From Candidatus Heimdallarchaeota archaeon (lineage in GTDB: Archaea; Asgardarchaeota; Heimdallarchaeia; Heimdallarchaeales; Heimdallarchaeaceae), in contig DAOVER010000031.1 of NCBI GenBank assembly GCA_030668875.1, forward strand, positions 794-32,793: DNA of 32,000 nucleotides. The letters run 5' to 3'. Under the pieces are notes generated by a model. It ran no database searches and was not told where the DNA came from. It was given only the letters and a program-made list of their open reading frames with translations. Made by a program: the position numbers and the translations under genes. Shown here piece by piece: positions 1 through 32,000 of this stretch (position 1 is its first letter; every line of letters starts with the position of its first letter).

Positions 1-204
1 ATGGGCTGGAAGGGCTCTGTAGCACTCCTCCTGTTTCAATTGTCTGTCAAGATCGTAGTAAAAAAGAAGTTTGTTTGTTTGCTTCAAAGAGGTTTTTATC
101 AGAAAATTTGCTCGATTATAGAGATTTTTTGCTTGATGACAGATTCTGCTTAATGCTGGATGATACTCCACTTCTATACGTTCTGCACGCAGTACCTTTG
201 CCAT
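1..204 (-). mobile_element. tnpB: IS200/IS605-family TnpB, N-terminal 68 codons (runs off the window start; not in the ORF track)
   Basis: My translation from ATG at 204: MAKVLRAERIEVEYHPALSRICHQAKNLYNRANFLIKTSLKQTNKLLFYYDLDRQLKQEECYRALPAH. The KNLYNxAN and YxxLPAH pattern is typical of TnpB N-termini. Aligns without gaps (24/68 identical) to the TnpB at 31660. Confidence 0.85.
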
Positions 205-376
205 CCATAGTTAACCCAGAGTTCACTATAAAAACACCCGTACTATCACTAAAATGTAACTCAATTTACACACTAATAAGACAAAAAGACAAAAGCATAT
301 CATAAATAGTTAATCTTAAAGAGATTAGCAATAAAATTACTTTCAGACAAATACTTTACTGGAAAGTGAGAGAAAC

Positions 377-1495
377 ATGAGCTCCACTGTAGATGACAAA
401 ATTCGTGATATAGAGGAACAAATTAAGCAAACTCAAAAAAACAAGTCTACTGAGCATCACATAGGTATGCTTAAAGCTAAAATAGCTAAATTGAGAAGAA
501 GAAAACTCGAGATTCAGTTTTCTTCAAGTTCCGCTAAAGGGTACGGATTTGATATTAGAAAAACTGGTGATGGTACTGTTGTTCTCATAGGATTTCCATC
601 AACTGGTAAATCTACCTTGATTTCTTCAATTACAGGTGCACAATCAAAAGTGGGAGCTTATGCATTTACTACCACAAAAGCAATACCAGGAGTGATGTTT
701 CATAAAGGCACTCAGATACAAATTGTAGACCTTCCAGGGATTATTGAAGATGCAAGTATAGGAAAAGGGAGAGGGAAGGAAATTCTCGCTGTAGCAAGAG
801 GCTCTGACATGATTTTATTACTGCTAGAGCCGAAAGATACTACTAAATACTTTGACAAAGTCATTATAGAATTAAACAAAGTAGCAATTCGTCCAGGTAT
901 GGTAGAACCTATTATAATCATCAAGAAAGAGGATAGAGGAGGAATAGCTCTGTCAACTATAAGAAGACTTACCCACATGACAGAAAAAACATTCAAGGGC
1001 ATTCTTAGAGAGTATAAAGTAATTAACGCATCAGTTACTGTTCGTAGTGATCCAACCATAGATCAATTAATTGATGTTCTAGAAGGTAATAGGGTTTATC
1101 CAAAGATTCTCGTTGTTGTTAATAAAATTGATTTGTTCAGTAATAAACAGAAAAGATTAATTCAAAAACACTTTCCTGACGCAATTTTCATTAGTGCCTT
1201 GACAGGAGAGAATCTCAAAGAATTAAAGGATAGAATAGTTGATAAACTTGAACTAATCAAGATTTATCTCAAAAAGCAGGGTAAAAAGACAGATTATGAA
1301 GAACCTTTAATTGTGAAAAAAAGATCCACAATAAAAGATGTTTGTGATAAAATTCACAGAAAATTTGCTACAGAATTTCGATACGCAGTGGTTTATGGAC
1401 CAAGTGCAAAGCATGACAATCAGAGAGTTGGTCTAGAGCACATAGTTAGAGATGGTGATGTTGTTACCATCATCATGAACAAATACAAGTTTTGA
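377..1495 (+). CDS. drg: DRG/Rbg-type OBG-family GTPase with C-terminal TGS domain
   Basis: N-terminal TEHHIGMLKAKIAKLR helix; G1 GFPSTGKS, G2 YAFTT, G3 DLPG, G4 NKID; TGS-type C-terminus RYAVVYGPSAKH...RVGLEH..RDGDVV. Confidence 0.95.
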   Translation: MSSTVDDKIRDIEEQIKQTQKNKSTEHHIGMLKAKIAKLRRRKLEIQFSSSSAKGYGFDIRKTGDGTVVLIGFPSTGKSTLISSITGAQSKVGAYAFTTTKAIPGVMFHKGTQIQIVDLPGIIEDASIGKGRGKEILAVARGSDMILLLLEPKDTTKYFDKVIIELNKVAIRPGMVEPIIIIKKEDRGGIALSTIRRLTHMTEKTFKGILREYKVINASVTVRSDPTIDQLIDVLEGNRVYPKILVVVNKIDLFSNKQKRLIQKHFPDAIFISALTGENLKELKDRIVDKLELIKIYLKKQGKKTDYEEPLIVKKRSTIKDVCDKIHRKFATEFRYAVVYGPSAKHDNQRVGLEHIVRDGDVVTIIMNKYKF

Positions 1496-1504
1496 ATATC
1501 TTAG

Positions 1505-3064
1505 TTATTTTTTGAATTTTATTTCCCCACCTACAATTGTATAAACTATATCAACAGCGTGAAATTCTTCTAATTGTATTTCATCGAGATTCTTATTTAG
1601 GATAACAATGTCTGCCAACTTACCAGAACTCAATGTACCTTTCACAGTTTCTTCTCTAGAAGCAATTGCAGGATTCAATGTATAACACTGGATAGCTTCT
1701 TCCAAGGTTAGTCGTAATTCAGGATTGGGATGATAGATTGCTCCTTTGATACCATAAAGAGGACCTAAAGGCATTCCATCACTACCAAATATTAGCAATA
1801 AATCTTCATCCAAAATCCATCTGAATGGATTATTTATCAAGGTTCTTTCTCTCCCAAGTCTTTGTTCATACATACTATTTACATCAACCATTCCCCAACG
1901 CCAAACAAAGTTAGGTTGCATAGAAAATATTATTCCATGAGATTTTGCCCTTTCAACATCTTCTTTCCTAAGAATTTCTGCATGTTCTATACGATGGAGA
2001 GCTTTCTTTGATTCTTCAGGATCAATGTTTTCTACTATTGCGGAAATGAGGTTACTAACTGCCTTATCGCCTATAGCATGAGCTGCAAGTTGCAATTTGT
2101 TTTCATGCACTAGTGTAACCATTTCCTTCAGTTTTCCTTCATCATAGAGAGCAAATCCTTTTTCTCCTAGTTTATCGAGATATTCTTCATAAAGGTAAGC
2201 AGTTCGTGTACTTATTGCTCCATCTGTCATCAGTTTACATGCGCCTATCCTGAACCATTTATCTCCAAAATCTCGATCAAGACCAAGCTTTATTGTTTCA
2301 GATATCATATCCTCATAGATGATACTATATACTCGTATAGGCAGCTTTTTCTCTTTTATAAGATGCAAATAAGCTGGTAGAACCTCATATGTAATATTAT
2401 CATGAATTGAGGTTATACCAAGAGATAATGCTTCTTCTATACCTAATTCCAGACCTCTAACAAACATATCAGGAGTGGGTTTTATATCTGATTTATTGGA
2501 AAGATCAACATCTCTCAAAATACCAGTAATCTCTCCTTTTTCATTTAAATCTACTCCAAGTTGGTCTTTTGATAATTCAAGTCTTTCAAATCCAAGAGAG
2601 TTTACAGCAACTGAGTGACCCGATACATGACGAAGAATAACAGGATTGTCTGGACTGATTGGGTCAAGATCAGCAGCTGTAATATAACGTTGTGTTGTCC
2701 AGTTGCTTTGATCCCAAGCTCTACCTATTATCCATTCTCCTTTCTCTTTTGGTGCAATATCTTCTTTAACCAAATCCAGTACTTCTTCAAGACTCTTTGC
2801 TTCTCGGAGGTCTAAATAGATTTTATTCAACCCAGTCCAAGCGATGTGAGTATGAGCATCGATAAAACCAGGTAGAATTGTATTGCCTTTAGCATCAATT
2901 ATAGCTGTCCCAGAACCTATCAACGGTTCAATTTCATCTTTATTCCCAATTTTTACTATTGTATCAGAAAAAACTGCTAAAGATTCAGCTCTTGGTTTTT
3001 CTTCATCAAATGTCCATATATTTGCATTTGTAATTACAAGGTTTGCATGAAGCTTACTGTGCAT
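1505..3064 (-). CDS. Amidohydrolase 3 family (YtcJ-like) metal-dependent hydrolase
   Basis: PGFIDAHTH, HAIGD, RIEHAE, GSDG and GKLADIVIL motifs; 519 aa. Confidence 0.9.
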   Translation of the reverse strand: MHSKLHANLVITNANIWTFDEEKPRAESLAVFSDTIVKIGNKDEIEPLIGSGTAIIDAKGNTILPGFIDAHTHIAWTGLNKIYLDLREAKSLEEVLDLVKEDIAPKEKGEWIIGRAWDQSNWTTQRYITAADLDPISPDNPVILRHVSGHSVAVNSLGFERLELSKDQLGVDLNEKGEITGILRDVDLSNKSDIKPTPDMFVRGLELGIEEALSLGITSIHDNITYEVLPAYLHLIKEKKLPIRVYSIIYEDMISETIKLGLDRDFGDKWFRIGACKLMTDGAISTRTAYLYEEYLDKLGEKGFALYDEGKLKEMVTLVHENKLQLAAHAIGDKAVSNLISAIVENIDPEESKKALHRIEHAEILRKEDVERAKSHGIIFSMQPNFVWRWGMVDVNSMYEQRLGRERTLINNPFRWILDEDLLLIFGSDGMPLGPLYGIKGAIYHPNPELRLTLEEAIQCYTLNPAIASREETVKGTLSSGKLADIVILNKNLDEIQLEEFHAVDIVYTIVGGEIKFKK

Positions 3065-3084
3065 AAATCATCGGTAAAGAGGGG

Positions 3085-3094
3085 ATATAATAAT
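3085..3094 (-). promoter_or_regulatory. Putative TATA box for the amidohydrolase
   Basis: Minus strand ATTATTATAT about 21-30 nt upstream of ATG 3064. Confidence 0.45.
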
Positions 3095-3153
3095 TTTACT
3101 TCAGATGGATGTTACAAAAATAGAATGTGTGTTTAGTTCTACACAAAAAAAAG

Positions 3154-3160
3154 TTATATA
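3154..3160 (+). promoter_or_regulatory. Putative TATA box for the DUF362 gene
   Basis: TTATATA preceded by an A-run (BRE-like), 20-35 nt upstream of TTG 3180 / ATG 3189. Confidence 0.5.
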
Positions 3161-3179
3161 GAACATCAACAATTTTTTA

Positions 3180-4084
3180 TTGAATACCATGTCTAAACTC
3201 GCTTTGGTAATAAATCAAAATAGAGAGGAAGGGACTGTTCAAGCAATAGATCTTTTAGGAGAAAATAAAATTGAAGGGAAAAATGTTGTATTAAAACCAA
3301 ATTTCAACACAGCAGATCCTGCTCCCGGATCAACGGATATAATTACATTAAGATCATTAATTGTAAAACTGAAAGAGATGGGAGCAAAATCAATCACTCT
3401 TGCTGAGAGAAGTGGTCCATTAGATACACGAAAGTGTATGGAAGAGAAGGGGATATTTGAATTAGCTGAAGAATTAGATTTTCAAATAATTAATCTTGCA
3501 GAAGTAGGTGTAGAAGAATATATACAATTAGACCAAAGGATAGTTACTGGAAAGATGGATTTCTATTTGCCAAAATTTTTCATGGGGCAGAATGTATTGT
3601 TGAAACTTGTTGCTTGAAAACCCATCAATATGGGGGGCATTTTACTTTATCACTCAAAAACGCTGTAGGTCTAGTACCTAAAAGGAATCTAAATGGCAAT
3701 TCATATATGAGAGAGTTACATAGCTCACCAAATCAGCGCAAGCTAATTGCAGATATAAATAGCGCCTTCTCTCCTGATTTGATAGTTCTAGATGGAGTTA
3801 CTGCATTTGTAGATGGAGGGCCAGCTGTTGGAACGAGAAAAGAAGCTAATGTCATCTTAGCAAGCAAAGATCGGATAGCAATAGATGCTGTTGGGGTTGC
3901 TATCCTAAGAATATTGGGTACAACAGTTGAAGTAAACAGAGCGTCAATTTTTGAACAAGAGCAGATTGCTAGAGCTGTTGAACTTAATCTAGGAGTAGCA
4001 AAACCAGACGAAATTGAAATAATAACAGACTCAAAAGAAGCTGAAAAATTAGCAGAACAAATTATGACAAAACTTCAAGAATAA
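3180..4084 (+). pseudogene. DUF362-family (predicted Fe-S) protein split by a single frameshift near 3533-3538
   Basis: VVLKPNF and LAERSG in ORF 3180-3617. The -1 frame is open from 3494 and reads PKDSYWKDGFLFAKIFHGAECIVETCCLKTHQYGGHFTLSLKNAVG into ORF 3614-4084. One added base at GACCA gives LDPKDSYW and a full-length protein of about 300 aa. Confidence 0.8.
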
Positions 4085-4127
4085 CAATCTGATTATTCTT
4101 TTCTTCACTTTGGTCGTTTCAGCAATA

Positions 4128-4134
4128 TTTTAAA
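4128..4134 (+). promoter_or_regulatory. Putative TATA box for the MFS gene
   Basis: TTTTAAA at -31..-25 from ATG 4159. Confidence 0.5.
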
Positions 4135-4158
4135 CTAGGTGTTGATTTTAATAATAGA

Positions 4159-5565
4159 ATGCCTGAAAGTGAAGTTTTACCTGAAACAGTATCTGTCTAT
4201 TCTGTTCAAGGTAGAGGCTTCAAAGCCAGGGATTTTCTTAAAACTAAAGAAACTAGAGAAGTCCTAGCATTCATAACATCACAATTTCTATGTTTTGCTA
4301 TTTATATGTCAGTACGACAGTTATTTCCCCTTTATCTTCAAAAACAGTACGGGATTTCTGAAGCTGAAGTTCTAATAAAATGGGGAATCATTGTAACTGC
4401 TTATACATTTACAGGTCTTATAGCAAGGATACCCAGTGGATGGATTATAGAAAAAGTAGGAAGAAAACCAGCTGTGATGTCATCTTACATCATAATGACA
4501 ATAGCTGTTGGGTGTTTAACTTTAACAGATAATACTGCAATGCTAGCACTAATATTTGTCTTTCTACGTTTAACAAACAACATTTTTGGACTTGCAAGTC
4601 GATCCCTATTAGCAGACATAAAATCACCACACAAAGGGATATACAACTCTTTGGTTTCAAGTTCTGGTAGGTTTGGAACGCTTATAGGTTCGGTTGGATT
4701 AGGCTTTGTTTTACAGTTTCTCCCCACTTATTTTATGATAATAGTTGCGTTAATTTTATCGATTATTGGCTTAATTGCATTCAAGTTGCTTTTTGTAAAG
4801 GGGGGAGGAGAAACGGTACATTTTATCAGAAGAGTTGACGTGAAAAGTGGACATAAAGAGAAATTTGATTTCAAAGTTTTCAAATCAAGTACGTTAATTT
4901 TCTTTGTATTCGCTTTTATTTTGTATGGATTGATTTCAGGTGTAACGGATCCTATTATGGCCCTTTATGGTAAAAATGTATTAAACTTATCAGAGGGGTA
5001 CATAGGTTTACTTCTAGGGTTATCACAACTTAGTTTCATACTTATTTCACCAATCATTGGATGGCTTATTTCTAACAAACCAAGACTAATGAATTATTTA
5101 CTAGTATTTTCAGCATTTATTATCTTAAGTAATTACCTTCTAATTTACTTCTTCTATGATATCGTTGGGGCGTATATTGCTGCATTATTCATTAAAAACA
5201 TAGCTCACGCACTCTTCTTTCCGGTTGTGTTTACTATTCTCACCTATGATTTACCAAAAGCACATTTTTCAATTTTGTACTCTATAATTACCACAGGTTT
5301 CTTTTTGGGAAATACAGGAACTTCGTTTTTGTCTACTTATCTTTACGGTTATTCAGGAAGATACCCTTCAGAGTTCTTTTTAGGAAATATAGGAACATCA
5401 TTTTTATCCAATTATCTTTATAGTTTTTCGGAGAGATACCCCTGGCTAATTTCGGAGAGATACCCCTGGTTAGCTGCAGTGATTATTAGTTCTGTATTAC
5501 TTTGTTTATCATTAGCATATTGTATCTATAAGCGTGTTAAGCTGGGAAAAGCACAATCACTGTGA
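4159..5565 (+). CDS. Major facilitator superfamily transporter
   Basis: About 12 hydrophobic segments; motif A GWIIEKVGRK after TM2. Confidence 0.9.
   Translation: MPESEVLPETVSVYSVQGRGFKARDFLKTKETREVLAFITSQFLCFAIYMSVRQLFPLYLQKQYGISEAEVLIKWGIIVTAYTFTGLIARIPSGWIIEKVGRKPAVMSSYIIMTIAVGCLTLTDNTAMLALIFVFLRLTNNIFGLASRSLLADIKSPHKGIYNSLVSSSGRFGTLIGSVGLGFVLQFLPTYFMIIVALILSIIGLIAFKLLFVKGGGETVHFIRRVDVKSGHKEKFDFKVFKSSTLIFFVFAFILYGLISGVTDPIMALYGKNVLNLSEGYIGLLLGLSQLSFILISPIIGWLISNKPRLMNYLLVFSAFIILSNYLLIYFFYDIVGAYIAALFIKNIAHALFFPVVFTILTYDLPKAHFSILYSIITTGFFLGNTGTSFLSTYLYGYSGRYPSEFFLGNIGTSFLSNYLYSFSERYPWLISERYPWLAAVIISSVLLCLSLAYCIYKRVKLGKAQSL
5299..5469 (+). repeat. Nested in-frame tandem duplications in the MFS 3' end: diverged 75-nt period (5299, 5374) and a 24-nt period with a 20-nt exact core (5426-5445, 5450-5469)
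   Basis: Protein FFLGNTGTSFLSTYLYGYSGRYP / FFLGNIGTSFLSNYLYSFSERYP, then SERYPWL twice; TTTCGGAGAGATACCCCTGG occurs twice. Confidence 0.95.
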
Positions 5566-5589
5566 TTTTGCATGATTATTTTGCTGTGC

Positions 5590-5596
5590 TTATATA
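5590..5596 (+). promoter_or_regulatory. Putative TATA box for the ABC-2 operon
   Basis: TTATATA at -28..-22 from GTG 5618. Confidence 0.5.
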
Positions 5597-5617
5597 GCCC
5601 TCTTAATATAAAATACT

Positions 5618-6706
5618 GTGTCAATAGAGATATCTAACTTATGCAAAACCTACACCAAAAAAGGAAAGGAAATCAAAGCATTAGATAATATCTCACTTAA
5701 TATTAAGGAAGGAGAATTTGTCGGATTATTAGGTCCCAATGGAGCCGGCAAGACAACTCTTTCCAAAATTCTTTCAACTCTTTTATTACCTTCCTCTGGA
5801 GAAGCATTCATAGATGGTGTATCCATTATTGAAGATAAAAAGATAAGAGGTATGGTAGGTTCAGTTTTTGGAGAAACAGGTGGAAGAAGTTTATATTATC
5901 GATTATCAGTAAAGGATAATTTACTGTTTTACGGAACATTATATGGTATTCAAAAAACTGAGATTAAGAAAAGAATCAATTCTTTATTGAAATATTTTGA
6001 TCTTACTGAAAGAAAGGATACTTTGGTTATGAAACTCTCCACAGGAATGAAAGCGAAAGTATTACTAATTAGAGCTCTTATCACATTTCCCAAAATACTT
6101 TTATTAGATGAACCTACATTGGGGTTTGATGCTGAAAGCTCTGAGAAGGCAAAGGATTTGCTATTAGAGTTTAACAGAGAGTTTGGAACTTCAGTTCTCT
6201 TAACCAGTCATAATTTCTCAGAAATCGACGAACTAACATCAAGATTGCTTCTAATTGATGATGGTCATCTGATTCAAGATTGTTCTCCCGATTTATTTAA
6301 AAAATCAGCAGGTCACCAGTATGTTCATATCATTTTTTCTCTACCACCTCTACCATCAAAATCCCTTCACATTTCAAAAATGCCTACGGAGATTTTTGCG
6401 AAAATGGTAAATGATTCAGCTGGAGCCGAAATCATTTCCTTAGAACAACAAGATAATCACAATTTCATTTATGAAGCTAAGATTAAACCTATGTCTTACA
6501 CATTCAATGAAACCATATCGAGAATAACTGTTCTCATTCTTAGAGCAAAAGGAGAAATTTTTCAAATTGTTCCACACATGCCCTCTCTAAAGGAGTCGTT
6601 TTTATCCTTTCTTGAAATCAATAAGCAGAAAGAAGAAATACAAGCTCGAACAATCGAGGAGATTTTTACTATACCTTTACGAGAGGAGGATAACTATAGC
6701 TCATGA
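5618..6706 (+). CDS. ABC-2 type transporter ATP-binding subunit
   Basis: Walker A GPNGAGKT, signature LSTGMK, Walker B LLLDEPT, H-loop TSH; GTG start. Confidence 0.93.
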   Translation: MSIEISNLCKTYTKKGKEIKALDNISLNIKEGEFVGLLGPNGAGKTTLSKILSTLLLPSSGEAFIDGVSIIEDKKIRGMVGSVFGETGGRSLYYRLSVKDNLLFYGTLYGIQKTEIKKRINSLLKYFDLTERKDTLVMKLSTGMKAKVLLIRALITFPKILLLDEPTLGFDAESSEKAKDLLLEFNREFGTSVLLTSHNFSEIDELTSRLLLIDDGHLIQDCSPDLFKKSAGHQYVHIIFSLPPLPSKSLHISKMPTEIFAKMVNDSAGAEIISLEQQDNHNFIYEAKIKPMSYTFNETISRITVLILRAKGEIFQIVPHMPSLKESFLSFLEINKQKEEIQARTIEEIFTIPLREEDNYSS

Positions 6707-7559
6707 TATACAAAAGGTGATTTCTACATTTAAATCATCAGAGAAGAACAGTAAATCAATTTCAAGAATGTATGCAATTGCAGCTGTTAAGGTTAAAATG
6801 AGTTTGAGCTATAAAAGTAGTTACTTGATTGTACTCTTTCTAAACTTAGTAACAATTACCATGTACTTCTTCTTTAGTAAACTCAATCCTGACTTGGAAA
6901 TTTTTGGTATATCAGCTTCCTATTTTGAATTTGTCTTTATAGGGTTAGCTCTGCAATTTATTGTAGGAACAAGTTTAGCAACCGTAAATGGATCAATATA
7001 TAATGAGATAGTATCCGGGACATGGTCATCCCTTCTTTTACACTTTAACTTCGCAGAGTATGCGATAGGAACTACTTTAGCAGGGACTTTCCTTGCCTCT
7101 TTTTCAATTTTCATTTCTTTAGGAATATCTTATGCATTCTTTGGATTTTCCTTATCAGTTTCCGGAATTCAAATTCCTCTCATTTGTTTGCTTTTCTTAC
7201 TGATTCTTCTTTCGCACATGACTATATCTATGATCTTCGCAGCATTTACTATATACTACCAGAAGAATAGTGGAATTGTACCATTACTTTATCAACTAAC
7301 CAAAACTTTCAGTGGAATCGTTTTTCCAATTGCTCTTCTCAGTGGGTTTCCTACAGTTGTAGCTAGATCTTTACCACTCACTTATGGTCTGGAAGCACTT
7401 CATAATGTTATTTTATCAGAAAACATACAGTGGGAAATCATACAGAGGAATAGTTTGGTTCTCGCAGGCTTTATTATTAGTCTAGGAATCCTCTCTTTCA
7501 TTTTCGTATCAAAGAGCATTAAACATTCAAAAAAGCATAACAAGGTGGATTGGTATTGA
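6696..7559 (+). CDS. ABC-2 type permease 1 (start uncertain: ATA 6696, GTG 6717 or ATG 6768; the track's 6612 overlaps the ATPase too far)
   Basis: About 6 TM segments; EIVSGTW, FSGIVFPI and LPLTYGLEAL motifs of ABC-2 permeases. Confidence 0.85.
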   Translation: MAHDIQKVISTFKSSEKNSKSISRMYAIAAVKVKMSLSYKSSYLIVLFLNLVTITMYFFFSKLNPDLEIFGISASYFEFVFIGLALQFIVGTSLATVNGSIYNEIVSGTWSSLLLHFNFAEYAIGTTLAGTFLASFSIFISLGISYAFFGFSLSVSGIQIPLICLLFLLILLSHMTISMIFAAFTIYYQKNSGIVPLLYQLTKTFSGIVFPIALLSGFPTVVARSLPLTYGLEALHNVILSENIQWEIIQRNSLVLAGFIISLGILSFIFVSKSIKHSKKHNKVDWY

Positions 7560-8443
7560 ACTTTCGTCAGACTCCCTCAAATGTCACTCAACAATTTATG
7601 CATGAAAATGATTCTATTTCCTTTTATAGCGGATTGAAATCGGTTTTTCTTCGTAATCTTAAGATATTGTGGCAGTATAAATTCACGATAATTGTTGGTT
7701 TTGTAAATACGCTGATTGCAGCCTCACTTTTTTATTATATTTCTTTACTTGTTCCTCAGAATACAATTACGCAGGATGGATATGTAGCTAGTAGTGTTTC
7801 ATTTATCTTTGCAGGGGCAATGATAGTTGATATCTCAACGAAAATTCTGATGAAATCAATGAATAGTTTCACTAGTGAGATGAGACAAGGAACATTTGAA
7901 ACTCTATCGTGTTCACCTTTTGGTTTGAAGAGATATTTTCTTTCAGAAATTTCATTTGAAGTTGTTTATGGTCTAATAATTTCGATAATGAACTATATTC
8001 CTGTATTTTTGATCTTTCCTCTCTTCGTAGGACTCAAAATTTCTTGGAGTTCGCTACTTACCCTATTATTGCTATTGATTTGTATTCTCATTTTCTTCTT
8101 CTCTCTATCACTTCTCGTAGCAAATTTTACAATTTTAGTAAAAAGAGGGAGAGAGATATCTATGGTTGTAGTAGGTTTAATACATCTCCTCAGCGGTAGC
8201 CTTTTCCCCTTAGATTTATTTCCTCAATGGTTAAGAGTTATTGCTTACTTTTCACCGATGACAATAGCTGTTAGAGCATGTCGTTTGTGTTTATTTGGGG
8301 ATGGAATCATAACTTCAGATATAGTATGGATTGCGATTGTAGCACTACTATTAGGTTCAGTACTCATCATATTTCTATTCAATTTTACTTACAAAAAAAT
8401 ATACAACAGGATCAGGGAAAAGGGGACAGTTCATGAATTCTAA
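7550..8443 (+). CDS. ABC-2 type permease 2 (likely start TTG 7556)
   Basis: EMRQGTFETL, LSGSLFPL, FSPMTIAV motifs; AAGGTGG lies 7 nt before TTG 7556, which overlaps the upstream TGA. Confidence 0.88.
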   Translation: MVLNFRQTPSNVTQQFMHENDSISFYSGLKSVFLRNLKILWQYKFTIIVGFVNTLIAASLFYYISLLVPQNTITQDGYVASSVSFIFAGAMIVDISTKILMKSMNSFTSEMRQGTFETLSCSPFGLKRYFLSEISFEVVYGLIISIMNYIPVFLIFPLFVGLKISWSSLLTLLLLLICILIFFFSLSLLVANFTILVKRGREISMVVVGLIHLLSGSLFPLDLFPQWLRVIAYFSPMTIAVRACRLCLFGDGIITSDIVWIAIVALLLGSVLIIFLFNFTYKKIYNRIREKGTVHEF

Positions 8444-8446
8444 GAT

Positions 8447-9091
8447 CTAATTTAGAAGATCTAAAAACTCCTTAACTGAATGTAAAACATCTTTTGATTG
8501 CGTTATTGCCCTACCGATAACAATAATGTCTGCTCCATTACTGAGAGCTTTTGAGCTAGTCTTAAGATTTAATCCTCCAGCTACAGCAACAAGAGCTTTC
8601 TCATATTTACTCTTAATTTCTGCGATAATTTTCCAAGGATGTTCTCTATTTCCTTCTTGATCAATTCCTCTATGAAATAAGATTATTTCAGGTATTCTTG
8701 ATAGCTTCTCTAACAACTGAACTGGATTTTCAACATTCATCAAATCTAGAATGATATCTATATTCATTGATTTTCCAGCTCTTAAAGAAGACTCAATTGT
8801 CTCTATAGAAGCCAATCCGCTAATAGCAACAGCGTTTGCTTTTTGAGTTTCTGCAATGAATACTTCAATTTCACCAACATCTAAAGTTTTCATATCAGCA
8901 ATAATATATGTTTTAGGGTGATATTTTTTTAACTTCTTGACAATAGATATTCCTAAGCTTTTTATCAAAGGAGTACCTGCTTCTAAAAGGATGGATGTTG
9001 ATTGAGGAATTTCAGATACTATCCTGTCAACATCTCTTTCATAAATTAAATCTAGTGCTATTTGTAGATAAGGGGGAGAACTTAATTGCAT
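8447..9091 (-). CDS. hxlA: 3-hexulose-6-phosphate synthase (OMPDC/HPS superfamily)
   Basis: IALD, EAGTPLIK, ADMKTLDVG, HRGIDQE, VAGG, GRAIT motifs. Confidence 0.85.
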   Translation of the reverse strand: MQLSSPPYLQIALDLIYERDVDRIVSEIPQSTSILLEAGTPLIKSLGISIVKKLKKYHPKTYIIADMKTLDVGEIEVFIAETQKANAVAISGLASIETIESSLRAGKSMNIDIILDLMNVENPVQLLEKLSRIPEIILFHRGIDQEGNREHPWKIIAEIKSKYEKALVAVAGGLNLKTSSKALSNGADIIVIGRAITQSKDVLHSVKEFLDLLN

Positions 9092-10450
9092 TTATACACC
9101 TATTAGACGTGTTGGTGTATTCTCATTAATTAAGTTAGGTTTTGCTACATCTTTAACATATTCCACAATGAATTTTTGATTTCTCTTATCACCATGAACA
9201 AGAAAGATGTTTTTAGCCCCAGAATCACCCATAATCTGCTTCAAACCGTCAACTGAAGTATGCCCAGAATAGGGGAATTTCATGATTTTAAGATTAAGAT
9301 CAACATCCTTTTTCCTTCCATAATCCTCGAACAATGTTACATTTGTTGCACCATCATAGATTTTCCGACCTGTTGTTCCCTCAACTTGATAGCCAGAGAA
9401 ACCCATAACATTATTTTCATTAGATCCAAGTAAATCTAGATATGTATGAATTGGACCTCCTTCAATCATTCCTGAAGTTGTTACAATTATAGAGCCCTCA
9501 TTACTTCCCGCAAGATATTTCCTTGACTGATGAGTTCGTTCTGATATTGATTTTACAGGAATCATATTCTGTTTTTCAAAGGGGCTGTTTAATCCAGCGT
9601 CTTTAAGGTTCTCTAAGAATCCTCTTGACACCCATTTTTCGCTAAGAAAGTGCTCAGTAATCATATTCATTGTAACTATCATTCCATCAATATAGATGGG
9701 GATGTCGTCTAAATCTTTATCTAAAGCAAGTGTTATCAGTGTTTCTTGTGATCTACCAACAGCAAAAGATGGCAAAAGCATCTTATTACCTTGTTCTGCT
9801 ACTTGCTTTGCAAGTAACCTTAATCCAACATCTATTTTCTTTCTTTCAGGAACATATCTGTCTCCATTAGTTGATTCAGTTATAAGAACATCTACTTTTT
9901 CGTTTGGCAAGTCATAACCATCGAACATGGGAGTAACACGGTCATTAATATCACCTGTATACAAGATAAGTTGTCCTTCCCAGTCTAATAATATTTGAGC
10001 TGCTCCAAGAATATGGCCAGCATGGATAAATTCAGCTGTGATTCCATCAGCAACCTTGAATTTGTTATTATACTCTTTTGTACTAATTTTATGAAAAACT
10101 CTATCTAAATCGGATTCAGACCAGTGTCTTCTTCCTTCAATCTTCAAATGATCTAACCACAACCTGTAAGATATGTCTTTTGTGGGTTGTGTCATGTAAT
10201 AATTCCCTCTATATCCCTCCTTTGATAATCTGGGTGTATATCCAGAATGATCAATGTGTGCATGACTGATGAGCACAGAATCTAGTTCTTTTGCAATATC
10301 GTGAACTCCTACTGGAGCTTTAGTTTTTTGTTTTGGTACGAGTTCTAAACCACAGTCTAAAAGTATTTTATGATCTCTATCGTGTATAAGAAAAGAACTT
10401 CTTCCTACAAAGTCTGTGGCACCGTACGCTGTTATATTTATATCGTTCAT
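9092..10450 (-). CDS. beta-CASP metallo-beta-lactamase ribonuclease without KH domains (aCPSF2/aCPSF1b-like)
   Basis: HAHIDH, AGHILG, YTGD, ESTNG, SFAVGRSQE, SGMIEGG, GYQVEGT, SGH, VHGD; GGTGA Shine-Dalgarno-like site before ATG. Confidence 0.9.
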   Translation of the reverse strand: MNDINITAYGATDFVGRSSFLIHDRDHKILLDCGLELVPKQKTKAPVGVHDIAKELDSVLISHAHIDHSGYTPRLSKEGYRGNYYMTQPTKDISYRLWLDHLKIEGRRHWSESDLDRVFHKISTKEYNNKFKVADGITAEFIHAGHILGAAQILLDWEGQLILYTGDINDRVTPMFDGYDLPNEKVDVLITESTNGDRYVPERKKIDVGLRLLAKQVAEQGNKMLLPSFAVGRSQETLITLALDKDLDDIPIYIDGMIVTMNMITEHFLSEKWVSRGFLENLKDAGLNSPFEKQNMIPVKSISERTHQSRKYLAGSNEGSIIVTTSGMIEGGPIHTYLDLLGSNENNVMGFSGYQVEGTTGRKIYDGATNVTLFEDYGRKKDVDLNLKIMKFPYSGHTSVDGLKQIMGDSGAKNIFLVHGDKRNQKFIVEYVKDVAKPNLINENTPTRLIGV

Positions 10451-10613
10451 TGTTTCACCGTTGTAAATATGTAGTAAAAATTGGTGTATTTTAAGTCATC
10501 AATTGTTTCTATTGATAAAGCTCTGTTGTTGATGTTTTATAAGGTTTTATTTCTACCTAACTAAGTTCAATTCAATTTGAATAATCTTTTATATTATAAT
10601 AGCAAGTTTTTAC

Positions 10614-11357
10614 TTGATAATAATGGCCGATGAAAAAGATAAAGAAAATCGGAAAAAAAAACCAGAATTTCGATCTCAACTTTCTGATGCTTACAAATCT
10701 ATGGACGATGATCTTGTTAAAACTCAAAAAGATGACAAAGAGTCCAAACAAGAAGTACTTGTTAAGGGGATAGAGAAGATTGAAAAGAAAAATTTCAAGG
10801 AGTTATTAGCATCTAGGATGCTTGTAAACAAAGTTCTAGAAATCAGAAAGAAAGCTGGGATGTCTCAAACCATAGGTACAGCTGGCAAAGTTAAAACGCC
10901 TATAATTTTCGGTAAAGACGAATTCAAACAGAAACTAGCAAGAGAGTTATTAATCATAGGTAATGAAGAATTGGAGGACATTGGAGGAGCTATCACAATT
11001 GCTAACCTCATCGACTATTTCAAGGAAACAAGAGTTAACTGGAAAGTAAATGTTGGAGATATTCTAGATGTATTAAAGAAATTAGAAGAAAAAGAAATCA
11101 TTCCTCCAAGAGTAGATATCGGAGAGGAAGATGTTTTGATTAGATTCAAACCAATTGAGATGTCAACAGATTTTCAAAACGTACTGCGATTAGCAACAGG
11201 TCTACCATCTTTGTCAGTTGCAAAGGTTTCTTCACATCTAGATTGGTCAGTTGAGAGAGCACAAAGCACTTTGACTACAATGATGAAATACGATTTAGCC
11301 ATCTTAGATGAAGGTTCAGGAGAATATTACTTTCCAGGCTTAAGTGGTTTGAACTAA
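10614..11357 (+). CDS. ESCRT-II Vps22/36-like (EAP30 tandem winged-helix) protein; ATG at 10623
   Basis: EFKQKLARELL..GGAITIANL..DILDVLKKL..PIEMSTDFQNVLRLA..LSVAKVSSHLDWSVERAQSTL..GEYYFP follows the Vps22/SNF8 pattern (FYYEL..NGGLI..DI.RA.K.L..VP.EL..L.W...RA...L...YWFP). Confidence 0.8.
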   Translation: MIIMADEKDKENRKKKPEFRSQLSDAYKSMDDDLVKTQKDDKESKQEVLVKGIEKIEKKNFKELLASRMLVNKVLEIRKKAGMSQTIGTAGKVKTPIIFGKDEFKQKLARELLIIGNEELEDIGGAITIANLIDYFKETRVNWKVNVGDILDVLKKLEEKEIIPPRVDIGEEDVLIRFKPIEMSTDFQNVLRLATGLPSLSVAKVSSHLDWSVERAQSTLTTMMKYDLAILDEGSGEYYFPGLSGLN

Positions 11358-11394
11358 AACCACAATTAACATTTCTTTTGTTTAATTAAGCATA

Positions 11395-11420
11395 GCGTTG
11401 TTTAAGAGGCGCTTTTTGCA
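11395..11420 (+). terminator. Weak hairpin plus T-run downstream of the Vps22/36-like gene
   Basis: AGCGTT-N8-GGCGCT (4 Watson-Crick and 2 G-U pairs) followed by TTTTG. Confidence 0.3.
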
Positions 11421-11460
11421 TTTTACGAAGAATTTATAAACTTACAAGAGAGTGTATTTT

Positions 11461-11495
11461 GGCGAGAGCAAAAAAATCTTTTATTTGCTCTCGCC
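11461..11495. repeat. Perfect 12-bp inverted repeat in a convergent intergenic region
   Basis: GGCGAGAGCAAA (11461-11472) / TTTGCTCTCGCC (11484-11495) with an 11-nt loop. Confidence 0.9.
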
Positions 11496-11564
11496 CTCCC
11501 TCCCTCATTTTTGACTAATTCTTAAGATAGAAGGGTTGAAGGCAGGTTTTCTGATGATTTGTGT

Positions 11565-12401
11565 TTATTTTAAATTGATTTTCCTATACCAATGTTTCTT
11601 CTTTTCTCGTTGTTTTTCTTCATCCATTTCAGATAGTACTTTCACCGCGTAACTTGCTGCTTTAATCGCCTCTTTTTCTCCTTTTACACCAAATTCATTA
11701 GTAACTCTGTTTGCATAAACTGTACAAATTGCTCCCGCTCTTGCATTGAAAAGCTGACTTAAAGTAAAGATATGAGAGGCTTCCATCTCAAAATTCAGAA
11801 CACCCATTTTCTGAAGATCTGGGACAATAGTATCTGTTTTATTGATTTTATAATCGCTATAACCAGGACGGCCTTGTCCTAGATAAAAACTTGATGTTGA
11901 TGCAGCTATTCCAAGATGATACGTATATCCTAAATCCTCACAAGCTTCAATTAGAGCAAGAACAATTTCATAATTTGCCATTGCTGGATAATTTGCATGG
12001 ACATAAAAGGAACTAGATCCTTCCATTTTTACAGCTCCTGTATTAATTATCATATCGCCTAATTCAATTCCATCTTGAATAGCTCCACAAGAGCCAACGC
12101 GGATAAATGTGTCACAACCAATATTGAGTAGTTCTGTTACAGCTATTTCACACGCAGGTGTGCCTATTCCAGTTGATGTAACACTTATCGGTGCGCCTTT
12201 AATCTTCCCCGTATATGAATTAAATTGACGATGAGCTGCTACTAGTTTATGTTCATCCCATGTTTCTGCTATTCTTTTAGCTCGATCAGGATCACCTGGT
12301 AACAACACAGGTCCTAGTAAATCACCCGGTTTACATTCTATATGATATTGTGTTCCCTCTTCAAAAACAGGTTTATCAGCTCTAACTTTCTTCTCTTCCA
12401 T
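11565..12401 (-). CDS. udp: Uridine phosphorylase
   Basis: QYHI, LLPGDPDRA, RQFNSYTG, STGIG, IRVGSCGA, NFEMEAS. Confidence 0.9.
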   Translation of the reverse strand: MEEKKVRADKPVFEEGTQYHIECKPGDLLGPVLLPGDPDRAKRIAETWDEHKLVAAHRQFNSYTGKIKGAPISVTSTGIGTPACEIAVTELLNIGCDTFIRVGSCGAIQDGIELGDMIINTGAVKMEGSSSFYVHANYPAMANYEIVLALIEACEDLGYTYHLGIAASTSSFYLGQGRPGYSDYKINKTDTIVPDLQKMGVLNFEMEASHIFTLSQLFNARAGAICTVYANRVTNEFGVKGEKEAIKAASYAVKVLSEMDEEKQREKKKHWYRKINLK

Positions 12402-12448
12402 AGATTATAGAGATATTACAAAAATAAAAAGATTTCACCTATCTATTT

Positions 12449-13189
12449 TTAGTATATTAGTTGTTTTTTTCTGCGTTTCTCAAGCTTGTTCACTAAAGGA
12501 ATTATTACCATAATTCCAGCAGTCACGTAGTAAATTAAGCATGATTTGAAAAGCGACACTCGACCCCATCCCTCAGTAATAGTATCATAAGTAACAAAGG
12601 TTTCATTTTCAAAAACTTGCATAGTAACAGCATTTGAAATAACATCTTGACCAAATGTCAAATCAAATTTTAACCACATTCTATATTCTCCCAAAGGCAA
12701 TCTTGTCAGATTTGGTTCATTAAATAACATAGAATAGAAAGCAAAATCTAAGTTTATACCTGGTTTAATAACCTCTGTACCAACAGCTGGTAAAACTGTT
12801 GGACCAAACAGATAGATATATTCATCATCACTTTGTTCAAAAATATCATCTACAACAACGTGGGAATTATAACCGGACAAATTGGTAAATGTTACATCTA
12901 TACATGGATAAAAAGTAAAAGAATAATTAGGAGTTCTTTCATATCTTGTTAAAACTGATGGGTTCCATATCTCTAGTGTTAATCTAAATCCAATATGTGT
13001 CTTCTCATAACCAGGATCAGATAAAACTTCAGCTGGAAATGTTACTGAACTTATTCGAGCTTGTAATCTTCCATCCAATATGAGCCACGTGCCGATAGAT
13101 AGCATTGTGACTATAATAGCAATATATGTTATTCTTTTTGCTCTTCTTAATCTTTTATAAGATTTATCGAGAACCTCAAATAAAGTCAT
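12449..13189 (-). CDS. Hypothetical membrane protein (N- and C-terminal TM helices, extracellular middle domain)
   Basis: Basic N-terminus then ITYIAIIVTMLSIGTWLIL; C-terminal CLIYYVTAGIMVIIPLV with a KRRKK tail; several N-x-S/T sequons. Confidence 0.75.
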   Translation of the reverse strand: MTLFEVLDKSYKRLRRAKRITYIAIIVTMLSIGTWLILDGRLQARISSVTFPAEVLSDPGYEKTHIGFRLTLEIWNPSVLTRYERTPNYSFTFYPCIDVTFTNLSGYNSHVVVDDIFEQSDDEYIYLFGPTVLPAVGTEVIKPGINLDFAFYSMLFNEPNLTRLPLGEYRMWLKFDLTFGQDVISNAVTMQVFENETFVTYDTITEGWGRVSLFKSCLIYYVTAGIMVIIPLVNKLEKRRKKQLIY

Positions 13190-13197
13190 TTACATTT

Positions 13198-14469
13198 TCA
13201 CCCTCTGTCAGTTCTTTCATTTTCAAGTATTTGTTTAGCTTTGTCATAGGTTACTGTTCCTCCCTCGATCAGCTTTTTAGCTACACTTTCTATTTCTTTT
13301 CCTTCCGCTCCGGCTGTCACAGCTATATTTCGTGCATGTAAAGTCATATGTCCTTTTTGTATGCCTTCAGAGACAAGAGCTCTTAAAGCGGCTAAATTCT
13401 GTGCCAAGCCAACAGCTGCGACAACGTTGGCGAATTCTTCAGAACTAGAAACACCTAGGATTTTTAAGGCAAGTTTGTAAGTTGGATGAACATTAATAGC
13501 TCCTCCTAGAATACCTAGAGATAATGGAATTTCCATAGAGCCAATTAAATCACCTTCAGCATTTTTCTCGTATTTTGAAAGAGATTTATAGATTCCGTCT
13601 TTAGCAGCATAAGAGTGAGCACCAGCTTCTATTGCCCTTGTATCATTACCTGTTGCATGTAAAACAGCTACAATACCATTCATAATTCCTTTATTATGAG
13701 TTGTGCATCGATAGATATCATTATCAGCTAAATCGTAAGCATATAGAATGTTATTTACAACTTCTTCTCCACCCAAGGATTCTTTACTAAAAACAGCTGT
13801 TACTTTGACAGTCCTTTTTGTAGCATGATTCGAGATGATTCTTAACAAAACTCTACCTTCAGTCAATTCTTCTACTTTTAACTTCAGAGCTTCCAACATA
13901 GTATTTACTGCGTTAGCTCCCATTGCATCCTTAACATCTACAATTAAATGGATAAGCAAATAAGAATCTAGATTTCCTTTAATTGTTTTTAATTCTATAT
14001 CTTTAGCTCCCCCTCCTAATTTAATTAAAATTTCATTTGTTGAGTTCGCAATATCAAGGAGTTCTGACTTGTATGCTATTAAACGCTGTTTTGATAACTC
14101 AATATCTTTCACATCACAAACCTGTAATTGTCCAATTGTGAAAGAACCTGAATATTCAGCATTAAAACCACCTTTCTTCCGAGCTATCTTTGCGGCATGA
14201 CTTGCAGCTGCAACCACAGAAGATTCTTCTACAACCATAGGAACTAAGTAATCTTTTCCATTAACGATGAAATTTGTAGCTATTCCTAGTGGCAAGCAGA
14301 CCATCCCTACAACATTTTCTATCATGATTTCAAATATCTCTTCAGCTGATTCTTTTCCTTGTAAAATAGAGATATCATGCTCTGAAAGAGATAGTATATC
14401 TGTAATTATTTTTCTTCTCTCTTCAATTGTTTTGTTATAGAAGTCGGGAATTCTAGAACTGAGAGGCAT
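13198..14469 (-). CDS. mvaA: HMG-CoA reductase, class II (bacterial type)
   Basis: ENVVG, EESSVVAAAS, DAMGAN, HNKGIMNG, GNDTRAIEAGAH, GIQKGHMTLHARN. Confidence 0.95.
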   Translation of the reverse strand: MPLSSRIPDFYNKTIEERRKIITDILSLSEHDISILQGKESAEEIFEIMIENVVGMVCLPLGIATNFIVNGKDYLVPMVVEESSVVAAASHAAKIARKKGGFNAEYSGSFTIGQLQVCDVKDIELSKQRLIAYKSELLDIANSTNEILIKLGGGAKDIELKTIKGNLDSYLLIHLIVDVKDAMGANAVNTMLEALKLKVEELTEGRVLLRIISNHATKRTVKVTAVFSKESLGGEEVVNNILYAYDLADNDIYRCTTHNKGIMNGIVAVLHATGNDTRAIEAGAHSYAAKDGIYKSLSKYEKNAEGDLIGSMEIPLSLGILGGAINVHPTYKLALKILGVSSSEEFANVVAAVGLAQNLAALRALVSEGIQKGHMTLHARNIAVTAGAEGKEIESVAKKLIEGGTVTYDKAKQILENERTDRG

Positions 14470-14490
14470 ATATAAAATAGAAAAATGGAG

Positions 14491-14498
14491 GTTAAAAA
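14491..14498 (-). promoter_or_regulatory. Putative TATA box for HMG-CoA reductase
   Basis: Minus strand TTTTTAAC at -29..-22 from ATG 14469. Confidence 0.5.
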
Positions 14499-14515
14499 GT
14501 TTATTCGAAATAAAC

Positions 14516-14734
14516 TTACAATTCTTCTAAAACTTGGATTTTTTGATCCTTGAATTGTCTCATAATGCGGGTAACATATCCAGCGATTTGATTTCGCATT
14601 TTCTTTGACATAGGAGTACAGACTTCTTCTACAACGTGTTTATTGTTTTGAAATTCTGTATTTAGTTGATCATGAAAATCTCTTACAATTTGTTTGGATA
14701 AGCGTTTTACTTGACTAGTTCGAATATTACCCAT
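14516..14734 (-). CDS. rps17e: 30S ribosomal protein S17e
   Basis: MGNIRTSQVKR..F.NNK..V..SKKMRNQIAGYVTR. Confidence 0.96.
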   Translation of the reverse strand: MGNIRTSQVKRLSKQIVRDFHDQLNTEFQNNKHVVEEVCTPMSKKMRNQIAGYVTRIMRQFKDQKIQVLEEL

Positions 14735-14810
14735 CTATTTCACTAATGTGAGCATTTGGCTATTCATTTTAAATCTTACGTTAAGCGATTGAAAAAGAAG
14801 AAGAAAAAAT

Positions 14811-15530
14811 TTAGAAATAGAACTGTTCTTCAGAGTAGACTTTGACCCCAGTAGATGTTATTTCAAAAGGCCTTTCAACCATTTCGTGTTTTAGACCTCT
14901 CATTTTCCGGATGTTTAAACTTCGAGTTGCTACATTGTTTTGAAATTCATAATTGAGAACAATTACACCTTGAGACATAAACTCCTCTACACCAAAACGT
15001 GATACAACTCCTCCTCGCATTTCACTTGTTAGGATAGTTGTACACTCTAACGAAGACATAACAGCACTCAGTTTCAGTATTTGCTTTCTTATTTGTTGCT
15101 CCGACTCCATGGATAATGCTAAAGCTGTGATACTATCGATAACAACTCTTTCTGCTGAAGTTTTATCGATAATTTCTACTAACTGTGTAATAAGCTCGTC
15201 AACGTCAACAGGTGTTTGATATTTCTCACTAGAACTTACACCTGCTCTAGGACTAAAACCATCTATCAATACCAATAAATTATCTTTTTCTAGTTCGCTC
15301 AAATTCCAACCAAAATTCTTACATTCCTCTCTTACATGTGCTGGGTGCTCATCAAAAGAGATGAAAATACCACTTTCTCCTCCAGCTACAATACCATGAT
15401 ATAGAAATTGAAGTCCAAAAGTAGATTTACCAGCTCCAGCCGGTCCAGATACAAGAATTGTTCTTCCTTTAGGAATGCCTCCAGATAATATATTATCGAG
15501 ACCAACAATTCCAGTTTCTACGAGTTCCAT
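14811..15530 (-). CDS. Single-domain KaiC/RAD55-like RecA-superfamily ATPase
   Basis: TGIVGLDNILSGGIP, GPAGAGKS, ISFDE, VVIDSIT, FGVEEF..GVIVL, RSLNIRKMRG. Confidence 0.9.
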   Translation of the reverse strand: MELVETGIVGLDNILSGGIPKGRTILVSGPAGAGKSTFGLQFLYHGIVAGGESGIFISFDEHPAHVREECKNFGWNLSELEKDNLLVLIDGFSPRAGVSSSEKYQTPVDVDELITQLVEIIDKTSAERVVIDSITALALSMESEQQIRKQILKLSAVMSSLECTTILTSEMRGGVVSRFGVEEFMSQGVIVLNYEFQNNVATRSLNIRKMRGLKHEMVERPFEITSTGVKVYSEEQFYF

Positions 15531-15552
15531 GATAAGATTTTGCTAATTTACC

Positions 15553-15567
15553 ATTAAAAACTTTTCC
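15553..15567 (-). promoter_or_regulatory. Putative BRE plus TATA for the KaiC-like gene
   Basis: Minus strand GGAAAAG-TTTTTAAT, TATA at -30..-23 from ATG 15530. Confidence 0.55.
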
Positions 15568-15680
15568 AGTTCTTCAAACTTATTTGAGTGGGATGCAGAG
15601 ATAGAAGAAAGAAGAAAAATAGAAATAGGGTAAAAAAACCACAAAATGCACAAGAAATTCACAATTAAATTTCGTAAGTA

Positions 15681-17495
15681 TTAACTATTTTCTTGTGATT
15701 CCATGATTGATAATTCCCATCCTCCAGGATTCCTAAACATTATTGTCTGTTCAGATAGAGGATCTATTTGCATTATTAGCTCTACATTATGTTGTTTGCG
15801 GAAATGAGATGAGGCTTTATACACTCTGAATTTACCTTCTAGTAGATGGAGCGAGGTTCCAAGAGAAGCTTTCGGAGTTAACTCATTCGTTTCATCTAAT
15901 ACAGCTATTCTAGAGTTGATTTCCCAGTTCATCACACGTATAATTGGAATCATTTTGCCTTTTACTATCATATGGCTTTTTCCAATGCAATATAATGAGG
16001 ATCTATACTCTGTAGGCATGGAAGCTAATTCTTTGAAAGCTTTAACGAGATATTTATCAAGGTCTCTTGGTTTATATGTTAGGTCTAAGTTAATATTATA
16101 ACTTGTTTTAATCTCAGGATATTTCTTTATGAAATCATTATACATCTTTTGAATATTTGCCTTGACTCTTTCTAAGCCTGCATAATATAACCAACTAAGG
16201 TATTCTATGCTCGCAATACACATTCCTTTATTTTCACTGTTCAAAGAAAGATAAAATGTTTGTTCAAACATTAAGCTTGCTTTATCTAGATTTCCGAGTT
16301 GCATATATTTGAAACCAAGTTGGTTAATGAATTCGATATTATCATAACCTTCAATTATTGAACGTTCCTCTACACTTTCTCGTTTCAAAATCACTGTAAG
16401 AAGGACTAATGCCCTAACTACATTGGATACATCAGATCGATTGCACTGATTACATGCTGCTTCGAAAGCTGGAGTAAAATATGAATTCAATCTCTGAATC
16501 TGTCCTGAAAGCAGAAGGATAATCATTCTTAAGAAATGTACATCCACACCATATTCTTCAGAGGCATTACTATTTTGAAATAGAATCATCATAAGCTTAT
16601 CCATATACACTCTAGCCAGATCTATCTTCTTGTTTTCAATCAAACAGATACAGGCTAAATATTGCAATCTACCCAATAACAGAAGTGATTCATTGTAAAG
16701 ATTCTGATCTTCTATTTTATCGACAGCTAATTTCCAATCCACCAAATGGTCTGTAATTTCTCTGACTCTTGTCAATAATTCATCTTCAAGTTCAACATAC
16801 TGTCCTTGTAAGAAATCCTCTTCTAGATGAAGCATATCCCTACCAATTTCCACAAGTAACTCTTGTAGTTGTATTGATTCCAGAGAAAAACCATCGCTCT
16901 CTTTGAGTTGAGCAGCTGCTTGCTGAGTTAATTTTTCTTCATACTCGGTACGAATTACTGAGATTGCAGAGTCAAGAATTTTCTTAATTCGTTTTACTGG
17001 ATCATATCTATTTGTGCTTTCTACAGAATATCTAATTTCAGCAGCAAACAACTTAGAATCTAGTTCCTTTAGAAATGATTCTATACTTATATCTTCATTC
17101 TCTTCAATTAGTCGCTTGACAAAAGCGCTATTTGTTAGGGTTTTTATTCCAATCAATTCAGCTGTCTCAAGCAATTTCAGATCGCTACTAACAACTGTTG
17201 CATTCAATTTTGAGGCCGCGTAAATAACAGAAAGATCAGGTTTTTGTGGAAGGCTAGTTGTTTGGTTATGAATTTTATCCATAAATTTCTGAAAATCCTT
17301 GTTGTTAATTGGTTCCACTGTGATATAAGGTAAGATTTCACGTTGAAGGAAGAATCTCATTTCATTTTTAATATGATGTGTAATGAAAATATCAACTTTC
17401 AGTGATTCAAACAAAGTAGCAAATTTGCGAAATTTTGTAGGTTGTACCTGAAATCCACTGATAAAGAAGTTTGTATCTAAAACGTATTTCCCCAT
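15681..17495 (-). CDS. PIN-domain protein with long helical/TPR-like region and beta-rich C-terminus
   Basis: YVLDTNFF, NEM, PDLSVIYAA, VVSSDLKL supply the four PIN acidic positions; later segments (LLLGRLQYLA..DLARVYMDK; LGFKYMQLGNLDKASLMFEQ) look TPR-like. Confidence 0.75.
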   Translation of the reverse strand: MGKYVLDTNFFISGFQVQPTKFRKFATLFESLKVDIFITHHIKNEMRFFLQREILPYITVEPINNKDFQKFMDKIHNQTTSLPQKPDLSVIYAASKLNATVVSSDLKLLETAELIGIKTLTNSAFVKRLIEENEDISIESFLKELDSKLFAAEIRYSVESTNRYDPVKRIKKILDSAISVIRTEYEEKLTQQAAAQLKESDGFSLESIQLQELLVEIGRDMLHLEEDFLQGQYVELEDELLTRVREITDHLVDWKLAVDKIEDQNLYNESLLLLGRLQYLACICLIENKKIDLARVYMDKLMMILFQNSNASEEYGVDVHFLRMIILLLSGQIQRLNSYFTPAFEAACNQCNRSDVSNVVRALVLLTVILKRESVEERSIIEGYDNIEFINQLGFKYMQLGNLDKASLMFEQTFYLSLNSENKGMCIASIEYLSWLYYAGLERVKANIQKMYNDFIKKYPEIKTSYNINLDLTYKPRDLDKYLVKAFKELASMPTEYRSSLYCIGKSHMIVKGKMIPIIRVMNWEINSRIAVLDETNELTPKASLGTSLHLLEGKFRVYKASSHFRKQHNVELIMQIDPLSEQTIMFRNPGGWELSIMESQENS

Positions 17496-17549
17496 TAAAA
17501 TAGGGATAGTTTAGTATCATTAATAACCTTTTGTACAGAAACAGCTAAT

Positions 17550-18467
17550 TTAGATGCTTTCCAATATTTCACTTAACCCAGTTTCAATAGGTATAGATTG
17601 TGTGAACCCAAGTATTTCTTGTGCCTTCTTAATAGAACAAAAGCTTTCGTAGATATCACCATCTCGTGCTTTTGATTGTTTGGGTTGTATTTCAGAATCA
17701 CTGAGTTTCAATAAATTGCTTGATAGTTCATTTATTGAATAAGGAATACCAGATCCAATATTTATAACTTGATTAACAGCTGATCTTGATTTTAGAGATA
17801 AATCAATTGCATGGGCAACATCTTTCACATGTATGAAATCCCTTGTTTGGTTACCATCACCAAATATTTTGTACTGAACACCCATCTTTATAGCTTCTAT
17901 AAACTTGAAGATTACTCCTGCATAAGGATCATCTGCATTCTGTAATGGACTGTAGATATTGAATGGGATTAGAACTACTGTATCTAAATCATAAAGCTGA
18001 GAGTACAGACGAACATACTTCTCTGAAACTAATTTGCTTAGACCATATGGAGATTTAGGGTTTCTTGGATGATCTTCAGTAATAGGCAAAAACACTGGAT
18101 CCCCGTAAGTTGCAGCAGAACTAATGTGAATAAATCTTTTTACTTTAACTTCTCTGGCATACTCAAGTAATTGTAAAGTTCCCAAAATATTGTTCTCAGC
18201 ATCAAAAATGGGATTTGAAACTGATTGATTGACGCTAATTTGAGCAGCTGCATGAACAATAAAATCAATTTTGGGTAAATTTTCATAGCTTTCCTTGTTT
18301 TGAATGTCATTCTGTATAAAAATAACATCATCTGGAACTTCAACTTTTGAGCTTGATAAGTTATCTAAAATATATATGTTGTATTGATTTTTTAAGTGAA
18401 GATAAGTATAATACCCAACTTGTCCTAGACCACCTGTGATTAATACGGTTTCAGTATGTTTGGACAT
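17550..18467 (-). CDS. NAD-dependent epimerase/dehydratase (GalE-like extended SDR)
   Basis: ITGGLGQVG, HAAAQ, SSAATYG, YGLSK, GDGNQTRDFIHVKD. Start moved from 18515 to ATG 18467 because TTTTAAAA lies about 23-30 nt upstream of it. Confidence 0.88.
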   Translation of the reverse strand: MSKHTETVLITGGLGQVGYYTYLHLKNQYNIYILDNLSSSKVEVPDDVIFIQNDIQNKESYENLPKIDFIVHAAAQISVNQSVSNPIFDAENNILGTLQLLEYAREVKVKRFIHISSAATYGDPVFLPITEDHPRNPKSPYGLSKLVSEKYVRLYSQLYDLDTVVLIPFNIYSPLQNADDPYAGVIFKFIEAIKMGVQYKIFGDGNQTRDFIHVKDVAHAIDLSLKSRSAVNQVINIGSGIPYSINELSSNLLKLSDSEIQPKQSKARDGDIYESFCSIKKAQEILGFTQSIPIETGLSEILESI

Positions 18468-18564
18468 ACATAATCTGATACTAAAACTTTTTAAAAGCCT
18501 ACCGTTCATTTTCAATATAATTGTCTAAACTATTTTAATAGACAATGATTCAATTGGTGTACTT

Positions 18565-19647
18565 ATGACAAAGAAAGTCCGAATTGCAATTGCAGGTTTA
18601 GGAAATTGTGCTTCATCACTAGTACAAGGTCTTGAATATTACAAGAATGTAGATGAGAAAGATTTCGTTCCTGGAATTATGCACGTAAAATTTGGTGATT
18701 ATCATTTATCTGATGTTGAAGTAGTTGCTGCATTTGAGGTAAATACTAAAAAGATAGGGAAGGACATCTCGGAAGCAATTTGGCAGAGTCCAAATCTGAG
18801 TAAGAAGTTTTCCGATGTTCCTCATAAAGGAGTTACTGTTCAACCAGCACCCATAATGGATGGTGTAGCTCCTCATATGAAGGAATCTTTTCACTGTTAT
18901 GATCCCACACAATTAGAACCAGTCAATGTTACTGATGTATTGAAAGAATCTAATGCAGATGTTCTTATCAATTTCCTTCCAGTAGGTAGTGAAACTGGGG
19001 CACAAATGTATGCTCAAGCATGTCTTGATACTAATGTTGCTTTTGCAAACGGTATTCCAGCATTTATTGCATCAAACAAAGAATGGGGTCAAAAATTCAC
19101 AGACAAAAATATACCTGTTGCTGGAGATGATATAAAATCACAGTTAGGAGCAACAATTTTACATCGTATGTTAGTAGGATTAGCACATGAGAGAGGGATT
19201 AAGCTTGATGAAACATTTCAATTGAATATCGGTGGAAATACAGATTTTGAGAACATGAAAAAAGAGTATAGACTGACCACAAAGAGAATTTCCAAAACTG
19301 AAGCAGTTACAAGCATGATACCATATGAAGTTCCAACTAGGATAGGACCTTCTGATTATGTTCCTTTCCTAGAAGATGAAAAAATATGTTATCTTTGGTT
19401 GAAGGGAAAGAATTTTGGTGAGCAACCTTTGAGTGTGCAACTTAAACTATCAGTACAAGATTCTCCAAATAGTGCAGGTGTTATGATTGATGTAGTTCGT
19501 TCTCTTAAAATCGCAAAAGATAGAAACATAGGAGGACCTTTAATTGGAGTTTCAAGTTATTTCTTCAAACACCCACCAAAGCAGATTCATGATGCTGAAG
19601 CTGTGCAACTTGTTGAGAAATTTATCAAGGGAGAAATAACAAATTAG
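18565..19647 (+). CDS. ino1: myo-inositol-1-phosphate synthase (archaeal/actinobacterial type)
   Basis: GLGNCASSLVQG, GDDIKSQLGAT, QLNIGGNTDF, KRISK, DEK, DSPNSAG, FFKHPP. Confidence 0.95.
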   Translation: MTKKVRIAIAGLGNCASSLVQGLEYYKNVDEKDFVPGIMHVKFGDYHLSDVEVVAAFEVNTKKIGKDISEAIWQSPNLSKKFSDVPHKGVTVQPAPIMDGVAPHMKESFHCYDPTQLEPVNVTDVLKESNADVLINFLPVGSETGAQMYAQACLDTNVAFANGIPAFIASNKEWGQKFTDKNIPVAGDDIKSQLGATILHRMLVGLAHERGIKLDETFQLNIGGNTDFENMKKEYRLTTKRISKTEAVTSMIPYEVPTRIGPSDYVPFLEDEKICYLWLKGKNFGEQPLSVQLKLSVQDSPNSAGVMIDVVRSLKIAKDRNIGGPLIGVSSYFFKHPPKQIHDAEAVQLVEKFIKGEITN

Positions 19648-19657
19648 GGTGATATGA

Positions 19658-20728
19658 ATGTTAAAAAATGAAATTAAAGTAGCTATTGCTGGAGTAGGAA
19701 CAATTGCATCTGGTTTAGTACAAGGTATTACTTTTTTTGAAGAACATCAAGATAAACGAAAAAATCTCTTACATCCATCTATTGGAAGATTTGAAGCACA
19801 AGACATTAAAATCGTTGCTGCTTTTGATGTTGATTCAACAAAAGTTGGAAAGGACATTGCAAAAGCTATTTTTGCTCCAATTAACAGCACACCAAAATTC
19901 ATAGAAGTTGAGGATACTGGAGTGATTGTCAATAAAGGTCCTGTAAAAGACGGTCTATCAGATCACTTGAAGAAAGTAATAACAATAGCTGATGGTGAAG
20001 AAGTTAATGTTGTTGAAAAACTAAAAGAAACAAAAGCAGATGTACTTGTATGTGCAATCCCAACAGGAGCAGAAGAAGCGGTCATAGCTTATGCACAAGC
20101 AGCTTTGGAAGCTGAAATTGCTTTCATAAATTGCACTCCCACAACAATTGCTTGTGAACCTTCTTGGGCGCGAAAATTCAAGAAAGCAAATGTTTGTTTG
20201 ATTGGTGATGATTTACAGTCCCAAGCTGGTGGAACAGTTCTGCATAAAGGTTTTCTTGATGTTCTCAAAGAACAGGGTGTAACAATTAAAGATACTTACC
20301 AACTCGATGTTGCAGGTGGACTTGAGACTCTTAATACATTAGATGATGATAGAAAACAATACAAGAGAGAAGTTAAAGAAAGGACTTTAAAACAATCGTT
20401 CAAGAACGATATTAATCTTGCAAGTGGAACCTCAGATTATCTAGAGTTTCTTGGAAATCGTCGTATAGGTCACTTTTGGATCCGAGGAGAAGGGTTTATG
20501 GGAATGCCCGTTAAAATTGATATGAGACTAGAAACGCTAGATGGACCCAATGGTGCTGCAACTTTAATAGATGTTATTCGTGCAACAAAAGTAGCGATTA
20601 ATCGTGCAGGAAGTGGTCCCATAAGTTCTATTTGTGCTTATGGATTCAAAGCACCTCCAGTATTCTCTGATAGACATAATGCACATAAATGGTTTAACGA
20701 ATATCTAGAAGGAATAAGAACTGAATAA
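19658..20728 (+). CDS. Divergent inositol-1-phosphate-synthase-like paralogue
   Basis: Same motif order but GDDLQSQAGGT, QLDVAGGLET, GNRR, DGPNGAA, FKAPP; GGTGA 5 nt before ATG, 10 nt after the ino1 stop. Confidence 0.85.
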   Translation: MLKNEIKVAIAGVGTIASGLVQGITFFEEHQDKRKNLLHPSIGRFEAQDIKIVAAFDVDSTKVGKDIAKAIFAPINSTPKFIEVEDTGVIVNKGPVKDGLSDHLKKVITIADGEEVNVVEKLKETKADVLVCAIPTGAEEAVIAYAQAALEAEIAFINCTPTTIACEPSWARKFKKANVCLIGDDLQSQAGGTVLHKGFLDVLKEQGVTIKDTYQLDVAGGLETLNTLDDDRKQYKREVKERTLKQSFKNDINLASGTSDYLEFLGNRRIGHFWIRGEGFMGMPVKIDMRLETLDGPNGAATLIDVIRATKVAINRAGSGPISSICAYGFKAPPVFSDRHNAHKWFNEYLEGIRTE

Positions 20729-20746
20729 TCTAATTCTGTTCTTATC

Positions 20747-21721
20747 TCATATTAGCCTAAGTGTGTTTGTGATAGATATCAGTTTATCTCTTGATTCAGA
20801 CTGAGGATATTTTTCAAGAATCTCAATGGCAAGATTGATGTAATTATTGATTTCCTTTTCTATTAGCTTGATAGAAGCAGATTTTGCTATTATTTTTCTG
20901 ATTTTTTGAGGAGAATATTCCTTCCTTTCTAGATAATATCTAATTAAGATGTCTTTCTCTTCTTTCTTTACCAAATCTATAGTTTCAAGTACAATATAAG
21001 TCTGGATTCTATTAGAAATGTCTGTTAAAACGCCTGATTTTCCAAGTTTTTTTGAAGTAGATGTAATTGCTAAAAGGTCATCTCTTAATTGAAAAGCTCT
21101 ACCAAAATATTTACCGAAATTCTTCATATTCACTCTATCTTCTTTACTTGAAGTCCCCAGGACTCCACCAATAACCGAAGCAGCTTCGAAAAGACTTGAT
21201 GTTTTTCTATCTATAAGCAGCAGAGCTTCTTCTTTAGACATTCTTTTCTCCCCCGAACGGAATTTCTCTTCCAAAAAAAGCGAAGAAGAGAGGTTATGAA
21301 TAGTCTTAACAAGCTCATCTACAACATCGATTAGCTTGGTTTTTGCAGCTAAGCTTAATGCAAGGCTGCTCATTGAATATGAAATTGAAAGTGCTGCAAA
21401 AGTTGAATATTTTAAATAGAAAGATTTTTCATTTCTTCTAAAAATGTCTTTATCAAAAATATCATCAACCAATAATGAAGCATTGTGAATGACTTCTAAA
21501 GCACAAGCAGCTGCAAAGCTTGTGTCATCACGTGCTTTATTCGAAATCATTTCAAAAGATAATAAACATATAAGGGGACGAATCCGTTTGCCACCATTCT
21601 GAAGAATCTGATTTATTAGGTCATTTATTTCATCATCAAATGGACTCTGATCTTTAAGAGTTGAAAGGTAATCGTTTATCTCTTTTACTTCTTCGGTAAA
21701 ATCTAAGTTAGCTAAGGACAC
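20747..21721 (-). CDS. Trans-isoprenyl diphosphate (polyprenyl) synthase family
   Basis: GGKRIRP, HNASLLVDDIFD..RR, KTSSLF, AFQLRDDLLA; GTG start. Confidence 0.9.
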   Translation of the reverse strand: MSLANLDFTEEVKEINDYLSTLKDQSPFDDEINDLINQILQNGGKRIRPLICLLSFEMISNKARDDTSFAAACALEVIHNASLLVDDIFDKDIFRRNEKSFYLKYSTFAALSISYSMSSLALSLAAKTKLIDVVDELVKTIHNLSSSLFLEEKFRSGEKRMSKEEALLLIDRKTSSLFEAASVIGGVLGTSSKEDRVNMKNFGKYFGRAFQLRDDLLAITSTSKKLGKSGVLTDISNRIQTYIVLETIDLVKKEEKDILIRYYLERKEYSPQKIRKIIAKSASIKLIEKEINNYINLAIEILEKYPQSESRDKLISITNTLRLI

Positions 21722-21779
21722 TGTAATCTAATACCGACTCTAATTTGCCTAAAAAAACTTATTGCAACTGCGAAATTTT

Positions 21780-23279
21780 TTATTTTGTGAGAGATTCCAC
21801 TATCATATACATATTCTCTAGAAAAGAATTCACGAAAAACAATATTAGTACAACATAAACCAACGATATAATAAATGAGATATGAAATCCTGGTTCCACA
21901 TAATTCATCTTTGTTGTTTTTCTGTAATCTTCTACGAAGAACCATTTAACCAAACGTACCATATACACAAATGAAAATACCAGCAGCACCACATAAGAGA
22001 TTGATAGTAACAAACCCCGAATACCTAAGGTATTATTGAAAAAAATATCACGAGAAACAAAAGGAAGAATAATTGGAAGAGCAAAGATGATGAAATAACT
22101 TAAGCTAGTAAATACGAATAAGAAGTTAGAGCGTCTTCCTAAATCTTTCAGTGCAGTGAAATCATCATTTCCGTATCTTGAGGAGAGTAAACCAACGATA
22201 CTGAATGAAAAAATGAATATTGCAAAATACAATACCAAGATGAAAACAAGTGATCTTATTAACTCATTGATAATGACTCCTTCTTCTGTTGAAGCCATAA
22301 TGTTTGACAGTAACATAAATACAATGCCTAAATAAATCATGCTTGTATAATGTAAGAGCTTTTTGAGCTTGTTAACCGTCATTGCAGCTATAGAACCCCA
22401 GAGCGTAATCATGATACCTAATATAAGGAACAACCAGGTCAATAAGTTGGAAAGACCTATTGTGTAGAGCTGCAAGCAGAATTTAATCAAAAAAGCTAAG
22501 CTGATTCCTCTTTGAACAATTAGGATGTAAGAAGATGTGGAGATACCTTCTTCATTAGAATAATCAAACATCCAGAAATGAAAAGGAGGAGACCCACAGT
22601 TAACAAACATACTGATCAGAATAATTGCTATACCCAAATAACTCCACAAATCTGAATATAACTCTGATGAGATTCCAAAACTATTTTGGGAGAAATACAA
22701 AATGGATATTCCTACAAACAACAAAGCAAGTGAGAGGCTGTTAAGCATGGTCGTATTAAAAATATGCCGTTTTTTATTTGGTAAGTTTGTCGTTGGAGAC
22801 AAAGAGCGTATAAAGAAGTTTAAACTCGAAAATAGTATAACAAAACCAAAGAAAACAAATATCCATGTTTGTGAGGATACAATGAAAAAGGATGACAATT
22901 GGATAAGTAATAAAGAAATGAATGCCATGAAGCTCTTCTCTGAATTCAGGTTAGCTTCAACAATAGAGAAGAAAATAATTACAACAGATGATAGAACAAC
23001 CACACTATAGATTGAAACTGAAAAAAGGTCTATTTCCAAAGGTAGTAATTCAATTTCAGTTCCTATAAAAGGAGTAAGTACATAGAGATAAGTAAGATAT
23101 GAAACAAAACTAATTATAACGGAAAAGTAACCGTAAATTATTCTCATCCTCTGTTTTAAGAATTTCAATTTTGTTGTTATCTTATTAGCAAAAAGACCAA
23201 TTACTACATTGATGATAACGCCAAATATTAAGATAAGCTGCGGAATGAATTTAATCAGAAGTGCAGCCTTGTCACTCAT
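21780..23279 (-). CDS. NuoN-like (complex I / Mrp antiporter superfamily) membrane subunit, degenerate
   Basis: About 14 TM; GSPPFHFWMFD, KKLLHYTSM, LKDLGRR, ALP..PFVSR match the NuoN framework; ATGA overlap with the upstream gene. Confidence 0.8.
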   Translation of the reverse strand: MSDKAALLIKFIPQLILIFGVIINVVIGLFANKITTKLKFLKQRMRIIYGYFSVIISFVSYLTYLYVLTPFIGTEIELLPLEIDLFSVSIYSVVVLSSVVIIFFSIVEANLNSEKSFMAFISLLLIQLSSFFIVSSQTWIFVFFGFVILFSSLNFFIRSLSPTTNLPNKKRHIFNTTMLNSLSLALLFVGISILYFSQNSFGISSELYSDLWSYLGIAIILISMFVNCGSPPFHFWMFDYSNEEGISTSSYILIVQRGISLAFLIKFCLQLYTIGLSNLLTWLFLILGIMITLWGSIAAMTVNKLKKLLHYTSMIYLGIVFMLLSNIMASTEEGVIINELIRSLVFILVLYFAIFIFSFSIVGLLSSRYGNDDFTALKDLGRRSNFLFVFTSLSYFIIFALPIILPFVSRDIFFNNTLGIRGLLLSISYVVLLVFSFVYMVRLVKWFFVEDYRKTTKMNYVEPGFHISFIISLVYVVLILFFVNSFLENMYMIVESLTK

Positions 23280-25219
23280 ACAATAACACCTACAATATAG
23301 AGAAAATATGTAAGGAGAAGGAGAAAAATAACAGAGAAAATAACATAAATCAGCTGTGATTTCTCTGAAGCAGTTTCTAATTTTCTGATGGTTTTAGATA
23401 AAGCAATGAAAAATGATTTAATTTTAGGAATCGCTACTTTTACAATAAAATTCTTCAATGCTTTCAAGAGGAATGTGATAATCCTAGCTAATTCTGTTAA
23501 AATAACTCCTACTAGAAATGCTTCGATGAAATAGCGATAAAACCATTTAATACTAGGAAGAAGGATTTTAAGATACAGAAGCTCTAAAGGAGAATAGAGA
23601 AAATCATAATAGTATATTTTCTGATAGGTTCGTTCAATTTTAAGCAAATATGGACTCATCGATTCATTAAATTCAATGAATACGGTCTTCAATAGAACAA
23701 AAGCCACTATTGCTATGAGAAAACTAATACCCAAAGGAAGAGCAGATAATAACAATGTCTGGTTTTCAATTGCAATTGGGGTTTCATAGAGACCAATAAT
23801 CTGGAAATAAGGGTAGATAGTAAATGTTAGAATATTGACTACAGCTAAAATAGCGACCAAAATGATGCTTCTAATAGATTTACGTACAGCTCTTTTACTC
23901 CAAAGATCATAAGCAAGTTTGATACCAACTATTCCAAGAAGGAATAAGAATAAGAAACCTATTATGAACAATGCTAAAGAGAGAGAGTTAGGTTGAGACA
24001 CATAGATTATGATTATACTTAGAACTGAACTACTAAGAGGGGGGACTCCAATAAGCCCAAGAAAGATTATAGCAGATGTTAGAAAGAAGGCTATGTTGGT
24101 GAAAATTTGAGGTTTAGTAGTTCCCATTTTATCTCTTAGTTCTTTCTTGCTTCTGTTCGTAATTATTATCGGAATCGCTGTTCCTACTATCATCATTACA
24201 ATCATATTATGAAAACCAATTGCATAACTTCCTGAACCAAATGTAAAGAGTATGTAAGCGAATAACGATGAGAAAACAAGAACTAGCAAAGAGCTTTTGT
24301 TATTGGTAAAAACTGCAATTGTTATAGAAATTATTGCAACGACTATACCAACCCAGGCAAAAACATCTGCTAAAACTGGTAAAAGATTGAAATAAGGGGT
24401 ACTAACAAACGCAAATAAACTTGTAAAAATATAGAAGGATAAAACAGGTATATTCCATGATAAATTATCTTTATTTGCATTTCTGAACCAAGTGTGAAAG
24501 GGAAAAATGGAGATTTTTGCTATAACACCAACAAAGAACAGAACATTTAGGAGGAGAAAATATTGATTATAAATAAAGAATTTCAGCTGAATATCATTAA
24601 TTATCATATTGTAATTGAAGGAACTTGTTCTTTTTATTAGTAAGATAAAGGATGTCAGGATTAATGCATTTGCAATAATCAAACTGAAGAACAGCTGTTT
24701 GAATCCTAGCTTATTCTCCAACATAGAATCTTTTGATAATGAATGTAGATACTCAAGATATAGAAAATCTAGAATAAACCATACTACTATTAATTGGAAG
24801 AAATTTGGTGAGAATACAAAAGGTATTATCAACAGAGCAAAATATGATAAACGATCCAAAGTTGACTTCGACAAATCTTGTTTTTCAGCTGCTAAATAGT
24901 TTAGATATACAGTTAAACATATTACTAGAACAGCATAGAAAATCGTTCTTAAAACTGATACTGAAAATCCTAAACTAAAAGAGAGATTATCAATATTGAA
25001 CAAATCTATAGATGTTTCATAATTACTATTATGATAAAGAACCATTGCTAAAACTGTTACAGATGCGAATATATTAGTTAGAGAGAAGAAATTGTGGTGC
25101 TGTTTCTGATTTTGTTCACTTCCTCCAATTAGCCTTAGAAGAATCGGAAATGCAAATAATATCCCCATCTGTGCTAATAGAAGTATGTTAATTAAGTTCA
25201 TTATCTTCAATCCTTTCAT
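23276..25219 (-). CDS. NuoL-like membrane subunit, degenerate (alternative start ATG 25201)
   Basis: FSPNFFQLIVVW, AKISIFPFHTW, DKMG, IGVPPL, a YYYDFLY amphipathic-helix region and final TM match NuoL. Confidence 0.8.
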   Translation of the reverse strand: MKGLKIMNLINILLLAQMGILFAFPILLRLIGGSEQNQKQHHNFFSLTNIFASVTVLAMVLYHNSNYETSIDLFNIDNLSFSLGFSVSVLRTIFYAVLVICLTVYLNYLAAEKQDLSKSTLDRLSYFALLIIPFVFSPNFFQLIVVWFILDFLYLEYLHSLSKDSMLENKLGFKQLFFSLIIANALILTSFILLIKRTSSFNYNMIINDIQLKFFIYNQYFLLLNVLFFVGVIAKISIFPFHTWFRNANKDNLSWNIPVLSFYIFTSLFAFVSTPYFNLLPVLADVFAWVGIVVAIISITIAVFTNNKSSLLVLVFSSLFAYILFTFGSGSYAIGFHNMIVMMIVGTAIPIIITNRSKKELRDKMGTTKPQIFTNIAFFLTSAIIFLGLIGVPPLSSSVLSIIIIYVSQPNSLSLALFIIGFLFLFLLGIVGIKLAYDLWSKRAVRKSIRSIILVAILAVVNILTFTIYPYFQIIGLYETPIAIENQTLLLSALPLGISFLIAIVAFVLLKTVFIEFNESMSPYLLKIERTYQKIYYYDFLYSPLELLYLKILLPSIKWFYRYFIEAFLVGVILTELARIITFLLKALKNFIVKVAIPKIKSFFIALSKTIRKLETASEKSQLIYVIFSVIFLLLLTYFLYIVGVIV

Positions 25220-25475
25220 CAGTTGTAGGTATTATAGTAAACAACTTATCTCTTACATAGAAGAATAACATAAGGATAACAGATAATACCCCGAGTAATG
25301 TAAATATTAATGCTTCAGCATTTAGTTGTACAACAGATAGGAAAAATATTCCAGTAAGAAATATCAAAACAAAACCTATGAAAACCTGTAAGCTTTTCTT
25401 GCTGAACAATATGAGAAATATTCCACATAAGAAACAAATAAAGGCAATTGATAGTATAAAACTCAGATATACCAT
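25188..25475 (-). CDS. NuoK-like 3-TM subunit, degenerate
   Basis: 95 aa; CFLCGIFLILFSKKSLQVFIGFVLIF aligns by eye with NuoK [26 protein letters not shown]; lies directly before the NuoL-like gene. Confidence 0.65.
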   Translation of the reverse strand: MVYLSFILSIAFICFLCGIFLILFSKKSLQVFIGFVLIFLTGIFFLSVVQLNAEALIFTLLGVLSVILMLFFYVRDKLFTIIPTTDERIEDNELN

Positions 25476-26146
25476 TGTTCAGAATCTCTCCTTTTGAATT
25501 GAGTGTAAATTTCAGTTAAAATTAGAATAAATGTGAAAAGCATTGCAAGAATTATTACAATAAGAATTGTTCTATAATCTGGATGAAGAGCAAATAAACT
25601 AGCAAGAGGGATATTTACAATATCTATCTTTCCTTGGTCCATAATAGAGAAAACTAAAAAGCCAAATAGTGAAGCAAAAGCGAAAATTATAATTGTATTT
25701 ATAACAAGTTTTGATCCTTTACTATCTGTCACTTCTATGTCTTCTGGATGGTTAATGTTTAAACTATAAAATAATAAGCCTAAGCATATAATATAAGAGA
25801 GACTCATGTTTATAATAAATAATAATGTCTGGTAAGTTGCTAGAAAAACAATAGAAAAGGACGAATATGCGAAAATGTGAAACATATATTTAATTCTTCC
25901 TTTTGTTAGAAAACCTCTAATTAGAAAACCCAAACCAAAGAACCCTCCAACATAAAAATAGCATTCATGAATCGTTTCAGGTAGAATTATTATCCAAACA
26001 GTGACAAAAGTAATTACAGCTGCTTTGATTAGAAACCAATGAAAGTTCTTTAATTTTGAAATGTTTGGCAGTATTATGAGAACAATGTTGACGAAACTAA
26101 GTAGACTTAGTATAATTGTACTCAATAGATAAGACATGTCAAACAT
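25463..26146 (-). CDS. NuoJ-like subunit with about 58 extra N-terminal residues (2 TM)
   Basis: ECYFYVGGFFGLGFLIRGFLTKGRIKY aligns by eye with NuoJ EFAFYICGLIAILATLRVITHTNPVHA; three TMs, polar linker, TM4, and a final ..LF..Y..I TM; precedes the K-like gene with a 13-nt overlap. Confidence 0.6.
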   Translation of the reverse strand: MFDMSYLLSTIILSLLSFVNIVLIILPNISKLKNFHWFLIKAAVITFVTVWIIILPETIHECYFYVGGFFGLGFLIRGFLTKGRIKYMFHIFAYSSFSIVFLATYQTLLFIINMSLSYIICLGLLFYSLNINHPEDIEVTDSKGSKLVINTIIIFAFASLFGFLVFSIMDQGKIDIVNIPLASLFALHPDYRTILIVIILAMLFTFILILTEIYTQFKRRDSEQWYI

Positions 26147-26200
26147 TATTGTTCAAAGAAAGATAAAGAAAAGGAAAGATAAAAGTTTTTGGTAAAAGAA
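26147..26200 (-). terminator. Pyrimidine/T-rich spacer, possible archaeal terminator between the exported-protein pair and the nuoJ-like gene
   Basis: Minus strand CTTTTATCTTTCCTTTTCTTTATCTTTCTTT. Confidence 0.3.
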
Positions 26201-26974
26201 TCACGTCAGTTTTGTTTTACCTTTTCGCTTTTTCCGAAAGATGTAGAATAAGATAAATATTAATCCTGTTATGGTTATGAAACTTACGGGACTATCGTAA
26301 AGCCCTACTGTTGCTTCACCAAGAAATTGTGTATAGGTGAATAAAGGCACTGAAACATTATATTCAGGAAAAGTTGGATATTCAGGTACTAGATGACTTC
26401 CTGAACCAAATGTCGTGAAATTCCCAACAGTATAATTTATCCCCAGATCTATTCTATATTGAAGATTAACTCCTTCACTCTCAGTCAAATTTACATAGTA
26501 AATAGGAGTTTTATGTTGCAAATTAGCACTTATTTCTTCGTATAGTGGATCAGGGAAATATAGTACTTGCCATTTTGCTTTTGAAGTTTCAGGTATTCTC
26601 AATTTCCATCTAGCATTAATAATAATCCTAAATAGTTCAGTTTCTGTTTGGTAACCAAGGTGTGATAAATCGAATGCGTTTACACCATAAAAACCAAAAT
26701 AAATATCCATTTTTTCATCATCATCTGAGTCTAGACCCATAATGTTAAAATACAAATTAGGTCTTACAAAACCACCCACTGAACTGTTCAAACCAGCATC
26801 ATCTTGAGGATCGAAGATTTCGATACGCTGTTCGTCACTTCCTATTCTGCATATTCCTTCAAAATCCCACACATCCTCTTCTTCCTCTTCTGCTTGTATG
26901 GAATGATAGAAAGATGAAGTGATAAAAACTGTTACAATCAACAAACTTGTAATAACTAAATACTTGTTTTTCAT
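26201..26974 (-). CDS. Exported protein with signal peptide and C-terminal TM anchor (paralogue B)
   Basis: MKNKYLVITSLLIVTVFITSS..IQA signal; C-terminal SFITITGLIFILFYIF-RKKRK; several N-x-S/T sequons. Confidence 0.8.
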   Translation of the reverse strand: MKNKYLVITSLLIVTVFITSSFYHSIQAEEEEEDVWDFEGICRIGSDEQRIEIFDPQDDAGLNSSVGGFVRPNLYFNIMGLDSDDDEKMDIYFGFYGVNAFDLSHLGYQTETELFRIIINARWKLRIPETSKAKWQVLYFPDPLYEEISANLQHKTPIYYVNLTESEGVNLQYRIDLGINYTVGNFTTFGSGSHLVPEYPTFPEYNVSVPLFTYTQFLGEATVGLYDSPVSFITITGLIFILFYIFRKKRKGKTKLT

Positions 26975-27810
26975 TTCCTTTTCCTCCTAGTGACCTGATT
27001 AGTTGCAATAAGAATAGCTATACCGCCAACTGCTGCAATAGATGCTAGAAATGGGAAGGCCACTCTCAGACTATGAGTTCTAGATAACGATAATCTCTTG
27101 AAATTCTGAGCGATTGTCACATTATATTGAGGCCACCAATAATCTGTGTTTTCAGGTTCTTGAGGATCTGTATATAATGGTGATTCTCCACCATAGGTAG
27201 TAAAATTACCATATATAATTGTCTGATCTTTATTTATTTGTTGCCAAATACCTACACTACCAATTTGAGTATTCAATCTTACAATATGTATGGGCAATCT
27301 TAGTTTATATATTAATTGCGCATACAATTCTGAATCAAATAATTCTTCATGTGTATATTTTATTTTATTTATAATTGTCGCATATATGGGTGCAAGTTCT
27401 TCATCATATTCAGCTGTTTCATTATCCATAACATCTTCAGTCATGGTGACCCAAGATATTCCTTCACTTGTAACATTGAAACCATATTTTCCCCTCAGAC
27501 TTGTGGTTTCAAAGAAATCTGAATATTGTGGGGCGTTCCGTATAGGTTGTATTCCATGTAATGCAACAAGGGCGTCAACTCCTGTAATATCGTCCTGTTC
27601 CAAACAAAATAGAAATGTTCGCGTTTGTAAAGGATCAACATAATACGAAGGAATAACTTTAACTCGGTATTTCTGCTGTGTAACAACGCCTTGAAACTCC
27701 CATTTTTCCTCACCAACAACAGCATTGATAGTGACTGTTGAACTAGAAAGGAAAGGAGCTATCAAAAGCGAAACAATAAATGCTATACTAATAAATCTGG
27801 ACTGTTTCAC
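26971..27810 (-). CDS. Exported protein with signal peptide and C-terminal TM anchor (paralogue A)
   Basis: MKQSRFISIAFIVSLLIAPFL..INA signal; C-terminal FPFLASIAAVGGIAILIA..RRKRK; GTG start with GGAGG upstream; ATGA overlap with paralogue B. Confidence 0.8.
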   Translation of the reverse strand: MKQSRFISIAFIVSLLIAPFLSSSTVTINAVVGEEKWEFQGVVTQQKYRVKVIPSYYVDPLQTRTFLFCLEQDDITGVDALVALHGIQPIRNAPQYSDFFETTSLRGKYGFNVTSEGISWVTMTEDVMDNETAEYDEELAPIYATIINKIKYTHEELFDSELYAQLIYKLRLPIHIVRLNTQIGSVGIWQQINKDQTIIYGNFTTYGGESPLYTDPQEPENTDYWWPQYNVTIAQNFKRLSLSRTHSLRVAFPFLASIAAVGGIAILIATNQVTRRKRK

Positions 27811-27925
27811 TCATTTTCCTCCAAATCATATCTTCTGAAAGAAAGGTTTGTATGACATTTATAAAGATTATTGATAAGTTCCAAATTGTGAAAAAACTAT
27901 TTTGTATAAAATGCCAAATCATAAA

Positions 27926-27933
27926 TTTTATAT
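27926..27933 (+). promoter_or_regulatory. Putative TATA box for the ABC exporter pair
   Basis: TTTTATAT at -32..-25 from ATG 27958. Confidence 0.5.
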
Positions 27934-27957
27934 CGTTAAAAGGAATTCTTAAACCAG

Positions 27958-29772
27958 ATGTCATGGCTAGAGAACAGAAAACGTGTCCACTCTTTTAAGG
28001 AGATTATGGCGGTTATCGCTCCATATCTCTCAAAAAGTATACCTCTATTCATTTTTGTTAGTTCTGTTGCTTTTTTAGCAGCTGTTTTAGGCTTAGCAAC
28101 TCCTTTATTGATAAGAGAAGCCATTAATAACGCTATTGATACAGAGAGTATCTCTTTGATTTGGATCATAGGAGGAGCAGTTTTTGGAACAGCAATAGTT
28201 GGGGGGGTCATGCAATTTTTATCTAGATATTATGCAGCTGTTTACGCACAAAGAGTGATATTTGATTTGCGAAATGATATCTATCAAATACTCCAACAAT
28301 TGAGTTTGGAGTTTTATGACGATGAAAATACAGGTCAAATAATGACCAGAGTCACAACAGATCTTAATGCAATTCAAGGATTTGTTAGTTTTACAATTAG
28401 ACTGGTCATGAATGGATTTATCTTCTTTATTGGGGCATATATTGCTATGATTATCATGAGCTGGCAACTAGGATTAATACTCGTTGCACTGTTTCCCGGA
28501 TTTATCTGGTTGATTTATTGGTTTAGCACAAAAGTAAGACCATTATTCTACCAAGCACGCAAGCAATTTGGAGCAGTTACATCATTATTGCAAGAAAATG
28601 TTACAGGAGCTCATGTTGTTCGAGGATTTTCTCAAGAGGAAAGTGAGATTGAGAAATTTGATGAATCAAATGTTGTTTACAGAGACCTTCGAATCAAAAC
28701 ACAAGTTTATAGAGCAATATATTTCTCAAGTATGACCTTGCTTATCGGAGTCGGCACAACTTTAGTAGTTGTTGTTGGGGGGATTTTTGTTACTAATGGA
28801 AGCCTTAGTTTGGGAGATTTTATTGCCTTTTTATCTTATTTATCTTTATTACCTGGACCCACAAGACAATTGACATGGTTAGTAGGTATAATTCAGAGAA
28901 TGTTAGCAAGTGGAGATAGAATTATAGAATTAATCGGTGCTAAACGAGAAGTTCAAGAGGATCCGAAAGCTATTGACCCTCCGAAGTTTCTAGGTGATAT
29001 CGAATATCAAGACGTTCATTTTGAATACGAAGAAGGAGTAACAATTCTGAAAAATATTAATATAAAGATTCCACATGGACAGAAGGTTGTTGTTTTGGGA
29101 GGAACAGGTAGTGGAAAGAGTAGTTTTGTAAATCTGTTGGTGAGATTTTATGACCCATCTGAAGGTCAAGTACTTATTGACGGAAAGAACATAAAAAAAT
29201 ACAAAATGAAGAAAATGAGACAACAAATTGGACTGGTTCTCCAAGAAACTATGTTATTCAATGATACCATAAAAGAAAATATCGCATTCGGAAAACCAGA
29301 TGCTGTATTCGATGAAATTATTTCAGCAACAAAAGCTGCAAAAATTCATAATTTTATTGCAGAACTTCCAGATAAGTATGAAACAAAGGTTGGAGATAGA
29401 GGAATAACGTTGTCAGGAGGACAAAAGCAAAGAATTTCAATTGCTAGGACTCTTCTGATAGACCCTACAATACTCATTTTTGATGACTCAACAGCTTCAG
29501 TAGATGCTGAAACCGAAGCTTATATTCAAGAAGCTTTGGATATACTAAGTCTTGGAAGAACTACAATAATAATCTCACAACGTATTTCCTCTGTACACTA
29601 TGCTGACAGAATATTAGTTTTTGAAAAGGGAAAAATAGTTCAAGATGGGACTCATGATGAACTTATTAAAATTGGAGGGTTATATCTAAAAATCTATGAA
29701 ACTCTTGCACAAAGTTATGTGAAAACTAGTACAACAATGGATACTAATTATAAATTAAGGAGGAAGGAGTAA
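27958..29772 (+). CDS. Heterodimeric ABC exporter, fused TMD-NBD, subunit with non-canonical catalytic residues (TM287-like)
   Basis: TGQIMTRVTTD, GGTGSGKS, LSGGQKQR, Walker B IFDDS (E to D), H-loop SQR (H to Q). Confidence 0.93.
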   Translation: MSWLENRKRVHSFKEIMAVIAPYLSKSIPLFIFVSSVAFLAAVLGLATPLLIREAINNAIDTESISLIWIIGGAVFGTAIVGGVMQFLSRYYAAVYAQRVIFDLRNDIYQILQQLSLEFYDDENTGQIMTRVTTDLNAIQGFVSFTIRLVMNGFIFFIGAYIAMIIMSWQLGLILVALFPGFIWLIYWFSTKVRPLFYQARKQFGAVTSLLQENVTGAHVVRGFSQEESEIEKFDESNVVYRDLRIKTQVYRAIYFSSMTLLIGVGTTLVVVVGGIFVTNGSLSLGDFIAFLSYLSLLPGPTRQLTWLVGIIQRMLASGDRIIELIGAKREVQEDPKAIDPPKFLGDIEYQDVHFEYEEGVTILKNINIKIPHGQKVVVLGGTGSGKSSFVNLLVRFYDPSEGQVLIDGKNIKKYKMKKMRQQIGLVLQETMLFNDTIKENIAFGKPDAVFDEIISATKAAKIHNFIAELPDKYETKVGDRGITLSGGQKQRISIARTLLIDPTILIFDDSTASVDAETEAYIQEALDILSLGRTTIIISQRISSVHYADRILVFEKGKIVQDGTHDELIKIGGLYLKIYETLAQSYVKTSTTMDTNYKLRRKE

Positions 29773-31580
29773 TGGGATGGGCATTTCACCGTATGACAAG
29801 AGAGGAGGAAGAAAGAGAGAAGAAATATTCTGACTGGACTTTATTCAAACGAGTATTTCGTGTTTTTGGATATTATAAAACTGAAACAATTTCCGTTATT
29901 GCTATCGTATTAACGGTCTCACTTTTTTCAACATCTATACCCATACTTATGCAACAAACCATTGATATGTTTATCAAACCTGGAATAGCAGATTTCACTA
30001 CGCAAATTATAATCATGGGTGCGTGCTATCTCGTATTCATCATTTTGAATTTCTTCCTTATCTTAGCAAGAACAATTTTCTTTGCCAAATTGGGTCAAAA
30101 ACTAATTTATCGGATTAGAAATGATTTATTTACTAAACTTCAATATCTTTCATTTGATTACTTTACAGAAACTGAATCTGGAAGGACAATTTCTAAAGTT
30201 ACAAACGATGTTGATGCTTTAGGAGAACTGCTTACAACAGGAATTATTGATATTTTTGCAGATTTTGTAAGTCTAATTTGGATCTTAATAATCATGTTTG
30301 TTTATGATGTTCAAATGACTTTACTCACATTTACTGTGATACCGATTCTACTAGTTACAGCATATTTATTCCAGAAGAGAGTTAGATCTGTCTATAGAAA
30401 AACAAGAGTTGCAATTGCAAAAGTTACTGCCAACTTACAAGAAACAATTACTGGAGTTAGAGTTACTAAATCCCTATCTAGGGAGGAAAAAAACATCGAA
30501 AACTTCGCTGACTTGAACAAAGAAAATTATGAAGCTAACGTAGAAGCAGCTAGTGTATCTTCGCTATTTATGCCATTGATTCAGATTATTGCAGCACTAG
30601 GAAGTACAATTGTGATTATCTTTGGAGGATCTGCATTTATATCTGGAAGAATTACTATTGGAGTACTTTACGCATTTTTAGATTATTCGAATCGTTTCTT
30701 TGGACCTGTAATTAGTCTCTTCACTTTCTATACAATTATACAATCAGGATTTGCAAGTGCTGAAAGAATCTTTGATGTTCTAGATGAACAACCATCTGTT
30801 AAAAATTCTCTTAACCCTGTTTTTCCTAGAGAGATTAAAGGTAAACTAGAGTTGATAGGAGTAAGTTTCAATTATCAAGAAAACGTCCAAGTATTGAAGA
30901 ACATCAATTTAACCATTGAAGAAGGTTCAAGTATTGCTCTAGTAGGAAAAACAGGTGCAGGAAAGACCACAATCACCAAATTACTATCACGATATTATGA
31001 TGTAAATAATGGTGAATTATTGGTGGATGGAATCAACATCAAAGACATCGATCTTGAGATATTACGAAAAAACATAGCAGTCGTTCCACAAGATGTTTAT
31101 CTTTTTAGTGGCACTATAATGGAAAATCTGAAGTATGGTAGGAAGGTAGCTACAGACGATGAGGTCTTTGACTTATGTCTTGTCCTTGGTCTTCATGATT
31201 ACATTCTAAGATTACCTCAAGGATATGAGACTGATGTAAAAGAAGGAGGTACAAGATTATCCTTAGGTCAACGCCAACTAATCTCCTTAGCTAGAGCTGT
31301 TATCGCTAACCCAAGCATACTCATTCTAGATGAATGTAGTAGTTCAGTAGATCCAATTACTGAATCACTTATACAAAAAGGAATAAACTATATGTTACGA
31401 GGGAGAACATCGATTATTATTGCTCATAGACTCAGCACCATCAAAAATACATCAAAGATAGTTGTAATTGATAATGGGGAAATAGCTGAAGAGGGAACAC
31501 ACCAAGATTTACTTAAAAAGAAAGGAAGATATTACGATTTGTATCAGACTCAACTAACCAGCAACATTGTTGATGATTGA
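29772..31580 (+). CDS. Heterodimeric ABC exporter, partner subunit (TM288-like)
   Basis: SKVTNDVD, GKTGAGKT, LSLGQRQ, ILDECS, IAHRLS; TAATG 1-nt overlap with the upstream gene. Confidence 0.93.
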   Translation: MGWAFHRMTREEEEREKKYSDWTLFKRVFRVFGYYKTETISVIAIVLTVSLFSTSIPILMQQTIDMFIKPGIADFTTQIIIMGACYLVFIILNFFLILARTIFFAKLGQKLIYRIRNDLFTKLQYLSFDYFTETESGRTISKVTNDVDALGELLTTGIIDIFADFVSLIWILIIMFVYDVQMTLLTFTVIPILLVTAYLFQKRVRSVYRKTRVAIAKVTANLQETITGVRVTKSLSREEKNIENFADLNKENYEANVEAASVSSLFMPLIQIIAALGSTIVIIFGGSAFISGRITIGVLYAFLDYSNRFFGPVISLFTFYTIIQSGFASAERIFDVLDEQPSVKNSLNPVFPREIKGKLELIGVSFNYQENVQVLKNINLTIEEGSSIALVGKTGAGKTTITKLLSRYYDVNNGELLVDGINIKDIDLEILRKNIAVVPQDVYLFSGTIMENLKYGRKVATDDEVFDLCLVLGLHDYILRLPQGYETDVKEGGTRLSLGQRQLISLARAVIANPSILILDECSSSVDPITESLIQKGINYMLRGRTSIIIAHRLSTIKNTSKIVVIDNGEIAEEGTHQDLLKKKGRYYDLYQTQLTSNIVDD

Positions 31581-31646
31581 ATCTTCCGCCTTATTCCGCA
31601 TTAACACGTAGGTTCAGAGAGAGTTTTTAGGTTTAAATAATGTAAT

Positions 31647-31654
31647 AAGGAGGG
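31647..31654 (+). promoter_or_regulatory. Shine-Dalgarno-like site of the right-hand tnpB
   Basis: AAGGAGGG 5 nt before ATG 31660. Confidence 0.6.
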
Positions 31655-31659
31655 TAATA

Positions 31660-32000
31660 ATGATGCTCGTTAGAAGAACTGAACGGATAAAAGTGAAACC
31701 TAGTTTCACGCTTATGCAGTTAGCAAGACAGAGCAAAAACGTGTATAATTATGGCAATTATATCATCAAAAGACAACTGAAAAATAGTAAGTATATGACC
31801 TCAGAGTATGAGTTAGTAGACATGATCCGTTATCATCCTTGCTATACGGACTTTATCGCCCACTCAGCACAACAGACGATAAAATTTTTAGTAAAGAACT
31901 GGAAAGCGTATTTCAGAGCGATAAAAGAGTACAAGAAGCACCCGCAAAAATTCCTCTCTCCACCCCATGCGCCCAAATATAAGAAAAAACGAGGGTTCCA
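31660..32000 (+). mobile_element. tnpB: IS200/IS605-family TnpB, N-terminal 113 codons (runs off the window end; not in the ORF track)
   Basis: MMLVRRTERIKV..SKNVYNYGNY..AHSAQQTIKFLVKNWKAYFRAIKEYKKHPQKFLSPPHAPKYKKKRG; AQQ..K...NWK.YF and P.P.YK.K are TnpB hallmarks. Confidence 0.9.

Follow-up and report, generated by a model that had tools for sequence, protein, structure and literature searches.

What can a membrane arm resembling that of complex I do once most of the charged residues needed for proton pumping have gone? The question is raised by four intact, overlapping and stop-free open reading frames, J', K', L' and N' (hereafter the arm cluster), on the minus strand at positions 21780-26146 of the window, i.e., the whole 32,000-nucleotide stretch of Candidatus Heimdallarchaeota DNA analysed here. 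A preliminary description had read them as complex I homologues that are repurposed rather than decaying and no longer pump. We examined the identity of the encoded proteins, the fate of the relay residues, the distribution and origin of the genes and the roles they may have.

Gene layout and subunit identity

Consecutive genes overlap by 13 nt (K'/J'), 32 nt (L'/K') and 4 nt (N'/L'). Upstream, S2 and S1 overlap by 4 nt, and 54 nt separate the end of S2 from J'.

Table 1 Arm cluster and adjoining genes in the window
Feature	Position	Strand	Description
S1	26971-27810	-	279 aa, exported, membrane-anchored
S2	26201-26974	-	257 aa, exported, C-terminally anchored, S1 paralogue
J'	25463-26146	-	227 aa, NuoJ-like membrane protein, ~7 predicted helices
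K'	25188-25475	-	95 aa, NuoK-like 3-TM protein without either membrane glutamate
L'	23276-25219	-	647 aa, NuoL/NdhF-like antiporter-type subunit
L' C-terminal part	23276-23668	-	~residues 518-647: long amphipathic stretch and last TM helix
N'	21780-23279	-	499 aa, NuoN/ND2-type antiporter-like subunit, TM5 Glu/TM7 Lys pair gone
Polyprenyl diphosphate synthase	20747-21721	-	PF00348, 156 bits; context gene

By sequence, N' and L' are clear homologues of NuoN and NuoL. N' matches PF00361 with 42.5 bits (cut-off 21.5) and TIGR01770 NuoN with an E-value of 1e-20, far under the equivalog cut-off, and its family profile finds Nad2/NuoN chains at 5e-21; the L' family profile finds NdhF at 1.9e-20, M. 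smegmatis NuoL at 5e-14 and E. coli NuoL at 4e-8. Support for calling K' and J' NuoK-like and NuoJ-like is weak and specific. K' alone gives no significant match to Oxidored_q2 (E 0.47); profile-profile alignment with canonical NuoK (hhalign) yields a probability of 66% (P 5.6e-5; controls at most 7%), with residues 2-42 of the two proteins paired and V36 opposite E36. For J' there was no sequence-level match and none in Pfam. Against 33 canonical NuoJ sequences hhalign gives 53% (P 1.4e-4; controls 0.1%), J' 57-113 covering E. coli NuoJ 3-55, and J' carries about two additional N-terminal TM helices relative to NuoJ. NuoJ, ND6 and NdhG chains make up most of the best 50 Foldseek matches to the low-confidence J' model (pLDDT 64), including all of the first eight, at weak scores (E 0.02, TM 0.31). 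All four arm proteins score far under the curated equivalog cut-offs.

Prediction of an N'+K'+J' complex, with J' as the partner, gave a score of 0.52 (runs 0.49, 0.52 and 0.61), against 0.00 for the best of three controls; no two runs differ in more than 29% of contacts, and the partner has a pLDDT of 64 or higher. In calibration, 58 out of 80 solved complexes passed, as did 2 out of 110 mismatched pairs, the passes at or below 0.60 comprising only seven of the solved complexes and both mismatched pairs. The predictor may simply have been reproducing solved complex I, and the prediction is weak support for these subunit identities.

The two exported paralogues are part of the operon in most genera, with S1 as its first gene. 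S1 consists of a signal peptide, an external domain of ~200 aa, a C-terminal TM helix and a basic tail, and has no Pfam or NCBIfam family match. In alignment, S1 and S2 share the motifs W-D/E-F-x-G, GNFTT-F/Y-G and P-x-Y-N-V/I-S/T, together with conserved N-x-T/S motifs, and their dN/dS values are 0.19-0.38 and 0.16-0.35, respectively. Matches to this family are confined to Heimdall-labelled MAGs, and wherever the genes were located, in the loci read and in whole-genome matches in three genomes, they lie directly upstream of J'. The S2 model (pLDDT 75) is beta-rich, and none of the solved folds matches it convincingly (Foldseek E>0.1; VIA Z at most 4.8, OB-like and in the noise range). Two genera retain the arm without S1/S2, so carriage of these proteins cannot be its sole role.

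Fate of the relay residues

Residues of N' and L' were mapped by HMM/profile alignment, which in canonical controls was one or two positions off in the second half of L' (TM8-TM12). The E. coli numbering used in the preliminary description proved correct, and the mapping reproduced its substitutions in N' (E133 to V147, K217 to N227, K247 to R257, H305 to Y316 and K395 to R410) and K' (E36 to V36, with E72 lacking a counterpart). The losses listed for L' were likewise recovered (E144 to F148, R175 to L, D178 to N, H254 to L and K399 to S, and H338 and K342 without an aligned counterpart); in addition, D400 is replaced by S. Of three supposed retentions in L', K229 (K235) and H334 (H337) stand, but K305 maps ambiguously to K308/S309 and is not family-conserved.

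Across the N' family, E133 and K217 are absent from all ten representatives, whereas in a positive control with the same profile the eight matches ranking next, all canonical NuoN, show E/K/H/K/H/K at the six positions, save for a single Q at H305. Residue R257 in TM8 (K247) is R/K in 18 of 18 sequences; R410 in TM12 (K395) is variable, and its position is unconstrained. Invariant residues of N' include PPFH231-234, WG294-295 and E462, and there is also a VEPG motif. Over 13 orthologues of K', the E36 column holds V/M/A/L/F/T and TM3 has no conserved acid. In the L' family the E144 column is F/I/L, the H334 position is H/Q/E, and H254, K399 and D400 are absent by profile mapping; P598, S608, E615 and Q622 in the C-terminal part are invariant. 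However, all 13 L' sequences retain the TM7 Lys (K235), and all have an acid at D151, three positions after E144 (Glu in one). The canonical arm paralogue of the same genome retains nearly all of the relay residues lost here.

The parallel loss that had been proposed is thus found in N', K' and L' but is not uniform, given the L' Lys and acid and the N' TM8 basic residue. The non-pumping reading is an inference, weakened for L' because the Asp of WFILD, named in the preliminary description as evidence that would count against it, is conserved one turn from E144 and near the invariant TM7 Lys. From these alignments, a reduced or altered ion path through the L' TM7 Lys and acid, the H/Q/E at H334 and the TM8 basic residue of N' is possible.

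Distribution, selection and origin

Of the 29 genomes in one GTDB family, the Heimdallarchaeaceae, 27 carry N'; no stop interrupts its match in any of these 27, which span at least five genera. The dN/dS of J', K', L' and N' is 0.15-0.34 (dS 0.3-0.7), compared with 0.10-0.20 for the adjoining prenyl synthase. Since the charge losses are common to the most divergent members (24-27% identity), they are old. Intact frames, wide retention, dN/dS well under 1 and old substitutions shared by orthologues family-wide all agree with repurposing rather than decay. A search with the N' family among 1.84 billion representatives returned 14 matches at E≤1e-30, the last of them at 210 bits; canonical NuoN sequences come next, at 115 bits, and in sequence the family is small and isolated.

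The composition of the arm differs between genera. One genus retains an M', which in G011 has its TM5 Glu in place. In a different genus, represented by two closed genomes, L' is a gene of 151-152 aa between K' and N' that matches L' profile positions 530-651 (E 3e-6), the lateral helix and last TM; the L' pump core, absent from both genomes, is dispensable. These differences could alternatively reflect slowly relaxing constraint.

In a maximum-likelihood tree N' falls inside NuoN (100/98), adjoining Asgard Nuo-type NuoN, and its stem measures 2.06 changes per site. With the N' profile, the Nuo-type NuoN encoded by a sister-family genome (G010) reaches 102 bits, the hydrogenase-type N from the same genome as N' 20 bits. 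G010 has an intact nuoH-I-J-K-L-M-N operon with an FpoF-like gene, followed by a prenyl synthase and tandem inositol-phosphate synthases that are 68% and 54% identical to the pair in the window. Because N' nests in NuoN and the sister-family operon has the same downstream neighbours, the arm cluster looks, by phylogeny and gene order, like what is left, in its original place, of a Nuo/Fpo-type operon. The preliminary description was right in presuming an Asgard source for the DNA and a separate canonical arm elsewhere in the genome; this arm lies on contig C15 (nuoH-A-J-K-L-N next to hypE/hypF, the C-D-I-B genes being 20 kb upstream).

Comparison with known systems places the arm cluster nearest the membrane arm (P-module) of complex I/Fpo, with which it shares the gene order J-K-L-(M)-N and, in L', the NuoL/NdhF-type long C-terminal helix region and final TM. 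It differs as follows: (i) no NuoA, H, B, C, D or I was found at any arm locus examined; (ii) N' lacks the TM5 Glu, TM7 Lys and TM12 Lys, K' both glutamates, and L' E144, H254 and K399/D400; (iii) J' has its two extra TM helices; and (iv) two exported proteins are added upstream. Like Mrp (CPA3), it has stand-alone antiporter-like subunits and a NuoK-like subunit without a redox module, but the Mrp relay residues are missing, no MrpB/E/F/G-like genes were found near the cluster, and the N' profile favours ND2/NuoN (78 bits) over MrpD (30 bits). The DabAB CO2-uptake system and NDH-1MS (NdhD3/F3-CupA) also use NuoL-type proteins outside classical complex I, and both retain the charged relay. The L' profile matches DabB2 weakly (E 3e-6), giving 76 bits for NuoL/NdhF against 29 for DabB, and no DabA or CupA-type partner was found near the cluster. 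Heimdallarchaeia have group 4 [NiFe]-hydrogenase complexes that resemble complex I but have a short arm with only two antiporter-like subunits, L and N (Appler et al., bioRxiv 10.1101/2024.07.04.601786), and a term search of that preprint returned no mention of a degenerate arm cluster. The one in this genome, at C15, is canonical (PF00361 at ~200 bits); the arm cluster is separate from it and descends from Nuo-type, not hydrogenase-type, subunits.

Possible roles of the arm

We lean, with a little more than even confidence, towards an in-place Nuo/Fpo remnant that is now a non-redox, non-pumping membrane platform. The ancestor of the Heimdallarchaeaceae would have lost the redox and quinone module and NuoH/A while J-K-L-N stayed, NuoM being lost later in most lineages. 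Very rapid divergence of the four remaining subunits would then have erased the unbroken Glu/Lys/His chain by which proton pumping is coupled and driven, while their folds and subunit contacts were kept under purifying selection. They may assemble into a small complex-I-like arm, with J' and K' beside N' and L' distal, strapped together by the long C-terminal helix and last TM of L'. Such an arm would transduce no redox energy and pump no protons in the canonical way; we infer that it serves as a platform bearing S1/S2 in most genera, to which it would be physically linked.

It is unlikely, though worth serious weight, that the arm has kept a role in ion transport, as a slimmed-down channel or antiporter for cations or protons that works without redox input, Mrp-like in logic, and uses Asp151/Lys235 and His/Gln337 of L' with Arg/Lys257 and His234 of N', or a new set of residues. 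The unbroken conservation of the L' Lys/acid pair and of the N' TM8 basic residue speaks for it, as do the invariant PPFH (the TM7 broken-helix motif), the TM5 Glu of M' in G011 and purifying selection on the arm genes. Yet L' has no TM12 Lys/Glu, the TM12 position of N' is free to vary, the NuoK glutamates are gone, and the N' TM5/TM7 pair has become aliphatic and uncharged in all members; moreover, one genus dispenses with the very L' core that bears the best-preserved pair, and the lack of Mrp-type neighbours and the low MrpD score also count against such a role. The aliphatic or aromatic residues conserved at the former Glu positions would suit a path now accessible to lipid, along which a polyprenyl-linked or other hydrophobic substrate is bound or translocated. 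We regard this as decidedly unlikely, also in its proposed partners: the prenyl synthase, an ABC exporter pair and glycosylated S1/S2. The synthase lies 58 nt past N' on the same strand, possibly co-transcribed as a context gene, and in most loci it comes after N'. Conservation of the neighbourhood also covers two half-transporter genes of ABC_membrane+ABC_tran type, which form a divergently transcribed pair, and genes of lipid synthesis (HMG-CoA reductase, inositol-phosphate synthases); the N-x-T/S motifs of S1/S2 are conserved. However, synteny across the family extends equally to unrelated genes (S17e, a KaiC-like ATPase), so adjacency says little, and the G013 locus lacks the prenyl synthase. 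The linkage to prenyl and inositol-phosphate synthases is older than the degeneration, because it is also seen after the intact sister-family operon; in two further Asgard families, too, canonical nuoN has a polyprenyl synthase gene after it. To our knowledge, lipid transport by an antiporter-like fold is without precedent.

The genome has two NuoBCDI sets and one canonical membrane arm, and the NuoB-C-D-I-type set on contig C3 has no adjoining membrane genes, a pattern repeated in the closed genome G016 and in G011. The arm might accordingly anchor this orphan module in a second, non-pumping redox complex, which we consider improbable. The only NuoH of this genome is located at the canonical arm; the other genomes likewise have one each (G015, with an extra full nuo-type set, has two), always at a canonical arm; nothing like NuoH or NuoA, on which the Q-module docks, was found in the degenerate cluster; and the short orphan-type NuoD (372-376 aa) was not detected in G014 and G013 (89-91% complete), which nevertheless retain J'K'L'N'. 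Slow, functionless decay, with frames open by chance or through weak selection against misfolded membrane proteins, would account for the very fast evolution (26-36% identity within one GTDB genus, against 58-68% for the prenyl synthase), for the piecemeal loss of M', the L' core and S1/S2, and for an arm dN/dS about twice that of the neighbour. It is highly improbable: the four frames are intact, N' is free of stops in its 27 genomes, dN/dS is far under 1, overlap-based translational coupling is retained, and motifs remain invariant in N' (PPFH, WG, VEPG) and L' (K235, D151, the C-terminal S/E/Q).

The platform reading therefore remains the one we prefer, and the job of the arm cluster is probably something other than redox-driven proton pumping. 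For the family as a whole, the balance tips slightly towards a complex I-type respiratory operon of which the Heimdallarchaeaceae have kept just four highly diverged membrane-arm genes.

The gene row and its surroundings

The four genes J', K', L' and N', which resemble degenerate nuoJ, nuoK, nuoL and nuoN, follow the genes for two paired paralogues, S1 and S2, both exported and anchored at their C termini. All four frames are open in the window, with zero stops, as the preliminary description had stated, and the order J-K-L-(M)-N holds in all loci, M being represented by a NuoM-like extra gene (M') in genome G011. Genes for NuoB, C, D and I, NuoH and NuoA are absent from the window and from every orthologous locus; with neither NuoH/A nor a Q-module at the locus, there is no redox input there. 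Flanking genes encode S1/S2, ABC half-transporters and a prenyl synthase; MrpB, E, F and G are not among the products.

Features of the gene row and adjacent genes in the window
Feature	Position	Strand	Remark
ABC_membrane+ABC_tran half-transporters (two)	from 27958	divergent to gene row	
S1	26971-27810	-	tightly packed row
S2	26201-26974	-	4-nt overlap with S1; then 54-nt gap
J'	25463-26146	-	after 54-nt gap from S2
K'	25188-25475	-	13-nt overlap with J'
L'	23276-25219	-	32-nt overlap with K'
N'	21780-23279	-	4-nt overlap with L'; 58-nt gap after
77-aa ORF	21712-21945	-	other frame, overlapping N' 3' end
Polyprenyl synthase	20747-21721	-	follows N' after 58-nt gap
Inositol-1-phosphate synthases, tandem paralogues	18565-19647 and 19658-20728	+	downstream of row, other strand
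604-aa protein	15681-17495	-	conserved

Several of these neighbours have features of their own. The polyprenyl synthase carries small residues (Ala, Ser) at positions -5/-4 relative to its first Asp-rich motif (HNASLLVDDIFD), has DDLLA as its second motif, and reaches no NCBIfam equivalog cut-off. The second inositol-1-phosphate synthase has a much lower Pfam domain score than the first (72 vs 105 bits), and the pair is conserved at every related locus and also in the sister family. The 604-aa protein is found in synteny at every related locus, beside rps17e and the gene for a KaiC-like ATPase, and matches no Pfam family at E<=1e-5, with a faint PIN_5 hint in precomputed tables. The 77-aa ORF is probably spurious.

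Homology of the four membrane subunits

The assignment of N' is secure. As a single sequence it scores 42.5 bits against PF00361 (Proton_antipo_M; cut-off 21.5) and aligns over its full length with TIGR01770 NuoN (E 1e-20, 74.2 bits), although it does not reach the equivalog cut-off of 332.6, nor that of NF004445 (36.9 bits; cut-off 408). A profile of 18 N' orthologues matches plant Nad2, cyanobacterial NdhB and E. coli NuoN with E 5e-21 to 7e-14, and MrpD and NuoM rank below these, MrpD low. L' has no Pfam match as a single sequence and reaches E 2.8e-9 against NCBIfam NdhF, and a profile of 13 L' orthologues matches NdhF/NuoL with E 2e-20 to 4e-8, with NuoN and DabB behind. The C terminus of L' consists of about 100 amphipathic residues and a TM segment, and is predicted from its sequence to form a lateral helix plus last TM, which we call the strap.

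K' and J' are not recognisable as Nuo subunits as single sequences: K' reaches E 0.47 against PF00420, below the Pfam cut-off, and single-sequence Pfam and NCBIfam searches returned zero matches for J' (PF00499, the NuoJ/ND6 family, included), S1 and S2. Searched against PDB sequences, the J' profile gave chance matches only (DUOXA, E 0.8), and an ESM Atlas look-up gave no usable match. Profile-profile comparison with hhalign, using alignments of 33 canonical Heimdallarchaeia and E. coli NuoK and NuoJ as targets, placed K' on NuoK (66%, P 5.6e-5) and J' on NuoJ (53%, P 1.4e-4, spanning NuoJ TM1-TM3), with cross-controls at 0.1-7%. The structural model of J' is poor (pLDDT 64), and of its 50 best PDB matches from Foldseek most, the first eight included, are NuoJ, ND6 or NdhG, all of them weak (E 0.02 or above, TM about 0.3). 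A joint prediction of N', K' and J' scored 0.52 against 0.00 for the best control, which is weak support, given that, for any guess that was not already likely, a pass near this value is more often wrong than correct, and that memory of solved complex I structures may contribute. We accept J-K-L-N as the correct reading, firm for N' and L' and probable for K' and J'.

Other families of antiporter-like proteins were considered in turn. Membership in the Mrp antiporters was rejected, MrpD ranking low with the N' profile and MrpB, E, F and G being absent nearby; a DabAB-type system was rejected on the L' profile scores. The view that the cluster is a paralogue of the hydrogenase-type arm in its own genome was rejected on profile scores and the maximum-likelihood (ML) tree. 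In that tree the N' clade nests among NuoN sequences (100/98), next to Asgard Nuo-type NuoN and apart from the hydrogenase-type N, and its stem is very long, at 2.06 changes per site. The L' clade is not joined to NuoL and groups with the long M' branch, a long-branch effect; the identity of L' is therefore taken from the profile searches and from its C-terminal architecture.

Fate of the relay residues

A conserved axis of Glu, Lys and His residues is regarded as what defines the membrane arms of complex I, Mrp antiporters and group 4 hydrogenases functionally. The preliminary description had reported its loss by eye, using E. coli numbering, and every number quoted there falls on the residue named. 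We mapped the positions by HMM, because MAFFT, when used to align N' with the canonical N of the genome, put TM5 five columns out of place. Counting charged residues within TM cores delimited by hydropathy failed to tell the family apart from canonical subunits, the TM mask being too permissive, and was dropped in favour of position-specific mapping.

In the 18-sequence alignment of N', E133 is replaced by V/I/L and K217 by N/S/L/Q/V (V/I/L/S and N/S/L/Q/V/F/G over all members), K247 (TM8) is R or K in 18/18, H305 is Y/H/F/L, and K395 (TM12) is R/P/H/K/Q/E/N/S or a gap. An exhaustive search of 1.84 billion representatives served as a control: ten full-length members of the N' family (210-581 bits) all lack E133 and K217 and retain R/K in TM8, and the next-best matches, canonical NuoN at 102-115 bits, show E/K/H/K/H/K at the six profile positions in seven of eight, the eighth deviating solely by Q at H305. 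Since the controls are read correctly at these positions, the N' mapping is sound.

Among 13 K' sequences, E36 is replaced by V/M/A/L/F/T (V in the window copy) and TM3 holds no conserved acid, so that neither glutamate of NuoK (E36, E72) is present; judged by sequence, K' would be a homologue of NuoK and not its functional equivalent. L' is less thoroughly altered. K229 is retained in 13/13 and E144 is replaced by F/I/L. The Asp of a WFILD motif, raised earlier as a possible replacement for E144, stands in part: an acid (Asp, in one case Glu) occupies E144+3 in all 13 sequences, and the canonical position itself is lost. Further along, R175 is L/F/Q, D178 mostly N, H254 mostly hydrophobic, H334 H/Q/E, K399 S/G/N and D400 S/N/T/V/I. 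In canonical controls the mapping over the second half of L' is shifted by one or two positions; the TM12 motif region (G-V/I-P-P-L-S/N-S...) contains zero charged residues. The TM5 Glu/TM7 Lys pair is thus absent in N' and partial in L', and of the central TM8 Lys/His and terminal TM12 Lys/Glu there remains the TM8 R/K of N'. M' of G011, a very diverged antiporter-like protein of 495 aa encoded between L' and N' (L046:7331-8818), has the TM5 Glu and lacks the TM7 and TM8 Lys and the TM12 Glu.

Origin, conservation and possible use of the arm

A search for a separate canonical operon, proposed in the preliminary description, found nuoH-A-J-K-L-N beside hypE/hypF on another contig (C15) of the same genome, with C-D-I-B genes 20 kb upstream. 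This arm, which carries the sole NuoH of the genome, is of the short-armed group-4-hydrogenase/complex-I-like type described for Heimdallarchaeia in a preprint (bioRxiv 10.1101/2024.07.04.601786). It keeps almost every relay residue missing from the degenerate arm; in the C15 arm (L004:10064-15602) the TM7 Lys of the N subunit is Thr and the second NuoK glutamate is Val, the other relay residues being kept. The genome holds two NuoB/C/D/I-type modules for its one NuoH, on C15 (L069:6809-9582) and on a third contig, C3 (L068:7056-9541), where the B-C-D-I set has no membrane-subunit genes alongside; the same pattern occurs in G011 and in the closed genome G016.

N' does not derive from the C15 arm: its profile gives 20 bits for the hydrogenase-type N encoded there vs 102 bits for the Nuo-type NuoN of G010, which belongs to the sister family. 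G010 has an intact nuoH-I-J-K-L-M-N operon followed by genes for a Dak2/FakA-like kinase, a small GTPase, an FpoF/FrhB-like protein and a polyprenyl synthase, with tandem inositol-phosphate synthases, 68% and 54% identical to those of the window, 6 kb past the latter. Because downstream neighbours are common to both loci, we read the degenerate cluster as an in-place remnant of a complete Nuo/Fpo-type operon. The FrhB/FpoF-like gene (L101:2172-3413) after the intact operon suggests an F420-dependent (Fpo-type) input module in this sister Asgard lineage. Beside the degenerate cluster, most genomes examined in the window's own family lack any Nuo-type arm.

Word-indexed and exhaustive protein searches showed the N' family to be small and isolated, its members coming from metagenome-assembled genomes labelled Heimdallarchaeaceae or Heimdallarchaeota. 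This isolation, together with the place of N' next to Asgard NuoN, speaks for an independent origin of the degenerate arm in archaea. Within the 399 genomes of the phylum, full-length N' is confined to a single GTDB family, where 27/29 genomes have it, and no N' match in this set contains an internal stop; weaker profile matches elsewhere are partial, restricted to the C-terminal part of the profile and, where inspected, canonical NuoN. The losses are common to the most distant members and therefore predate the radiation of the family. The expectation that dN/dS would lie well below 1 was borne out in five close orthologues (NG86, dS 0.3-0.7), with 0.26-0.34 for J', 0.15-0.29 for K', 0.18-0.27 for L' and 0.16-0.24 for N'; the adjacent prenyl synthase gave 0.10-0.20. 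The arm proteins evolve fast, at 26-36% identity within a GTDB genus vs 58-68% for the prenyl synthase. Plain decay is very unlikely. Among the sequencing runs listed in our searches, marine-sediment metagenome runs, which may be its source, carry the DNA and no RNA run appears, and full-text literature searches found no description of a degenerate J'K'L'N' cluster.

The composition of the cluster varies. In the closed genomes G015 and G016, from another genus, the place of L' is taken by a gene of 151-152 aa (L043:8538-8996, L044:8581-9036) whose match to L' is limited to the amphipathic C-terminal region with the invariant S/E/Q motif and the last TM; its N terminus is acidic and repeat-rich, and nothing is left of the 14-TM core. 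S1 and S2 lie directly upstream of J' wherever they were located and were not detected in two genera that retain the arm. With M', the L' core and S1/S2 variable, the invariant core comprises J', K', the L' strap and N'. S1 and S2 have no recognisable fold and belong to no recognisable Pfam or NCBIfam family; for S2, Foldseek gave zero PDB matches at E<=0.001, a VIA-wide search gave OB folds at a best Z of 4.8, within the stated noise range, and an ESM Atlas look-up returned a single archaeal cluster (0.76).

What the arm does can be approached from what it has lost and kept. Current pumping models of complex I, Mrp and Mbh depend on a continuous charged axis, and with both NuoK glutamates, the TM5/TM7 pair of N' and the TM12 residues lost, that axis is gone. 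A residual ion path may persist, to judge from the residues themselves, through Asp151 and Lys235 of L' and Arg257 of N'. The arm may instead handle hydrophobic substrates, or may anchor the orphan NuoBCDI set of contig C3. These readings are less likely, specific observations speaking against each. On balance we lean towards a non-pumping membrane platform, which best accounts for the persistence under purifying selection, for the strap that has been retained and for the exported subunits that were added. A bolder proposal, which we regard as possible and hold more tentatively, is that J', K', the L' strap and N' together with S1 and S2 form a new membrane machine derived from a complex I arm, whose function, other than charge transport, would use the fold, the broken TM7 and the strap; such a machine would, for example, hold or move surface proteins or hydrophobic molecules.

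For annotation, J'K'L'N' should not be counted as complex I or as evidence of respiratory capacity in Heimdallarchaeaceae. The stand-alone lateral-helix protein of one genus, the Asp/Lys pair confined to L' and an N' with Arg/Lys only are natural experiments that could help to part structural from catalytic roles of the relay residues. Asgard archaea are the closest archaeal relatives of eukaryotes, and an arm with neither relay axis nor redox head, under purifying selection across a whole Asgard family, implies that the fold of the complex I arm has a second use.
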